Source: Escherichia phage moskry
Strand: one strand, 5' to 3'
Sequence record: MN850651.1
Length of the DNA: 64,000 nucleotides
A program made the position numbers and the translations under genes. The notes beneath the pieces were generated by a model. That model was given only the letters and a program-made list of their open reading frames with translations, searched no databases and was not told where the DNA came from. Positions 1 to 64,000 of the stretch are shown here, piece after piece. How positions within the stretch are numbered: the stretch's first letter is position 1; every line of letters starts with the position of its first letter.

Positions 1-927
1 ATGTCAGGTTATAATGCACAAAACCCTAAAGAATTAAAGGATGTAATATTACGTCGTTTAGGCGCTCCTATTGTAAATGTTGAATTAACTACAGACCAAA
101 TTTATGATTGTATTTCACGAGCGTTAGAACTTTATGGCGAATACCATTTTGACGGGTTGAATAAAGGTTTCCATGTATTTTTTGTTGATGACGAAGAAAA
201 ATACCGTCACGGCGTATTTGATATGCGTGGTTCTAACGTATTTGCTGTAACAAGAATTATAAGAACAAACGTTGGCTCTATTACTTCAATGGATGGTAAT
301 GCAACTTATCCATGGTTCACTGATTTCCTTTTAGGAATGGCAGGTGTTTCAGGTGGTATGGGTAGTAATTGTGGTAAATTCTACGGCCCGAACGCTTTTG
401 GCGCTGACCTCGGGTATTATTCTCAATTAGTATCTTATATGGGTATGCTTCAAGATATGATTGCTCCTCTTCCAGATTTTTGGTTTAACTCTGCAAACGA
501 GCAATTAAAAGTAATGGGTAACTTTAGACAGAAAGATGTCATTATCGTTGAATCGTACGTTCGCTCTTATATCGAGACCCATAAGATGGTAGGAAATACA
601 GTAGGGTACGGTCAGGTCGGTCCTCGTGATTCATGGTCTATTTCTGAACGTTATGATAATCCAGACCATAATTTGGTCGGACGTCGAGTTGGTGAAGATC
701 CTGCAACTAAACAAGGCGCATATAACAACCGCTGGGTTAAAGATTATGCAACTGCATTAGCTAAAGAGCTTAATGGACAAATTCTTGCTAAACATCAAGG
801 TATGATGTTACCGGGTGGCGTCACTGTTGATGGTGTTCGATTAATTGAAGAAGCTCGTTTAGAGAAAGAAGCTTTACGAGAAGAGTTATATTTACTGGAC
901 CCTCCTGCAGGTATTTTGGTAGGTTAA
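1..927 (+). CDS. 13: Neck protein gp13
   Basis: 308 aa ORF starting at window position 1; N-terminus [23 protein letters not shown] matches T4 gp13 (309 aa); synteny 13-14-15. Confidence 0.92.
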
Positions 928-928
928 T

Positions 929-1564
929 ATGGCAACATACTACAGATTGTATATTACAACATTTGAAACATCCACCGGTATAAAGATTTATGGTGGTAAA
1001 CACAAATCAGTTTACGAAGACCCTTCAAAAGACCCTTATACTGGGTCTGGTACCTTTATACGAAGGGCCAAAAGAAAATACGGTCCGTCTTGTATAAAAG
1101 AAATTATATGGTCTAAGCCATTTGAATCTAAAGCTCTAATGGATGAAGCTGAAGAGTTACTGGTAGATGAATTATCCATTTTAGAAAATTGCGCAAATCT
1201 TGTTAAAGGTGGTGCAGGCGGAAGGTCGTATATTAACCCAGAAGATAATCCATCTATAGGACAAAAACGTTCAGTCCAAACTAAAAAGAAAATGTCTGAC
1301 GCCGCAAAATCAAGAAAATGGACTGAAGAAGGGTTAAGAAAACGTAAAGAATCTACAGCAAGAATGTGGAAAGATTTCAAACATAGACATCCTGATTTTT
1401 CTGGTTCAAAAAATCCAGCAGCTCGAAAAGTTAGTGTAAATGGTAAAATATTTAACACCTGCAAAGAATGTGGTGAAGAATTTAATATCACATCAAGCGC
1501 GGTTATAGGCCGATGCAAAAACAACAAACCTAAATGGGCAGGATGGAATTATGTCGACGTATAA
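929..1564 (+). CDS. Free-standing homing endonuclease, GIY-YIG-like (seg-like) with NUMOD-like C-terminal DNA-binding repeats
   Basis: 211 aa ORF inserted between 13 and 14 (absent in T4); N-terminal YRLYIT...GIKIYGGKH resembles the GIY-(10-11)-YIG motif; basic C-terminus with NUMOD3-like [17 protein letters not shown] repeat; overlaps gene 14 start. Confidence 0.6.
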
Positions 1565-2315
1565 TTCAAATTTATTTGCAAAGTTAGAAAACCGAGAAGG
1601 CTATTCTAAAACTAATGAAACCGAGATTTTAAACAAATACGTGAACTTCAACAAATACGAAAATAGTCAGACATTAGCCGATGTTCTAGTGGCAGAAAGC
1701 ATACAGATGCGCGGTATTGAATGTTTTTATGTTCCACGTGAATATGTTGCCGTGGACCTTATCTTTGGTGAGGACCTTAAAAATAAATTTACTAAAGCAT
1801 GGAAATTTGCGGCATATCTGAACTCATTTGAAGGTTATGAAGGAGCGAAATCGTTCTTCAGCAACTTCGGAATGCAAGTTCAAGACGAAGTTACATTATC
1901 TATTAACCCGGGTCTTTTCAAACACCAGGTCAACAATCAGGAGCCCAAGGAAGGTGATTTAATATACTTCCCAATGGACAACAGTTTGTTTGAGATTAAC
2001 TGGGTTGAACCATATGACCCATTCTATCAAGTAGGTAAAAATGCGATTCGTAAAATTACTGCAGGCAAGTTTATTTACTCTGGCGAAGAAATCAATCCGG
2101 TGCTTCAGAAAAATGAAGGTATCAATATACCTGAATTTAGTGACTTGGAACTTAACCCTGTTAGAAATCTTGACGGTATCCATGACATTAATATCGATGA
2201 ATATTCTGAAGTTGAGCAAATCAATTCAGAGGCAAGTGAATACGTTGAGCCGTATGTAGTAGTTAACAACCGTGGTAGACAAAATTCACCATTTGACGAT
2301 GGGTTTATGAATTAA
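1551..2315 (+). CDS. 14: Neck protein gp14
   Basis: 254 aa; [20 protein letters not shown] matches T4 gp14 N-terminus; synteny. Confidence 0.9.
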
Positions 2316-2364
2316 TAAATAGATAAGATAAAGCAAACACCGGTCGAAAGGCCGGTTAGGAGAA

Positions 2365-3189
2365 ATGATGTTTGGTTATTTTTACAACTCGTCGTTCAGG
2401 CGATATATCACAATGATGGGCGATTTGTTTTCAAATATCCAAGTTAACCGTCAATTGTCTACAGGCAATAAATTAATTAGAGTTCCTATTACGTATGCAT
2501 CTAAAGAGCACTTTATGATGAAACTTAATAAATGGACCTCTATAAACTCACAAGAAGATGTGGCTAAAGTCGAAACTATTCTACCACGTATAAATCTCCA
2601 AATGGTAGATTTCGTTTATAACCCAACGTTTAAAACGAATATATTGAATAACTCTCTTTTGAGTAAATCGACTAAGGATATTGTAGACCAATACAACCCA
2701 TCACCAATTAAAATGATTTTTGAACTGAGCATCTTTACTCGTTATGAAGATGATATGTTCCAAATCGTTGAGCAAATTATTCCATATTTTCAGCCGCATT
2801 TTAATACGACTATGATTGAGCAATATGGGCAGGATATTCCATTTGAAAGGGATATTAAAGTCGTATGGATGGCAGCAGCAATGGATGAACAAATAGACGG
2901 TGATAATTTATCCCGTCGACGTTTAGAGTGGTCATTAACATTTGAAGTAAATGGATGGATGTATCCTCCGGTAGGCGCAGCTGAAGGCCTTATTAAAACG
3001 ACTTATCTTGATTTTCATGCTAATGAACGAGACCTTCAAACAGCCGCCAGTGTTTTTGAATCAGTTGATACAGAAATTAAACCGAGAGACGTTGAAGCAC
3101 AAGATTGGAATGGCGAAGTTGAACAAACTTATACTCATGATATTCCAATCCCGACTCCACCAACCCCTCCTGGTCCTAGAAAACAATAA
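2365..3189 (+). CDS. 15: Tail sheath stabilizer / tail completion protein gp15
   Basis: 274 aa; size and position match T4 gp15 (272 aa). Confidence 0.88.
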   Translation: MMFGYFYNSSFRRYITMMGDLFSNIQVNRQLSTGNKLIRVPITYASKEHFMMKLNKWTSINSQEDVAKVETILPRINLQMVDFVYNPTFKTNILNNSLLSKSTKDIVDQYNPSPIKMIFELSIFTRYEDDMFQIVEQIIPYFQPHFNTTMIEQYGQDIPFERDIKVVWMAAAMDEQIDGDNLSRRRLEWSLTFEVNGWMYPPVGAAEGLIKTTYLDFHANERDLQTAASVFESVDTEIKPRDVEAQDWNGEVEQTYTHDIPIPTPPTPPGPRKQ

Positions 3190-5515
<2,326 letters not shown>

Positions 5516-5542
5516 AAATAAAGCAAATTAAGAGGAATTAAA

Positions 5543-7525
5543 ATGGCACTTCTCTCTCCGGGCGTTGAGCTCAAAGAAACTACCGTACAGAGTACTGTAG
5601 TTAATAACTCCACTGGTACTGCTGCCCTGGCTGGAAAATTCCAATGGGGACCTGCATTCCAGATTAAACAAATCACTGATGAAGTTGCATTAGTTGATAT
5701 GTTTGGTACTCCTAATACGGATACAGCAGATTATTTCATGTCTGCTATGAACTTCCTTCAATATGGTAATGACCTTCGTGTTGTACGCGCAGTTGATCGT
5801 GATACTGCTAAGAACTCATCTCCTGTAGCAGGCAATATTGAATTCACAATCTCTGCTACTGGTAGTAACTATGCAGTTGGTGATAAAATTATCGTTAAGT
5901 ATTTGACCGAAACTGTTGAAGCAGATGGTTATGTCACTTCAGTTGATGTCGATGGTAAAATTCTTAACATTTATATCCCAACCGGTAAAATTATTGCTCG
6001 TGCAAAAGAAATTAATGAATATCCGGCATTGGGTTCTAACTGGACCGCCGAAGTTGCCAGTTCTTCTTCTGGTCTCTCTGGCGTTATTACAATTGGTTCT
6101 ATCGTAACCGATTCGGGTATTCTGTTAACTGAAGTTGAAACTTCTGAAGAAGCTATTACTTCTCTAACTTTCCAAGAATCTATTAAAAAATATGGTGTCC
6201 CAGGCGTAGTTGCTCTTTATCCTGGTGAACTTGGCGACCAGCTCGAAATTGAAATCGTATCTAAAGCAGACTATGACAAAGGTGCTTCAGCCCAGTTAAA
6301 AATTTATCCTGATGGTGGTACTCGTGCATCTACTGCTAAAGCAATCTTTGGGTATGGCCCACAAACTGATGACCAATATGCAATTATCGTTCGTCGTAAC
6401 GATGCTGTAGTTCAGAGCGTAGTTCTTTCTACTAAACGTGGTGAACGCGATATTTATGGTAGTAATATCTTTATTGATGATTTCTTTGCTAAAGGCGCAA
6501 GCAATTATATTTTCGCTACTGCACAAGGTTGGCCAAAAGGTTTCTCTGGCGTAATCAAACTGGGTGGTGGCTTATCATCTAATGAAACGGTTGACGCTGG
6601 TGATTTAATGGAAGCTTGGGATTTGTTTGCTGACCGTGAATCTGTTAATGCGCAGTTGTTTATTGCCGGTTCTTGTGCAGGTGAATCTTTAGAAGTTGCT
6701 TCTACAGTTCAGAAACATGTTGTAGCAATTGGTGATTCTCGCCAAGATTGCTTGGTTCTTTGCTCACCGCCACGTGCAACTATAGTCGGTATTCCTGTTA
6801 ATCGTGCAGTTGATAATCTGGTTGATTGGCGTACTGCGTCAGGAACTTACACCGATAATAACTTTAATGTAAGTTCTACTTATGCCGCTATTGACGGTAA
6901 CTATAAATATCAATATGACAAATATAATGATGTGAATCGTTGGGTTCCATTAGCCGCTGATATCGCTGGACTTTGTGCTCGTACAGACAATATTTCTCAG
7001 CCTTGGATGTCTCCAGCCGGTTATAACCGTGGACAAATTCTTAACGTTATTAAGCTTGCAATTGAAACTCGCCAAGCACAACGTGATCGTTTGTATCAGG
7101 AAGCTATTAACCCTGTTACTGGTACCGGTGGTGATGGATATGTTCTGTACGGTGATAAAACTGCCACTTCTGTTCCTTCGCCATTTGACCGTATTAACGT
7201 ACGTCGTTTGTTTAACATGGTTAAAACGAACATTGGTTCAGCATCTAAATATCGCCTGTTTGAATTGAACAACGCATTTACCCGTTCTTCTTTCCGTACA
7301 GAGACTTCTCAATATCTACAGGGTATTAAAGCTCTCGGTGGTGTATATAACTTTAAAGTTGTTTGTGATACTACCAATAACACTCCAGCAGTTATCGACC
7401 GTAATGAATTTGTAGCTACTTTCTACTTACAACCTGCCCGCTCGATAAATTATATTACGTTGAACTTTGTAGCAACAGCAACTGGTGCCGATTTCGACGA
7501 ACTAATTGGTGCTGTAGGTGGTTAA
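5543..7525 (+). CDS. 18: Tail sheath protein gp18
   Basis: 660 aa; MALLSPGVELKETTVQST... as in T4 gp18 (659 aa). Confidence 0.95.
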   Translation: MALLSPGVELKETTVQSTVVNNSTGTAALAGKFQWGPAFQIKQITDEVALVDMFGTPNTDTADYFMSAMNFLQYGNDLRVVRAVDRDTAKNSSPVAGNIEFTISATGSNYAVGDKIIVKYLTETVEADGYVTSVDVDGKILNIYIPTGKIIARAKEINEYPALGSNWTAEVASSSSGLSGVITIGSIVTDSGILLTEVETSEEAITSLTFQESIKKYGVPGVVALYPGELGDQLEIEIVSKADYDKGASAQLKIYPDGGTRASTAKAIFGYGPQTDDQYAIIVRRNDAVVQSVVLSTKRGERDIYGSNIFIDDFFAKGASNYIFATAQGWPKGFSGVIKLGGGLSSNETVDAGDLMEAWDLFADRESVNAQLFIAGSCAGESLEVASTVQKHVVAIGDSRQDCLVLCSPPRATIVGIPVNRAVDNLVDWRTASGTYTDNNFNVSSTYAAIDGNYKYQYDKYNDVNRWVPLAADIAGLCARTDNISQPWMSPAGYNRGQILNVIKLAIETRQAQRDRLYQEAINPVTGTGGDGYVLYGDKTATSVPSPFDRINVRRLFNMVKTNIGSASKYRLFELNNAFTRSSFRTETSQYLQGIKALGGVYNFKVVCDTTNNTPAVIDRNEFVATFYLQPARSINYITLNFVATATGADFDELIGAVGG

Positions 7526-7536
7526 TAAGACGCCTG

Positions 7537-7558
7537 ATGGGCTATTTCGGTAGCCCAT
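7537..7558 (+). terminator. Hairpin after gene 18 (terminator or RNA-stability element)
   Basis: ATGGGCTA-tttcgg-TAGCCCAT, 8-bp stem, immediately before the gene 19 late promoter. Confidence 0.5.
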
Positions 7559-7565
7559 ATAAATA
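7558..7565 (+). promoter_or_regulatory. Late promoter TATAAATA upstream of gene 19
   Basis: Exact TATAAATA in the 18-19 intergenic region, flanked by two hairpins. Confidence 0.65.
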
Positions 7566-7637
7566 TACTATATCGTTTAAAAATTAATTCTATGGGCATC
7601 CGGTTAATCCTAGGCCCATATTACTACAGAGGCTAAT

Positions 7638-8129
7638 ATGTTTGTAGATGACGTAACTCGTGCCTTCGAATCTGGTGATTTCGCTCGCCCTAACCTGTTC
7701 GAAGTAGAAATCTCTTATCTTGGGCAAAACTTTAGCTTCCAGTGTCGTGCTACGGCTCTTCCTGCTGCGATAGTTGAAAAGGTTCCTGTTTCTTATATGA
7801 ACCGTAAAATTAACGTGGCTGGTGATCGTACATTCGATGATTGGACTATTACAGTAATGAACGATGATGCTCATAGCATTCGTCAGAAATTTGTTGATTG
7901 GCAAGGTATTGCAGCAGGACAAGGTAATGAAATTACCGGTGGTAAACCTGCTGAATATAAAAAGTCTGCTATCGTTCGTCAATTTGCTCGTGATGCTAAA
8001 ACGGTCACTAAAGAAGTTGAAATTGTCGGCTTGTGGCCTACTAACGTTGGTGAAGTATCTCTTGATTGGGATTCTAATAACGAGATTGAAACGTTCGAAG
8101 TAACTCTTGCTCTTGATTGGTGGGAATAA
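7638..8129 (+). CDS. 19: Tail tube protein gp19
   Basis: 163 aa, same length as T4 gp19; MFVDDVTRAFESGDFARPNLFEVEI. Confidence 0.95.
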   Translation: MFVDDVTRAFESGDFARPNLFEVEISYLGQNFSFQCRATALPAAIVEKVPVSYMNRKINVAGDRTFDDWTITVMNDDAHSIRQKFVDWQGIAAGQGNEITGGKPAEYKKSAIVRQFARDAKTVTKEVEIVGLWPTNVGEVSLDWDSNNEIETFEVTLALDWWE

Positions 8130-8177
8130 TCTGGTTGGGGAGAAATCCCCAGCTTCCCGTGATGACGGAGAAGTCCA

Positions 8178-8185
8178 TATAAATA
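8178..8185 (+). promoter_or_regulatory. Late promoter TATAAATA upstream of gene 20
   Basis: Exact TATAAATA about 30 nt upstream of ATG. Confidence 0.7.
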
Positions 8186-8213
8186 TAACTATAATTCCCA
8201 TTCGGAGAATACA

Positions 8214-9785
8214 ATGAAATTTAATATCTTAAGTTTGTTTGCTCCATGGGCAAAAATGGACGAACGTGATTACAAAGACCAAGAAAAAGAAAATTTAGAA
8301 TCTATCACCACACCAAAATTAGACGACGGCGCTAAAGAATACGAAGTATCTGAAAATGAAGCACAGCAAACATATAATGCTATGTTTCAGAGAATGTTTG
8401 GTAGTCAAGAACCAGGGCTCAAATCAACCCGTGAATTAATCGATACGTATCGAAATTTGATGACGAACTATGAAGTGGATAACGCGGTCTCTGAAATAGT
8501 TTCTGATGCTATCGTGTATGAAGATGATACAGAAGTCGTTTCTATAAATTTAGACAACACAAAATTTAGTCCAAATATAAAATCAATGATGTTGGATGAA
8601 TTTAACGAAGTGTTGAATCATTTATCTTTCCAACGTAAAGGTTCAGACCATTTTAGGCGTTGGTATGTAGATTCTCGAATTTTCTTCCATAAAATTATTG
8701 ACCCTAAACGCCCTAAAGAAGGTATTAAAGAGCTTCGTCGTTTAGACCCACGTCAAGTTCAATATGTCCGTGAAGTTATTACAACCACTGAAGCCGGTGT
8801 TAAAATAGTCAAGGGTTATAAAGAATATTTCATTTATGACACATCACACGAATCTTATGCTTGTGATGGTCGCATATATGAAGCTGGCACAAAAATAAAA
8901 ATCCCTAAAGCCGCGATTGTTTACGCCCATTCTGGTTTAGTTGATTGTTGTGGTAAAAATATCATCGGTTATTTGCATCGGGCTATTAAGCCAGCGAACC
9001 AATTAAAACTTCTTGAAGATGCTGTCGTAATTTATCGTATTACTCGTGCTCCCGATCGTCGTGTATGGTACGTTGATACAGGTAATATGCCTTCAAGAAA
9101 AGCAGCAGAACATATGCAACATGTTATGAATACGATGAAAAACCGTATTGCATATGATGCTACTACAGGCAAGATTAAAAACCAGCAGCATATTATGTCG
9201 ATGACCGAAGATTATTGGTTACAACGACGTGATGGTAAAGCAGTAACAGAAGTTGATACATTACCAGGCGCAGATAATACCGGAAATATGGAAGATGTAC
9301 GTTGGTTCCGTAATGCGCTTTATATGGCTTTACGTATTCCTATTACCCGTATTCCAAGTGACCAAGGTGGTATACAGTTTGATGCTGGTACTTCTATTAC
9401 ACGAGATGAATTGTCATTTGGTAAATTTATTCGTGAGCTGCAACATAAATTTGAAGAGATATTCCTAGACCCGCTTAAAACCAATTTAATTCTTAAAGGA
9501 ATTATTACAGAAGATGAGTGGAATGATGAAATAAATAATATTAAGATAAAATTTCATCGGGATAGTTATTTCTCGGAATTAAAGGATGCTGAGATTCTGG
9601 AGCGTCGCATTAATATGCTTCAGATGGCCGAACCATTTATTGGTAAATATATTTCTCACAGAACAGCTATGAAAGATATTCTTCAGATGTCTGACGAGGA
9701 AATTGAACAAGAGGCTAAGCAAATTGAAGAAGAGTCGAAAGAGGCTCGTTTCCAAGACCCCGACCAAGAACAAGAGGATTTTTAA
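8214..9785 (+). CDS. 20: Portal vertex protein gp20
   Basis: 523 aa; T4 gp20 is 524 aa; synteny 19-20-67. Confidence 0.95.
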
Positions 9786-10021
9786 TGGACGATTTAATTC
9801 AAGCTATTAAATCAAACGACCTCGTTGCTACTCGAAAGTTTTTTGAAAGTGCAATGGCAGAAAAAACGGTTCGTTTGATTGAAGCACGCAAAGCAGAAAT
9901 CGCTTCTCAATTTTTGATTGAAGGCGAAGAACCTGAAGAAGAAAAGAAAGCTAAAGCTTCGGAAGACGACGCTGATGAAGGCGATGACGACGAAGACGAA
10001 GATGATGAGGACGATGAATAA
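9785..10021 (+). CDS. 67: Prohead core protein gp67
   Basis: 78 aa with acidic D/E-rich C-terminus; matches T4 gp67. Confidence 0.9.
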
Positions 10022-10446
10022 TGTATCTTATCCCTGAATCTTATGAATTGGTACTCGAAAATGTCGAAGCACTTATTCCTGAAGCACAGGGCCGAATCGA
10101 TGCATTGTCTTCTGCTCTCGATATTGACGATATAAATACTATTATCGAGAACATGCTTGAAACTGAAACGGATTTAGCTGTTGCAATGGCTTCCATTATT
10201 AATGAAGAACAGTTAAATGAGTTTATTGTTAAACATGTTTCTTCTCGTGGTGAAGTCACCCGCACTAAAGACCGTAAAACTCGTGAACGTAATGCGTTCC
10301 AAACCACTGGTCTTTCTAAAGCAAAACGTAGACAAATCGCTCGTAAGGTCGTTAAAGCTAAAAAAGCTAACCCTTCAGGCCAAGTTAAAGGCTTGCGTAA
10401 GCGTAAAAAGGCTCTTAAACGTCGTAAAGCATTAGGATTAAGCTAA
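10021..10446 (+). CDS. 68: Prohead core protein gp68
   Basis: 141 aa as in T4 gp68; basic C-terminal tail; synteny. Confidence 0.88.
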
Positions 10447-11087
10447 TGAATAAACCCGAGTTACTTATTGAAACTTGGGGTCAACCCGGTGAGATTATTG
10501 ATGGCGTTCCAATGTTGGAATCTCATGATGGAAAAGATTCTGGCTTAAAACCAGGGCTTTATATAGAAGGTATTTTTCTTCAGGCAGAGGTTGTTAACCG
10601 AAATAAACGTTTATATCCTAAACGCGTTTTGGAAAAAGCAGTAAGTGACTATATTAAAGAACAAGTCGCAACCAAACAAGCCCTTGGAGAATTAAACCAT
10701 CCACCTCGTGCAAATGTTGACCCTATGCAAGCCGCTATCATTATTGAAGATATGTGGTGGAAAGGAAACGATGTATATGGACGTGCTAGAATTATTGAAG
10801 GCGACCATGGTCCCGGCGATAAATTAGCTGCTAATATACGAGCTGGTTGGATTCCAGGTGTTTCCTCTCGTGGTCTTGGTTCTTTAACCGACACCAATAA
10901 AGGGTACCGTATCGTGAACGAAGGATTTAAATTAACCGTCGGCGTAGATGCCGTATGGGGACCTTCTGCTCCAGATGCTTGGGTTACTCCTAAACAAATA
11001 TCAGAATCAGAAAATTCGGTGGAAATCACCAAAAACAGTGCTGACGAAGCATTTAAAGCTCTCGCAGAGAGTTTAAAAGCATTATAA
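10446..11087 (+). CDS. 21: Prohead core scaffold protease gp21
   Basis: 213 aa; T4 gp21 is 212 aa; synteny. Confidence 0.93.
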   Translation: MNKPELLIETWGQPGEIIDGVPMLESHDGKDSGLKPGLYIEGIFLQAEVVNRNKRLYPKRVLEKAVSDYIKEQVATKQALGELNHPPRANVDPMQAAIIIEDMWWKGNDVYGRARIIEGDHGPGDKLAANIRAGWIPGVSSRGLGSLTDTNKGYRIVNEGFKLTVGVDAVWGPSAPDAWVTPKQISESENSVEITKNSADEAFKALAESLKAL

Positions 11088-11090
11088 ATA
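11083..11090 (+). promoter_or_regulatory. Late promoter TATAAATA upstream of gene 22
   Basis: Exact TATAAATA overlapping gene 21 stop. Confidence 0.7.
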
Positions 11091-11120
11091 ATAATGTAAT
11101 CTAAACCACAGGACACTAAA

Positions 11121-11933
11121 ATGATCAAAGAACAACTTTTGAAAGAAGCTCAGAACATCGAGACTTCAGTTGCTCTTAATAGTGTTTTCGAATCAGTAGA
11201 ACTGTCTCCGGACGTTAAAGCTAATTTCAGCACTGTATTCGAAGCCACCGTTAAGCAGGAAGCAGTCAAACTGGCTGAATCTCATATCAAAGCCATCGCC
11301 GAAAAGGCCGAAGAAGAAGTTGAAAAGGCTAAAGAAGATGCTGAAGAGAAAGCTGATAAAAAATTGGCTGAACAAGCTTCTAAATTCCTAGACCATCTTG
11401 CAAAAGAATGGCTCGCAGAAAACCAAATCGCAGTTGATAAAGGCATTAAAGCTGATTTGTTCGAATCCATGCTTGGTGGTCTGAAAGAACTGTTTGTTGA
11501 ACATAACGTTGTTGTTCCAGAAGAATCCGTAGATGTTGTAGCAGAAATGGAAGAAGAGCTGGCCGAACATAAAGAAGAAACCGCTCGTTTGTTCGAAGAA
11601 GTTACCAAACGTGATGCATATATCAATTACGTTCAGCGTGAAACCGCTATTAATGAAAGCGTAAAAGACCTGACTGAATCTCAGAAAGAAAAAGTTATTG
11701 GCCTGGTTGAAGGTATGGATTATTCTGACGCATTTGGTACTAAGTTAACTGCTATTGTAGAAATGGTTAAAGGTTCTACTAAAGAAGAAGCCGCTATTAC
11801 CGAAAGTATAAATACAGTTGACAATGACGCTGCCGGTCTTAATTTTGTTGCCGAAGCAGTTGACACTACCACAACTCAGGTAGAACAGAATTCTAATGTA
11901 AGTTTATATGCGAAAGTCGCATCTCGTTTCTAA
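11121..11933 (+). CDS. 22: Prohead scaffolding core protein gp22
   Basis: 270 aa, highly charged coiled-coil composition as in T4 gp22 (269 aa). Confidence 0.92.
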   Translation: MIKEQLLKEAQNIETSVALNSVFESVELSPDVKANFSTVFEATVKQEAVKLAESHIKAIAEKAEEEVEKAKEDAEEKADKKLAEQASKFLDHLAKEWLAENQIAVDKGIKADLFESMLGGLKELFVEHNVVVPEESVDVVAEMEEELAEHKEETARLFEEVTKRDAYINYVQRETAINESVKDLTESQKEKVIGLVEGMDYSDAFGTKLTAIVEMVKGSTKEEAAITESINTVDNDAAGLNFVAEAVDTTTTQVEQNSNVSLYAKVASRF

Positions 11934-11950
11934 TTTAAAGGTTAACACAA

Positions 11951-13519
11951 ATGACTACTATCAAAACTAAAGCTCAGCTCGTAGACAAATGGAAAGAACT
12001 GCTGGAAGGTGAAGGCCTGCCGGAAATCGCTAATAGCAAGCAGGCTATTATCGCTAAAATCTTCGAAAACCAGGAAAAAGATTTCGAAGTATCCCCTGAA
12101 TATAAAGACGAGAAAATCGCTCAGGCATTTGGTTCTTTCTTGACCGAAGCTGAAATTGGTGGTGACCATGGTTATAATGCTCAGAACATCGCAGCAGGTC
12201 AAACCTCTGGTGCAGTAACCCAAATTGGGCCGGCAGTTATGGGTATGGTTCGTCGTGCTATTCCTAATCTGATTGCTTTTGATATTTGTGGTGTTCAGCC
12301 TATGAACAGCCCGACCGGTCAGGTATTTGCTCTCCGTGCAGTATATGGTAAAGACCCTATCGCTGCTGGCGCTAAAGAAGCTTTCCATCCGATGTATGCC
12401 CCAGACGCGATGTTCTCTGGTCAGGGTGCTGCTAAGAAATTCCCAGCTCTGGCTGCTGACACTACTACTGTTGTAGGTGATATCTATACTCACTTCTTCC
12501 AAGAAACTGGTACCGTATATCTGCAAGCTTCTGCTATCGTAACACTTGATTCTAGTGCAACTGATGCAGCTAAATTAGATGCAGAAGTTAAGAAACAAAT
12601 GGAAGCTGGTGCACTGGTAGAAATCGCTGAAGGTATGGCTACTTCTATCGCTGAACTTCAGGAAGGTTTCAACGGTTCTACCGATAACCCATGGAATGAA
12701 ATGGGCTTCCGTATCGATAAACAAGTTATCGAAGCTAAATCTCGTCAGCTGAAAGCTGCTTACTCTATCGAATTAGCACAAGACCTCCGTGCAGTACACG
12801 GTATGGATGCTGATGCTGAACTGAGCGGTATTCTGGCTACAGAAATTATGCTAGAAATCAACCGTGAAGTTGTTGATTGGATTAACTACTCTGCACAGGT
12901 TGGTAAATCTGGTATGACCCTGACTCCGGGTTCTAAAGCTGGCGTATTTGACTTCCAGGACCCGATTGATATCCGTGGTGCTCGTTGGGCCGGTGAAAGC
13001 TTTAAATCTCTGTTGTTCCAGATTGATAAAGAAGCAGTTGAAATTGCTCGTCAAACCGGTCGTGGTGAAGGTAACTTCATTATCGCTTCCCGTAACGTAG
13101 TTAACGTACTGGCTTCAGTTGATACTGGTATTTCTTACGCTGCGCAGGGTCTGGCTTCTGGTTTTAATACCGACACTACTAAGTCTGTATTTGCCGGTGT
13201 ACTTGGTGGTAAATACCGCGTATACATCGACCAGTATGCTAAACAGGATTACTTCACCGTTGGTTACAAAGGCGCTAACGAAATGGATGCAGGTATTTAC
13301 TATGCTCCTTACGTTGCACTTACCCCGCTGCGTGGTTCCGATCCTAAGAACTTCCAGCCGGTAATGGGCTTCAAAACTCGTTACGGTATCGGTGTTAACC
13401 CGTTTGCTGAAAGTTCCCTGCAGGCTCCAGGTGCTCGCATCCAGTCCGGTATGCCGTCTATCCTGAACAGCCTTGGTAAGAACGCTTACTTCCGCCGTGT
13501 ATATGTAAAAGGCATCTAA
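11951..13519 (+). CDS. 23: Major capsid protein gp23
   Basis: 522 aa; MTTIKTKAQLVDKWKELLEGEG...; T4 gp23 is 521 aa. Confidence 0.97.
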   Translation: MTTIKTKAQLVDKWKELLEGEGLPEIANSKQAIIAKIFENQEKDFEVSPEYKDEKIAQAFGSFLTEAEIGGDHGYNAQNIAAGQTSGAVTQIGPAVMGMVRRAIPNLIAFDICGVQPMNSPTGQVFALRAVYGKDPIAAGAKEAFHPMYAPDAMFSGQGAAKKFPALAADTTTVVGDIYTHFFQETGTVYLQASAIVTLDSSATDAAKLDAEVKKQMEAGALVEIAEGMATSIAELQEGFNGSTDNPWNEMGFRIDKQVIEAKSRQLKAAYSIELAQDLRAVHGMDADAELSGILATEIMLEINREVVDWINYSAQVGKSGMTLTPGSKAGVFDFQDPIDIRGARWAGESFKSLLFQIDKEAVEIARQTGRGEGNFIIASRNVVNVLASVDTGISYAAQGLASGFNTDTTKSVFAGVLGGKYRVYIDQYAKQDYFTVGYKGANEMDAGIYYAPYVALTPLRGSDPKNFQPVMGFKTRYGIGVNPFAESSLQAPGARIQSGMPSILNSLGKNAYFRRVYVKGI

Positions 13520-13543
13520 TCTTAATTGATTAAATCTTATTTT

Positions 13544-13561
13544 GGGAGACTTCGGTCTCCC
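13544..13561 (+). terminator. Intrinsic terminator after gene 23
   Basis: GGGAGAC-TTCG-GTCTCCC followed by ATTTTTGGTTTT. Confidence 0.8.
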
Positions 13562-13571
13562 ATTTTTGGTT

Positions 13572-13841
13572 TTATTTCTGTGCAATTTTGATGTAAGTTT
13601 TCAAAATATTTTGCCAATTAGGCATACCTTCTTGGATATATGCTGGAGAACCGTCTTTGTTTTTGAATGATGCAAGTTTATCAGTGGCCCAATAACCTTT
13701 AGCTCGAGCTTCAGAATCAACTTTCATCCATACTTTGTTGAAGGCATTACCATTAACTTTTGCACCATATTTTTCTACTAACTTAACTGCTTCAGCTTCC
13801 AGAACTTTTAAAGTATCTCGTAAGAAACGTGCTTTAGTCAT
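13572..13841 (-). CDS. Hypothetical small early protein at the position of T4 segD
   Basis: 89 aa minus-strand ORF inside the plus-strand late block; ATG preceded by GAGGAG; own early-type promoter upstream and hairpin downstream; no recognisable motif. Confidence 0.7.
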   Translation of the reverse strand: MTKARFLRDTLKVLEAEAVKLVEKYGAKVNGNAFNKVWMKVDSEARAKGYWATDKLASFKNKDGSPAYIQEGMPNWQNILKTYIKIAQK

Positions 13842-13869
13842 TTTGTTTACTCCTCTGTAGTTGATAAGT

Positions 13870-13901
13870 CTATAGTATCATATACCAAATACGTTGTAAA
13901 C
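13870..13901 (-). promoter_or_regulatory. Early-type promoter (GTTTAC-N17/18-TACTATAG) for the small gene between 23 and 24
   Basis: Minus strand reads GTTTAC aacgtatttggtatatga TACTATAG; same architecture recurs at 8 other loci. Confidence 0.6.
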
Positions 13902-13907
13902 AATCTT

Positions 13908-13915
13908 TATAAATA
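13908..13915 (+). promoter_or_regulatory. Late promoter TATAAATA upstream of gene 24
   Basis: Exact TATAAATA about 28 nt upstream of ATG. Confidence 0.7.
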
Positions 13916-13942
13916 ATCTATATCACATAAGGAAAAAATGCA

Positions 13943-15226
13943 ATGAGTAAAATCCAAAAATTATTGCGTGAATCTACAACGTCTACTAGCAACTCAATTG
14001 GTCGCCCAAATCTCGTTGCTTTGACTCGCGCTACGACTAAATTAATATATTCTGACATTGTAGCAACACAAAGAACTAATCAACCTGTTGCTGCTTTTTA
14101 TGGTATCAAATATCTTAACCCAGATAACGAATTCACATTTAAAACTGGCGCTACTTATGCGGGTGAAGCTGGATACGTAGACCGAGAAAAAATTACTGAG
14201 CTCACAGAAGAATCAAAAGTCACACTAAATAAAGGCGATTTTTTCAAATATAATAATATCGTCTATAAAGTGTTAGAAGATACACCATTTGCAGATATTC
14301 AAGAAAGTGATCTAGAATTAGCTCTTCAGATTGCAGTCGTTCATTTAAAGGTACGGTTATTTTCAGATGCAGCGGTAACAAGCAAATTTGAAAGCTCTGA
14401 TAGCGAAATTTCTGATGCAAGATTCCAGATTAATAAATGGCAAACTTCAGTCAAATCTCGTAAACTTAAAACTGGTCTCACGGTTGAATTAGCGCAAGAT
14501 TTGGAAGCGAATGGATTTGATGCCCCTAACTTCTTAGAAGATTTGCTTGCTACTGAAATGGCAGATGAAATTAATAAAGATATTCTTCAGTCTTTAATTA
14601 CTGTATCGAAACGTTATAAAGTTACTGGAATTACTGACACTGGATTTATTGACTTGAGCTATGCGTCAGCTCCAGAAGCAGGTCGTTCATTATATCGAAT
14701 GGTGTGTGAAATGGTATCACACATTCAAAAAGAGACAACTTATACTGCAACGTTTTGTGTAGCCTCAGCTCGTGCAGCTGCTATTCTTGCTGCTTCTGGT
14801 TGGTTAAAACATAAGCCAGAAGATGACAAGTATCTTTCACAAAATGCTTATGGATTCTTGGCAAATGGATTACCTCTTTACTGCGATACCAACAGCCCGT
14901 TAGATTATGTTATTGTGGGTGTTGTAGAAAATCTCGGCGAAAAAGAAATTGTAGGGTCCATCTTTTATGCTCCATACACTGAAGGAGTAGATTTAGATGA
15001 CCCAGAACATGTCGGTGCTTTTAAAGTTGTAGTTGATCCAGAAAGCTTGCAACCGTCTATCGGATTATTGGTTAGATATGCTTTATCAGCAAATCCTTAC
15101 ACAGTAGCAAAAGACGAAAAAGAAGCGAGAATAATTGATGGTGGGGACATGGATAAAATGGCAGGACGTTCAGACTTGTCTGTTTTACTCGGTGTTAAAT
15201 TGCCTAAAATTATTATAGATGAATAA
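13943..15226 (+). CDS. 24: Capsid vertex protein gp24
   Basis: 427 aa, same length as T4 gp24; gp23-like fold region. Confidence 0.95.
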   Translation: MSKIQKLLRESTTSTSNSIGRPNLVALTRATTKLIYSDIVATQRTNQPVAAFYGIKYLNPDNEFTFKTGATYAGEAGYVDREKITELTEESKVTLNKGDFFKYNNIVYKVLEDTPFADIQESDLELALQIAVVHLKVRLFSDAAVTSKFESSDSEISDARFQINKWQTSVKSRKLKTGLTVELAQDLEANGFDAPNFLEDLLATEMADEINKDILQSLITVSKRYKVTGITDTGFIDLSYASAPEAGRSLYRMVCEMVSHIQKETTYTATFCVASARAAAILAASGWLKHKPEDDKYLSQNAYGFLANGLPLYCDTNSPLDYVIVGVVENLGEKEIVGSIFYAPYTEGVDLDDPEHVGAFKVVVDPESLQPSIGLLVRYALSANPYTVAKDEKEARIIDGGDMDKMAGRSDLSVLLGVKLPKIIIDE

Positions 15227-15238
15227 ACAAAAAAAAAA

Positions 15239-15254
15239 GGGACCTTACGGTCCC
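15239..15254. terminator. Bidirectional terminator between gene 24 (+) and rnlB (-)
   Basis: A10-GGGACC-ttac-GGTCCC-T5. Confidence 0.8.
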
Positions 15255-15261
15255 TTTTTCG

Positions 15262-16260
15262 TTATGATACTAATTCAATCCATGCAGGACGCAGAACATC
15301 TTGCACCATTCTGACTAATTCTTTCTTAACAAGATTCGGATTATCAGATGATGTTAATACAATACCTTCACGAGAAGTTTCTTCCAGAATATCTTGAACA
15401 GTCAATCCCATCACTTTGCCAAAATCTTTTGGCGTTACAGTCCCAATCTTAGAAATCACATTATTAATACGATTTAATGTAACATAACAAGCTAGAACAT
15501 CAAGCAAGTTTTTGTCAGTTTCGGTTAATGGAACCTGAGTTTTAATAGGCTTATCAGACTTTTTCTTTTCACTGAATTTAGAGTTCTTGCACTTAATAGC
15601 TACACGAGTACCGTTTGGCAGCCATTTAGGGAAACAGGGCTTCAGAACATAACCTTCTGCCGTATTATCGCCAATAACATTAGCATCAAATACGCAATTA
15701 TTTGCTTCGACAAGGTCTTCCGATGCCGTGGCGTTATAAGCGGCTAAGACGGAATCAAGGTCATTTGGAATCATGATAAGAGAATCAAATGTTCCACGTC
15801 CAAGCATTGGTGCCATTTTAAAACCGAATTCATTACAGAAATCTTGCATTTCGTAATCGGTCAAATACGTATTATCACCACTTTCTGTATTGATAAGGAT
15901 ATCGAACACGTAAAAATCTTTTTCACCGTAGTCAACACCTTTCTGGATTCCACCACCAGCGAATTCACCGAATACTTGATATGATACGGCTCGAGCTGTG
16001 TACATGAATTCCTGAACGGCTTTAATAGCTTTATCATACTTCTTGAGTATGATTTCATAACCATAAAAATCTTCTGCTGGAAGAATAGGGCCTGTGCGCT
16101 TGGCGCATGTGACGTTGTCACGTTCAATTATTAACGAGAAGTTAGTCCCATGGATTTTCTCACGTGCTACCCAAACACCAGTAGTCAAACCATTAGTGTA
16201 GAGTTTTTCAATAAACTTAGAGTTGTAGTGGTTTTCAAGACTGCTGTATTTCTTAAACAT
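15262..16260 (-). CDS. rnlB: RNA ligase 2 (Rnl2)
   Basis: 332 aa; [20 protein letters not shown] and KIHGTNFS ligase motif I; T4 RnlB 334 aa. Confidence 0.93.
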
Positions 16261-16379
16261 AAATCACCATTATAAATAATAATATCAAAATAATTAGCAG
16301 AGACTCTGTCTCCGACCAGATGTTTAATTTGAATGGATAGAACCTAGATTCATTATACCATCAAAAAATGTAAAGCATA

Positions 16380-16631
16380 TTAGAACTTGATTTCTATCCA
16401 ATGACCATCACGCTGGTCGTGATTAATTTTATACTGAAAGCCATTATCACGTAACCACTGCCCGACTTGCTCAGTGATAGTTAAATCATTCTTTGACGGA
16501 TAGTATGTAAATTGTGTCTGGCCTTTATCAGCGGCTTTCTCTGCCATCACAGAGAAGTTAGTAATAAAATCACTCAACAAATTAGCTTTAGTGGCCAGAG
16601 CCCTTTCTCTTAATTCCTGTGCAAAACTCAT
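16380..16631 (-). CDS. Hypothetical protein (T4 24.2/24.3 region)
   Basis: 83 aa ORF with ATG start, between rnlB and hoc as in T4. Confidence 0.7.
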   Translation of the reverse strand: MSFAQELRERALATKANLLSDFITNFSVMAEKAADKGQTQFTYYPSKNDLTITEQVGQWLRDNGFQYKINHDQRDGHWIEIKF

Positions 16632-16822
16632 TTCTTCACCTTTTTGTTAATCAAACGTTTACGGTATACAACTTTTTCTTTTGCTTTAAACTTTGACCGA
16701 GCTGTCTCGGCTTTAGTCCATAGTAATCCAACTTCTTTAGGTTGTAAACCGATTTTTTGAGCAATTTCTACGAATGAAAATCCCGCCTCATGTAATGTAT
16801 AAACTTCAACTTCAGCTCTCAT
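16628..16822 (-). CDS. Small putative HTH DNA-binding protein (T4 24.3 region)
   Basis: Track ORF begins with TTG at 16828; first ATG two codons in (16822); HTH-like EAGFSFVEIAQKIGL; basic C-terminus. Confidence 0.6.
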   Translation of the reverse strand: MRAEVEVYTLHEAGFSFVEIAQKIGLQPKEVGLLWTKAETARSKFKAKEKVVYRKRLINKKVKK

Positions 16823-16901
16823 AATCAATCCCGTATTATTTGGTTTGTGCCATTATATACATCAATCTCAAGATGTGTTTTGTATGCTTTAAAAACGAAG
16901 A

Positions 16902-16919
16902 AAGGGGCCGAAGCCCCTT
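16902..16919 (-). terminator. Terminator hairpin after hoc
   Basis: Minus sense AAGGGGC-UUCG-GCCCCUU followed by U-rich tract. Confidence 0.7.
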
Positions 16920-16921
16920 GA

Positions 16922-18340
16922 TTATGGATATGTATAGATGATACCAGTTTCCAAAGCAGTTTTATGGATGATGTATCCATTACGTGATTCTTGAACATCA
17001 ACTTCTGGATAATCTTTCATCATCTTCTGAAGAGTGTAACGATGCAGGTAGTATTTACTATCTGGATCTTCAGTTTTCCAATCTTTACCTTCTTCAGTCA
17101 TTTTTTGGATTTCATCCATAACCCACCATCCGCACCAGATGTAAGCTGAAGTACGATGTGGAAGAGGATGAACATAAGGTAATTCACCTTCTGGTTCTGG
17201 AGCAACTTTATCGGTTACCTGAACTTGACCTTCTGCTGTAATAGTTTTGCTATCGTAATCAGTTGCAGTAATAGTTGCAGTAACTTCAATAGTTTGACTT
17301 CCAATAGATGAGGTATCAACGGTATATACATTAGTTGACCCTTCTACAGGAGAAGAATCTTTCTTCCATGAATACTCAATTTGCGCTTCTTCTGGAGCAT
17401 CAGTGACATTAGCGGTAAATGTAGCCGAAGCATCTTGCTGAACGTTAATAGAAGGAGGAGTCAATGTAACCCGTGGATTCATTGTCTTCTTATTAACCGT
17501 TAATGATACTTCATTCGAAGTAACTTCCTTTGCATCATAATCTGTCGCGGTTACTTGGGCTACACATTTAATTCTTTTTACCCCGCTTGTAGTCGGAGTA
17601 TAGCTAAATGTAGAGTTAGTTTCTCCACCAACCTGTGAATCATCTACATACCACTGATACGTAGCAGACGCTCCAACCGGTTGAGAAGCTAAGGCAGCAG
17701 TAAATTGAACTGGGGTTCCAATTACTCCGGCTGAAGGACTATTGGGAGTTACTGCCAACGTAGTTGTCTGTGTCTTTTTATTAACAGTCAGTGACACTTC
17801 ATTAGAAGTAACGCTTAGTGCGTCATAATCTGTTGCGGTTACTTGAGCCACACACTTAATTCTTTTTACCCCGCTTTCGGCAGGAGTGTAATTGAACGTA
17901 GCGTTAGTTGCTTCACCAACAGGAGAATCATCTACATACCATTGATAAGTAGCGTTTGCGCCTGATGGCTGCGAAGCTAAAGCGGCAGTAAATTGAATAG
18001 CTGTTCCTATTACTCCAGCGTCAGGGCTATTAGGAGTTACAGCTAAGGTAGTCGTTTGTGTCTTGTTTTGAACTGTGATAGTTGTAGTAGCTTCTGCTGT
18101 TTCAGCTTCAGCTTCTGGAACTGTATTTGTTGCAACTACTTTAATAGTCTTTTGACCGGCAGGTCCTTTTAGTACATAACTAAAAGTTGCTTCAGCTCCA
18201 TCTTGTGGAACATCATCCACAGACCAAGCATATGTAATAGGTCCATCTCCAGTTTGACCACTGGGTGTAGCAGTAAACTGCTTAGTCTCATCTATAACTC
18301 CAGTAGGTGTTTTAGGAGTTATATCAACTGTAAAAGCCAT
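16922..18340 (-). CDS. hoc: Hoc highly immunogenic outer capsid protein, 4 Ig-like domains
   Basis: 472 aa; Ig-like repeat units; T4 Hoc is 376 aa (3 Ig domains + capsid-binding domain); here one extra 96-aa domain. Confidence 0.9.
   Translation of the reverse strand: MAFTVDITPKTPTGVIDETKQFTATPSGQTGDGPITYAWSVDDVPQDGAEATFSYVLKGPAGQKTIKVVATNTVPEAEAETAEATTTITVQNKTQTTTLAVTPNSPDAGVIGTAIQFTAALASQPSGANATYQWYVDDSPVGEATNATFNYTPAESGVKRIKCVAQVTATDYDALSVTSNEVSLTVNKKTQTTTLAVTPNSPSAGVIGTPVQFTAALASQPVGASATYQWYVDDSQVGGETNSTFSYTPTTSGVKRIKCVAQVTATDYDAKEVTSNEVSLTVNKKTMNPRVTLTPPSINVQQDASATFTANVTDAPEEAQIEYSWKKDSSPVEGSTNVYTVDTSSIGSQTIEVTATITATDYDSKTITAEGQVQVTDKVAPEPEGELPYVHPLPHRTSAYIWCGWWVMDEIQKMTEEGKDWKTEDPDSKYYLHRYTLQKMMKDYPEVDVQESRNGYIIHKTALETGIIYTYP
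17489..18064 (-). repeat. Tandem direct duplication (2 x approx. 288 bp) inside hoc, each encoding one Ig-like domain
   Basis: Protein residues approx. 93-188 and 189-284 are near-identical (KTQTTTLAVTPNSP...VSLTVNK); corresponding DNA segments clearly similar by eye. Confidence 0.85.
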
Positions 18341-18349
18341 AACTTATCC

Positions 18350-19018
18350 TTATTTTAATGTTACGAAAGAAGAATTACGAGTTTCACGAATTAGAACTGA
18401 TCCATCGCGATTAATATAATAAATTAAGCTAAATAATGTTTGGTGAGCAGAAGCATGCACAAAACTAGTTGGGCGAGATTTCCAATCTGGGGTTTCGGCT
18501 ATCCATTGATAAATCCACCAAGGAACAGTAACATATCCTGGGCCTTTGCCTAATTTAATGAGTGTAGGACTAAAATTTTCAGGCAGAACAAATTTTACTT
18601 CTTTATTTACCTCTGGTTCAGGCTCTTTTTCGGATTCAACAATCTGAGTAATTGCTTCTTCGAATTTATCATGGTCGAATTCTTTTTCTTGTTCGACAAC
18701 TTCTAATACTTCAACTTGTTCTGTTGGAGAATCAAACAACAGAATAGCTTCTTCTTTAACTTCTTCGTTGGTGAAATTAACACCGTCCACATCATCTGCG
18801 GCAGTAATTAAATCGGTGATAGATAATCCATCAGTTTCAGGTAATGGTTCATCAGCCAGTGCGTTAAGAGCTTCTTCGATATCAATAACAATATTATCGA
18901 ATGATTTTGTTTTCTTAACACTAATGCCAAATTGTTCCGCGTATTCAAACAGTTTAGCTTTGGCTTCCTTTTTATCAGAAAGAGCACGTAACTCTTCAAT
19001 ATAGTCTTTATCGATCAT
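18350..19018 (-). CDS. inh: Inh, inhibitor of prohead protease
   Basis: 222 aa; C-terminal FVHASAHQTLFSLIYYINRDGSVLIRETRNSSFVTLK; position upstream of hoc as in T4 (Inh 226 aa). Confidence 0.85.
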   Translation of the reverse strand: MIDKDYIEELRALSDKKEAKAKLFEYAEQFGISVKKTKSFDNIVIDIEEALNALADEPLPETDGLSITDLITAADDVDGVNFTNEEVKEEAILLFDSPTEQVEVLEVVEQEKEFDHDKFEEAITQIVESEKEPEPEVNKEVKFVLPENFSPTLIKLGKGPGYVTVPWWIYQWIAETPDWKSRPTSFVHASAHQTLFSLIYYINRDGSVLIRETRNSSFVTLK

Positions 19019-19031
19019 GGTATTTCCTCAT

Positions 19032-19039
19032 TATAAATA
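19032..19039 (+). promoter_or_regulatory. Late promoter TATAAATA upstream of uvsW
   Basis: Exact TATAAATA about 30 nt upstream of uvsW ATG in the divergent inh/uvsW intergenic region. Confidence 0.7.
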
Positions 19040-19068
19040 TAACTATATTTATTACATGGTAATTTGAC

Positions 19069-20583
19069 ATGACTGACATTAAAGTACATTTTCATGATTT
19101 TAGTCACGTGCGCATTGAATGCGACGAAAGTACGTTTTACGAACTTCGTGACTTTTTTAGCTTTGAAGCTGACGGGTATAAATTTAACCCAAAATATCGC
19201 TATGGGCAATGGGATGGTAGAATTCGACTTTTAGATTACAATCGTTTGTTACCATATGGACTTGTAGGTCAAATAAAAAAGTTCTGTAACAATATGAGTT
19301 ATTCTGTATGGATTGACCCTAAAATCTTTGAGACTGAAGACCTTACCAGGGAAGATTTTGACGCATGGCTTTCTAAACAAGAAATTTATTCTGGCAACGC
19401 CAAAATTGAACCACATTGGTATCAAAAAGATGCAGTATATGAAGGACTAGTTAATCGTCGTCGAATTTTAAACCTTCCAACATCAGCAGGTAAATCACTA
19501 ATCCAAGCACTTTTAGCTCGATATTATCTAGAGAACTATGAAGGTAAAATTCTCATTATCGTCCCTACAACGGCATTGACAACTCAGATGGCTAATGATT
19601 TTGTTGATTATCGCTTGTTTAGTCATTCGATGATTAAGAAAATTGGCGGTGGTGCTGATAAAGCGGACAGAGCTAAAAACGACGCTCCAATTATTGTTGG
19701 CACATGGCAAACGGTAGTTAAGCAGCCTAAAGAATGGTTCTCTCAGTTCGGTATGATGATGAACGATGAATGCCACTTAGCAACAGGCAAAAGTATTTCT
19801 TCAATCATCTCAGGATTAAATAATTGCATGTTTAAATTCGGTTTATCCGGCTCATTAAGAGACGGAAAAGCCAATGTAATGCAGTATGTAGGCATGTTCG
19901 GCGAAATCTTCCGTCCTGTTAGCACGTCTAAATTAATGGAAGATGGACAGGTAACTGAGCTTAAGATTAATAGTATTTTCCTTCGTTATCCAGATGAATT
20001 CGCCATTAAATTAAAAGGTAAAACATACCAAGAAGAAGTTAAAATTATTACCGGACTAAAACGTCGTACAAAGTGGATTGCTCAACTTTCAGTCAAATTG
20101 GCTAAGAAAGACGAGAACGCCTTTGTAATGTTTAAACACGTTACACACGGTAAAGAAATATTTGAAGCTATTAAAGAGCTTGGATACGAAAAAGTTTATT
20201 ACGTATCAGGTGAAGTTGATACTGAAACACGTAACGCGCTTAAAGTCATGGCAGAAAATGGTAAAGGCATTATTATTGTCGCATCATACGGAGTATTCTC
20301 TACTGGTATTTCAGTCAAGAATCTTCATCATGTTATTTTTGCTCATGGTGTTAAATCAAAAATTATCGTACTTCAAACCGTAGGTCGTGTGCTTCGTAAG
20401 CACGGTTCTAAAGCTGTTGCTACAGTTTGGGATCTCATAGATGACGCAGGTGTAAAACCTAAATCATTAAATACTAAAAAGAAGTATACTCATCTTAATT
20501 ACTTGTTAAAACACGGTATTGATCGTATCCAACGTTACGCTGATGAGAAATTTAACTATGTAATGAAAACAATTAATTTATAA
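19069..20583 (+). CDS. uvsW: UvsW RNA-DNA/DNA-DNA helicase
   Basis: 504 aa; SF2 helicase motifs (PTSAGKS, DECH); T4 UvsW 503 aa. Confidence 0.93.
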   Translation: MTDIKVHFHDFSHVRIECDESTFYELRDFFSFEADGYKFNPKYRYGQWDGRIRLLDYNRLLPYGLVGQIKKFCNNMSYSVWIDPKIFETEDLTREDFDAWLSKQEIYSGNAKIEPHWYQKDAVYEGLVNRRRILNLPTSAGKSLIQALLARYYLENYEGKILIIVPTTALTTQMANDFVDYRLFSHSMIKKIGGGADKADRAKNDAPIIVGTWQTVVKQPKEWFSQFGMMMNDECHLATGKSISSIISGLNNCMFKFGLSGSLRDGKANVMQYVGMFGEIFRPVSTSKLMEDGQVTELKINSIFLRYPDEFAIKLKGKTYQEEVKIITGLKRRTKWIAQLSVKLAKKDENAFVMFKHVTHGKEIFEAIKELGYEKVYYVSGEVDTETRNALKVMAENGKGIIIVASYGVFSTGISVKNLHHVIFAHGVKSKIIVLQTVGRVLRKHGSKAVATVWDLIDDAGVKPKSLNTKKKYTHLNYLLKHGIDRIQRYADEKFNYVMKTINL

Positions 20584-20597
20584 GGGCTTCGGCCCTT
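20582..20597 (+). terminator. Hairpin after uvsW (UUCG tetraloop), directly before the uvsW.1 RBS
   Basis: AAGGGC-TTCG-GCCCTT; no U-run, so more likely an RNA-stability or partial terminator element. Confidence 0.45.
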
Positions 20598-20608
20598 AGG
20601 AGATAAAA

Positions 20609-20839
20609 ATGGTACTTGAATTTAAACAATTTTTATACGAAGCATCTATTGACGAATTCATGGGTAAAATTGCTAGTTGTCATACCTTAGAAGGGCTTGA
20701 AGAATTGGAAGCTTATTATAAGAAACGTATAAAAGAAACGGAATTAAAAGATACAGATGATATTTCTGTCAGGGATGCCTTAGCAGGTAAGCGTGCCGAA
20801 CTTGAAGGCGATGATGAGGATGTGGAAGAAGACTTCTAA
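20609..20839 (+). CDS. uvsW.1: UvsW.1 helicase accessory protein
   Basis: 76 aa, same length as T4 UvsW.1; acidic C-terminus. Confidence 0.85.
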   Translation: MVLEFKQFLYEASIDEFMGKIASCHTLEGLEELEAYYKKRIKETELKDTDDISVRDALAGKRAELEGDDEDVEEDF

Positions 20840-20842
20840 TTA

Positions 20843-20876
20843 AAAAAAGGCCCGACCTTTTTGGAAGGGCCAAAAA
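20843..20876. terminator. Bidirectional terminator-like hairpin between uvsW.1 (+) and the uvsY.-2-like gene (-)
   Basis: A7-GGCCC...GGGCC-A5, flanked by A/T runs on both sides. Confidence 0.5.
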
Positions 20877-20897
20877 CCATAGGCAAAAAAGGTAACA

Positions 20898-21065
20898 CTA
20901 TAGTAAAAGTTGGGTTTCGTTCAATTGCTCTTCTGAACTTTCTGAAACCGGCAATTGTTGGACATAATTATAACAAGGACCAGGATGTGCTGGACCTTTG
21001 TCTGTTTCAACAACCAATGCAGAATCGATTGGAGTTTTACAGACAACACAAATCTTATCTGACAT
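20898..21065 (-). CDS. Small zinc-ribbon-like protein (uvsY.-2 position), 55 aa
   Basis: Not in ORF track (below 60 aa). ATG preceded by AGGAGG; MSDKICVVCKTPID...HPGPCYNY has CxxC...C pattern; opposite-strand track ORF 20861..21067 judged spurious. Confidence 0.7.
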   Translation of the reverse strand: MSDKICVVCKTPIDSALVVETDKGPAHPGPCYNYVQQLPVSESSEEQLNETQLLL

Positions 21066-21094
21066 GATTGCCTCCTAAGTTGAAATTACATATC

Positions 21095-21102
21095 TATTTA
21101 TA
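21095..21102 (-). promoter_or_regulatory. Late promoter (TATAAATA on minus strand) upstream of the small uvsY.-2-like gene
   Basis: Plus strand reads TATTTATA about 30 nt upstream (minus sense) of the AGGAGG-ATG. Confidence 0.55.
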
Positions 21103-21322
21103 CCACTCGCATGCACATATCGATACCCATATCTTTTGTATAAAAATACTCGTCGATGTACCCAGCAAACTTCCCTTTAATATAAAGGACGTCTTCGCCA
21201 CAAGGATGGTCTGCCAGGATACGAATATCCTGACGACGTAGACGATACTTTTCCATTAAGAATTTAATTTCAGTTTCAAATTCTTCATCATTATTAAAGG
21301 CATCTTCAATTGAATAACGCAT
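21098..21322 (-). CDS. Hypothetical protein (uvsY.-1 position)
   Basis: 74 aa ORF with ATG start, directly downstream of uvsY. Confidence 0.75.
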   Translation of the reverse strand: MRYSIEDAFNNDEEFETEIKFLMEKYRLRRQDIRILADHPCGEDVLYIKGKFAGYIDEYFYTKDMGIDMCMRVV

Positions 21323-21735
21323 TATTGCCCCGCTTCAAATTCTCGCATATCCTGGATATGTTTAAGTGCAAAACTACGAGATTTAACTGCGTCAAGTGCA
21401 CCACTACAGAACTCAAGTAAAATTCCCCAGTATTGTAAAGTAGTCTCTATTTTAAGCACATCTTTATCTGCAGCCAGGACAGTTTTCATTTCAGATTTCT
21501 CGTATCGGTCCATACTGAATTCATCACCATCACCTCGTCCCGAGTAGTAGTCTAATCTCGCTTTTAGAGCAGTTTTCTTCTGAGTCTCTATACGCAACAT
21601 TTCTTTACGAATAAATGAGTGCTTACGTAACCATTTGCTGTATAACTTAACATTATTCGCCGTCTCGTATTGCAACTTTGTCGTATCAATAACTAAGTCT
21701 GCGTCTAACTCTTCCTGTAAATCTTCCAGCTTCAT
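21322..21735 (-). CDS. uvsY: UvsY recombination mediator
   Basis: Track ORF is 164 aa; internal start MKLEDLQEEL gives 137 aa matching T4 UvsY length and N-terminus. Confidence 0.9.
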   Translation of the reverse strand: MKLEDLQEELDADLVIDTTKLQYETANNVKLYSKWLRKHSFIRKEMLRIETQKKTALKARLDYYSGRGDGDEFSMDRYEKSEMKTVLAADKDVLKIETTLQYWGILLEFCSGALDAVKSRSFALKHIQDMREFEAGQ

Positions 21736-21815
21736 AATATTCTCTCTTTTAACTAATAATCTCCCGGCTGTATCGGAAGGACCTAAAACCATTATACATA
21801 GGTTGCCTTGAAGCA

Positions 21816-22214
21816 TTACACTCTATTGCTTGATGCTAACTGAAGTTTGATTTGTTCGATATCATCAGGGTTATCTACGACCGAAAATCTAATCTCTACT
21901 ATAACTGTATAGTCATCATATACTGGCGTTACACTTACAGAAAGTTTGTCGATGCGCGGCTCATAGTTACGGACGGCTGCCTGGATATTACGCTCAATCG
22001 TATCGGCTGTAAGTGGTGACATGTTCTCGAAAAGTTCATCAACCAAATCGCATCCAAATTCAGGGTCGAAGGGGCGTGAGCCTTTTCTAGTTGTCACTAT
22101 GCCAAGAAGACTATTTTTAATAGAACGAAGTCCTACAGAACGAGCAACGTCCTTGTTCCAATCCATACGCATTTCTGGGTCGATATCTGAATAAAGTTTA
22201 TTGATATTAGACAT
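21816..22214 (-). CDS. 25: Baseplate wedge protein gp25
   Basis: 132 aa as in T4; MSNINKLYSDIDPEMRMDWNKDVARSVG. Confidence 0.95.
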   Translation of the reverse strand: MSNINKLYSDIDPEMRMDWNKDVARSVGLRSIKNSLLGIVTTRKGSRPFDPEFGCDLVDELFENMSPLTADTIERNIQAAVRNYEPRIDKLSVSVTPVYDDYTVIVEIRFSVVDNPDDIEQIKLQLASSNRV

Positions 22215-22840
22215 TATAGTAACTCAAAGAATTCTTTGAGGCCTCGTATTGTGTGAACGTGTGACGCCCCACATTTGGGACATTTAATAGGGGTTGCCAG
22301 ATAAATTGATGGCGACACCAAAAGATTTTTAATATTGATCATATCATCTTCTGTTATAAGGCCGTAAAGGTCGTTTATTTCTGCTTCAGTTAAATCTTCA
22401 ACAGCGATGGACTCTCCATTTACAAAAACGGCCTCAATACATGAAGCAATCATTAATGCGATATTTTTATCGTCAAATAATTTAGGTTGACGGAACTTAA
22501 TTTTAATACCACTAAACGAATACCAGGGATCGGCCTGTTCATCTAATTGAGTGTGCAATAAATTCATATAGACTTGAAATGAATGCCCACAGGAACAATT
22601 CCAGGTGTGTTCTTGATTCACTTCACCTAACGAATGTGCCCACAGATTTACCAACAATAACTCGGCTTCTTGTTTAGTCAAGTTTTTAGCGTTAGAGCAA
22701 TTAGTGATAATATTGTTCACTGCTGATTCAATAGTACCGGTAGCCCGCGCACCTATGAGTCCTAAATATTCTTTTAAAGTAAAGGCTCTACAATTCACTT
22801 CTTTATCGCCTAAACGTACGGTAAACGTATATTTGTACAT
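22214..22840 (-). CDS. 26: Baseplate hub protein gp26
   Basis: 208 aa as in T4 gp26; divergent from gene 51. Confidence 0.9.
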   Translation of the reverse strand: MYKYTFTVRLGDKEVNCRAFTLKEYLGLIGARATGTIESAVNNIITNCSNAKNLTKQEAELLLVNLWAHSLGEVNQEHTWNCSCGHSFQVYMNLLHTQLDEQADPWYSFSGIKIKFRQPKLFDDKNIALMIASCIEAVFVNGESIAVEDLTEAEINDLYGLITEDDMINIKNLLVSPSIYLATPIKCPKCGASHVHTIRGLKEFFELL

Positions 22841-22858
22841 GTTAACTCCTTTATTGTG

Positions 22859-22870
22859 TATTTATAAATA
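22859..22870. promoter_or_regulatory. Overlapping divergent late promoters between genes 26 and 51
   Basis: Palindrome TATTTATAAATA supplies TATAAATA on both strands, one toward gene 51 and one toward gene 26. Confidence 0.65.
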
Positions 22871-22887
22871 ATAGAAAAGGAGTAATT

Positions 22888-23640
22888 ATGGCTAATATAA
22901 TTCGTTGTAAATTACCGGATGGTGTTCATCGTTTTAAGCCGTTCACTGTGGCGGATTATAGAGACTTTTTACTAGTTAGAAATGATATCGAACATCGTTC
23001 GCCGCAAGAACAAAAAGAAATAATTGCTGATCTGATTGATGATTATTTTGGCGAGTACCCTAAAACATGGCAACCATTTATATTCCTGCAAGTTTTTGCA
23101 GGCTCTATAGGCAAAACAAAAGTTCCCGTTATTTTCACTTGCCCTAAATGCTCTAAAGAAAAAACTGCGCCATTTGAGATATATCAAAAAGAACTAGTCG
23201 AACCTGAACTTGATGTTGCTGGTATAAAAATACGGTTTTCTTTCCCTGAAAAGTTTTATGACAACAAGGCATTAATGATAAGTGAAAACATAAAAGAAAT
23301 ATACTATAATGATGAATGGTACCCATGGAATGATTTGACTGAAGAGAACCAAATCCAAGTAATAGAAGCAATAGACATTGACTCGCTCGAGAAGGTTATT
23401 GCTTCTATGAACCCTATTAATTTGACCCTTAGATTAGGTTGTTGTGAACGTCATGTTAAAACATATACCGATATCTTAGAGGTTTTTAAATTGTTAGTTA
23501 ACCCTGATGAGATTTTTACATTCTATCAGATAAACCATTCACTGGTAAAGAGTCAATACACATTGGATTCTATTATGCAAATGATTCCTGTTGAACGTGG
23601 TATTGCTTTAACATTAGTAGAAAAGGACCATAAAAAATGA
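22888..23640 (+). CDS. 51: Baseplate hub assembly catalyst gp51
   Basis: 250 aa; T4 gp51 249 aa; synteny 26/51/27. Confidence 0.9.
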
Positions 23641-24809
23641 CAGTATTCCAACGTCCAGGATATCCTAACTTAAGCGTTAAATTATACCAAGATTATTCGG
23701 CTTGGCAAGAAAATAGATACGTTGAACTCGCAGCAACAATAACAACTTTAACCATGCGAGATTCGTTATATGGAAGAAATGAAGGGATTCTTCAATTTTA
23801 TGACACTAAAAACATCCACACTAAAATGGACGGTAGACAGATAGTTCAAATCTCTGTTTCAAATTCAAACACACCTCTCCAAGTTAGAACTCGAATTTAT
23901 GGATGCAAACATTATTCTGTGTCTGTGGACTCAAAAGGTGACAATATTATTGCAATTGAGCTTGGAACAATACATTCTATAGAGAACCTTAAATTTGGGC
24001 GGCCATTCTTCCCGGACGCAGGAGAATCTATACGTGAAATGTTAGGTGTCATATACAAAGACCGTGCGTTAATTACTCCGCCAATAAACACTATTAATGC
24101 TTATGTTCCTGATATCCCTTGGACAAGCACATTTGATGATTATTTGGCATATGTCAGAGAATTAGGACTTGCTACAGCGAGTGATAAGTTCGTATTCGTA
24201 TGGCAAGATATTTTAGGCGTAAACATGATTGACTATGATACTCTTATTGGTCAGGAAGGCATTAAGATGATTGTAGGTGAGCCAAATACCGTAGGTCAGT
24301 ATATTCAAGAGCTTGAGTATCCATTAGTATGGGATTTCACCTGGATGACTAAAGCCAACCAATTTACAAGAGACCCTATTAAAAACGCCACAATATTCGC
24401 CCATTCATTTTTAGATACATCTATTCCGGTTATTGTTACAGGCGATGGTGATAATGCTATTGTTGTGTCAAGATCCGGTGGATATTCCGAAATGACCTAT
24501 CGTAATGGATTTGAAGAAGCAAGTCGTCTTCAGACAATGGCTCAATATGACGGATATGCTAAATGCACTACTACAGGTAATTTTAACATAACGCCTGCTA
24601 CTAAAATTATATTTGTTGACCAAAAGAACCAATTCAAATCCGAATTTTACGTAGATGAAGTTATTCATGAGTTATCAAATAACAACTCACAAACTCATCT
24701 GTACATGTTTACCAACTCAATGGTGTTAGAACCTGTTAACCCAGTTAAGGTTAAAAATGAACTTAAATCTGATTCTACCTCTAAAGAAAATAATTCTACC
24801 ACAGTCTAA
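23637..24809 (+). CDS. 27: Baseplate hub protein gp27
   Basis: 390 aa; T4 gp27 391 aa. Confidence 0.93.
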
Positions 24810-25290
24810 TAAAAATGTAATGATTCCCAAATTAGGGCTAAAACATTATAATCTTTTAAAGGACGTTAAAGGTCCTGATGAAAACATGAAAATCTTAGCT
24901 GATTCTATTTGTAAAAATATGAGTCCTGCAGATTTTGATTTTGCATGTCTACACATATTGGAATTTAATAACAAACTTAAGTCTGAAGTTGAAAAAGACG
25001 GATTCACGTATAAACTAGATGACGTCTATGTATGCCAACGAACAGAATTCCAATTCCAAGGCAATACTTTTTATTTTAGACCTCCAGGCAAATTTGAACA
25101 ATTCGCTACAATCAGTGAAATGCTATCAAATTGCTTAATAAAAGTTAATGACGAAGAGAAAGAAATTTCTTTCCTTGAGATGCCTGCTTTTGTAATCAAA
25201 TGGGCAGAAGACCTTTCGACAACTATTGCTATTCCAGGCCCTAATGGCCCTATTAAGGGTATAGCAGAAATTATTGGATTGCTTGAATGA
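24757..25290 (+). CDS. 28: Baseplate hub distal subunit gp28
   Basis: 177 aa as in T4 gp28; ATG start overlapping 3' end of gene 27. Confidence 0.85.
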
Positions 25291-27059
25291 AACCTGAAGA
25301 AATGAAATCCATGCGTAGAAATAAGGTCATTGCCGATAATAAACCACAAAAAGTAGCTGCAACAGCAGCTACCGATTCATTAGAAGCATTGAATGACATT
25401 TCAACAAAACTAGACGATGTCCAAGCCGCGTCTGAACTCACATCACAAAGTGTAGAAGATAAAGGCAATGGAATTATTGAATCAATTGGAGACTTAAAGA
25501 ATTCGACAGATAATACTGCTGAAGGCACAGAGCTTATCGCAGAAGTTATTGAAAAACAAACTGAAGTCACTAAAAGTATAAACGAAGTTTCTAGTGCAAT
25601 AAGCTCTAAGTTAGACCGATTAGCTACATTATTAGAGCAAAAATTACAAACATCTACCGCTATTCAAAATACAGGAGGCACCTCTCTTGAAGTAATTGAG
25701 AACGCAATACCTGTTAAAGTGGTTGAGAATGAAACTTCTGATGAGTTGTTTAAAGCATTACCTACACCTGAAAAGATTGATAATAAGCCAGACGAAGATT
25801 TCTTCCCAGCCCCGGTTCAAGAAAGTGCTAATTCTACTTCCGATTCTAAAGGCGGAATTAGCTTTAAATTGAGCGATAAAATTGCAATGCTCACCAAAAC
25901 AGTTCAAACCGGGTTTAATAAATCAATATCAATTTCAGACAGAATTGCTGGAATGCTTTTCAAATACACTATAACGGCTGCTATTGAAGCAGCAAAAATG
26001 GCCGCACTTATTCTTGGTATTGTTATCGGTATTGATTTATTGATAGTCCATTTCAAATATTGGACAGACAAGTTCACTTCTGCCTGGGATTTATTTGATG
26101 AAAACTTTACTAAATTCTCCGATGAAGCTAAAGAGTGGGGTAAATTCTTAAGTGATATATTCACTTCTATTGACTCGATAAAACAAATGTGGGAAGCTGG
26201 AGACTGGGGTGGTTTAACCGTTGCTATTGTCAAAGGTGTAGGAACAGCATTAATGAACTTAGGTGAACTAATTCAATTAGGAATGGCTAAACTCTCCGCG
26301 TCTATATTGCGTGCTATAGGTTTTGGTGATACCGCGGACGAAATAGAAGGACGTGCTTTGGAAGGATTCCAAGAAACTACTGGGAACAAATTAAAGAAAG
26401 AAGACCAAGAGAAAGTCGCTAAATATCAAATGAAGCGTGACGATGGGGAATTAGGAACCGTTTCTAAAGGTCTTGATATGTTACAACGCGGCAAAACATT
26501 CGTTACTAACTGGGTTCGTGGTAATGACAATAAAGAAGAGTTTAGTACAAGTGATGAGCGTGCTGCGGAATCAGCAAAATTAAAAGAGTTACCTGAAGAG
26601 GAGCGTAAAGAGGCGTATATAAAAGCTAATGAAACTCGTGCGGCACTGGTTAGATTTGAGGATTATATCGATAAAATCGATATGACTAATCCAGAAAATG
26701 CTAAAAACGTCGAGAAGTCTTATGCTGATTTAAGTAAACTTATTAAAGACCCTGAACTTAATAAAACTCCTGTTGTTAAAAAGGAAATAGATGCTAGATT
26801 TGAAAAGCTAAATAATAAAATGGCTGAAGCCAAAAAGGCTCAGACAACAGTTAAGCCTGAATCTTCGACTAAATCTCCGGAAGCAAAACAAGTTCAGTCA
26901 ATAGAGAAAGGACGTGCTTCTGAATCTAAACAACAGCAACCGGTAACGGCGATTAGTAACACAAATAATGTCGTCAAAAAGAATACCGTAGTCCAGAATA
27001 TGACCCCTGTAACAAGTACAACGGCTCCTGGAATTTTCCATGCCACCGGTGTTAATTAA
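25287..27059 (+). CDS. 29: Tail tube length tape-measure / baseplate hub protein gp29
   Basis: 590 aa, same length as T4 gp29; internal hydrophobic segment. Confidence 0.92.
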   Translation: MKPEEMKSMRRNKVIADNKPQKVAATAATDSLEALNDISTKLDDVQAASELTSQSVEDKGNGIIESIGDLKNSTDNTAEGTELIAEVIEKQTEVTKSINEVSSAISSKLDRLATLLEQKLQTSTAIQNTGGTSLEVIENAIPVKVVENETSDELFKALPTPEKIDNKPDEDFFPAPVQESANSTSDSKGGISFKLSDKIAMLTKTVQTGFNKSISISDRIAGMLFKYTITAAIEAAKMAALILGIVIGIDLLIVHFKYWTDKFTSAWDLFDENFTKFSDEAKEWGKFLSDIFTSIDSIKQMWEAGDWGGLTVAIVKGVGTALMNLGELIQLGMAKLSASILRAIGFGDTADEIEGRALEGFQETTGNKLKKEDQEKVAKYQMKRDDGELGTVSKGLDMLQRGKTFVTNWVRGNDNKEEFSTSDERAAESAKLKELPEEERKEAYIKANETRAALVRFEDYIDKIDMTNPENAKNVEKSYADLSKLIKDPELNKTPVVKKEIDARFEKLNNKMAEAKKAQTTVKPESSTKSPEAKQVQSIEKGRASESKQQQPVTAISNTNNVVKKNTVVQNMTPVTSTTAPGIFHATGVN

Positions 27060-27067
27060 GGATTATT

Positions 27068-28177
27068 ATGATTAGTGTAAAAGAAATAGTAGTAGATGCA
27101 AAGGATTTAAATAAAGCAATCCCAGTCTCAGAAAGTGCTGGGCAAAGCACTAAAACCGAAACAACTACTAAAACTTATGTTGCTCAATTTCCTACAGGAA
27201 GAGCAGCCGGAAATGACTCCACAGGAGACTTCCAGGTAACAGACCTTTATAAGAACGGATTATTATTTACCGCGTACAATATGTCTGCACGCGATTCAGG
27301 ATCCCTCAGGAATTTACGTCCGGCGTATGCCGGAACTTCATCTAATGGTATCATATCAGATTTAACTGATAATGTGAAAGATGCAGTGACTAAATTCTCT
27401 AATGGGTTGCTTCCTGCCGGAGCTAATAAATCTACTATAAATAAAACTCCTGTTGCTAATATACTTTTGCCACGTTCCAAATCTGACGTTGATACAACTT
27501 CACATCGTTTTAATGATATCGGTGATAGCCTTATTACTAAAGGTGGAGGTACTGCTACAGGTGTTTTAAGTAACATTGCTTCTACTGCAGTCTTTGGTGC
27601 ATTAGATTCTATTACTCAAGGGCTTATGGCTGATAACAACGAACAGATTTATACGACTTCTCGTAGTATGTATGGCGGTGCTGAGAACCGTACTAAAGTC
27701 TTTACATGGGATTTAACTCCACGTTCGACTGAAGACCTTATGGCTATTATAAACATTTACCAGTATTTTAACTATTTCTCATATGGCGAGACCGGTAAAT
27801 CACAGTACGCCCAAGAGATTAAAAGTTATTTAGACGAATGGTACCGTTCAACGTTTATTGAGCCTATGACGCCAGATGATGCAGTAAAAAATAAGACATT
27901 GTTTGAAAAGATTACTGCGTCATTAACAAACGTATTAGTTGTAAGCAACCCTACAATTTGGATGGTTAAAAACTTTGGTTATACATCTAAATTTGATGGA
28001 TTAACTGACGTATTTGGCCCATGTCAAATTCAAAGCGTACGTTTTGATAAAACTCCAAATGGACAATTTAATGGTCTCGCTGTTGCTCCTAACTTACCAT
28101 CAACATTTACGTTAGAGATAACAATGCGAGAAATTATTACATTAAACCGTTCTTCACTTTATGCGGGGACTTTCTAA
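27068..28177 (+). CDS. 48: Baseplate tail tube cap gp48
   Basis: 369 aa; T4 gp48 364 aa; synteny. Confidence 0.9.
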   Translation: MISVKEIVVDAKDLNKAIPVSESAGQSTKTETTTKTYVAQFPTGRAAGNDSTGDFQVTDLYKNGLLFTAYNMSARDSGSLRNLRPAYAGTSSNGIISDLTDNVKDAVTKFSNGLLPAGANKSTINKTPVANILLPRSKSDVDTTSHRFNDIGDSLITKGGGTATGVLSNIASTAVFGALDSITQGLMADNNEQIYTTSRSMYGGAENRTKVFTWDLTPRSTEDLMAIINIYQYFNYFSYGETGKSQYAQEIKSYLDEWYRSTFIEPMTPDDAVKNKTLFEKITASLTNVLVVSNPTIWMVKNFGYTSKFDGLTDVFGPCQIQSVRFDKTPNGQFNGLAVAPNLPSTFTLEITMREIITLNRSSLYAGTF

Positions 28178-29139
28178 TGTACTCTTTAGAAGAATTTAAT
28201 AACCACGCTATAAATGCGGATTTCCAACGAAACAATATGTTTAGTTGTGTATTTGCTACTACCCCATCGACTAAATCATCTTCACTAATTTCGTCAATTG
28301 GTAGTTTTGCTTATAATAACTTAGGGTTGGATTCAGATTGGCTAGGATTGTCTCAAGGTGATATCAATCAGGGCGTAACAACCCTGATTACAGCAGGAAC
28401 ACAGAAATTAATTCGAAAATCGGGTGCAAGTAAATATCTGATTGGAGCAATGAGTCAACGTACGGTACAAAGCTTGTTAGGTGAGTTCACAGTAGGAACT
28501 TATCTGATAGACTTCTTCAATATGGCATATAATAATACAGGTTTAATGATTTATTCTGTAAAAATGCCTGAGAACCGATTATCTTATGAAACGGATTTCA
28601 ACTATAACTCCCCGAACATCCGAATTACCGGTCGTGAAATGGACCCGTTAGTAATAAGCTTTAGAATGGATTCCGAAGCATCTAACTTTAGAGCAATGCA
28701 AGACTGGGTAAACTCAGTCCAAGACCCTGTAACAGGTCTTCGTGCTTTACCACAAGACGTCGAAGCAGATATTCAGGTTAATTTACACGCACGAAATGGT
28801 TTACCACATACCGCTGTCATGTTCACAGGATGTATTCCTGTTAGTGTCTCTTCTCCTGAGTTAACGTATGATGGTGATAATCAGATAACAGTTTTTGATG
28901 TAACATTTGCTTATCGCGTTATGCAATCAGGTGCTGTAAATAGACAGGCTGCTTTAGAATGGCTGGAATCAGGACTTATTAGTAGTGTTTCAGGAATGTT
29001 TGGAAATAATCAGAATGATTCTGGACTAGGAAGTGTAGTATCAAGACTTTCTAGATTAGGTGGGACTGCTGGTGGTGTGTCTAATATAAACACATTGACA
29101 GGTGTGGTGAATTCTGCGTCAAGAGTTTTAGGACTATAA
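28177..29139 (+). CDS. 54: Baseplate tail tube initiator gp54
   Basis: 320 aa as in T4 gp54. Confidence 0.92.
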   Translation: MYSLEEFNNHAINADFQRNNMFSCVFATTPSTKSSSLISSIGSFAYNNLGLDSDWLGLSQGDINQGVTTLITAGTQKLIRKSGASKYLIGAMSQRTVQSLLGEFTVGTYLIDFFNMAYNNTGLMIYSVKMPENRLSYETDFNYNSPNIRITGREMDPLVISFRMDSEASNFRAMQDWVNSVQDPVTGLRALPQDVEADIQVNLHARNGLPHTAVMFTGCIPVSVSSPELTYDGDNQITVFDVTFAYRVMQSGAVNRQAALEWLESGLISSVSGMFGNNQNDSGLGSVVSRLSRLGGTAGGVSNINTLTGVVNSASRVLGL

Positions 29140-29145
29140 GAAAAA

Positions 29146-29163
29146 GGGAGACAACGTCTCCCT
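29146..29163. terminator. Bidirectional terminator between gene 54 (+) and the alt-region genes (-)
   Basis: AAAAA-GGGAGAC-aacg-GTCTCCC-TTTA. Confidence 0.7.
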
Positions 29164-29171
29164 TTATGGGT

Positions 29172-29465
29172 TTATTTACGGAATGAAAGGAATGCTGGTG
29201 CTCGGAATGGAGTATCATCTTTAGAGTATTTAACTAATACGACCATTGGTACCTCTGTTTCTAAATGACCTGTCACTACACCGATAAAAATTTGATCAGT
29301 GTGCTCAGGGTCACGAAAGTTTTTAAGAGGTTCCATAGCAATATGGAATGCACCTGGGAATACTCGATTCAATTCGTCAATCACAGCTTCGTTAAAAGCA
29401 TCATCCGCTGGGATAGCATCTTCAACTACTAGTTCTTGACCATTAAAGCGAAGCATAGATTTCAT
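29172..29465 (-). CDS. Hypothetical early protein (alt.-1 region)
   Basis: Track ORF starts with TTG at 29537 overlapping alt; in-frame ATG at 29465 has GAGGAAAA SD and lies just downstream of an early-type promoter; about 97 aa. Confidence 0.65.
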   Translation of the reverse strand: MKSMLRFNGQELVVEDAIPADDAFNEAVIDELNRVFPGAFHIAMEPLKNFRDPEHTDQIFIGVVTGHLETEVPMVVLVKYSKDDTPFRAPAFLSFRK

Positions 29466-29492
29466 AACGTTTTCCTCATGTTGTTGATGGGA

Positions 29493-29524
29493 TGATAGTA
29501 TCACACATCCATGTGTTTGTAAAC
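29493..29524 (-). promoter_or_regulatory. Early-type promoter upstream of the alt.-1-like gene
   Basis: GTTTAC-N18-TACTATC on minus strand, overlapping the 3' end of alt. Confidence 0.55.
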
Positions 29525-31611
29525 TATCCTTGGACAAATTTAAACGGAACTGATTCTAAATCCATTAAAGATGCTAACAATTTCAATCCTTTAGGTGCAC
29601 TAGTTTTTTCTACAAATGAAGAGAACGATACCGGCTCATCCGATTCGATTTCACCCGTCATAGCAACCACCTCGCCTGTTTCCATGAGAACATCACCATC
29701 ATAAATGACAGCTTCGTCCAACTGGTCCGAGGACATGACTTCAGCTTGAATAAATTTAAGGTTGGATTCTAAACCTGCACCAGTGTCAGATGACGCATCT
29801 GTAATTTTATTTATTTGCAAGAGAATGCCTCTAGGCAAAATAATTTCTTGCTCATTAGGGTGATTACTCAACTGTCCTGGATAAATCACGTTAACTTTAT
29901 GAGCGCCATCAATAGCCCATCCAACGTTAACACGGATTTGTTCTGGCGCATGCATAGCTGTTCTTACTTGACTAGGAGAAATAGTAACACCTTCATCATT
30001 ATTGTCAATGTTAAGCTCTTTGCGAACTTCTTCAGGAGCAAGTCCAAGGGCAACGTTCTCTTTAAACCCACCGAAAATAATAGGAGCTAGTGAAGTGGAA
30101 ACATAGTTTCTGAAGTAGAATACCTTATTTTTAACCATTGCTTCGTAAATAGGCATTCTGATAGACTGAGCTCTATATAACGTTAGTCCTTCAGGTAAAC
30201 GGTCTCCATTTAAAAACGCTGAATCAAGACCATCGATAGCGCGTTTAACTTCATCTTCATCTGCAACATCGTAAAAATCTGGTTTATAACGACCTAACAA
30301 CATATTATTGATATCGGTATACGCAGAAGAGGCATATTCGCGAATAGCTCGTTTTTCAGCAACAGAGTATTGTTTAGGGTCCCGATTCATTGTTATATTA
30401 AAGGTGCCTCTAGCCGATTCTCGTGCATAAGTATACATCACATTAGACAAGAACGCTGATTTACGTTGTTTCCAAGTTTTTTCAGATACTTCAGCTAAAA
30501 CGTCGTCAGCCAGTTGGAAATTATCTCGTCTAAAATCTTCAAACCATTCGTCTTTAATAGAGTCTGCAATTTCATTTGCAGCTTCAACAAAAGCAGCTAA
30601 TGCTTTAACAGATGTTGTTTTTTCAGTTTTAATTTTCTTAGCAAACTTTTCTAAAGTTGGCTTAATAACACTACCATAAGAAACTTCATCGGCAAATCTA
30701 AAGGATTCATCAATACGATTATAAATCTTATTTTCGATATCAGCAACTAAAGTGCCTTTTGCTGTGGACGATGCTTGGGCTAGTACGATTTCATATGCTT
30801 CAGGAAGTAATTCGGCTGTAGCTGGGCCACTAACTTCTTTAGCAGAATTTTCGTATTTCTGGAATAACTCGCCTTCTTGGCGGTCAGCTTCTAAAGATTG
30901 ACTTGCTGCAATAGCACGACGAGAAATTTTGGTGCGAGCAATAACCGGCTTATCTTTACGTTTTTCTTCTACCGCGGCAATAGAACCAGCGATAGCCGTT
31001 TCTTTGGTGACCTTTTCACCGGTCTTTTTACTCACATAAACTTCGCCAACATCAGAATCTACTTTCGTGTACAACTCTGTGTTAATGTTAGGGATGCCTT
31101 TAATATCCTCAATGTTGGCATTTTTACGAACCATCATCACATAGGTGTGTTTACCTGTGAATTGATACATTGCCGACAATACTTTAAAACGACCACCGGT
31201 TTTAGTAGAAACTAAACGAGCAAGAAGAGTTTGAAGTTGTTGTCCGCGTCCTTTCAATTTCTTGGTAGGGAATCGGAACAGAACTGCATCCATACGAAGA
31301 GCTTTAACCTGTTCATATACTGTATTGAAAATGGTGTTGATTGCATCAATAGGAGCAGGACCAAGGCCGTTTTTCAATTCAGCGAGATTACCCTTTTCAG
31401 ACAGACTCATAATAACAACATGAGCGTATTTGTCGCCAAGTTTAACTTGTTTTACAGCGTCGCCTTCGGAAAGGTAAGAGAATAAACGAACTACAATATT
31501 TGTATCAACATCACCAATTTTCCAGACTTGTGGAACTTTAGCTTTAGGGTTCAAATTGACGACAGGAAGACTGCCTTCAGATTCAAACACTTCATTTAAT
31601 TGTTCAGACAT
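29524..31611 (-). CDS. alt: Alt ADP-ribosyltransferase (packaged, modifies host RNA polymerase)
   Basis: 695 aa; T4 Alt 682 aa; position between 54 and 30 on minus strand. Confidence 0.9.
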   Translation of the reverse strand: MSEQLNEVFESEGSLPVVNLNPKAKVPQVWKIGDVDTNIVVRLFSYLSEGDAVKQVKLGDKYAHVVIMSLSEKGNLAELKNGLGPAPIDAINTIFNTVYEQVKALRMDAVLFRFPTKKLKGRGQQLQTLLARLVSTKTGGRFKVLSAMYQFTGKHTYVMMVRKNANIEDIKGIPNINTELYTKVDSDVGEVYVSKKTGEKVTKETAIAGSIAAVEEKRKDKPVIARTKISRRAIAASQSLEADRQEGELFQKYENSAKEVSGPATAELLPEAYEIVLAQASSTAKGTLVADIENKIYNRIDESFRFADEVSYGSVIKPTLEKFAKKIKTEKTTSVKALAAFVEAANEIADSIKDEWFEDFRRDNFQLADDVLAEVSEKTWKQRKSAFLSNVMYTYARESARGTFNITMNRDPKQYSVAEKRAIREYASSAYTDINNMLLGRYKPDFYDVADEDEVKRAIDGLDSAFLNGDRLPEGLTLYRAQSIRMPIYEAMVKNKVFYFRNYVSTSLAPIIFGGFKENVALGLAPEEVRKELNIDNNDEGVTISPSQVRTAMHAPEQIRVNVGWAIDGAHKVNVIYPGQLSNHPNEQEIILPRGILLQINKITDASSDTGAGLESNLKFIQAEVMSSDQLDEAVIYDGDVLMETGEVVAMTGEIESDEPVSFSSFVEKTSAPKGLKLLASLMDLESVPFKFVQG

Positions 31612-31650
31612 AGAGTTTTCCTTTTAGTAATAATTTATATTTATGCCAAA

Positions 31651-31668
31651 AAGAGCCCGAAGGCTCTT
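31651..31668 (-). terminator. Terminator hairpin overlapping the alt.1 stop
   Basis: Minus sense AAGAGCC-UUCG-GGCUCUU followed by UUUUGGC. Confidence 0.65.
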
Positions 31669-31876
31669 AATCCACAATCGGGAGCAAAGTACGATAAACT
31701 TCAAAATTAGGGCCTTTTTCGTACGTATCAAAATTGTCCATAAAAATATTATAGGAATCGTTATTAGGAAAATCTAATATAATCTGAGAGCAAGAGGTGG
31801 AAACATCACCACCGTCTTTATTAGCGACAACTACTGTTTCTAAATAAGCTTTCATTATAAACCTGTCTGGGACCAC
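31667..31876 (-). CDS. Hypothetical protein (alt.1 position)
   Basis: 69 aa ORF between ligase and alt; start codon appears to be GTG. Confidence 0.6.
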   Translation of the reverse strand: MVPDRFIMKAYLETVVVANKDGGDVSTSCSQIILDFPNNDSYNIFMDNFDTYEKGPNFEVYRTLLPIVD

Positions 31877-33348
31877 GGTCCAAATACGTCTTCAAATGAA
31901 TCCGCTTCTGTTTTATCAAAACGGAACCCTTTAATAATTGGAAGGAAAATACCTACAGTACCTTCACGGCCTTTAGAATGAACCCAACCGTTACATTCAC
32001 AATCAGCGATACGTCCAATTAATTTACCTTCACGAGCTTCGGTCATTAATCGTTCACGGTCTAAATCATGACGCTCGTCTAAAGGAATAAGAACCTTTAC
32101 ACCGTCAACTGTTTTATGAGTTGTATCTTTAAAACCTGAACCACAATCGGTTGTAATACGACGACAACGTGATACGAGTTCGACACCACCTAATTTGTTA
32201 GGGTCTTTAGAGTGTTCATAGTATCCTACAACTTCTAAAGCGATATCAATAACTTCTTTAAATTTAATTAGGTTCTTAGAGCGTTTGTTTTCCCAATATG
32301 AATCACGGTTTTTAAGGATAATACCTTCAAGACCTTGGTCAACATATTTTTTATAAACCACTTTAGCTTCGTCAAGATTACGAACTAACTGATTTTCAAT
32401 TGGCTCAATTCGCTTAAAGCCTTCAGCCATATTTTCAAGAGCAGCAAAACGAACATCGTATTTCTGACCTTTAATTTTGCCATCAGAATAGACTTCATCT
32501 AAAGGAACATAGTCCCAGGCTTGAAGAACCATACCTTCCGCTTCTTTAGGAGAAATAGTCCCTTGAAGAGATTTATTTGCTAAACCATTTGAAGTGCTAC
32601 GGTCTGCAACCTGTACTTCTTCGGATTCTTCATTATCACCAAATAAGAACGACAGGTCATTTCCTGAGCTCACGGCCTTTTTAATATCAAATGAATGATA
32701 AACTAATTCACCGTCGATTAAAACCCCATTAGGGTGTCTTTCACGAGCTTCTTTAGTCATTTCCATTAGTTCATCCGCTAATAGAGTAAGACCATGGTAT
32801 TCATTACCAGCACGAGAAAAGAATTGAACACCATCATCGCGAACTTCAGCGAAACAACGAGCACCATCGGCTTTTAATTGAGCAAATGCAGGCCATTTAA
32901 TATTTTTAGTAATCAATTTCTCATCATATGCAGATGCTAACATCTGTGGTTGCAATTGAATAAGACCAGGCCATACCTTATTCGCGATAGACACTGAAGC
33001 ACCTACTTCAAGGTCTCGCATCATTACACGGCGTAGTACTTCAACATCATCAGGTTTACCGTCGGCGATATAACCCATGAGCTCTTTAATTGCTGCATTA
33101 CCAGTGAGTTTACGAGTGGCCAATGTGAACTCAATAAAATCCAACATGTCATCTAATTCAAGAAGGCCATACGCTTGAGACCTTTCACCTGGCCCAGGCC
33201 ATTTCTTAATATAATACTGAATGCCACGTGCATACGTTAAACGATATACACGTTCAAGTAATTTGTTGTCCTTATTTTTCTTAAGGATTTCCTGTTTTGT
33301 TTTAGTAGAACCGATCGCAGCTATTTGGTTTAAAATATCTAAAATCAT
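31855..33348 (-). CDS. 30: ATP-dependent DNA ligase gp30
   Basis: 497 aa; adenylation motif KADGARC; T4 ligase 487 aa. Confidence 0.96.
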   Translation of the reverse strand: MILDILNQIAAIGSTKTKQEILKKNKDNKLLERVYRLTYARGIQYYIKKWPGPGERSQAYGLLELDDMLDFIEFTLATRKLTGNAAIKELMGYIADGKPDDVEVLRRVMMRDLEVGASVSIANKVWPGLIQLQPQMLASAYDEKLITKNIKWPAFAQLKADGARCFAEVRDDGVQFFSRAGNEYHGLTLLADELMEMTKEARERHPNGVLIDGELVYHSFDIKKAVSSGNDLSFLFGDNEESEEVQVADRSTSNGLANKSLQGTISPKEAEGMVLQAWDYVPLDEVYSDGKIKGQKYDVRFAALENMAEGFKRIEPIENQLVRNLDEAKVVYKKYVDQGLEGIILKNRDSYWENKRSKNLIKFKEVIDIALEVVGYYEHSKDPNKLGGVELVSRCRRITTDCGSGFKDTTHKTVDGVKVLIPLDERHDLDRERLMTEAREGKLIGRIADCECNGWVHSKGREGTVGIFLPIIKGFRFDKTEADSFEDVFGPWSQTGL

Positions 33349-33614
33349 TTGATATCCTCGATTTTGGTTACGGTTCTATTATAAGCCACTTCATCTAGAA
33401 GCGATTTCAGCGTTTTCTGATAAGTGGTAATCCATTTACCGAGTCCTTCAACATAATATTCTGAAATGTAGATGAACCCTTGTTCAACACACTCTTTAAA
33501 TATTTCTGCGTCTTTTACTGAACGAAACACCGGCCAGTCTCGAAAGAACATGTTAACATGACCGTAGTCACGCGTTGTGTTTTTGCCATCTGTAATATCA
33601 TGAACTACAAACAT
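33345..33614 (-). CDS. Hypothetical protein (30.1 position)
   Basis: 89 aa ORF, start overlaps upstream gene stop. Confidence 0.7.
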   Translation of the reverse strand: MFVVHDITDGKNTTRDYGHVNMFFRDWPVFRSVKDAEIFKECVEQGFIYISEYYVEGLGKWITTYQKTLKSLLDEVAYNRTVTKIEDIK

Positions 33615-33623
33615 AATTAGCCC

Positions 33624-34439
33624 TTAACAATTTATAGACCAAGTCCATTTAGACGAATCTAAAGGAAAGTTTTGAATCGTCCACCATGGCTGCATATCGG
33701 TTGGTCCTGGGGTTCGCCAGGTATACGGATTCGACGGAGCGCCGATTTGATTAGGCCATGCGCCTGGACTTGTTGCACCAGATTCTTTAAGCAAATCTGC
33801 CAATCGTTTTAAAAGGTCTTCACGATCTGAATCTGAATTATGCTCTGGCGGAACCAATCGAGATTCAATATCATCCCACGTGTGTACACGTTGTGCAGTA
33901 CGAGGAATGGCATCACGTTCACCACGAGCCAACCAATAAATTGGTACATTAAGAATTTCTGCTGCATGGTCACAGTGATGAGCTAAATCGTCAACGTAAC
34001 AAATCACGTTATATTTTGTTTTAGCTAGTTCAAATAATTGTTCCTTTGAAGAATCATGACCACACATCATTACTTCAGAGAAAGCGCCTGGGAACAAAGC
34101 ATTCAAATTAAATTGTCTATTCAATCTAGCATCAATTGAATCACCTAGCGCCGTCACGGCTACAAAATTATAGTCTTCTTTTAGTTTATTGATAACTCGA
34201 AGAGCATCCGAATAAGGCGCTAAGTAACGAATAAAATCAGAGCTATTATATTTTTCTATTAATTGTTTACCAAGGTTATCGTCGGTATTGAACAGTTTAC
34301 CAGGAGAAATAAATTTTTCGTCCTGAATCATTTTTAAAATATGTTCTAATGGAAGATTATATTTTTGGGCAAAATAAGGAAGTCCAGATTGCCAGCTTAA
34401 ACATACACCATCAATATCAGTCAAAATAGTAGGCTTCAT
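33624..34439 (-). CDS. HAD-superfamily hydrolase-like protein (30.2 position)
   Basis: 271 aa; N-terminal DIDGV matches HAD motif I (DxDG[TV]); Trp-rich C-terminal tail; stop overlaps gene 30. Confidence 0.7.
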   Translation of the reverse strand: MKPTILTDIDGVCLSWQSGLPYFAQKYNLPLEHILKMIQDEKFISPGKLFNTDDNLGKQLIEKYNSSDFIRYLAPYSDALRVINKLKEDYNFVAVTALGDSIDARLNRQFNLNALFPGAFSEVMMCGHDSSKEQLFELAKTKYNVICYVDDLAHHCDHAAEILNVPIYWLARGERDAIPRTAQRVHTWDDIESRLVPPEHNSDSDREDLLKRLADLLKESGATSPGAWPNQIGAPSNPYTWRTPGPTDMQPWWTIQNFPLDSSKWTWSINC

Positions 34440-34903
34440 AAAGAGTCTCTTAATAGGTTTAACACATCAATAAATTCAGCTTCGGTTAATATTGTATCAT
34501 CTTTTGTTAGGTGGCTGGCCATGCTGTGCTTCAAAATTTTTCCTTTCGAAGCCTGTAATGCATCACGAAAGCCTTTGTTTTGGATCGCGGCTTCAAAATA
34601 TGCATTTGTGTATAATTCTTTCCACGCTTCAGAGTATCTTGAAAATGGAACTCCTAACCAGAAGAGAGTCCCATGGTCCTGAGCTCTTGCATAAGACCTT
34701 CCGGCTTGCTGTGCGGCCAGTCCTGACAGCCCAAATATACGTCTTTGTTGTTCAACATTTTTCACCTTACATCCTTGGAGAAATCCTTCAAGACCTCCGA
34801 ATTGAATACCATCCATAACGAAAGGCCACTGGGCAAAATTACTTAATGCACATGACGGCCATCTAAAATTGCTTCTAATCTCTAACTCAGACATCTTTAA
34901 CAC
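34436..34903 (-). CDS. NADAR / YbiA-like domain protein (30.3 position)
   Basis: 155 aa; LSNFAQWPFVMDGIQF...LEGFLQGCK parallels E. coli YbiA FSNFAAWPIKVDGKTW...SEHYFQAQK; ATGA overlap with the HAD gene. Confidence 0.75.
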   Translation of the reverse strand: MLKMSELEIRSNFRWPSCALSNFAQWPFVMDGIQFGGLEGFLQGCKVKNVEQQRRIFGLSGLAAQQAGRSYARAQDHGTLFWLGVPFSRYSEAWKELYTNAYFEAAIQNKGFRDALQASKGKILKHSMASHLTKDDTILTEAEFIDVLNLLRDSL

Positions 34904-35099
34904 TTATAATTTCAACATCAGCCCAATGTCCATAAGCCGGTAGACGGTCTTTGATAGATAATCCACCGTCATATTTCAGCATTTTAATTGTTTTAGTATA
35001 TGGTTCAACTTTTCGGGCCCATGGGCTTACATCAGTCACACGATACGTAACTTCAATCATTTCCATACCAAACAATTTCTGGATTAATTTATTCAACAT
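34887..35099 (-). CDS. Hypothetical early protein
   Basis: 70 aa ORF in compact minus-strand array. Confidence 0.6.
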   Translation of the reverse strand: MLNKLIQKLFGMEMIEVTYRVTDVSPWARKVEPYTKTIKMLKYDGGLSIKDRLPAYGHWADVEIISVKDV

Positions 35100-35286
35100 G
35101 TTTCAACCCTTTAATAGGAGATAACTCTTTACCCATACGTATGTCAGAAGTCCAATCAACCCATTGAACAGCATACGCTTCATTGATAATTCCAGCGGCG
35201 GTTTTAAATTCAGGGAGAACTTTAAAAATCACCCCAGGAATTCCAACACCTTTTAATTGGACTGTTTGTGCTATTAAAAATTTCAT
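35089..35286 (-). CDS. Hypothetical early protein
   Basis: 65 aa ORF in compact minus-strand array. Confidence 0.6.
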   Translation of the reverse strand: MKFLIAQTVQLKGVGIPGVIFKVLPEFKTAAGIINEAYAVQWVDWTSDIRMGKELSPIKGLKHVE

Positions 35287-35340
35287 ATTTTTCCACTTAC
35301 TAAAGAAATCGTTATACTCTAATCCGTTCTTGGATGTAAA

Positions 35341-35955
35341 CTACTTAACGAAATTAATTTCTACCGGATGAACAACAGGTTGAGCAGTGATATATTGAGT
35401 AATTGCTTTCATGACTAGAGCTTCAGAACCAGGATTTTTCTCAACGAATTCACGTGCTTGGTTATGGGCTTCAAGTTCACTTAGTAAACCGGAACGTTGG
35501 CATCCACGGTCTTGAGTACCCTGTTCAGATAAAAAGACGACTATGTATTTTTCATCGTCATACGGTTTAGACGGTTGAGCAAATGTTCCTTTACTTCCAA
35601 AAGGAGAGTTATGACGCCACATCACGCCGTGAGGAGTTTCAACCTTCGTATATTCGTGCGGGCCATTTTTCTTAGTTTCTTGATGTGGAACTTCGTGGAC
35701 CTTAGGGTTAGGACATTCAATAAAATGCTCATCTAAATCGGTCGAGAATATTAAAGTAAAACAATTACTAAATTTACCAACACCTGCCTGATAAATTTTA
35801 CCTTCAGAAGTTCTAATTTCACAAACTGAGCCAGCATCAGTAACTTCTAAAACTTCAAAAGGCTCGATAAGGTCATATGAGAACATGTTTTTAAGGCGTG
35901 GAGTAATATCCCCATTTTTAAAATTCATTTTATAAAAAGTATTAACTTTAAACAT
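35341..35955 (-). CDS. Hypothetical early protein, 204 aa
   Basis: Long ORF with ATG start; hairpin upstream; no recognised motif. Confidence 0.75.
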   Translation of the reverse strand: MFKVNTFYKMNFKNGDITPRLKNMFSYDLIEPFEVLEVTDAGSVCEIRTSEGKIYQAGVGKFSNCFTLIFSTDLDEHFIECPNPKVHEVPHQETKKNGPHEYTKVETPHGVMWRHNSPFGSKGTFAQPSKPYDDEKYIVVFLSEQGTQDRGCQRSGLLSELEAHNQAREFVEKNPGSEALVMKAITQYITAQPVVHPVEINFVK

Positions 35956-35966
35956 AATTTCCTCAA

Positions 35967-35984
35967 TGGGAGCCGAAGCTCCCA
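35967..35984 (-). terminator. Intergenic hairpin (UUCG tetraloop) between two hypothetical early genes
   Basis: TGGGAGC-cgaa-GCTCCCA on plus strand; terminator or RNA processing/stability element. Confidence 0.5.
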
Positions 35985-35990
35985 GTTAAA

Positions 35991-36356
35991 TTAGATATCA
36001 AATTCGTTAAGAACTACATCAAAGATTGCTTCGAGATGTTCAGGTTTAGCTCGGTTACTCAGGATATGACGAATCCAAGTTTTAACCAGAAGTTTACGAT
36101 TAACACCATTCCAGCAAGGATGAGTACCTAAATCACGTTGACGGAAATCATCATCTAATGCAATTTTGAAGTTGGAACCTTCCATTGTGATTGAAACCGT
36201 GATGCCATTTTCAAATCGCATATAAACATAATTAGGAGTCATATACTGCTCAATTTCACATACTGAACCATTTTTATGCTTCCACAAACAAACCATATCG
36301 ATAGAACCAGCGATACCGTTAGAAACATATTTGCGTTCGAAGTTGGTGTAGTTCAT
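35991..36356 (-). CDS. Hypothetical early protein, 121 aa
   Basis: ORF with its own early-type promoter (about 36396-36426). Confidence 0.75.
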   Translation of the reverse strand: MNYTNFERKYVSNGIAGSIDMVCLWKHKNGSVCEIEQYMTPNYVYMRFENGITVSITMEGSNFKIALDDDFRQRDLGTHPCWNGVNRKLLVKTWIRHILSNRAKPEHLEAIFDVVLNEFDI

Positions 36357-36395
36357 TTTATTCTCCAGATGTTTAAGTTGTTTGTTGGTACAGGT

Positions 36396-36426
36396 CTATA
36401 ATAACATAACCTGTACCAAAGTAAAC
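36396..36426 (-). promoter_or_regulatory. Early-type promoter upstream of the 121-aa hypothetical gene
   Basis: GTTTAC-N17-TATTATAG on minus strand. Confidence 0.55.
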
Positions 36427-36430
36427 TGTT

Positions 36431-36799
36431 TTATGCAACTTTAATCCAATTGTCTAAATTTAAAACACCTTTGGCTTTCATTTTTTCGATCAGGTTATCT
36501 GCTGTAATGCGTCCATTTTGATACCATGTAACATCTTCAGAGTAACCAGTTTCTTCGTCAACATATGTTTCTGAACGAATTTTACCGGTAATAATAGTTT
36601 TTAATTCGTATGTGTCGCCTGTGAAAAAGTTTGCTAACACAATTTTCCAAGAGAAATCATCAGAAGGACCTTCAGGGGTCATACAACCTACGAACTCAAA
36701 TTGCTCTTTGTATAACATCCACTGGAATTCTTTAATTTCGATAGCTTTATAACCGTCATGGTCTTTACATTTGATGTATGAGTTCAGATTGATTTTCAT
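36431..36799 (-). CDS. Hypothetical early protein, 122 aa
   Basis: ORF with its own early-type promoter (about 36838-36869). Confidence 0.75.
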   Translation of the reverse strand: MKINLNSYIKCKDHDGYKAIEIKEFQWMLYKEQFEFVGCMTPEGPSDDFSWKIVLANFFTGDTYELKTIITGKIRSETYVDEETGYSEDVTWYQNGRITADNLIEKMKAKGVLNLDNWIKVA

Positions 36800-36837
36800 T
36801 TTATTCTCCGATTGTTTTATTGATTAGGTGGTACAAG

Positions 36838-36869
36838 TCTATAGTAACACCATCCTACAGGATAGTAAA
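36838..36869 (-). promoter_or_regulatory. Early-type promoter upstream of the 122-aa hypothetical gene
   Basis: GTTTAC-N18-TACTATAG on minus strand. Confidence 0.6.
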
Positions 36870-36907
36870 CATCTTTTTTAAACTTTTTCTGCCCTAAACG
36901 CACAAAA

Positions 36908-36925
36908 GGGAGACCGAAGTCTCCC
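36908..36925 (-). terminator. Intrinsic terminator after the 59-aa basic ORF
   Basis: Minus sense GGGAGAC-UUCG-GUCUCCC followed by UUUUGUG. Confidence 0.75.
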
Positions 36926-36930
36926 TAAAA

Positions 36931-37110
36931 TTATGCAACAACCTTTCCAAAACGAGAAGCATCATCTCGAAGAACTGCACGTGCTCTGCGCATGATCTTC
37001 TCAACTGTTTGATTAATACGAGAGTTCGACCCACGCTTGTATCCAGCGCGTTTAGAGGTACCATCAACTTTCTTTTCAACTGCTTTCTTTGCTTTAGCTT
37101 GTTTTGCCAT
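36931..37110 (-). CDS. Small highly basic protein, 59 aa (not in ORF track)
   Basis: Translated by hand: MAKQAKAKKAVEKKVDGTSKRAGYKRGSNSRINQTVEKIMRRARAVLRDDASRFGKVVA; followed by GGGAGAC-UUCG-GUCUCCC terminator hairpin; overlapping track ORFs 36894..37079(-) and 37009..37242(+) judged spurious; coordinates +/-2 nt. Confidence 0.6.
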   Translation of the reverse strand: MAKQAKAKKAVEKKVDGTSKRAGYKRGSNSRINQTVEKIMRRARAVLRDDASRFGKVVA

Positions 37111-37406
37111 TATAAATTCTCTTTAAATGAAAATGCAGGACTTATTGACATTGCCTGCGCAAGCCCTCAAGGGGAACATAGGTTTTGGATATTTAACGAC
37201 AGGATAACCATAAACCTCGTCATCATACCAACCACGACTTAGACAGATAACCTTTTTCTGACGCGTGATAGTATAAAATACATTCAAGAGGTACACCGTA
37301 AAACTGCCGGGGTCTTAAAACTATAATGATTCGCAAATCATTAATCAGACAGTTCGACGGCTCCTCGATTTTCTAGCCGCACTTAAGGTAGCGAATCACC
37401 TAAAAC

Positions 37407-37655
37407 TTATTTAAGGGTGATAACAAAATGACGTACTGCTTTACGAGCTGCAGAAGCCAAAGGCTTAGCATATTTCAGTTCATCTTTTGCTTCCAGTTCA
37501 GAAGCCAAAGCTGCCTGTACCGGGTTCAGATGTTTGAAATATCGCAGGATTTCAAGAGCTTCGGCTTCAACATCAATAGATGCGCCATAGTTTTCGTGGC
37601 CGTTATTCCATGCGTTTCGTTGCAGTTCAAGAGCGTGTTGTAATTGTTTAATCAT
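37407..37655 (-). CDS. rIII: rIII lysis inhibition accessory protein
   Basis: 82 aa, same length as T4 RIII; MIKQLQHALELQRNAWNNGHENYGASIDVEAEALEILRYFKHL. Confidence 0.95.
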   Translation of the reverse strand: MIKQLQHALELQRNAWNNGHENYGASIDVEAEALEILRYFKHLNPVQAALASELEAKDELKYAKPLASAARKAVRHFVITLK

Positions 37656-37771
37656 TTTAAATTCTCAATTCGAGATAATATTTAGTAGCCACGTTCGTCT
37701 GAATTTCACTTCCTTTCGACAAGTCTCTCAGTTGTAGGCTACCGCTTAGAAGAGTGTTCTCTTCATATAGT

Positions 37772-37779
37772 TATTTATA
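37772..37779 (-). promoter_or_regulatory. Late promoter (TATAAATA on minus strand) between 31 and rIII
   Basis: Plus strand TATTTATA immediately downstream of gene 31 stop. Confidence 0.5.
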
Positions 37780-38112
37780 TCACTTATAAAGACACGGAAT
37801 AGCTTTATAGTGGCATGTTACGAATTTCTGTTTAATTTCTTTAGGATGTTTAAGTCCCAAAGCCACAAATGGATGTGGAACATTTCGAATTTGTCCAACT
37901 GGTAGTGGAGTCAAATCACCGACTTCAACAAAACCTTTAGGAACATCAGGACCTACAGAATGAACTACACATAGTTCAGGAACTTCACCTTGAACACGTT
38001 TACCAATCACAAGTCCTGATTCGGTAACTTCTTCATCACCTGCTTGAGCGGGTTCAGAAACCAGAATAACATATTCACCAACAGCACGAATTGGGAGTTG
38101 TACTTCAGACAT
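37780..38112 (-). CDS. 31: Co-chaperonin gp31 (GroES analogue for capsid folding)
   Basis: 110 aa; [29 protein letters not shown] matches T4 gp31 (111 aa). Confidence 0.95.
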
Positions 38113-38140
38113 CTTATTTCCTTGTTGTTTGACGATAGAT

Positions 38141-38169
38141 TAATAATACCATACTATTCGTAAAGCATA
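38141..38169 (-). promoter_or_regulatory. Candidate MotA-dependent middle promoter upstream of gene 31
   Basis: Minus strand has ATGCTTTA (MotA-box-like) followed about 12 nt later by TATTAT. Confidence 0.4.
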
Positions 38170-38466
38170 TTACATAAGAAGCAAACGTTCTACTGGAGTA
38201 CCATCAACCGAAATTACTTTATCAAGGCGGAAAGAACGCCACTGACCTAACTCGGTATCGAATGCTCGAACTGATTCACGAGGTTCAGAACGAACTTCTG
38301 TTGATGGGTTACTATTTTCATATTTGACTTCAAGTTCATCGCGGGAGGCAAACATCGTACGAACATCACCGTTAGCCTTTTCAAATACAACACAATGAAC
38401 GCCTACAGACAGAATAGTTTTAATACGTTCACGAAGAACCATAGTTTCTCGTTCAGTTAAAATCAT
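38170..38466 (-). CDS. Hypothetical protein downstream of cd
   Basis: Track start 38478 is GTG overlapping cd; in-frame ATG at 38466 just after cd stop; about 98 aa. Confidence 0.65.
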   Translation of the reverse strand: MILTERETMVLRERIKTILSVGVHCVVFEKANGDVRTMFASRDELEVKYENSNPSTEVRSEPRESVRAFDTELGQWRSFRLDKVISVDGTPVERLLLM

Positions 38467-38467
38467 A

Positions 38468-39049
38468 TTATTCACCACAAAAGTTTCGGATTTGTTCCCA
38501 ATTCAGAGAACGAAGATTATTACGAGAGTACTGAATTACTTCAATACCGGCTTGTTTTAGAATGTCGGCCCAATTTTCAGGAGATCTGTCATATAATTCC
38601 GCGTATACAACCTTTTTAATACCTGACTGCGTAATAGCTTTAGTGCAATCAGGACACGGAGAAAGCGTAGTATATAACGTAGCACCTTCAATAGAATTAC
38701 CTTTACGAGCTGCAAACAAAATTGCGTTCAGTTCCGCATGGATTTCGTTATTAGCAGACCATGCACTATGAGCGGCCCGATGTTCTTTAGCCAAAACAAA
38801 ATTATCCACCCGTCCAAATGCTGTAGTGCCTTCTTTATGCCCAGCAACGATGACCGGGCTTGGTTTATTCTTCAACCAACCGTTTTCGGATGCATGTTCA
38901 CAACAGTTAACACCACCGGCCGGGCTACCGTTATACCCAGTAGAAATAATGCGCCCATCTTTTTCAATGACGGCACCAACTTTCCATGAACAACATTTTG
39001 ATTCTTGAGAAATCAGATATGCAATCTGAAGGTATGTGCTAGCTTTCAT
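38468..39049 (-). CDS. cd: dCMP deaminase
   Basis: 193 aa as in T4 Cd; MKASTYLQIAYLISQESKCCSWKVGAVIEK; zinc-binding HAE...PCxxC deaminase motifs. Confidence 0.95.
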   Translation of the reverse strand: MKASTYLQIAYLISQESKCCSWKVGAVIEKDGRIISTGYNGSPAGGVNCCEHASENGWLKNKPSPVIVAGHKEGTTAFGRVDNFVLAKEHRAAHSAWSANNEIHAELNAILFAARKGNSIEGATLYTTLSPCPDCTKAITQSGIKKVVYAELYDRSPENWADILKQAGIEVIQYSRNNLRSLNWEQIRNFCGE

Positions 39050-40041
39050 TATTGAACCTTATTAATATAAGTTAACAGCTCTTTAGTTTGTTCCCAACTG
39101 ATGCACGCATCGGTAACGGAAACGCCATAGGACATATTATCAGAAATTTTTTGATTTCCTTCATGTAGGAATGATTCTATCATAATTCCTTTGACCAAAT
39201 CATTAGCTGCTAAATTTTTACCAATACCAATTTGATTGCTATAATGCCCATCAGCGTTTGCATGGCTACAGTCAACCATTACATAATGATTCAGACCTAC
39301 TGCACTTGCTTTGTTAGAAGCTTCTTGAATATCAGAAGAATGATAGTTCGGGCCGTTGGTCCCGCCACGCAATACGATATGCGTATTCTGATTACCTTCA
39401 GCTTCAACAATGCCTACAGTACCATCGACGTCCATACCCATATACCGATGAGGCCAGGCGGCACTATACATCGCGTCTGTAGCTACTTTAATAGAACCAT
39501 TGGTTGCGTTCTTGAAGCCTACGCACATCGGTAGACCTGAAGCAATTTCACGATGTGTCTGACTTTCAGTCGTACGGGCGCCAATAGCAACCCATGAGAA
39601 AATACCAGAAAGATACTTAATCGTGAATGGGTCTAATACTTCAGTTGCTAATGGAAGTCCCATACGTAGAAGTTTACGACACAATGTTCGTGCAACTATA
39701 AGACCGTGGTTCATATCAAAACTTCCGTCAAGATATGGATCATTTACAAGACCTTTCCAACCTACGGTAGTTCGAGGCTTTTCAAAATAAACGCGCATCA
39801 CTAACAGAACATTAGGAAGACGAGTTTGAAGTTCAGCCAAACGTTTGCCGTATTCAACAGCAGCAATAGGGTCATGAATTGAACAAGGACCTACAACAAT
39901 AAGTTTGCGTGGGTCTTCACCGTTCATAATCGAATTAACTTGTTCGCGATGAGAAGCCACTTGTGATGCGTAAGCTTCCGACAAAGGAATAATCTCAGCC
40001 AGTTCTTTTGGAGAAATAAGTTTTCCGACGACAGGTAACAT
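39049..40041 (-). CDS. 3-deoxy-D-arabino-heptulosonate-7-phosphate (DAHP) synthase, class I (AroG/AroF/AroH family)
   Basis: 330 aa; near-identical blocks to E. coli AroG: LIVVGPCSIHDP, MRVYFEKPRTTVGWKGL, AIGARTTESQ, VGFKN, HIVLRGG, DCSHAN, MIESFLHEGNQ, SVTDACI; metal-binding Cys/His/Glu/Asp all present; AAGGA SD before ATG; not present in T4. Confidence 0.88.
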   Translation of the reverse strand: MLPVVGKLISPKELAEIIPLSEAYASQVASHREQVNSIMNGEDPRKLIVVGPCSIHDPIAAVEYGKRLAELQTRLPNVLLVMRVYFEKPRTTVGWKGLVNDPYLDGSFDMNHGLIVARTLCRKLLRMGLPLATEVLDPFTIKYLSGIFSWVAIGARTTESQTHREIASGLPMCVGFKNATNGSIKVATDAMYSAAWPHRYMGMDVDGTVGIVEAEGNQNTHIVLRGGTNGPNYHSSDIQEASNKASAVGLNHYVMVDCSHANADGHYSNQIGIGKNLAANDLVKGIMIESFLHEGNQKISDNMSYGVSVTDACISWEQTKELLTYINKVQ

Positions 40042-40161
40042 AACAATCCTTAGGAGATATAAACAGATTCTGATTCAACAATACCTTTAACCGGATTAGA
40101 CAGGCTAAGTTGGTAGTGCTCAGATTTATGACCATTCTCGATAGTAATGAGATAGCTCTCA

Positions 40162-40398
40162 TTATAGTGTTCCATATACTCGAGTTGCTTCAACAAGACC
40201 ATCACTGCCTAATTTAAGATTAGTAATTTGGTCGCCATCTTTAGGATTTACAATTATGAGAAAAGAACGTGGAGATTCTTGAATAACTCGTAATGTTGCA
40301 TCCTGGAAACGTTCAGACACTTTATTTATGAGTGCTTGAGCAAATTCTTTTACTTTAATCTGAAATTCGTGCACTGTAATTGGGTTTTCACTTAGCAT
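40162..40398 (-). CDS. Hypothetical early protein (cd.x-like)
   Basis: 78 aa ORF with early-type promoter upstream (about 40426-40457). Confidence 0.65.
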   Translation of the reverse strand: MLSENPITVHEFQIKVKEFAQALINKVSERFQDATLRVIQESPRSFLIIVNPKDGDQITNLKLGSDGLVEATRVYGTL

Positions 40399-40425
40399 TC
40401 TGTTTTCCTCATTGTGTTGGTAGAG

Positions 40426-40457
40426 TTATAGTATCACAACTCTACCATGTTGTAAAC
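40426..40457 (-). promoter_or_regulatory. Early-type promoter upstream of the 78-aa cd.x-like gene
   Basis: GTTTAC-N18-TACTATAA on minus strand. Confidence 0.55.
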
Positions 40458-40459
40458 CA

Positions 40460-40735
40460 TTAAATTGCTTTGCATTCAATTTTTTGTGTACCGAAATTGA
40501 TATCACATTGGATAACTAAATCGCCGTCAAGATCAAATACCACGATGACGTGTGCAGACCCAGGGAGAAGAGTAATAGCAATAGAATCTACTTGGTTTGG
40601 GAGCAAAGCATTGAGTACATGAGTTACTTGAGCATGAACTCTGAGTTCGGCTGCATTATCAAGCACTTCAAACATATTATTAGCAATAATCTGACTGAAG
40701 ACTACCTTTACAATTTCAGAATAAGTTGGGAACAT
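40460..40735 (-). CDS. Hypothetical early protein (cd.x-like)
   Basis: 91 aa ORF in compact array between pseT and cd. Confidence 0.65.
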   Translation of the reverse strand: MFPTYSEIVKVVFSQIIANNMFEVLDNAAELRVHAQVTHVLNALLPNQVDSIAITLLPGSAHVIVVFDLDGDLVIQCDINFGTQKIECKAI

Positions 40736-40742
40736 AATTACC

Positions 40743-40967
40743 TCAGTGCACAGTATTTACTTTAACTCGAACAACAAATCGCTCGGTTGGTTCACCTACA
40801 GGAACAAACTCTACATGATATTCGCCTTTGTAACGAGTATTCAGATCATTACGAATTCCTGCGAGTTTGTTGATTAATGTAGGACTCATATTAAGTCCCA
40901 CTAGTTTACGAAGCATTTTGTATGCTTCATCTTCGATTTCATGATGTTTATCGTACATAGTTTTCAT
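40743..40967 (-). CDS. Hypothetical early protein (cd.x-like)
   Basis: 74 aa ORF in compact array. Confidence 0.65.
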   Translation of the reverse strand: MKTMYDKHHEIEDEAYKMLRKLVGLNMSPTLINKLAGIRNDLNTRYKGEYHVEFVPVGEPTERFVVRVKVNTVH

Positions 40968-41138
40968 TTAACCATTCAATTGCCTGGTCGACGTTATCAA
41001 ATATACCACCGTCCAACCATTCTTCATGTTCATAGTCCAGCACATCAATACCGAACCGTCCATTTACTAAAGGCCATACTACAAACAAATATTCTTTATG
41101 CTGTTCGATGACCTCAATCACTTCATATAATCGTTTCA

Positions 41139-41139
<1 letters not shown>
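40948..41139 (-). CDS. Hypothetical early protein (cd.x-like)
   Basis: 63 aa ORF immediately downstream of pseT. Confidence 0.6.
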
Positions 41140-42225
<1,086 letters not shown>

Positions 42226-42226
<1 letters not shown>

Positions 42227-42525
42227 TATTTGATTCCTAAGAAAGCTTCAAGAATACGAATGTTGAGTTCGCGCCGGTCTTTATTAATTTCAGCAACGTT
42301 TTTATTAATTGACGTACTTCTAACGTTTGAAGAAATAAATTTAATCATATGACTTTTGAGTTGTTGCAAATCCAACCCTTTTTCTTTAGCAGCTTTACGA
42401 AGAGCTTTACCTGCTTCATCTAGTGCTTTTGCCGCATCTTTATCATAATTGCCAAGTGACATTCCGCGGCAGATATCAATATACTCATCAGACCGTTTGA
42501 TGTAATTCTCTAGTAATGTTTTCAT
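42226..42525 (-). CDS. Hypothetical protein
   Basis: 99 aa ORF. Confidence 0.65.
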
Positions 42526-42582
42526 TTAGATTTCCTCAATTATCCATAGGAGCATTATACTCTGCTCCCGAGAGTTTGTAAA

Positions 42583-42807
42583 CTATTTTACTAAAGATTC
42601 AATATACTCATGAAGAGCTTTAGTCGCTACTGCCCACTTATTCTGATATTCATTTTTCAGATTAGCACGAGACTGAACTAACAAGCGGTCATTAGTCGGA
42701 GGCAAAGATTCTAATCGTTGAATCTGGCGTCCATAAATCATAGCCGCCATTTCAGATTCATAGATAAGCCCTTTAATGTATTCATGCTGTTCTTTAGTCA
42801 TTGGCAT
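42583..42807 (-). CDS. Hypothetical protein
   Basis: 74 aa ORF. Confidence 0.65.
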   Translation of the reverse strand: MPMTKEQHEYIKGLIYESEMAAMIYGRQIQRLESLPPTNDRLLVQSRANLKNEYQNKWAVATKALHEYIESLVK

Positions 42808-43088
42808 TTTTCCTCTTTTAAACCACTACGATAATAACATAACATAGTCTTCTGGTCATGTATATATCTTTTTACGTCGTTTAACCAGATACGAAATTCT
42901 TGAGAGTCTTCAAATGGCATTCCAACCCACGGATTACCATCAATAACCTTTACTTGCCATTTCTGGTTGTATTCGGAAATAGGCGTAGGCCATGAAGGAT
43001 GTAAAGTTTCTTTAGGGCTTACTGGCACATCCTGAGTACATCCAACTAGGAGACCAATAGATAATACAGCCACAGTTAATTTAATCAT
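42798..43088 (-). CDS. Outer-membrane spanin subunit (o-spanin lipoprotein)
   Basis: 96 aa; signal peptide with lipobox LLVGC; C-terminal Cys; immediately downstream of and overlapping the i-spanin gene. Confidence 0.8.
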   Translation of the reverse strand: MIKLTVAVLSIGLLVGCTQDVPVSPKETLHPSWPTPISEYNQKWQVKVIDGNPWVGMPFEDSQEFRIWLNDVKRYIHDQKTMLCYYRSGLKEEKCQ

Positions 43089-43441
43089 TCTGAGAGCTTC
43101 CTGAGGTCTTCTGCAAAGGAATCGAAGGACCTGTTGATTTGTTTTTCGACCAATCCTGGCTTACTTGCCACCACGTTCTTCTTCTTCGAATCCTTACGGA
43201 GCTTTTCATTTTCAGCCTTAAGTTGGTCAACTAAAACACGGTTCTTATAAGTCATTTCTTCGATTGACTGATATTGAATCTTGAAGTCGTCTAATACTTT
43301 AGCATTGTTTTTAGCAGTCTCTTTAACAGAAGCCAATTCAGTATTCAGCGAATCGACTTTATGGTTCAGAAATGCTATTGTTACAGTAGCAACAACTGCA
43401 AAAGCTGCCACTACAATATATGATGCATTTACTTTAAGCAT
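43085..43441 (-). CDS. Inner-membrane spanin subunit (i-spanin)
   Basis: 118 aa; N-terminal transmembrane helix YIVVAAFAVVATVTIAFL then coiled-coil-like periplasmic domain; two-component spanin architecture. Confidence 0.8.
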   Translation of the reverse strand: MLKVNASYIVVAAFAVVATVTIAFLNHKVDSLNTELASVKETAKNNAKVLDDFKIQYQSIEEMTYKNRVLVDQLKAENEKLRKDSKKKNVVASKPGLVEKQINRSFDSFAEDLRKLSE

Positions 43442-43929
43442 GTTTGAATAATCTCAATGATTTCGTCTCGGGATAATCCATTGATAAGAACTGTTTTAGG
43501 CCCGTCAGTTTGGATTTTGTATGATTCAAACAATACACACAACTCTTCTGCTGTATGATATGGGCTTGAGATTCCGAGACGGTTGAATTTGTCGGTAAGA
43601 GGGTCGCAAATAATATAGAATTTGATACCTGCGATATGTACGTTTGGTTGACTAATATTAATGAACACATTAGCGTCATATTTAGTCAAATTGTTTTGAA
43701 GAAATTCTACCATAGCATTAACTGCTTCTGGCATCGCTTCGCGTTTCTCTTCAGCGTATCGGGTTGAATACTCTTTTTGTTTTACTTTCTTTTTAAGATT
43801 TTTGGCCAGTGTAACACGTAGGTCAGTAAGATAACCAACTGGACGTCCTTTCTTAAAGACCCGGATTCCGTCAGTTGTGTCTCCAAAAGCGTTTACGACC
43901 ATATCGTTAGTAATCAATTGCATATTCAT
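43429..43929 (-). CDS. alc: Alc, inhibitor of host transcription on dC-containing DNA
   Basis: Track ORF 180 aa; internal start MNMQLITNDMVVNAFGDTTDGIR with GAGGAG SD; early promoter lies downstream of the track start, supporting the shorter form (about 166 aa; T4 Alc 167 aa). Confidence 0.85.
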   Translation of the reverse strand: MNMQLITNDMVVNAFGDTTDGIRVFKKGRPVGYLTDLRVTLAKNLKKKVKQKEYSTRYAEEKREAMPEAVNAMVEFLQNNLTKYDANVFINISQPNVHIAGIKFYIICDPLTDKFNRLGISSPYHTAEELCVLFESYKIQTDGPKTVLINGLSRDEIIEIIQTCLK

Positions 43930-43956
43930 AATTTTCTCCTCGTGTTGTTGATAAAC

Positions 43957-43988
43957 CCATAGTATCACCATCCTTGGTGTTTGTAAAC
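43957..43988 (-). promoter_or_regulatory. Early-type promoter upstream of alc
   Basis: GTTTAC-N18-TACTATGG on minus strand between rnlA and alc. Confidence 0.6.
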
Positions 43989-43990
43989 CG

Positions 43991-45124
<1,134 letters not shown>

Positions 45125-45141
45125 TCAGTTAGTTTTTTTAA

Positions 45142-45171
45142 ATTGTACCACAATCCTTGTGGTATGTAAAC
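45142..45171 (-). promoter_or_regulatory. Early-type promoter upstream of rnlA with a hairpin in the spacer
   Basis: GTTTAC-N18-TACAAT on minus strand; spacer contains inverted repeat TACCACA...TGTGGTA. Confidence 0.55.
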
Positions 45172-45581
45172 TACTTTTTCTTATGTTGGATATTCCAAGG
45201 CGGGTTGAACTTTTTGATAAAAAGTGGTTCTTCAAGGTCCATTGTTGCGATGGTCATTGAACCAAGTTCGTTGGTGACTGAAAGGTCAAAACATTGGCGG
45301 GCCCAGAATTCAACCTTTTTGCCTTGCATTAAGGCATCCAAAATCATAAGTGATTTTCTTGAATCTGAAGTCTGGTCTTTTCGATTTATGGCTGTTCGAT
45401 AATAGTTAATGCGTTTCTTTAAATTCTTGGTTTTACCAATATACACAAGTTCGTCATCTATAGCAATAGCGTATATGACATTTTTCTTATTAGGGACATC
45501 AACTGTTTTAATTGTTGCATCTTCTAATAGCTCCAATTCTGTATATTTAATAAAGGAATATTCGGCGGCAATATCTTTCAT
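45171..45581 (-). CDS. denA: Endonuclease II
   Basis: 136 aa as in T4 DenA; YAIAIDDELVYIGKTKNLKKRINYYRT...FNPPWNIQHKKK. Confidence 0.95.
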   Translation of the reverse strand: MKDIAAEYSFIKYTELELLEDATIKTVDVPNKKNVIYAIAIDDELVYIGKTKNLKKRINYYRTAINRKDQTSDSRKSLMILDALMQGKKVEFWARQCFDLSVTNELGSMTIATMDLEEPLFIKKFNPPWNIQHKKK

Positions 45582-45587
45582 AATAAA

Positions 45588-45603
45588 GTGGGACCGAAGT
45601 CCC
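45588..45603 (-). terminator. Hairpin between nrdB and denA (UUCG tetraloop)
   Basis: GGGAC-cgaa-GTCCC on plus strand; short stem. Confidence 0.45.
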
Positions 45604-45607
45604 GTCC

Positions 45608-46786
45608 TTAGAAATATTTTTTGTATGAATTGATTACATTTTGGTCTACATCATTATCAATTTGTGCGACAAGATAAGAACTGATTTCAACTTCCTGAGG
45701 AGCTGCTTGAACTAAATCAGAGTTCAGATATTCACGAATCCAAGGATACGGATGCTTGGTCGGAGCATCAGTGATTGGGCATGGCAAACCACACTGTTTC
45801 ATACGAGACACAGTCAAGTAATCAACAAAAGCACACATACTCTGCGTATTGATACCTGGACATGTACCATCTTTAAAGAGGTGTGCAGCCCATTCCTTCT
45901 CTTGACTATTTACTTCCATAAAAATGTCAACTGCTTCTTGTTCACATTCTTTAGCAATTTGAACCCACTCATCACCGTCAGTACCAGATTGAAGTTGACG
46001 GATAATGTACTGAGTACCCTTGAGATGGAGTTGTTCGTCACGAGCAATGAACTTCATAATCTTTGCATTGCCTTCCATAATTTCCATATTTTTATGGAAG
46101 TTGAAAGTACATGCAAATGATACATAAAAACGAATAGCTTCTAAGGCGTTGATAACATGCAAACAGAGATAAAGAGACTTCATTAGGTCATGTTTACATT
46201 CTTCCATGTGCATAAGACTATTTGAATACGCATCTAAATCATATTCATTTTCGGAAAAACATTTAAAAATTTCTTTAGCATTTTCCCATTCACGGGTTTT
46301 AATCAGAACGTCATCATAATAACGTCCAATGGATTCAGCTCGTTTCATAATAGCTTCATCTAATACAATTTCATCAAATACCTTCGATGGATCGGTATAA
46401 AGATTTCGCATAATATGAGTATACGAACGAGAGTGAATAGTTTCACTGAATGTCCATGTTGCGACCCATGTATCTAATGAAGGGTCAGAAATCAGTGCCA
46501 TAAGTACCGCAGATGGGGCCCTGCCTTGGATAGAATCTAATAATGATTGATACTTAAGATTGTTTGTAAAGATGTCCTGTTGGAACTGAGGAAGCTTATT
46601 GAACTGTGCAGAGTCCAACATCAAGTTTACCTCTTCTGGGCGCCAGAAAAATGACAAGGATTTTTCTATAAGTTCTTCGAAAACTTTATGACGCTGAATA
46701 TCATACCGTGCGAGGCCAAGACCAGAACCAAAGAACATCGGTTCATTCAAAACATCGACTTGTTGCGTGTTAAAAACTGTACTCAT
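45608..46786 (-). CDS. nrdB: Aerobic ribonucleotide reductase beta subunit
   Basis: 392 aa uninterrupted ORF (no group I intron, unlike T4 nrdB); di-iron/tyrosyl radical protein family. Confidence 0.93.
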   Translation of the reverse strand: MSTVFNTQQVDVLNEPMFFGSGLGLARYDIQRHKVFEELIEKSLSFFWRPEEVNLMLDSAQFNKLPQFQQDIFTNNLKYQSLLDSIQGRAPSAVLMALISDPSLDTWVATWTFSETIHSRSYTHIMRNLYTDPSKVFDEIVLDEAIMKRAESIGRYYDDVLIKTREWENAKEIFKCFSENEYDLDAYSNSLMHMEECKHDLMKSLYLCLHVINALEAIRFYVSFACTFNFHKNMEIMEGNAKIMKFIARDEQLHLKGTQYIIRQLQSGTDGDEWVQIAKECEQEAVDIFMEVNSQEKEWAAHLFKDGTCPGINTQSMCAFVDYLTVSRMKQCGLPCPITDAPTKHPYPWIREYLNSDLVQAAPQEVEISSYLVAQIDNDVDQNVINSYKKYF

Positions 46787-46841
46787 TATATTTTCTCACT
46801 TAGTTATTAACTCATCCATGAGTAAATTATAATCAAAAGTC

Positions 46842-49097
46842 TTAAAGCTTACAAGCAGAACAATCTTCAGCTTTAGGTGTTTCTAATTCATAGTCATCTG
46901 TACCTGACCCATCACGAGTGTTATGATAGTAGAGGTTTTTTCCGCCAAAGTACCAGAAGTAAAGCAGATCGTCAAGCATTACAGACATTGGCACTTTGCC
47001 TTTCTCAAAGACTGAAGGGTCGTAGTATGTATTAGCAGAAGCAGATTGGCACACCCATTTTAACATGATAACAACTTGTGTCAGATAAGGCTTATTACCT
47101 TTCTTAGCGAGTTTCCACGCATAGTCATAAAGACCCATGTTGTGTTCAATATTAGGAACTACTTGACGGAAATTACCTTCTTTAGATTCTTTAATACTTA
47201 CTGGGCCACGAGGTGGTTCAATACCATTTGTGCTATTTGAGACCTGGCTGCTTGATTCGCATGGCATGAGAGCACTGAGTGTACTGTTACGAATCCCGTG
47301 TTCTTTAAGTTCGGCTCGTAGTTCTTCCCAATCACATACATAGTTTGGGGCTGCGATTTGGTCAATTTTTTTATTGTACCAGTCGATAGGTAATTCGCCT
47401 CGAGACCATTTAGTGTCTGAATAATACTCGCAACGTCCTTTTTCTTTGGCGAGTTTGATTGATGCTTTGATAAGGCCATATTGCAATCTCTCAAACAATT
47501 CATGAGTCAAATCGTTAGCGTCTTCATATGAAGCGAAGTTAGAAGCTAACCATGCAGCATAGTTCGTAACACCAACACCAAGATTACGACGCTTTTTGGC
47601 TTTTAAAGCTTCTGGAACCGGATAATCTTGATAGTCTAACAGGTTATCAAGTGCACGTACTTGTACTTCGGCAAGTTCATTAATTTTATCTTGGTCTTGC
47701 CAATCAAATTTATCTAACACGAATGCAGATAATGTGCATAAACCAATTTCAGCATCAGGACCATTCACATCATTAGTTGGAATAGCGATTTCACAACATA
47801 AGTTACTCTGACGAATTGGAGCTTTTTCACGAATAAACGGAGTGTAGTTATTCGTGTTATCAACAAACTGTGGATAAATTCGAGCAGTACCAGAGCGTTC
47901 AGTCATGAACAATTCAAAGAGTTCTAGTGCTTTGATTCTTTTCTTTCTGATTGTTGGGTCTTTTTCAGCTTTCTCATAAAGCTCACGGAATTTATCTTGA
48001 TCTTCAAAGAACGAGTAATATAGTTCGCCTGACATTTCGTGAGGGCTAAATAAAGTAATATAATCATTTTTGCCAAGGCGTTCCATCATAAGGTCATTAA
48101 TCTGAATTCCGTAGTCCATATGACGAATACGGTTTTCATCCACACCTTTGTTATTTTTCAGAACTAATAGGTTCTCTACTTCTAAGTGCCACATCGGATA
48201 ATACGCTGTAGCAGCACCACCACGAATACCACCTTGAGAACAAGATTTTACTGCAGTTTGGAAATGTTTCCAGAATGGAATAACACCCGTATGTCGAACT
48301 TCACCCATACCGATCTTAGAACCTTCTGCACGAAGCATACCAACGTTGATACCAATACCAGCTCGTTTAGAAATATATTCAATAATCGATGCTGAAGTTT
48401 TGTTAATAGATTTTAACGAATCACCGGCTTCAATAACTACACAACTAGAGAACTGGCGAGTTGGAGTACGAGCACCTGCCATAATTGGGGTTGGCAATGA
48501 AACTTGATGAGTAGAAACGGCATCATAAAAACGAATAATATGTTTCAAACGGTCATGAGTTTCGTTTTGGTGTAAGGCCATGCCAATAGCCATGATAGCA
48601 AACTGGGGAGTTTCATAAATCTTCCCAGTTGTTTTATCTTTAACTAGATATTTTTCTTTAAGCTGCATAGCACCAGCATAAGTCAGGTCAAAGTCTCGTT
48701 CATGTTTAATCTGTGAATCGAGATAAATGATTTCTTCTGCTGAATATTGAGACAACAGCTCAGGGTCATATTTGCCTTCATTAACACAATAAGAAATATG
48801 GTCGATAAAAGCAGGCGGTTCAAACTGCCCATATACATCTTTACGAAGTGCAAACATTAGCCCTTTGGCGGCGACATACTGATAATCAGGTTCTTCGACA
48901 GAAATCGAGTTAGCTGCAACTTTAATACAAATCTTCTGGATATCTTTGGTGCTCATCCCGTCGACAAGATGGGTCTTAATTTCTTCGTACAATTCATATG
49001 GGTCAATTTGTGTTCCTTCACATTGCCAGGTCAGAACTTGGATAATTTTCTGTGCATCAAAATTTTGGGATACGCCACTGCTCTTAGTTACTTGCAT
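46842..49097 (-). CDS. nrdA: Aerobic ribonucleotide reductase alpha subunit
   Basis: 751 aa; T4 NrdA 754 aa; C-terminal CxxC; adjacent to nrdB with no mobE in between. Confidence 0.95.
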   Translation of the reverse strand: MQVTKSSGVSQNFDAQKIIQVLTWQCEGTQIDPYELYEEIKTHLVDGMSTKDIQKICIKVAANSISVEEPDYQYVAAKGLMFALRKDVYGQFEPPAFIDHISYCVNEGKYDPELLSQYSAEEIIYLDSQIKHERDFDLTYAGAMQLKEKYLVKDKTTGKIYETPQFAIMAIGMALHQNETHDRLKHIIRFYDAVSTHQVSLPTPIMAGARTPTRQFSSCVVIEAGDSLKSINKTSASIIEYISKRAGIGINVGMLRAEGSKIGMGEVRHTGVIPFWKHFQTAVKSCSQGGIRGGAATAYYPMWHLEVENLLVLKNNKGVDENRIRHMDYGIQINDLMMERLGKNDYITLFSPHEMSGELYYSFFEDQDKFRELYEKAEKDPTIRKKRIKALELFELFMTERSGTARIYPQFVDNTNNYTPFIREKAPIRQSNLCCEIAIPTNDVNGPDAEIGLCTLSAFVLDKFDWQDQDKINELAEVQVRALDNLLDYQDYPVPEALKAKKRRNLGVGVTNYAAWLASNFASYEDANDLTHELFERLQYGLIKASIKLAKEKGRCEYYSDTKWSRGELPIDWYNKKIDQIAAPNYVCDWEELRAELKEHGIRNSTLSALMPCESSSQVSNSTNGIEPPRGPVSIKESKEGNFRQVVPNIEHNMGLYDYAWKLAKKGNKPYLTQVVIMLKWVCQSASANTYYDPSVFEKGKVPMSVMLDDLLYFWYFGGKNLYYHNTRDGSGTDDYELETPKAEDCSACKL

Positions 49098-49393
49098 ATG
49101 TCCTCTATATTAAATTCGTCTTTAAAAAGTTTATTAACCACTAGAGCTATTATATCACCATGACAGGCTTTTGGTTTACATGTGCATCCCAGACGCATAC
49201 CACGTAAAGGTTCTAGATGAGCTTTTGTGATTTCTCCACACTTAATTCTCTTAATAAAATCCTTTTTGAAAAGCTCAATAGCTTCTTCTCGGGAAGAGGC
49301 ATCCTTGCCTACATAATTTCCCCAGAATGTGCCACGATGAATATTAACATCAAAATCGGATTTATATTTATTCACAACGCGGCACATTTTCAT
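49088..49393 (-). CDS. Hypothetical protein (nrdA.1 position)
   Basis: 101 aa ORF, Cys-rich (CGE...CTCKPKACHGD). Confidence 0.7.
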   Translation of the reverse strand: MKMCRVVNKYKSDFDVNIHRGTFWGNYVGKDASSREEAIELFKKDFIKRIKCGEITKAHLEPLRGMRLGCTCKPKACHGDIIALVVNKLFKDEFNIEDICK

Positions 49394-49647
49394 TACATGT
49401 CCTCTGCAATAATTTCTTCGTATTCTTTAGGAGTCAAGACCGTGATATTAAAATAAACCAACGGTTCTTTTTCTATACCGAATCCACCACAGAATTCACG
49501 ATATTCATAAATTCGTTCATGTGAATAACAAATGAATCGTTCACCTTTAACTGTGATTTCACTATTTGGTGAAGGGATATCCAGTTCACTTGGATTTTTC
49601 ATTTCAAAAATTGTGGTGCCATATGAATTAATAAAACGTAAAATCAT
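49393..49647 (-). CDS. Hypothetical protein (nrdA.2 position)
   Basis: 84 aa ORF between td and nrdA.1. Confidence 0.7.
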   Translation of the reverse strand: MILRFINSYGTTIFEMKNPSELDIPSPNSEITVKGERFICYSHERIYEYREFCGGFGIEKEPLVYFNITVLTPKEYEEIIAEDM

Positions 49648-49648
49648 T

Positions 49649-50509
49649 TTATACCGCCATTTTAGCTTTGATAGCTGGATGAGATTCGTAATTTTTAAGA
49701 ACGAAATCAGAATGTGTCATCGTTCCAGTAACCCAGTCCATTTGGATTTTTGTAGGCCAATTCTCAAAATTACTAGGCCAATTAATTTCAAGAGAACATA
49801 ACTCTTTAGGTTCACGACGAAGAACTTCTTTGCATTGTTCTACATGATTGCTGTAGATATGCGTGTTGCCGCCTGAGAACACTAAATCACCTGGGATAAG
49901 GTTACACATCTTCGCTACAATATGCGTCAAGGCAGCGTACGAGGCAATGTTGAACGGCAGGCCCAAGAAAACATCTACACTGCGTTGATACCATTGTAAA
50001 TCAAGATGCCCATTACGCACATTAAATTGATAGAACATATGACAAGGAGGAAGAGCCATTTGGTCAATTTCGGCAGGGTTCCATGCAGAAACTATTTGAC
50101 GACGATCATTAGGAAGAGCTTTAATACGGTCGATAGTTTTGACCAATTGGTCTACACCACCAAAATCACGCCATTGCTTACCATAAATAGGACCAAGTTC
50201 GCCGCTATGATATCCAAGGTCTTTTGCCTGATTTTCATAGTTGTCGTCCCAAATAGTTTTACCTTGAATAAGACTACCATGAGTACGAATACGCAAATCA
50301 TTAACATTGGTAGAACCAGACATGAACCACAGTAACTCGGCAATACAAGCTTTCCATGCAAGCTTCTTGGTTGTTACTGCAGGAAATCCTTTAGTAAGGT
50401 CCCAACGCAATTTAGTTCCGAATAGAGCAATTGTTCCTGTGCCTGTTCGGTCGTCTGTTTCGTAGCCATTTTCTAAGATATCTTTAATCAGGTATTGGTA
50501 TTGTTTCAT
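49649..50509 (-). CDS. td: Thymidylate synthase (intron-less)
   Basis: 286 aa continuous ORF, same length as spliced T4 TS; motifs LPPCH and DRRQIVSAWNP; no intron or I-TevI. Confidence 0.96.
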   Translation of the reverse strand: MKQYQYLIKDILENGYETDDRTGTGTIALFGTKLRWDLTKGFPAVTTKKLAWKACIAELLWFMSGSTNVNDLRIRTHGSLIQGKTIWDDNYENQAKDLGYHSGELGPIYGKQWRDFGGVDQLVKTIDRIKALPNDRRQIVSAWNPAEIDQMALPPCHMFYQFNVRNGHLDLQWYQRSVDVFLGLPFNIASYAALTHIVAKMCNLIPGDLVFSGGNTHIYSNHVEQCKEVLRREPKELCSLEINWPSNFENWPTKIQMDWVTGTMTHSDFVLKNYESHPAIKAKMAV

Positions 50510-51093
50510 TTATAAACGCTCTCAGTAATTTCGGTGAGTTCATCGATTCTGTAGTAATGAGATTCTACCATAGAACGTTGAAGCATAATATCTTGGATGA
50601 AATCTTTATCAAGTTGAACGTCTGAATTAACACGAGATTTCTTAATGATTTTAGTCATCACGATTTCATCGGCATAAGGCAGTGCTTGTTTCAACAGAGC
50701 TGGACCGCCAATAACCGAGACATCAACATGTTCAGTAGAAAGTTTAAACGGTACGTCAGTTGCAGGGCTAAACAGGTTAATTTCACCACCTGTTACCAAG
50801 GTAATAAATTCAGATTGGGTGATATAGAACCGTGCAAGTTCATCAGTTTTAGTCCTAGGCAGTTTTCTGGCCATATCAGTGACAACCACATGAGTACGAT
50901 CTGGGAGTAGACGAGGTAATGATGCAAAAGTCTTAGCACCCATAACCATTACAGTGTTTTTAGTGCGAGCAACAAAGTTACTCATATCTTGTTTGATATG
51001 CTTCCATGGAAGTCCATCACCTAATCCAAAAGCATATTCCAGTTTATCATCAACTGTTTTAGACGGTGCGCATGCGAATACTAATTTAAGCAT
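50506..51093 (-). CDS. frd: Dihydrofolate reductase
   Basis: 195 aa; T4 Frd 193 aa; td-frd overlap as in T4. Confidence 0.93.
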   Translation of the reverse strand: MLKLVFACAPSKTVDDKLEYAFGLGDGLPWKHIKQDMSNFVARTKNTVMVMGAKTFASLPRLLPDRTHVVVTDMARKLPRTKTDELARFYITQSEFITLVTGGEINLFSPATDVPFKLSTEHVDVSVIGGPALLKQALPYADEIVMTKIIKKSRVNSDVQLDKDFIQDIMLQRSMVESHYYRIDELTEITESVYK

Positions 51094-51095
51094 TT

Positions 51096-51344
51096 TTATT
51101 TCCTCAGATTTTTCTTAACAACTTTCCAATCAGCTTTAAATGATTCAACATCAGAGTGGTGAATCCAGAATCCTGCGCTTTCACCATCTTCGTAGAGTGG
51201 ACATCCATCACATTCTTCGTTCCAACCCATTTCACGTAAAGCTTCTTCAGCTTGTTCAAGGAGTTCAGCGTCTTTACCGACGATGTTGAAGTACCATTTA
51301 CCTCTAACTTCTGAATCTTTGATGCTCTGGCGTTGCAATCTCAT
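51096..51344 (-). CDS. Hypothetical protein (frd.1 position)
   Basis: 82 aa ORF. Confidence 0.7.
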   Translation of the reverse strand: MRLQRQSIKDSEVRGKWYFNIVGKDAELLEQAEEALREMGWNEECDGCPLYEDGESAGFWIHHSDVESFKADWKVVKKNLRK

Positions 51345-51407
51345 TTTATTCTCCTCTTCACTTTTATTTTATAGGGCTACTATAACATAGCCCTATCTTG
51401 TTATAAA

Positions 51408-51800
51408 CTACTTTTTAAAAGTTTTTTGCAAAAGTTTGATGATTTCGTCGACGTTAGTTTCATCCACGATACAATGGATTTTTGTTACACCTAAAGTTAT
51501 ACCTTCGTTAGTAGGTTGAGGCTTTACTAAATCTACCTCAGTAAAGTATTTGAACTCGTCAGGATAAATCTCAAAATAAGTTTCAATTTCACCACCGGCA
51601 GAACATACAGTACCATCTTCCATAGTTACACTTACTACGTTTGACGTATCGCTATCATAATCAGGTTCCATTCCGTTTACAACAAAACTAGGCCCGTGGA
51701 GTTCAATCAATTTTAACATCTTAGCGTTATTGTGTGGTGCTTCTTGAACAAAGTCGTCTTTAAATAAAGGGTTAATGATATAAGATTTTCCGATTTCCAT
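51408..51800 (-). CDS. Hypothetical protein (frd.2 position)
   Basis: Track ORF 163 aa overlaps upstream gene; internal ATG (MEIGKSYII...) preceded by GAGGAAA and following the upstream stop gives about 130 aa. Confidence 0.65.
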   Translation of the reverse strand: MEIGKSYIINPLFKDDFVQEAPHNNAKMLKLIELHGPSFVVNGMEPDYDSDTSNVVSVTMEDGTVCSAGGEIETYFEIYPDEFKYFTEVDLVKPQPTNEGITLGVTKIHCIVDETNVDEIIKLLQKTFKK

Positions 51801-51810
51801 TTTGATTTCC

Positions 51811-52062
51811 TCATTTGTTGATGTGTTGTAATAAAGATTCTGCAAACGTCTCATATGATTCCAGGTGTTCTTCTTTAATGCGAACTGCATGATTATCACC
51901 CGAAGAATAGAACATCTGTACGATAAGAGCTTCGTAATCAGACGAAATACATGCTACGTTTTCCGACTTCAGGCATTCATTGTATGTCGCAACTGGGTCA
52001 GTGAAAGCTGCAACGTTTTTGCTACCGCAGTAATCCATACTTCTTTGAATAATAAAAATCAT
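51811..52062 (-). CDS. Hypothetical protein (frd.3 position)
   Basis: 83 aa ORF, first gene after an early-type promoter below gene 32. Confidence 0.7.
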   Translation of the reverse strand: MIFIIQRSMDYCGSKNVAAFTDPVATYNECLKSENVACISSDYEALIVQMFYSSGDNHAVRIKEEHLESYETFAESLLQHINK

Positions 52063-52090
52063 TTTATTTTCCTCTCATTTGTCGATAAGT

Positions 52091-52121
52091 CTATAGTATC
52101 ATGTTTAAAGGAAAAGTAAAC
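52091..52121 (-). promoter_or_regulatory. Early-type promoter downstream of gene 32, driving the frd.3-frd-td operon
   Basis: GTTTAC-N17-TACTATAG on minus strand. Confidence 0.6.
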
Positions 52122-52152
52122 AACTTTTTCGGCAATTTACAGATACTCAAAA

Positions 52153-52170
52153 GGGAGACCGAAGTCTCCC
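52153..52170 (-). terminator. Intrinsic terminator after gene 32
   Basis: Minus sense GGGAGAC-UUCG-GUCUCCC followed by UUUUGAG. Confidence 0.8.
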
Positions 52171-52176
52171 AATTTA

Positions 52177-53076
52177 TTATAGACCAGCTAACAGGTCATC
52201 GAGGTCGCCATCGTCAGAAGACGAGGAACTCATGAAGTCATCTTCAGTTTTTGCAGAACCAAAGGCTTCCATGTCTTTATCAAAATCATCAAGGTCAGAA
52301 GCAACTTTATCTGCAACAGAAGCTGCTGCGGCTGCTGCACCACCAAGAGCGGCAGTACCAAGAACTTGATTAAATTTAGTATTCAATTCTTCAAACGATT
52401 TGAACTTATCTTTAGAAGTCATTTCAGAAAGGTCGACCATTTGTTCGAACAATTCTTTTTGGAAAGATTCATCATCAATGTTTGGAATCGCAGATTGATT
52501 CAGGAATTTAGATTCATCGTAGTTACTGAAACCAGAAACCTGTTTAACTTTCAGCACAAAGTTAGCACCTTCCCATGGGCAAGTTACATCAACAGGAGTT
52601 TCACCCATTTCAGTATCGACTGCAATCATTGCATTGATTTTGTCCCAAATCTTTTTACCGAAACGATATTTGAATACTTTACCTTCATTATCTGGAGCTT
52701 GTGGGTCTTTAACAACCAGAATATTAGCCCAATAAGAAGTTTTACGTTTCAGTTGAGAATATTCAGTTTTGTTGGTATTGTACAGGTCATTTTTACTAAT
52801 GTACTGACATACAGGACAAGAGTCATAATCGCCGTGTGTAGATGAACAGGTTTCAATATACCATTTACCATTTTTCTTGAACCCGTGGTTAACAAGAATT
52901 GTAAACGGAAGTGCGTCATCTGTTTTTGCCGGCAGGAAACGAATTACCGCTTGACCATTACCGGATGCATCGAGTTTCAGCTTCCATTCACCTTTATCTT
53001 CTGAAGAGAAACCTTTGTTACCATTCAGTTTAGCCATCTGAGCTGCGAGGTCTGCGGTACTTTTACGTTTAAACAT
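52177..53076 (-). CDS. 32: Single-stranded DNA-binding protein gp32
   Basis: 299 aa; [36 protein letters not shown]; acidic C-terminus; T4 gp32 301 aa. Confidence 0.97.
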
Positions 53077-53146
53077 TTTATTTGCCTTTATTTAGATTAT
53101 TAATTAAATTTTACAGTTGGTTGCTACGACACTTATACCTCGTAGC
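53077..53146 (-). promoter_or_regulatory. Gene 32 leader: A/U-rich unstructured segment plus upstream hairpin (candidate autogenous translational operator)
   Basis: mRNA sense ...GCUACGA-loop-UCGUAGC...AAAAUUUAAUUAAUAAUCUAAAUAAAGGCAAAUAAA-AUG; resembles the T4 gene 32 operator. Confidence 0.55.
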
Positions 53147-53193
53147 TGGTATGTTTTATTTATATGGTAATTCTAACACAGATAAAATAAAGC

Positions 53194-53847
53194 TTAATAC
53201 TTACATGATTTTATTGTTTCTATGAACAATTTCTTAGCAGCATTTACATCGATTTGAAGTATTTTTCGATATGCCTTTAATTTGGTAGAATAATTTTGCC
53301 AGACTAAATTGTCAGTGAGTTCGTCGTGCTTATCTATAATATTCAAAAATGAGTCCAACAATAAGAAAGTCTCAAATGAAATTATATTGCTTTGTAGCAA
53401 TTTGAATATGTAGCTCGACTGAACGTTGTTATTATAATCAAATATCTCTTGAAGCGCACTAACTTCAACTTTCTTACTGAAATAGTAGATGTTACGTACG
53501 TCTTCAGCAAACGTCTCTTTAGCTTGTTTGAGACGTCCAATATATTCCCTATAGAAAACTAATGCATCAGCGTCTGATATCTCACCAATCCATGCGTCTT
53601 GGTTAGCAACTAAGTTGCTTATGAATATCAAGGTGAGTTCCTTCAATTTATATTTCTCTGCTAGTTTTTCAAAGAAATATTTATCTCGGCGTTTTTGATA
53701 CGCATTATCCGAAACACGCATGCACCAGTTATATTTGATTACGTCATACCGACCATTAAAATGTTGTTTGCACATCAAGTATAGTTTGTATACCGATTTT
53801 CCGTTAATATAACGTTCTCCATCAGGAGGCATGCGTATTTTAATCAT
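53194..53847 (-). CDS. 59: Helicase loader gp59
   Basis: 217 aa as in T4 gp59; MIKIRMPPDGERYINGKSVYKLYLM; no segG between 32 and 59. Confidence 0.93.
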   Translation of the reverse strand: MIKIRMPPDGERYINGKSVYKLYLMCKQHFNGRYDVIKYNWCMRVSDNAYQKRRDKYFFEKLAEKYKLKELTLIFISNLVANQDAWIGEISDADALVFYREYIGRLKQAKETFAEDVRNIYYFSKKVEVSALQEIFDYNNNVQSSYIFKLLQSNIISFETFLLLDSFLNIIDKHDELTDNLVWQNYSTKLKAYRKILQIDVNAAKKLFIETIKSCKY

Positions 53848-54182
53848 AATAAGAAATCTAACGTATTAGTTTTTTCACCACGAGCAACTGACGGGCGAAG
53901 CATGTTTTCGTCAATTGCTTCGCTTGTAATTTTTTCAACAATTCCTGTAGGAATAAATTTAGCAAATTGTGTTTCTGGAATAGAATTTTCTTCCAAGAAA
54001 GCAGTTGTTGCTTCTAAATAAGACATACCAAATTGTTCAACCATAGATTCGATAATGAATCCGTTTTCTTGACGGTCAAGCAATTTAGCGATATCATCTT
54101 TATCATGTTTTACTGCTAATTCTTGTTCAGATAAACCGGCCTCATCAACCGGTTTAATATCACTTAGTGAAAACTGTGTCAT
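53844..54182 (-). CDS. 33: Late transcription co-activator gp33
   Basis: 112 aa as in T4 gp33; synteny 59-33-dsbA. Confidence 0.9.
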   Translation of the reverse strand: MTQFSLSDIKPVDEAGLSEQELAVKHDKDDIAKLLDRQENGFIIESMVEQFGMSYLEATTAFLEENSIPETQFAKFIPTGIVEKITSEAIDENMLRPSVARGEKTNTLDFLL

Positions 54183-54429
54183 AAAGCTCGACTACCTCTT
54201 CATTTTCAGCTTCAAATTGGTCACGAGCGTCTTTATGATAAAGAGCTAACAAACGATTAAACATTTTTCCATCAACGCCAAGCTCTTCTTTAGCACGAGT
54301 ACGAATGTCTTTAATCAGTTCATTATAACCAGAAATTTTAAGTTTGTTATCGGAAGCTTCCTTGACTAGTTTAGCCAGTTCTTCACCATGCACATCTTGA
54401 TTAAATTCAACTGCTTCTTTCTTAGCCAT
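54160..54429 (-). CDS. dsbA: DsbA double-stranded DNA-binding protein (late transcription enhancer)
   Basis: Track ORF 95 aa; start at MAKKEAVEF gives 89 aa as in T4 DsbA, has GAGG SD and avoids overlap with rnh. Confidence 0.88.
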   Translation of the reverse strand: MAKKEAVEFNQDVHGEELAKLVKEASDNKLKISGYNELIKDIRTRAKEELGVDGKMFNRLLALYHKDARDQFEAENEEVVELYDTVFTK

Positions 54430-54436
54430 GTTTACC

Positions 54437-55354
54437 TCAGAATTCATTAATTACACTTGTTAATTTAGAAAGACCAGATTTTACAAAGTATGAATAAATC
54501 TTGCCTTTAGGTTGTTGTTTATATGAGTTATAATACTCTATAATGGTTGAAGCAATATTATCAGGGATATAATCAAAATCAATGAGAACCAAATTTTCTT
54601 GATACCGTTTATATTCTTCTGCACTTAATAATACTTCAGCTTGAGAACGGTCATTAGCAATTGCTTCAATAATTGATGTTTTCATGCTTGGAGTTCGTTC
54701 ACCTTCAACTCGAGTAAACCAGAAGTCACCACGAACTCGAACAGATGCAACACCATCCTTACGGTCGCCTTTAAGAATTTTAGTCATGCAATCAATTTCA
54801 GCAGAACCATTCTTAATTTTAACCCATTTTTTCTGTGGTGGCGACCACTGTTTAACGTTAGGATATTTGTGTAATTGTGTAAAGTCACCATCTGATGCAA
54901 CAATACATACTTTATGTCCAGCTAATGACAAATATTTAGTTAATACACCGATATGGTCGTCCGCTTCATACTTGTCAATATCCATTACAACGTATGGCAT
55001 GTATTTCTTAATCTCATCAACAACTTGATGGAGTGCAGTAAAATATCCTTCCCAATCCCACTTTGAAGCTTCACGATCGGTTTTACGATTTTTCTTGTAA
55101 TAGTAAGCAAAGTCACGACGCCAATAACCTGAAGTAGCATTATCCATACACAATACAAATTTTGTATAGCCTTGCTTACGGAACATCACTACGTTTTTAC
55201 GAATTGAATTCAAGATTACATGTCGAACCATTGGAACAGTAATTTTATCACCGTCTTCAAAGTTGTTTAATGCGGCTGCCAACGCAATGTTACTAAAGTC
55301 GGCAAGTGCAATACCTTCTTTGTAATCTTCATCCAACATCATTTCTAAATCCAT
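54437..55354 (-). CDS. rnh: RNase H / 5'-3' exonuclease (FEN family)
   Basis: 305 aa as in T4 Rnh. Confidence 0.93.
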   Translation of the reverse strand: MDLEMMLDEDYKEGIALADFSNIALAAALNNFEDGDKITVPMVRHVILNSIRKNVVMFRKQGYTKFVLCMDNATSGYWRRDFAYYYKKNRKTDREASKWDWEGYFTALHQVVDEIKKYMPYVVMDIDKYEADDHIGVLTKYLSLAGHKVCIVASDGDFTQLHKYPNVKQWSPPQKKWVKIKNGSAEIDCMTKILKGDRKDGVASVRVRGDFWFTRVEGERTPSMKTSIIEAIANDRSQAEVLLSAEEYKRYQENLVLIDFDYIPDNIASTIIEYYNSYKQQPKGKIYSYFVKSGLSKLTSVINEF

Positions 55355-55384
55355 ATGAACCTCTTGTTCAGTTAGTCAACTTGT

Positions 55385-55416
55385 CTATAGTAACACACTC
55401 ATTTGAAAGCGTAAAC
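55385..55416 (-). promoter_or_regulatory. Early-type promoter upstream of rnh
   Basis: GTTTAC-N18-TACTATAG on minus strand in the rnh/34 divergent intergenic region. Confidence 0.6.
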
Positions 55417-55419
55417 TGG

Positions 55420-55427
55420 TATAAATA
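55420..55427 (+). promoter_or_regulatory. Late promoter TATAAATA upstream of gene 34
   Basis: Exact TATAAATA about 30 nt upstream of gene 34 ATG. Confidence 0.7.
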
Positions 55428-55457
55428 AGTATTATTGAAACAATAAAGGAAAAACGA

Positions 55458-58400
55458 ATGGCCGACATCAAACGTAAGTTCAGAGCCGAAGACGGTCTGG
55501 ACGCCGGTGGCGACAAGATTGTTAACGTAGCATTAGCCGACCGTACAGTAGGTACTGATGGCGTAAACGTTGACTTCCTGGTACAAGAAAACACCGTTCA
55601 AGTATATGATTCTACGCGTGGATATAACAAAGGATTTGTTGTTCTTTATGACAACCGTTTATATCAAGCAATAAATGATATCGTGTCTCCTTCCGGGGCA
55701 TTTAACCTTTTACAATGGCGTGCAGTTCGTACCGATGCACAATGGATAACTGTAGCTTCTGGGACTTATCAACTTTCTTCAGGTGAATCGATTTCGGTTA
55801 ACACCGGTGCCGGCAATGATATGGTTTTCACGTTGCCAAATGCGCCGGTTGATGGTGACACTATTGTTTTGGCTGATATTGGTGGAAGAACCGGGGCAGT
55901 TAAAGTACAGATTAACGCGTCTGTGCAGAGTATTTTAAACTTTAGAGGCGAACAAGTTCGTACAGTTTTAATGACGCGTCCGCGTTCACAACTAGTGTTT
56001 GTGTTTAGTAATCGTTTGTGGCAGATGTATATCATTGATTACGGTAAAGAATCAATCACTGTTACACCTGCTACACCATATCAAGCGCAAGCAAACGATT
56101 TTATTGTTCTTCGTTTTACTAGTGCAGCACCAATCAACATTACACTTCCACGTAATGCTAACAATGGTGATATAATCAGCCTAGTTGATTTAGATAAATT
56201 AAACCCACTGTATCATACGATTATTAAAACATTTGATGATACAACGTCTATTGGCGAAGTCGGGACTCATATCGTCGAAGGCAGAACTTCTTCTGACGCG
56301 TTTTTTGTTTTTGATGCTGCAAATAGTTTATGGCGTATATGGGAAGGCGACCAGAAATCACGTCTTCGTATTATCCGTACAGATTCAAATATTCGCCCAA
56401 ATGAAGAAGTTCTTATTTTTGGTACAAATAACGCTACAGCAGAAACTATTAACCTTACGCTTCCTACAGGAATTTTGACCGGTGACACTGTTAAAATTTC
56501 AATGAACTACATGCGTAAAGGCCAAACAGTAAAAATTAAAGCTGCCGAAGGTGATACAATTGCTTCTTCTGTCGCATTACTTCAGTTCCCTAAACGTTCT
56601 GAATATCCACCTGATGCTCAATGGGTCTCTGTTACTGAACTAGAATTCAATGGCACTACTTCATATGTTCCTGTATTAGAATTAGCGTATATCGAAGACA
56701 CCGATTCTGACACTCATTATTGGGTTGTGCAACAGAATGTCCCTACGGTAGAACGTGTTGATGCTGGAACTGATGCTACACGAGCTCGTTTAGGTGTTAT
56801 TGCTCTTGCTACTCAAGCGCAAGCAAATGTTGATTTAGAGAATACTCCAGCTAAAGAAGTGGCTATTACTCCTGAAACGTTGGCAAATCGTACAGCAACT
56901 GAAGCTCGACGTGGTATCGCTAAAATTGCTACAACAGCACAAGTTAACCAGAATTCCACAGCATCATTTGTGGACGATACCGTTGTTACGCCTAAAAAAC
57001 TAAATGAGCGTACAGCAACTGAAACTCGTCGTGGTCTTGCTGAAATTGCTACTCAGGCTGAAACTGATGCCGGTCTTGATGACACAACAATTATTACACC
57101 TAAGAAATTGCAGGCACGTCAGGGTTCTGAAACACTATCTGGTATAGTTAAATATGTATCAACTACTTCTGCTACACCTGCCGCGACTCGTGGAGCTGCA
57201 GGCACTAATGTTTATAATAAAGACACAACCACGTTAACTATTTCTCCTAAAGCCCTTGACCAATATAAAGCAACTTATGCTCAACAAGGTGCAGTAATTT
57301 TAGCTGTCGATAGTGAAGTAATTGCTGGACAATCTCAAGCAGGTTATTCTCATGCTGTAGTAACTCCTGAAACACTACATAAGAAAACTTCTACTGATGG
57401 ACGTATTGGTTTAATTGAAATTGCTACGCAAGCAGAAACTAATGCTGGGACTGATTATACGCGGGCAGTAACGCCTAAGACGTTAAATGATAGGAAAGCT
57501 ACGGAAGGATTATCCGGCATAGCCGAACTTGCTACGCAAGTTGAATTTGATACTGGAACTGATGATACTCGTATCTCGACTCCACTGAAAATTAAAACTC
57601 ATTTTGATTCTTCTGACCGTACCAGTGTTAATTCTGATTCCGGACTTATTGAAGAAGGAACCTTGTGGAACCATTATACTCTTGATATTTCTAAAGCAAA
57701 TGAAACACAACGTGGTACACTTCGCGTAGCGACTCAGGCAGAATCTAATGCAGGAACTTTAGATGATGTTCTTATTACTCCTAAAAAGCTTTTAGGGACT
57801 AAGTCCACTGAAACGTCTGAAGGTGTAATTAAGGTTGCTACTCGGGCTGAAACTGTAACAGGAACTTCTGCTAATACTGCTGTATCGCCTAAGAATTTAA
57901 AATGGATTGTCCAGAATGAACCAACATGGGCTGCTACTACGGCAATTCGTGGATTCGTTAAAACTTCATCCGGTTCTATTACATTCGTTGGTAATGATAC
58001 AGTTGGTTCAACACAACCTTTAGAATCATATGAAAAAAATAGCTATGCTATATCTCCATATGAATTAAACCGTGTACTTGCTAACTATTTGCCATTAAAA
58101 GCAAAAGCTGCTGACGCAAATTTATTAGATGGCATAGATTCATCTCAGTTCATTCGTAGGGATATTGCACAGACGGTTAATGGTTCACTAACCTTAACGA
58201 AACAAACTAATCTGAGTGCCCCTCTTGTATCATCTAGTACTGCTACGTTTGGTGGGTCAGTTTCGGCAAATAGTACATTAACTATTTCTAATACTGGAAC
58301 GGCAACTCGTCTGATTTTTGAGAAAGGACCTCAAACTGGAACTAATCCAGCACAGACGATGACTATCAGAGTTTGGGGAAATCAGTTTGGTGGCGGATCA

Positions 58401-59333
58401 GATACAACACGTTCCACTGTATTTGAAGTTGGTGATGAAACGTCTAATCATTTTTATTCTCAACGTAATAAAGATGGGAATATAGCGTTTAGCATTAATG
58501 GTACTGTGATGCCAATAAACATTAATGCTTCCGGTTTGATGAATGTTAATGGCGTTGCAACATTCGGTCGTTCAGTTACTGCTAATGGCGAATTCATTAG
58601 TAAGTCTGCAAATGCTTTCAGAGCAATTAGTGGTGATTACGGATTCTTTATTCGTAATGACGCTGCTAATACCTATTTTATGCTCACTGCATCAGGCGAT
58701 CAGACTGGCGGATTTAATGGATTACGTCCTTTAGCTATTAATAATGCATCCGGCCAAGTAACGATTGGTGAAGGCTTAATCATTGCCAAAGGTGCTACTA
58801 TAAATTCAGATGGTTTGACTGTTAACTCTAGAATTCGTTCTCAGGGTACTAAAACATCTGACTTATATACTCGTGCGCCAACATCCGATACTGTAGGATT
58901 CTGGTCAATTGATATTAATGATTCAGCCACTTATAACCAGTTCCCTGGTTATTTTAAAATGGTTGAAAAAACTAATGAAGTGTCTGGACTTCCATACTTA
59001 GAACGTGGTGAAGAAGTTAAATCTCCTGGTACTTTGACTCAATTTGGCAATACTCTTGATTCACTTTACCAAGATTGGATTACTTATCCAACAACTCCAG
59101 ACGCACGTACCACTCGCTGGACACGTACATGGCAGAAAACTAAAAATTCTTGGTCAAGTTTTGTTCAAGTATTTGATGGCGGAAACCCTCCTCAACCTTC
59201 TGATATTGGTGCTTTACCTTCTGATAATGCAACAATCGGAAACTTGACAATACGGGATTTCTTAAGGATTGGTAATGTCCGCGTTATTCCAGACCCTGTG
59301 AATAAATCTGTTAAATTCGAGTGGATTGAATAA
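55458..59333 (+). CDS. 34: Long tail fibre proximal subunit gp34
   Basis: 1291 aa; T4 gp34 1289 aa; late promoter upstream. Confidence 0.95.
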   Translation: MADIKRKFRAEDGLDAGGDKIVNVALADRTVGTDGVNVDFLVQENTVQVYDSTRGYNKGFVVLYDNRLYQAINDIVSPSGAFNLLQWRAVRTDAQWITVASGTYQLSSGESISVNTGAGNDMVFTLPNAPVDGDTIVLADIGGRTGAVKVQINASVQSILNFRGEQVRTVLMTRPRSQLVFVFSNRLWQMYIIDYGKESITVTPATPYQAQANDFIVLRFTSAAPINITLPRNANNGDIISLVDLDKLNPLYHTIIKTFDDTTSIGEVGTHIVEGRTSSDAFFVFDAANSLWRIWEGDQKSRLRIIRTDSNIRPNEEVLIFGTNNATAETINLTLPTGILTGDTVKISMNYMRKGQTVKIKAAEGDTIASSVALLQFPKRSEYPPDAQWVSVTELEFNGTTSYVPVLELAYIEDTDSDTHYWVVQQNVPTVERVDAGTDATRARLGVIALATQAQANVDLENTPAKEVAITPETLANRTATEARRGIAKIATTAQVNQNSTASFVDDTVVTPKKLNERTATETRRGLAEIATQAETDAGLDDTTIITPKKLQARQGSETLSGIVKYVSTTSATPAATRGAAGTNVYNKDTTTLTISPKALDQYKATYAQQGAVILAVDSEVIAGQSQAGYSHAVVTPETLHKKTSTDGRIGLIEIATQAETNAGTDYTRAVTPKTLNDRKATEGLSGIAELATQVEFDTGTDDTRISTPLKIKTHFDSSDRTSVNSDSGLIEEGTLWNHYTLDISKANETQRGTLRVATQAESNAGTLDDVLITPKKLLGTKSTETSEGVIKVATRAETVTGTSANTAVSPKNLKWIVQNEPTWAATTAIRGFVKTSSGSITFVGNDTVGSTQPLESYEKNSYAISPYELNRVLANYLPLKAKAADANLLDGIDSSQFIRRDIAQTVNGSLTLTKQTNLSAPLVSSSTATFGGSVSANSTLTISNTGTATRLIFEKGPQTGTNPAQTMTIRVWGNQFGGGSDTTRSTVFEVGDETSNHFYSQRNKDGNIAFSINGTVMPININASGLMNVNGVATFGRSVTANGEFISKSANAFRAISGDYGFFIRNDAANTYFMLTASGDQTGGFNGLRPLAINNASGQVTIGEGLIIAKGATINSDGLTVNSRIRSQGTKTSDLYTRAPTSDTVGFWSIDINDSATYNQFPGYFKMVEKTNEVSGLPYLERGEEVKSPGTLTQFGNTLDSLYQDWITYPTTPDARTTRWTRTWQKTKNSWSSFVQVFDGGNPPQPSDIGALPSDNATIGNLTIRDFLRIGNVRVIPDPVNKSVKFEWIE

Positions 59334-59341
59334 GAGGTATT

Positions 59342-60469
59342 ATGGAAAAATTTATGGCTAAGTTTGGACAAGGATACGTCCAAACGCCATTTTTATCGGA
59401 AAGCAATTCGGTACGATTTAAATTAAGCATAGCGGGCTCTTGTCCGCTATCAACATCTCCTGCTTATATTAAGTTCCAAGATAATCCACTTGGGTCCCAG
59501 GTTTTTTCTGTTGGATTAAACGTTCGTGTAATAAATCCTACAACAGGTGCAGTAGTTGAATCTAAGTCATATAATTTCTCTACTGAAAACGACGCCACGT
59601 CAAGTGCATTTGTTACTTTCATGGACGCATATGCTTCAAATTTTATATTTGCTCTTGTTACTAACGCTAAAACAAACTTTCCACCCGAAGTTCTTACATG
59701 GTTTAATAAAGCCGGAAGTTCTGCTATTCCATTAGCTCAACAAGTTTTAAATATAGTGGACATTTCTTATTCTGCGTTTTATATTTCTGGTAAGAATGCT
59801 ATAGCACTAGAACATATTAAGTATAGTAATAAGAAAACTTCAACCGACTATAGTACACCACTTGATGTTGTGTACGACACGATCGATGATATTGGTGCTA
59901 CCGGCTTCCCTAGACGTACGTACGAATCGACAGACACATTTTTATCTGCTGTTGGAGGTGCTAATAATGAAATTAAAAGGATGCCTACAACGTCCGTTAT
60001 TACACCTCTCACTGGGTATAAATTGAAGCCTGGAGATTTCCTTTATATGAAATTCCAACTAATGGCCGATGCCGATTTGTTAGCACAAGGGACGACGCGA
60101 CTTTCTATTCGTTTCTTTAAATCTCCTTCTACTTCACCTATTTCATCTAAGGATATAAACTTTGATGGGGCCGCAGGTGAATGGAAGATATATGAAGACT
60201 ACATAGAAATTCCTGCTGGTGCTGACGGGTTCACGATTTATTGTTATCGTACAGCTCCAGTCGGGCAAGGTGGATTAAGAAACGTTATATTCACTGAAGT
60301 ATCATGTAATGGAAGCGTTTCAAAACCTGCCGAGTTTGGTATAAATGGTATTCGTGTAAATTATGTTTCAGAATCTTTAAGTGCCCCAGACATAATGACA
60401 TTACCTACTCAATCTTCAACTGATACTGGTAAGGTATTTGGACAAGAATTTAAAGAAGCATCAGAATAA
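59342..60469 (+). CDS. 35: Long tail fibre hinge protein gp35
   Basis: 375 aa; T4 gp35 372 aa. Confidence 0.92.
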   Translation: MEKFMAKFGQGYVQTPFLSESNSVRFKLSIAGSCPLSTSPAYIKFQDNPLGSQVFSVGLNVRVINPTTGAVVESKSYNFSTENDATSSAFVTFMDAYASNFIFALVTNAKTNFPPEVLTWFNKAGSSAIPLAQQVLNIVDISYSAFYISGKNAIALEHIKYSNKKTSTDYSTPLDVVYDTIDDIGATGFPRRTYESTDTFLSAVGGANNEIKRMPTTSVITPLTGYKLKPGDFLYMKFQLMADADLLAQGTTRLSIRFFKSPSTSPISSKDINFDGAAGEWKIYEDYIEIPAGADGFTIYCYRTAPVGQGGLRNVIFTEVSCNGSVSKPAEFGINGIRVNYVSESLSAPDIMTLPTQSSTDTGKVFGQEFKEASE

Positions 60470-60474
60470 ATTTA

Positions 60475-60492
60475 GGGAGACTTCGGTCTCCC
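60475..60492 (+). terminator. Intrinsic terminator after gene 35
   Basis: GGGAGAC-TTCG-GTCTCCC followed by ATTTTTG. Confidence 0.8.
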
Positions 60493-60499
60493 ATTTTTG

Positions 60500-60507
60500 T
60501 ATAAATA
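60500..60507 (+). promoter_or_regulatory. Late promoter TATAAATA upstream of gene 36
   Basis: Exact TATAAATA directly after the gene 35 terminator hairpin. Confidence 0.7.
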
Positions 60508-60531
60508 TGGTATACATATAAGGAGACAACT

Positions 60532-61197
60532 ATGGCCGATTTAAAAGCTGGTAGTACAACTGGCGGTGCTGTCATATGGCATCAAGGTAATTTCCCTTTA
60601 ATGCCAGCAGGTGATGACGTCCTGTATAAAACGTTTAAACTCTATTCAGAATATAATAAACCACAAGCGGCTGATAACGATTTCGTTTCTAAAGCAAATG
60701 GTGGTACGTATGCCGCTCGAGTAACATTTAATAATGGTGTGCAAGTACCTTATGCCGTAAATAACACAAATCAAAGTGGTATTTATCCTGGCAATGGCGA
60801 TGCTGCTACTTTTGATACAGCAAATATTGATATTGTTTCATGGTATGGCATTGGTTTTAAATCATCACAAGGATCTGCAGGTAGAACTGTTGTTGTTAAC
60901 ACTCGTACTGGTGATATCAGCACTAAAGGTGGTATTTATGCAACTGGTCCTGTCCGTTCTAACGCTACTGCTCCGGTTGCAGCAAATGATCTCACAAGAA
61001 AAGATTATGTTGATGGACGAATAAATATTGTTACGGATAACGCAAATTCCCGTGTATTGCGTAAAGGCGATACCATGACTGGTACTTTAACAGCACCAAA
61101 CTTTTTCTCACAGAATCCGGCGTCTGAGGCTAATCATGTTCCTCGTTTCGACCAGATTGTAATTAAAGATTCTGTTCAAGATTTCGGCTATTATTAA
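60532..61197 (+). CDS. 36: Long tail fibre distal connector gp36
   Basis: 221 aa as in T4 gp36; [21 protein letters not shown]. Confidence 0.93.
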
Positions 61198-61205
61198 GAG
61201 GACTT

Positions 61206-64000
61206 ATGGCTACATTAAAACAGATACAATTTAAAAGAAGCAAAGTAGCAGGAGTTAATCCTACTGCAGCACAATTAGCCGAAGGCGAATTAGCGATAAA
61301 CTTAAAAGATCGAACTCTTTTTACTAAAGATGACCTCGGTAATATTATTAGCCTAGGCTTTGCTAAGGGTGGGGATATTAACGGTAATGTAACTCAAACT
61401 GGCGATTATTTACAAAACGGCACGTATAATCTCAATGGAAATCAGTTTGTTTATGCAGGAAAATACATTGAATTTTTACCTAAAACCACTGGAAATGGCG
61501 CTTGGGCTAACCAACATTCGAATAAAGCCCCTATCTTTACAGATTTAAGTTCAACTACTTCTGTTTCAGAATACCATCCACTGATTAAACAACGCTATAA
61601 AGATGGAACTTTTTCTGCTGGTACATTAGTAAACGAAGGTAGTTTTAAATTCCATTATATTGATGAAACCGGGACTTCAAAATACTGGACTTTTAATCGA
61701 AACGGTAATTTTCAAGTTGATTCTGGAAGTTTATTAGTATCTAATGGATATTTAGTTACTCAAAGTAATATTGAAACTAAAGCTGGTTCTTTAATTGGTC
61801 CTAAAGTTATTACCAAAAATATCAATGTGAGCACTAAATCTTGGGACACTAATATTGATACTGCATATGATTTAGTTTCATTACCGACTTGGCAGTATAC
61901 TCCAACCGAAACGGATTTGGATACTAACGGTATAAACTACCTTCGTAAATTCCGCGGACATGTTTCTTCTGCTATTTTCCATGAAGTTGCTGATGCTCGT
62001 TCAGGTAAACCACAGAATATTTCGTATTGGACGGGACGTAATGCTGAAGTTTATCAATGGTCTTATACCACAGATGGGCGTATGTCCGTTGCTAATTCGA
62101 TAGGTATAGGTCTTGCTGATGTTGGTGACCAAGGACGTTATCCATTGGTTTCGTTTGGTAAAGGTATTGCAATTGGTGACAATGATACTGGTATTAAATG
62201 GGTTCGTGACGGGGTTATCGATTTAGTTGCGAATGGTATTTCTGCCGGCACTATTCTTAATAACGGTATTAACAGCACTAAGAAATTGATGGTCGGTTAT
62301 AGTCGAGATTCTGGTTCTACTTGGGATTACCCAAATAACAACCAAGCAATGTTTACTGCGCGTACCGATGTTGATGGTAATAATAACGGTGACGGTCAGA
62401 CTCATATTGGTTATAGTAGCAATGCCAAGATGTATCACTATTTCCGTGGCACTGGTCGTATGTCCGTTAGTATGGGTGATGGGCTTCTTGTTGAGCCTGG
62501 CATTTTAGATATTAAAACCAGTTCAAATAGGGTTGCTATTAGAGCAGATGGTACATTTGACTCAACCCAACGTATTTCAATGCGTACTGGGTTATTTTTA
62601 TCAGGTGATGACAATACCAATGCTTTGACATTTAAAGCGCCTACAGGCGTTGACGGGACAAAAACCATTAACTGGGATGCAGGTACTCGTAATGGACAGA
62701 ATAAAAATACTGTAACCATTAAAGCATGGGGTAACTCATTTAACGCTGAAAAGGGTAATAGAGAAACTGTATTTGAAGTATCAGATTCACAAGGTTATTA
62801 TTTTTATGCTCAACGTACCAACCCGGCTTCTGGTGAAACAGTAGGTCCGGTTAACTTTAAATTTAACGGAACTGTCGAAACAGGCCATATCATAGGCCTT
62901 GGTAATATAAGTGCCTCCGGTACAGGTTCTTTTGGTGGCAATGTTACCATGACTAATGGCCTGTTTGTCCAAGGTGGTTCTTCTATTACCGGTCAAGTTA
63001 AAATCGGCGGAACAGCTGATGCATTAAGAATTTGGAATGCTGAATACGGGGCTATTTTCCGTCGTTCTGAAGATAAGCTTTATATTATTCCAACTCCACA
63101 GAATGCTGGTGAATCAGGTGGTATTTCTAATTTACGTCCGTTCTATATTACATTAAGTAATGGTAAAGTTTCCATGGATCATGATGTAGATATCGGTGGA
63201 GGTAGATTTAAAGTAGAAGTGGCTGGAACTACTGCTAGTCAACGCATAACAGTAAATATGGCATCAGATGCTATTAGAATAAATGCTCCAACACAAGAGT
63301 CTTCTAACTTCATCCAAGGACGTAAAGCAGATGTTCCGAAATGGTATTTAGGTATTGGCGATGGCGGAAACGTCGTTCGTATGCATAGTTACACCTATTC
63401 CCATGGTATTGCATTAAACTCTGATACGGTTGATATAGCTAAACCTCTTAGAATAGGTTCAACCCAGATTGGTACTGACGGTAACATCACAGGTGGTTCT
63501 GGTAATTTTGCTAACTTGAATACCACAATAAATAACCTTAAGACAGATATTGTCTCAAGTTATCCTATTGGTGCTCCGATTCCTTGGCCTACTGATACAC
63601 CTCCTGAAGGTTATGCCATAATGGAAGGTCAAACATTTGATGTTGACTTGTATCCTAAGTTAGCTGAGGTGTATCCTTCCGGTGCTCTGCCTGATATGCG
63701 TGGTCAAACTATCAAGGGTAAACCATCTGGGCGTGCTGTATTAAGTACAGAAGAAGATGGTGTTAAGTCACATAGCCATAGTGCAAGTGCATCAAGCACA
63801 GATTTGGGTACTAAGACCACTTCTAGTTTTGATTACGGTAGCAAAACGACTTCAAGCTTTGATTATGGTACTAAGACCAGTAATACCACTGGTAACCATA
63901 ACCATACAGTGAGTGGTAATACTAGTGCCGCTGGTAACCACCAGCACTCACAGACAGGCCCAAGAGGACCTAGTAACCAACCGACCGGGATATTTCCTAA
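61206..64000 (+). CDS. 37: Long tail fibre distal subunit gp37, 3'-truncated by window end
   Basis: Open frame from ATG (AAGAGG SD) to window end, about 931 codons; [43 protein letters not shown] matches T4 gp37; C-terminal part has His-x-His boxes as in the T4-type tip. Confidence 0.93.

Follow-up and report, generated by a model that had tools for sequence, protein, structure and literature searches.

A DAHP synthase gene of a Mosigvirus-type T4-like phage: conserved catalytic residues and a clade-wide change of the inhibitor site

What would a lytic T4-like phage do with a DAHP synthase of its own, and would such an enzyme obey the amino-acid feedback exerted on its host counterparts? The question is raised by a minus-strand ORF at positions 39049..40041 of a 64,000-nt stretch of Escherichia phage moskry (record MN850651.1; the window hereafter). 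It starts with ATG, encodes 330 amino acids and was read in an earlier note, from the letters alone, as a class I DAHP synthase of the AroG family. The class assignment holds. The six motifs quoted in its favour (GPCSIHDP, KPRTTVGWKGL, GARTTESQ, VGFKN, CSHAN and ESFLHEGNQ) are all present in the translation, and profile searches return Pfam DAHP_synth_1 with E=6.8e-75. In NCBIfam, the protein scores 427.2 bits against the aroFGH model TIGR00034 (equivalog cutoff 173.2) and 454.7 against NF009395 (343), and stays below the AroG equivalog NF006723 (363 bits, cutoff 568) and the AroH equivalog NF009396 (385, cutoff 463). Among solved structures E. coli AroF ranks first (6agm, E=5.7e-105), ahead of enzymes from Neisseria and Francisella and of E. 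coli AroG, and alignment with the three E. coli isoenzymes gives 51% identity to AroF, 47% to AroG and 44% to AroH. The AroG label is thus acceptable loosely, as a synonym of class I-alpha, but not strictly, since the protein is nearer AroF and under the AroG and AroH cutoffs. A full-length match to PHROG 5045 (E=5.1e-182, 605 bits; residues 1-330 on profile positions 8-337 of 341) places it in a family of the category ‘moron, auxiliary metabolic gene and host takeover’. The ORF is an apparently intact gene for a type I-alpha, AroF-like DAHP synthase (DAHPS), an assignment on which ORF listing, Pfam, NCBIfam, PDB, PHROG and an AlphaFold (AF2) model agree.

Catalytic residues are conserved without exception. 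The metal ligands C53, H260, E289 and D311 correspond to C61, H268, E302 and D326 of AroG, in columns that are invariant in AroG, AroF and AroH and over 120 homologues; the Cys, His, Glu and Asp named in the earlier note therefore withstand careful alignment, and the substitution that was feared there is absent. Residues contacting PEP and the phosphate of E4P (R83, K88, R90, T91, R156, K177 and R225; R92, K97, R99, T100, R165, K186 and R234 in AroG numbering) also lie in invariant columns. All 11 catalytic positions (C61, R92, K97, R99, T100, R165, K186, R234, H268, E302 and D326 of AroG) are identical in the window protein, as they are in 24/24 DAHPS sequences of the phage clade described below. 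The AF2 model, built from a 46-sequence alignment, has a mean pLDDT of 91.8 and superposes on solved DAHP synthases (AroG, Neisseria DAH7PS) with TM values of 0.94-0.96, about 0.95 for E. coli AroG (1KFL, 1QR7). It contains the (beta/alpha)8 barrel, the beta6a/beta6b hairpin (strands 198-203 and 209-214) and the N-terminal extension, which is 8 residues shorter than in AroG, as previously estimated, and 9 shorter than in AroF. No in-frame alternative start lies upstream, because ORF calling takes the first start after a stop. With these residues intact, the phage enzyme is predicted to be catalytically competent and metal-dependent.

The presence of such a gene in a phage is already known and widely annotated, and finding one here is routine. 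Over the 6 kb around it, the window matches Escherichia phage vB_EQ1 at 99.7% identity and some 150 T4-like phages of Mosigvirus type at 97-99%, so that its source is, by sequence, a phage of this type. When 50,697 phage records were searched in translation, the protein turned up in 212, with the reading frame intact in these 212; 97 records carry it at ≥99% identity, and the copy of vB_EcoM_MM02 is 100% identical. Many of the 212 records annotate the gene as phospho-2-dehydro-3-deoxyheptonate aldolase, in over 100 related phage genomes. The annotated T4-like DAHPSs of PHROG 5045 (Escherichia vB_EcoM_MM02, Shigella JK45/Shf125875, Edwardsiella PEi20 and Klebsiella PhiKpNIH-6) are the same gene in the same slot upstream of cd, with no difference at the sequence level. 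In the literature the gene appears in passing, as ORF 64 of Mosigvirus phiC120 (PMC8022965) and as a proposed amino-acid auxiliary metabolic gene of the Klebsiella Kanagawavirus KLB31 (PMC11845039); the searchable full-text literature yielded no enzymology, genetics, expression, complementation or protein data on any phage copy. In phage AV110, whose matched 6 kb share 99.5% identity with the window, the 46 kb surrounding the gene have no other shikimate gene annotated. What is added here is a clade-wide signature confined to the regulatory site, together with the scar of a cassette, from which follows a specific and cheaply testable biochemical prediction.

The genomic setting suggests when the enzyme would be made. 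Along the minus strand, pseT is followed by three small ORFs homologous to cd.5, cd.4 and cd.3, and then by cd.2, a 51-aa ORF, DAHPS, cd, 31.1, gene 31 and rIII. The polynucleotide kinase/phosphatase gene pseT (41139..42038; Pfam HAD_PNKP, 1.9e-58, and AAA_33) is an upstream landmark, the resident cd.2 homologue lies at 40162..40398 (DUF7320 by Pfam, phrog_1504 and annotation), and the dCMP deaminase gene cd (38468..39049; Pfam dCMP_cyt_deam_1, 1.6e-26, and annotation) follows DAHPS immediately. A position between cd and pseT, as given in the earlier note, is broadly right; more exactly, the gene sits between cd.2 and cd, and pseT is farther upstream. T4 has indeed no such gene here, its record showing cd.1 in the slot. 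The ribosome-binding site claimed earlier can be read as AAGGA (40047..40051, minus strand), 5 nt before the ATG and overlapping the TAA (40052..40050) of the upstream small ORF. At the other end, the ORF ends of DAHPS and cd overlap in a TAATG (39047..39051, minus strand), which makes translational coupling of the two possible.

A sigma-70 early-promoter-like site, TTTACA-17-TACTAT with a TG, is found by scan and by T4/RB69 alignment at 40428..40456 (minus strand), in the gap between cd.3 and cd.2. This gap (GTTTACAACATGGTAGAGTTGTGATACTAT in the window, GTTTACTTTACGGTAGAGTTGTGATATTAT in T4) aligns closely with the T4 gap that holds the early promoter Pe133295, annotated there as a misc_feature. 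The promoter call relies on this T4 homology and not on the scan, because counts of sigma-70-like sites in the region, like those of terminator-like sites, are not above shuffled expectation. The scan gave no minus-strand terminator-like site in 37000-43500. Upstream of the array, a pattern search places a MotA-box middle-promoter-like motif inside pseT (41422..41446, minus strand); the window has 11 such motifs where 1.9 would be expected, and every one of them is on the minus strand. A co-directional early array, as first proposed, is borne out by the comparison with T4 and by the alignment of the promoter region. Given this conserved region, the lack of an intervening terminator-like site and the MotA-box-like motif, it is reasonable to infer that DAHPS would be expressed early or in the middle phase, together with cd. 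Rfam and tRNA scans of the window returned no RNA genes.

The phage enzymes form a lineage of their own. T4-like phages, or contigs in which the gene has T4-like neighbours, account for all of the 24 closest non-redundant homologues (55-99% identical, 319-343 aa). Bacterial enzymes, 341-388 aa long, come next, at 52-54% identity. Neighbour-joining of 123 sequences puts the phage enzymes on a long stem, as a clade that is monophyletic in 100/100 bootstraps. This clade spans at least five T4-like genera and the slot is always the same: in Kanagawavirus PEi20, Marfavirus PhiKpNIH-6, Bragavirus vB_SdyM_006 and Gualtarvirus PSTRCR_121 the gene also lies by cd, directly upstream of it or with a homing endonuclease or small ORF between. 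Across these phages, DAHPS has diverged in step with cd and gp31. A recent origin in the E. coli host is rejected by the identity of 44-51% to AroH, AroG and AroF, by the 52-54% to the nearest bacteria and by the long, fully supported stem. No specific bacterial donor can be assigned: enterobacterial AroF is the sister group in the full tree, but weakly (25/60 bootstraps), and by raw distance a metagenomic group is marginally closer to the phage clade. Between genera, dN/dS is ∼0.16-0.20, with dS saturated; the gene is under purifying selection.

These values bear on whether the gene encodes a DAHP synthase in use. The family PF00793 also takes in KDO8P synthases, and RB69, the type Mosigvirus, does without the gene, which is thus dispensable; the product might then catalyse a different reaction, as KDO8P synthase or in another aldose-phosphate condensation, or the gene might be a decaying functionless passenger. 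Either version is highly improbable in view of the aroFGH equivalog score of 427 bits, the E4P-phosphate motif KPRT, the full set of PEP and metal ligands, the low dN/dS and the frame conserved in all 212 records. KDO8P synthase itself was ruled out, the NCBIfam search at E≤0.001 having returned DAHPS models only. With KdsA, the phage protein has in common the TIM-barrel superfamily and the chemistry of PEP, but it carries the DAHPS-specific N-terminal extension and beta6a/6b hairpin.

If the catalytic core of the clade is unremarkable, its regulatory site is not. Known AroG positions were mapped onto a 124-sequence alignment. An unbiased scan then picked out the columns with one residue at ≥90% in the phage clade and a different one at ≥85% in 98 bacterial neighbours. 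Seven of the 328 aligned columns qualify. In AroG numbering, P150 is replaced by I in the phages, Q151 by K, D155 by G, L156 by I, S180 by P, F209 by Y and T223 by A. All seven fall in three inhibitor-site segments (AroG 150-156, 180, 209 and 223), and none in the catalytic core. For P150, Q151, L156, S180, F209 and T223 the phage residue occurs in 0/98 bacterial neighbours; in the D155 column, the Gly of the phages is found in 2/98. The N-terminus differs as well. Ahead of the catalytic Cys, the phage sequences all have 48-52 residues and the bacterial ones at least 58, so that the stretch with Asp6 and Asp7 of AroG is missing from the phage enzymes. The canonical inhibitor-site residues D/N6, D/N7, P150, Q151, S180 and F209 thus read absent, absent, I, K, P and Y in the window protein and across the phage clade, whereas the 98 bacterial neighbours retain them, and the canonical site is not preserved in the phages. 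Nor is it degenerate: within the phage clade, mean entropy is 0.59 in the inhibitor-site segments and 0.46 at pocket positions, against 0.96 over the whole protein. This is a site remade and then maintained, and not one in decay.

The replaced positions are well known from work on the E. coli enzymes. Feedback-resistant mutants of AroG include P150L, S180F, F209A/S, L175D, L179A and V221A (PMC9529685). Q151 and S180 (Q152 and S181 in AroF) contact the main chain of bound Phe or Tyr, and a salt bridge of D155 stabilizes the region (PMC9529685). D6 and D7 belong to the Phe site of AroG in 1KFL, and the double mutant D6G-D7A is more resistant than S180F (PMC6520568). AroG Q151 is also implicated in Phe inhibition. 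The phage enzyme is hit at the positions altered in engineered feedback-resistant AroG and AroF (P150L, S180F, F209A/S, D6G-D7A and Q151 variants), but its changes are natural, combined in one protein, made with other residues (I, K, P and Y) and fixed in the clade. Compared with AroG, it has identical catalytic residues and a different inhibitor site, besides scoring under the AroG equivalog cutoff; compared with AroF (6AGM), with which it has the fold and all catalytic residues in common, it has I, K and P for P151, Q152 and S181. As the lost contacts are those to the amino-acid backbone, which is common to Tyr, Phe and Trp, insensitivity to all three in the canonical mode is predicted, and the phage DAHPS probably ignores the host feedback brake. 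The earlier note had suspected a deregulated enzyme from its truncation; this suspicion is better supported now that, beyond the truncation, P150, Q151 and S180 prove to be replaced in every phage homologue.

Some features are nonetheless those of a regulated enzyme. At AroG positions 147 and 211 the phage DAHPS keeps the Pro and the Gly of AroF and other Tyr-sensitive enzymes. It also keeps the beta6a/beta6b hairpin and the greater part of the N-terminal extension, and AroF is its nearest isoenzyme by sequence. The phage protein could then be an ordinary AroF-like isoenzyme, still inhibited by Tyr or another aromatic, that adds enzyme copies after the shut-off of host expression. We regard this as unlikely, since the backbone-binding Q151 and S180, as well as P150 and the N-terminus with D6 and D7, are altered in every phage sequence; in AroG, changes at P150, at S180 or at the D6/D7 pair taken singly already confer feedback resistance, and Q151 has its part in Phe inhibition. 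Residual binding of Tyr in a different pose may still be compatible with the Gly retained at AroG-211.

It is tempting to propose, and we hold it somewhat probable, that an early-expressed, feedback-insensitive DAHP synthase would act as an auxiliary metabolic gene boosting the host shikimate pathway. The early array cd.2-DAHPS-cd would be transcribed from the promoter in the cd.3/cd.2 gap conserved with T4. The enzyme would condense PEP and erythrose-4-phosphate to DAHP, and the capacity of the committed step of the host shikimate pathway would be raised during infection. Without the N-terminus bearing Asp6 and Asp7, and with seven inhibitor-site positions replaced, it would escape canonical shut-off by Tyr, Phe and Trp, and carbon would still flow to chorismate while the host enzymes are feedback-inhibited or no longer resynthesized. 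The outputs would be aromatic amino acids, on which the burst of phage protein synthesis would draw, and possibly precursors of folate or quinones. Family, fold, catalytic residues, the site changes of the clade, purifying selection, synteny and the conserved promoter are shown by the analysis; that the enzyme is active, escapes feedback, is made early and serves the phage through one or other of these products is inferred.

The low entropy of the rebuilt segments invites a further thought. Conservation above the level of the protein as a whole fits a site that would still have a role, for example in binding another ligand or in holding a conformation (perhaps a locked-active one), better than one that is simply disabled. 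The allosteric pocket may have been re-targeted, the set I-K...G-I...P...Y...A binding another effector, for example an anionic intermediate of the pathway (chorismate or prephenate), a nucleotide or a phage factor. No part of the phage DAHPS is better conserved than the remodelled segments, and the loss of the D6 and D7 acids with the gain of Lys at 151 would favour an anionic ligand without an alpha-ammonium group. Their conservation would be explained equally well if these segments were structurally coupled to the active site and the dimer interface, and a new effector is doubtful. A wider possibility, to which we likewise give little credence, is a new regulatory class, in which the pocket would have been converted under strong purifying selection either to a site for another effector or to a permanent ‘on’ lock. 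Entry into the shikimate pathway would then be coupled to the phage programme, not to the aromatic amino acid pools of the host.

On the preferred reading, that of a feedback-insensitive enzyme feeding the host pathway, a lineage of T4-like phages appears to have evolved, and long kept, a DAHPS altered at several of the feedback positions that engineers have mutated singly. If confirmed, lytic coliphages would override amino-acid feedback on a host biosynthetic pathway, and the clade would offer a natural, stable, feedback-resistant enzyme for the production of aromatic compounds. Away from the inhibitor site, the phage enzyme differs from AroF by a 5-residue deletion between H268 and E302, by 2-3 residues fewer between E302 and D326 and by a shorter C-terminus.

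How the gene came to its place in Mosigvirus can be traced by comparison with RB69, which is annotated without DAHPS, cd.2 abutting cd. As RB69 grows in this state, the gene is dispensable under laboratory conditions; should the prediction be confirmed, DAHPS-positive Mosigvirus phages and RB69, which are related phages and not an isogenic pair, provide a ready comparison of the worth of the gene. Relative to RB69, blastn and the junction sequences delimit an extra cassette of 1,094 bp (39053..40146, minus strand), flanked by an imperfect 14-nt direct repeat, CTAGCTTTCATTAT / ATAGCTCTCATTAT. Its upstream end holds a remnant of the C-terminal half of a second cd.2 (40050..40166, minus strand). 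These 117 nt lie within the small ORF 40050..40205 and match positions 41-76 of the cd.2 family phrog_1504 with E=1.6e-5. Vertical descent with simple loss in RB69, which the 14-nt repeat could suggest, was dropped as the sole explanation, the remnant being unlike the resident gene: it is 53% identical to the cd.2 of PhiKpNIH-6 and 46% to that of PEi20, against 27% to the resident cd.2. Import by recombination between phages fits better, because the remnant resembles the cd.2 of Marfavirus and Kanagawavirus over the resident copy. In the simplest reading of these sequences, recombination where cd.2 meets cd would have brought the cd.2 fragment, joined to DAHPS, into this Mosigvirus lineage, the donor being another T4-like phage with a DAHPS gene.

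The DAHP synthase gene is missing from RB69, the type Mosigvirus, as seen when positions 7743-8503 of its sequence (L010) were compared with 39053-40146 of the window, and it is thus a presence/absence polymorphism inside the genus Mosigvirus. In the window, the ends of the cassette that carries the gene read CTAGCTTTCATTAT and ATAGCTCTCATTAT, while RB69 has one copy of that sequence. Separately, cd as annotated in RB69 stops early, with 169 aa ending in '...ADILKPSWY' versus 193 aa in the window.

Between cd.2 and the DAHP synthase gene lies an ORF of 51 aa (40050-40205, minus strand), most of which is a diverged second copy of the C-terminal half of cd.2, matching positions 41-76 of the cd.2 family phrog_1504. 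This cd.2-like part is 53% identical to cd.2 of PhiKpNIH-6 and 46% to that of PEi20, both from phages bearing a DAHP synthase, and 27% identical to the resident cd.2. The ORF looks like a recombination scar left by import of the DAHP synthase cassette.

A further DAHP synthase, P0022, is encoded by a divergent T4-like phage contig (L011, 2517-3515) with Phage_T4_Y05Q and a pseT-like neighbour; it is found in ENA metagenome contigs, one of them from a crustacean metagenome. Its inhibitor-site signature is intermediate (in AroG numbering): K151, P180, Y209 and the short N-terminus are already present, while Pro is retained at both 150 and 182. The 'phages' collection searched for DAHP synthases includes bacterial contigs among its matches, e.g. 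a 691-kb contig of Salmonella enterica (AGRM01000002.1) that matches at 52% identity. Cluster P0001, at 99% identity, bears the NCBI name '[Escherichia coli]', yet its contig, at 170,875 bp, is as large as a phage genome.

Thymidylate synthase (td; 49649-50509, minus strand) is one intact ORF of 286 aa in the window. Phage AV110 matches the window at 99.5% identity along a 6-kb stretch, and its annotation gives td in two pieces with a homing-endonuclease gene between them. Neither a group I intron, nor any other Rfam family, nor a tRNA was found across the whole window. Motifs resembling MotA-box middle promoters (TGCTTYA, 11-13 nt, TANNNT) number 11 in the window versus 1.9 expected, all 11 on the minus strand, including those at 1774, 3074, 16352, 21791, 25966, 38143, 41422, 50562, 54530 and 57673. 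The motif at 41422-41446 (minus strand) falls within pseT, and that at 38143-38167 (minus strand) is upstream of gene 31. The gp31.1 homologue (38170-38478, minus strand), a WYL_2 SH3 beta-barrel protein (Pfam, 4.5e-10), carries in some GenBank records, e.g. AV110, the label 'tail fibers protein', which is probably a misannotation.

What the first reader, a model, noticed from the sequence alone, without database searches (positions are those of the whole stretch)
63760..64000. T4-type gp37 fibre tip with His-x-His boxes and a short tandem peptide repeat
The visible C-terminal portion of gp37 contains [19 protein letters not shown] and GNHQHSQTG, matching the metal-coordinating His-x-His boxes of the T4 gp37 tip, so the receptor-binding tip is of the T4 type rather than the T2-type gp38-adhesin arrangement. 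It also has a direct repeat [24 protein letters not shown]. The 3' end lies outside the window, so receptor specificity cannot be judged.
Basis: partly seen in the sequence, partly recalled or inferred. Interest (0 to 1): 0.35.

Follow-up and report, generated by a model that had tools for sequence, protein, structure and literature searches.

The report
T4-type long tail fibre tip
This is the start of an ordinary T4-type tail-fibre tip, an iron-stapled needle that the phage uses to grip its host; its short peptide repeat is an old extra stem unit that, in relatives, always comes with one extra iron-binding box.

Summary
Gene 37 starts at 61206 and runs off the window end, leaving 931 aa visible. 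All quoted motifs sit at 63768-63953.

The T4-type reading is supported:
- The tip matches the T4 gp37 crystal structure 2XGF at E=1.5e-67.
- The three His-x-His boxes align with T4 H883/885, H915/917 and H929/931.
- T2 gp37, and a same-genus phage that has a gp38 adhesin, carry no such boxes.
- All 16 relatives examined with this stem have a 183-aa T4-type gp38 chaperone followed by holin. None has a T2 adhesin.

The window comes from a Mosigvirus (RB69-like) phage, 95-97% identical to several isolates. The source genome is not in the collections, so everything past 64000 is inferred.

The repeat is one extra decapeptide in a four-unit array; T4 has three units. The two copies are 9/10 identical in protein but 23/30 in DNA, so the duplication is old. 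In 65 complete tips, four ascending units always go with four 9-spaced descending His boxes, and three with three. The needle is therefore probably one iron site longer than T4's (8 versus 7).

The head domain is a swappable cassette unrelated to T4's. This is a known kind of structure and of low interest.

The parts
61206..64000 (+). Gene 37 (long tail fibre distal subunit). 5' part only: 931 aa are visible and about 106 aa are missing.
   Evidence: ORF open from ATG 61206 to the window end. It is 914/931 aa identical to HY126 gp37 (1037 aa) and 45% identical to T4 gp37. Pfam hits: gp37_trimer PF20744 and Collar PF07484.
63555..63767 (+). First half of the D10 collar ('knob') domain, aa 784-854, equivalent to T4 811-881.
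   Evidence: Ungapped alignment to T4 and 2XGF. Pfam Collar PF07484 covers aa 789-836 at E=3.9e-11. Domain limits are from Islam 2019.
63771..63779 (+). His box 1 (H856-S-H858), the start of the D11 needle. Aligns with T4 H883/H885.
63780..63896 (+). Ascending stem strand: four decapeptide units, [10 protein letters not shown] / [10 protein letters not shown] / [10 protein letters not shown] / [10 protein letters not shown]4 has three. The extra unit is either 63810-63839 or 63840-63869.
   Evidence: The alignment with 2XGF shows a 10-aa insertion relative to T4. Units 1 and 2 are 9/10 aa and 23/30 nt identical. The box1-box2 spacing is 42 here against 32 in T4.
63897..63905 (+). His box 2 (H898-N-H900). 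Aligns with T4 H915/H917.
63939..63947 (+). His box 3 (H912-Q-H914). Aligns with T4 H929/H931. It is also the point where many relatives lose homology, i.e. the cassette junction.
   Evidence: Megablast matches of many relatives end at query nt 2729-2741. The DNA alignment shows SHSML-52-1 diverging here.
63948..64000 (+). First 17 aa of the head (receptor-contact) cassette, [17 protein letters not shown]. It is unrelated to the T4 head.
   Evidence: 100% nt identity over the last ~100 nt to HY126, OZ035759 and an SRA contig. This head type is found in about 30 phage records. The T4 head sequence differs.
60532..61197 (+). Gene 36 (hinge/distal connector), the upstream neighbour in the gp34-35-36-37 tail-fibre module.
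   Evidence: The exact protein occurs on many Mosigvirus contigs, each with a Collar-domain gp37 (Pfam) and a 183-aa gp38 downstream; box architecture read.

Best explanation
The region encodes the beginning of a T4-type receptor-binding tip of the long tail fibre distal subunit gp37, in a Mosigvirus (RB69-like) phage.

How the tip is built. After the D10 collar domain, the chain enters the D11 needle. Three chains run out to the head and back, forming a six-stranded antiparallel needle. Its core is stapled by iron ions, and each ion is held by the His-x-His box of all three chains. The window shows only the outgoing (ascending) strand:
- box 1;
- four decapeptide spacer units;
- box 2;
- box 3, 14 aa further on;
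- the first 17 aa of the head.

The repeat. The tandem peptide repeat is one extra spacer unit relative to T4. In every complete homologue, this extra ascending unit comes with one extra 9-aa GIGAHxHxV box on the returning strand. The needle of this phage is therefore predicted to be one rung longer than T4's, with 8 iron sites instead of 7.

The head. It is a 56-aa cassette unrelated to T4's. It is exchanged between phages at boxes 3 and 4, and it should set receptor specificity. The most likely receptors are OmpC and/or LPS core, as for other T4-type tips.

Folding. It should need a 183-aa gp38 chaperone, encoded just past the window end, plus gp57A.

Shown versus inferred. Shown here: the homology, the motif alignment, the spacing covariation and the gene order in relatives. 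Inferred: iron binding, the 8th site, the continuation beyond nt 64000, and the receptor.
For: Homology and identity of the phage:
- 2XGF match at E=1.5e-67, covering the collar and the ascending needle.
- The boxes align with T4 H883/885, 915/917 and 929/931.
- T4 H929/H931 are iron ligands essential for plaque formation, and the T4 needle holds seven Fe (PMC6957217).
- The needle is six-stranded because the chain doubles back at the head (PMC12609058).
- The window is 95-97% identical to Mosigvirus isolates over 24 kb.
- The best gp37 relatives are 97% nt and 98% aa identical, and identical over the last ~100 nt.

Relatives:
- All relatives with this stem have gp37 of 960-1081 aa ending in ...NYIVRLA, with box spacing 42,14,head,14,9,9,9. 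A 183-aa gp38 and then holin follow.
- The gp38 is Caudo_TAP and 67.6% identical to T4 gp38.
- T2 and AV109 (adhesin-type gp38) have no tip HxH.

Covariation in 65 complete tips:
- Box1-box2 gap 32 with two terminal 9-gaps: 34 tips. Gap 42 with three terminal 9-gaps: 28 tips. No exceptions (Fisher p=3e-18).
- No mixed clusters at 70% identity.
- All four combinations with and without the paired 14-aa modules occur.

Age of the duplication:
- The duplicated units are diverged in DNA (23/30) but not in protein (9/10).

Receptor literature:
- Mosigvirus phages with T4-like gp37 plus a chaperone are described, with OmpC shown for AV117 and AV118 (PMC10844046).
- 17 OmpC-specific Straboviridae carry variable T4-type D11 tips (bioRxiv 10.64898/2026.04.02.716166).
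Against: - The returning strand, the head, the stop codon and gene 38 lie outside the window, and the exact source genome could not be found. The gp34 protein is on no record, and the one contig carrying the identical gp35 is only 96% identical.
- Tail-fibre tips recombine often. Four different heads sit on this stem, and the shaft is mosaic. The unseen part could therefore differ from the relatives.
- Iron binding and the pairing of ascending units with descending boxes are inferred from spacing statistics and the published T4 structure, not from a model. An AlphaFold2 monomer model of a complete 8-box tip was uninformative (mean pLDDT 58, pTM 0.23).
- The 65 tips are phylogenetically related, so the Fisher p-value overstates their independence.
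Confidence: 0.88

Rival explanations
1. T2/T6-type arrangement. On this reading, gp37 ends in a domain that is cleaved and capped by a separate ~260-aa glycine-rich gp38 adhesin, and the HxH strings are incidental.
For: Some Mosigvirus phages, such as AV109, AV111, AV114 and AV115, do use gp38 adhesins (PMC10844046). The window does not show gene 38.
Against: - Homology to T2 gp37 stops at window aa ~822, and nothing matches the T2 C-terminal 480 aa beyond weak shaft repeats.
- T2 and AV109 gp37 have no tip HxH boxes.
- Megablast matches of AV109, AV114 and AV115 stop at query nt ~2320, before the collar.
- The window matches the T4 tip structure at E=1.5e-67.
Confidence: 0.01
2. The ascending stem is T4-type, but the unseen remainder differs from the relatives. 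It might carry another head cassette, a truncated gene, or a returning strand with a different number of boxes.
For: The locus is mosaic: at least four heads sit on one stem, the gp37 shaft has divergent patches, and the source genome is not on record.
Against: - The last ~100 nt, including the first 53 nt of the head cassette, are identical to three relatives that all continue in the same way.
- The spacing rule had no exception in 65 tips.
- Every relative with this stem has the same returning strand and the same gp38.
Confidence: 0.08
3. The decapeptide repeat is a recent replication-slippage event or an assembly artefact, with no structural role.
For: It is a perfect in-frame tandem of 30 nt, and T4 lacks the second copy.
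Against: - The copies differ at 7 of 30 nt with only one amino-acid change, so both have been under selection for a long time.
- TRF does not see a DNA repeat.
- The same two-copy array is present in all Mosigvirus relatives and in many enterobacterial prophage fibres.
- It is always matched by an extra returning His box.
Confidence: 0.02

Closest known systems
Bacteriophage T4 gp37 receptor-binding tip (PDB 2XGF; domains D10 collar and D11 needle/head) with the gp38 and gp57A chaperones
   Same: - The collar domain, the three ascending His boxes and the [10 protein letters not shown] unit align residue for residue (E=1.5e-67).
- In relatives, the returning boxes, the ...NYIVRLA end and a 183-aa gp38 that is 67.6% identical to T4's are also shared.
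   Different: - There is one extra ascending decapeptide and, in relatives, one extra returning GIGAHxHxV box: 8 boxes against 7.
- The head is 56 aa against 37 aa between boxes 3 and 4, and it is unrelated in sequence.
- The shaft is only ~45% identical.
T4-like gp37 of Mosigvirus isolates (HY126, UGJNEcP1/2, SSE1, JK42, mar005P1, GADS24; also AV110, SHSML-52-1 and MM02 with other heads)
   Same: - Same gene, same stem and same architecture (42,14,head,14,9,9,9).
- 97% nt and 98% aa identity to HY126.
- Annotated in GenBank and in Vitt 2024 as T4-like gp37 plus a gp38 chaperone.
   Different: - The window's phage is not identical to any record.
- AV110, SHSML-52-1, phiD1 and MM02 carry other head cassettes from box 3 onward.
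Side tail fibre (Stf-like) tips of enterobacterial prophages and their Tfa (Caudo_TAP) assembly proteins
   Same: - 277 proteins, mostly partial tail fibres from E. coli, Salmonella and Citrobacter genomes, share the collar plus His-box needle and the ...NYIVRLA end.
- They follow the same spacing rules.
- gp38 of relatives hits Pfam Caudo_TAP.
   Different: - They sit on different shafts and in different phage types.
- Many have shorter needles with 5 or 6 boxes and no 14-aa modules.
T2/T6-type distal fibre: gp37 capped by a gp38 adhesin with glycine-rich motifs
   Same: - Same position in the genome.
- Homologous gp37 N-terminal region and shaft: 45% identity over window aa 1-822.
   Different: - No D11 needle and no His boxes.
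- gp38 is 262 aa, glycine-rich and unrelated to the chaperone.

Membership tests
T4-type gp37 receptor-binding tip (2XGF-like) | Significant sequence homology to the solved T4 gp37 tip | tested here: met
   phmmer against PDB: 2xgf_A at E=1.5e-67, query aa 92-248 of the 264-aa query against chain residues 2-148.
T4-type gp37 receptor-binding tip (2XGF-like) | Phage tail collar domain (D10) immediately before the needle | tested here: met
   Pfam PF07484 at aa 789-836, E=3.9e-11, above the curated cut-off. Ungapped alignment to T4 811-881.
T4-type gp37 receptor-binding tip (2XGF-like) | G-x-H-x-H boxes on the ascending strand, aligned with T4's iron-coordinating histidines | tested here: met
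   H856/858, H898/900 and H912/914 align with T4 H883/885, H915/917 and H929/931. There are no other HxH in aa 1-855.
T4-type gp37 receptor-binding tip (2XGF-like) | Returning strand with matching His boxes and the conserved C-terminus ...NTVKN(I/V)AFNYIVRLA | not testable with these tools
   This lies beyond nt 64000 and the source genome is not on record. It is met in every relative with this stem.
T4-type gp37 receptor-binding tip (2XGF-like) | A 183-aa gp38 chaperone (Caudo_TAP) encoded directly downstream | not testable with these tools
   Outside the window. Present in all 16 relatives read. HY126 gp38 is 67.6% identical to T4 gp38 and hits PF02413.
T4-type gp37 receptor-binding tip (2XGF-like) | Trimeric six-stranded needle with metal ions on the axis | tested here: inconclusive
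   An AlphaFold2 monomer model of a complete 8-box homologue (P0003, 58-sequence alignment) gave mean pLDDT 58 and pTM 0.23, which is not usable. Metal binding is not testable in silico here.
T2/T6-type gp37 with gp38 adhesin | gp37 C-terminal region homologous to T2 gp37 aa ~860-1341 (gp38-docking and cleaved part) | tested here: not met
   The BLASTP alignment between window and T2 gp37 ends at window aa 822 / T2 aa 861. Only weak shaft-repeat hits lie beyond.
T2/T6-type gp37 with gp38 adhesin | No His-box needle in gp37 | tested here: not met
   T2 gp37 has no tip HxH and AV109 gp37 has none at all. The window has three aligned boxes.
T2/T6-type gp37 with gp38 adhesin | A ~260-aa glycine-rich gp38 downstream | not testable with these tools
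   Outside the window. No relative with this stem has one. T2 (262 aa) and AV109 (263 aa) show what it would look like.

The most novel reading that the evidence does not exclude
The His-box needle is built from paired length modules. Each ascending decapeptide ([14 protein letters not shown]) is matched by one returning 9-aa GIGAHxHxV iron box. Each ascending 14-aa box module is matched by a returning 14-aa one. Needles therefore come in discrete lengths of 5, 6, 7 or 8 iron sites. On this reading the window's phage has the longest form seen in this sample (8 sites, 48 Fe per virion against 42 in T4). Stem length would then be an evolvable parameter, separate from the swappable head, perhaps setting how far the head reaches through LPS or O-antigen. 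I found no paper stating this pairing rule. [quoted passage not shown]
Probability: 0.6. Interest if true: 0.35.

Novelty: already known. Interest (0 to 1): 0.17.

Why it matters
Practically, the result says this phage should be typed as a gp37-tip (T4-type) binder. Host-range prediction or engineering should therefore target the 56-aa head cassette between His boxes 3 and 4, not a gp38 adhesin. The likely receptors are OmpC and/or LPS core.

The finding itself is ordinary. The same gene, at 98% aa identity, is already in GenBank, and T4-like gp37 plus a chaperone is already described for Mosigvirus.

The one modestly new point is the strict pairing between ascending spacer units and returning His boxes. 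It gives a simple sequence rule for predicting needle length and iron content. It also gives a design constraint for chimeric fibres: insert or delete on both strands together.

Tried and rejected
- Tandem Repeats Finder on 63500-64000 found nothing. The repeat is visible only at protein level.
- I tried to recover the true continuation of the gene by exact-protein look-ups. gp36 is too conserved (49 blocks, none the source). gp34 is on no record. gp35 is on one contig that is only 96% identical.
- An AlphaFold2 monomer model of a complete 8-box tip (P0003 with 58 homologues) gave mean pLDDT 58 and pTM 0.23. This is expected for an intertwined trimer, so I ran no fold search on it.
- Bartual et al. 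2010 (PMC2996694) and Tetart et al. 1996 are not held. The full-text search for 'His boxes' with gp37 found nothing. My statement that T4 host-range mutants arise by duplications bounded by His boxes rests only on the title cited and on memory.
- A search for papers on phages sharing this head type (GADS24, mar005P1, SSE1 and others) gave no receptor assignment.
- tRNA and Rfam scans of the whole window were empty.
- A promoter/terminator scan downstream of gp37 in HY126 was at background level.
- The search for homologous proteins listed only fragments of 265 aa or less, mostly prophage fibres. Full-length phage gp37 sequences had to be taken from annotated records instead.
Full report
**1. 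What is in the sequence**

The reading frame that starts at ATG 61206 on the + strand is open to the last base of the window, giving 931 codons with no stop. It follows ORFs of 1291, 375 and 221 aa at 55458-59333, 59342-60469 and 60532-61197. This is the gp34-gp35-gp36-gp37 long-tail-fibre module of T4-like phages.

- [10 protein letters not shown], with His856/His858 at nt 63771-63779.
- [10 protein letters not shown] at 63810-63839.
- [10 protein letters not shown] at 63840-63869.
- TKTS from 63870.
- GNHNHTVSG, with His898/900 at 63897-63905.
- GNHQHSQTG, with His912/914 at 63939-63947.

These features are not chance:
- The best adjacent-decapeptide identity is 9/10. The maximum was 7/10 in 2000 shuffles of the protein and 6/10 in shuffles of the last 120 aa.
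- The protein has three H-x-H motifs, all within 59 residues and none in the first 855. Shuffles give a mean of 0.3 (P(>=3) = 0.001).

Tandem Repeats Finder sees no DNA repeat. The two 30-nt units share only 23 of 30 bases while encoding 9 of 10 identical residues. This is an old duplication kept by selection, not a fresh slippage or an assembly error.

**2. Which phage**

Over 24 kb the window is 95-97% identical to several Mosigvirus (RB69-like Straboviridae) isolates: JK42, SSE1, WFbE185, AV110, UGJNEcP1 and HY126. No record is the source:
- The exact gp34 protein is nowhere on record.
- The one contig with an identical gp35 is 96% identical.
- The identical gp36 is shared by many different phages.

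Everything beyond nt 64000 is therefore inferred from relatives.

**3. Is it a T4-type tip?**

Yes. Homology to T4:
- The last 264 aa match chain A of PDB 2XGF, the T4 gp37 receptor-binding tip, at E=1.5e-67.
- Pfam finds the phage tail collar domain at aa 789-836 and the gp37 trimerisation region further upstream.
- In a three-way alignment with T4 and HY126, the collar aligns without gaps to T4 811-881.
- The three boxes fall on T4 H883/885, H915/917 and H929/931.
- Islam et al. 2019 describe D10 (811-881 plus 1010-1026) and D11 (882-1009). They report seven iron atoms along the needle, and they show that alanine substitution of H929 or H931 abolishes plaque formation (PMC6957217).

Test of the discriminator:
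- T2 gp37 (1341 aa) has no tip H-x-H box. Its homology to the window stops at window aa ~822. Its neighbour is a 262-aa glycine-rich gp38.
- AV109 is a Mosigvirus with a 263-aa gp38. Vitt et al. class it with the T2-like adhesins. Its 1257-aa gp37 has no H-x-H at all.

Relatives that share the window's stem:
- HY126, UGJNEcP1, SHSML-52-1, AV110, phiD1, MM02 and nine public contigs all have a gp37 ending in ...NYIVRLA. A 183-aa gp38 and then holin follow.
- HY126 gp38 is 67.6% identical to T4 gp38 (E=2e-92), hits Pfam Caudo_TAP, and does not match T2 gp38.

The last ~100 nt of the window, including the first 53 nt after box 3, are identical to HY126, OZ035759 and an SRA contig, and all three continue in the same way.

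**4. What the repeat is**

T4 has a single [10 protein letters not shown], so the window has a 10-aa insertion relative to it. Read in register, the segment between boxes 1 and 2 is an array of decapeptides: [10 protein letters not shown] / [10 protein letters not shown] / [10 protein letters not shown] / TKTSNTTGN. That is four units, where T4 has three.

I collected complete tips from a protein search. The hits were mostly prophage side-tail-fibre fragments from E. coli, Salmonella and Citrobacter. I added tips from phage records and measured the spacing between successive H-x-H boxes. Among 65 tips, a box1-box2 gap of 32 (three units) always goes with exactly two terminal 9-residue gaps on the returning strand (34 tips). 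A gap of 42 (four units) always goes with three (28 tips). There were no exceptions (Fisher p=3e-18), and no mixed cluster at 90, 80 or 70% identity.

| Box spacing | Tips | Example |
|---|---|---|
| 32, head, 9, 9 | 20 | |
| 42, head, 9, 9, 9 | 15 | |
| 32, 14, head, 14, 9, 9 | 14 | T4 |
| 42, 14, head, 14, 9, 9, 9 | 12 | the window's type |

- The three tips that lack box 2 also fit when their units are counted by eye.
- With one exception (P0066, which lacks box 2), a 14-aa ascending box module occurs only together with a 14-aa returning module.
- Because all four combinations occur, the two kinds of module vary independently.

Published descriptions explain the pattern. The chain doubles back at the head, so the needle is a six-stranded antiparallel barrel (PMC12609058). 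Any lengthening must therefore be made on both strands.

My inference is that each ascending decapeptide lies alongside one returning GIGAHxHxV iron site. The needle of this phage would then have eight iron sites, one more than T4. In HY126 the two returning GIGAHxHxV units are 22/27 nt and 7/9 aa identical, so they are again old. An AlphaFold2 monomer model could not test the pairing (pLDDT 58, pTM 0.23).

**5. The head and the receptor**

From box 3 onward the window encodes [17 protein letters not shown]. In relatives this is the start of a 56-aa head between boxes 3 and 4, unrelated to the 37-aa T4 segment.
- About 30 phage records carry this head at 75-100% identity.
- On the same stem, other Mosigvirus and Tequatrovirus phages carry at least three other heads of 51-55 aa. 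Sequence identity is lost right at box 3 and resumes at box 4. The head is thus a cassette bounded by conserved His-box DNA.
- No receptor has been published for phages with this head.
- Mosigvirus AV117 and AV118, which have T4-like gp37, need OmpC (PMC10844046).
- A 2026 preprint reports 17 OmpC-specific Straboviridae with highly variable T4-type D11 tips.

OmpC, possibly together with LPS core as in T4, is therefore the best guess. It is only an inference.

**6. Comparison, novelty and verdict**

This is a member of the T4-type gp37 tip family on every defining feature that can be seen in the window. The features that cannot be seen are the returning strand, gp38 and the metal. The sequence-level ones, the returning strand and gp38, are met in all close relatives.

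It is not T2-type. The same gene at 98% aa identity is already in GenBank, and T4-like gp37 plus a gp38 chaperone is already described for Mosigvirus, so the finding is already known and of low interest.

- The visible part is not the C-terminus.
- The repeat is one extra unit in a four-unit stem array.
- The head, not the His boxes, is what differs from T4.

The only point that may be new is the strict ascending-unit/returning-box pairing rule and the predicted eight-iron needle.

Noticed in passing
window 61665-63470 (gp37 shaft); divergent patch at about 62816-62935: The gp37 shaft is mosaic. Contigs that encode an identical gp36 lose megablast identity inside gp37 at different points. One set has a ~120-nt patch at gp37 aa ~537-577. 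Another set loses identity from aa ~153-175 up to aa ~490-755. This indicates recombination within the fibre shaft as well as at the tip.
   Followed up: partly
window 63939-63947 (His box 3), and L001, L005-L008, L010-L018: At least four unrelated head cassettes (51-56 aa) sit on an otherwise near-identical 8-box stem in Mosigvirus and Tequatrovirus relatives. Identity breaks at box 3 and resumes at box 4, which fits recombination in the conserved His-box DNA.
   Followed up: partly
window 55458-61197 (gp34, gp35, gp36): The three proteins are conserved very unevenly in public data. The exact gp36 protein occurs in 49 blocks of assemblies, the exact gp35 on one contig, and the exact gp34 on none. 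The source phage is therefore not in the collections searched.
   Followed up: yes
P0001-P0120: The closest short homologues of the tip are hundreds of partial 'tail fiber protein' fragments from E. coli, Salmonella, Citrobacter and Hafnia genome assemblies. They have the same collar plus His-box needle and the same ...NYIVRLA end. The module is thus shared widely between virulent T4-like phages and prophage side tail fibres.
   Followed up: partly
window 1-64000: No tRNA gene (ARAGORN) and no Rfam family at gathering threshold anywhere in the 64-kb window.
   Followed up: yes
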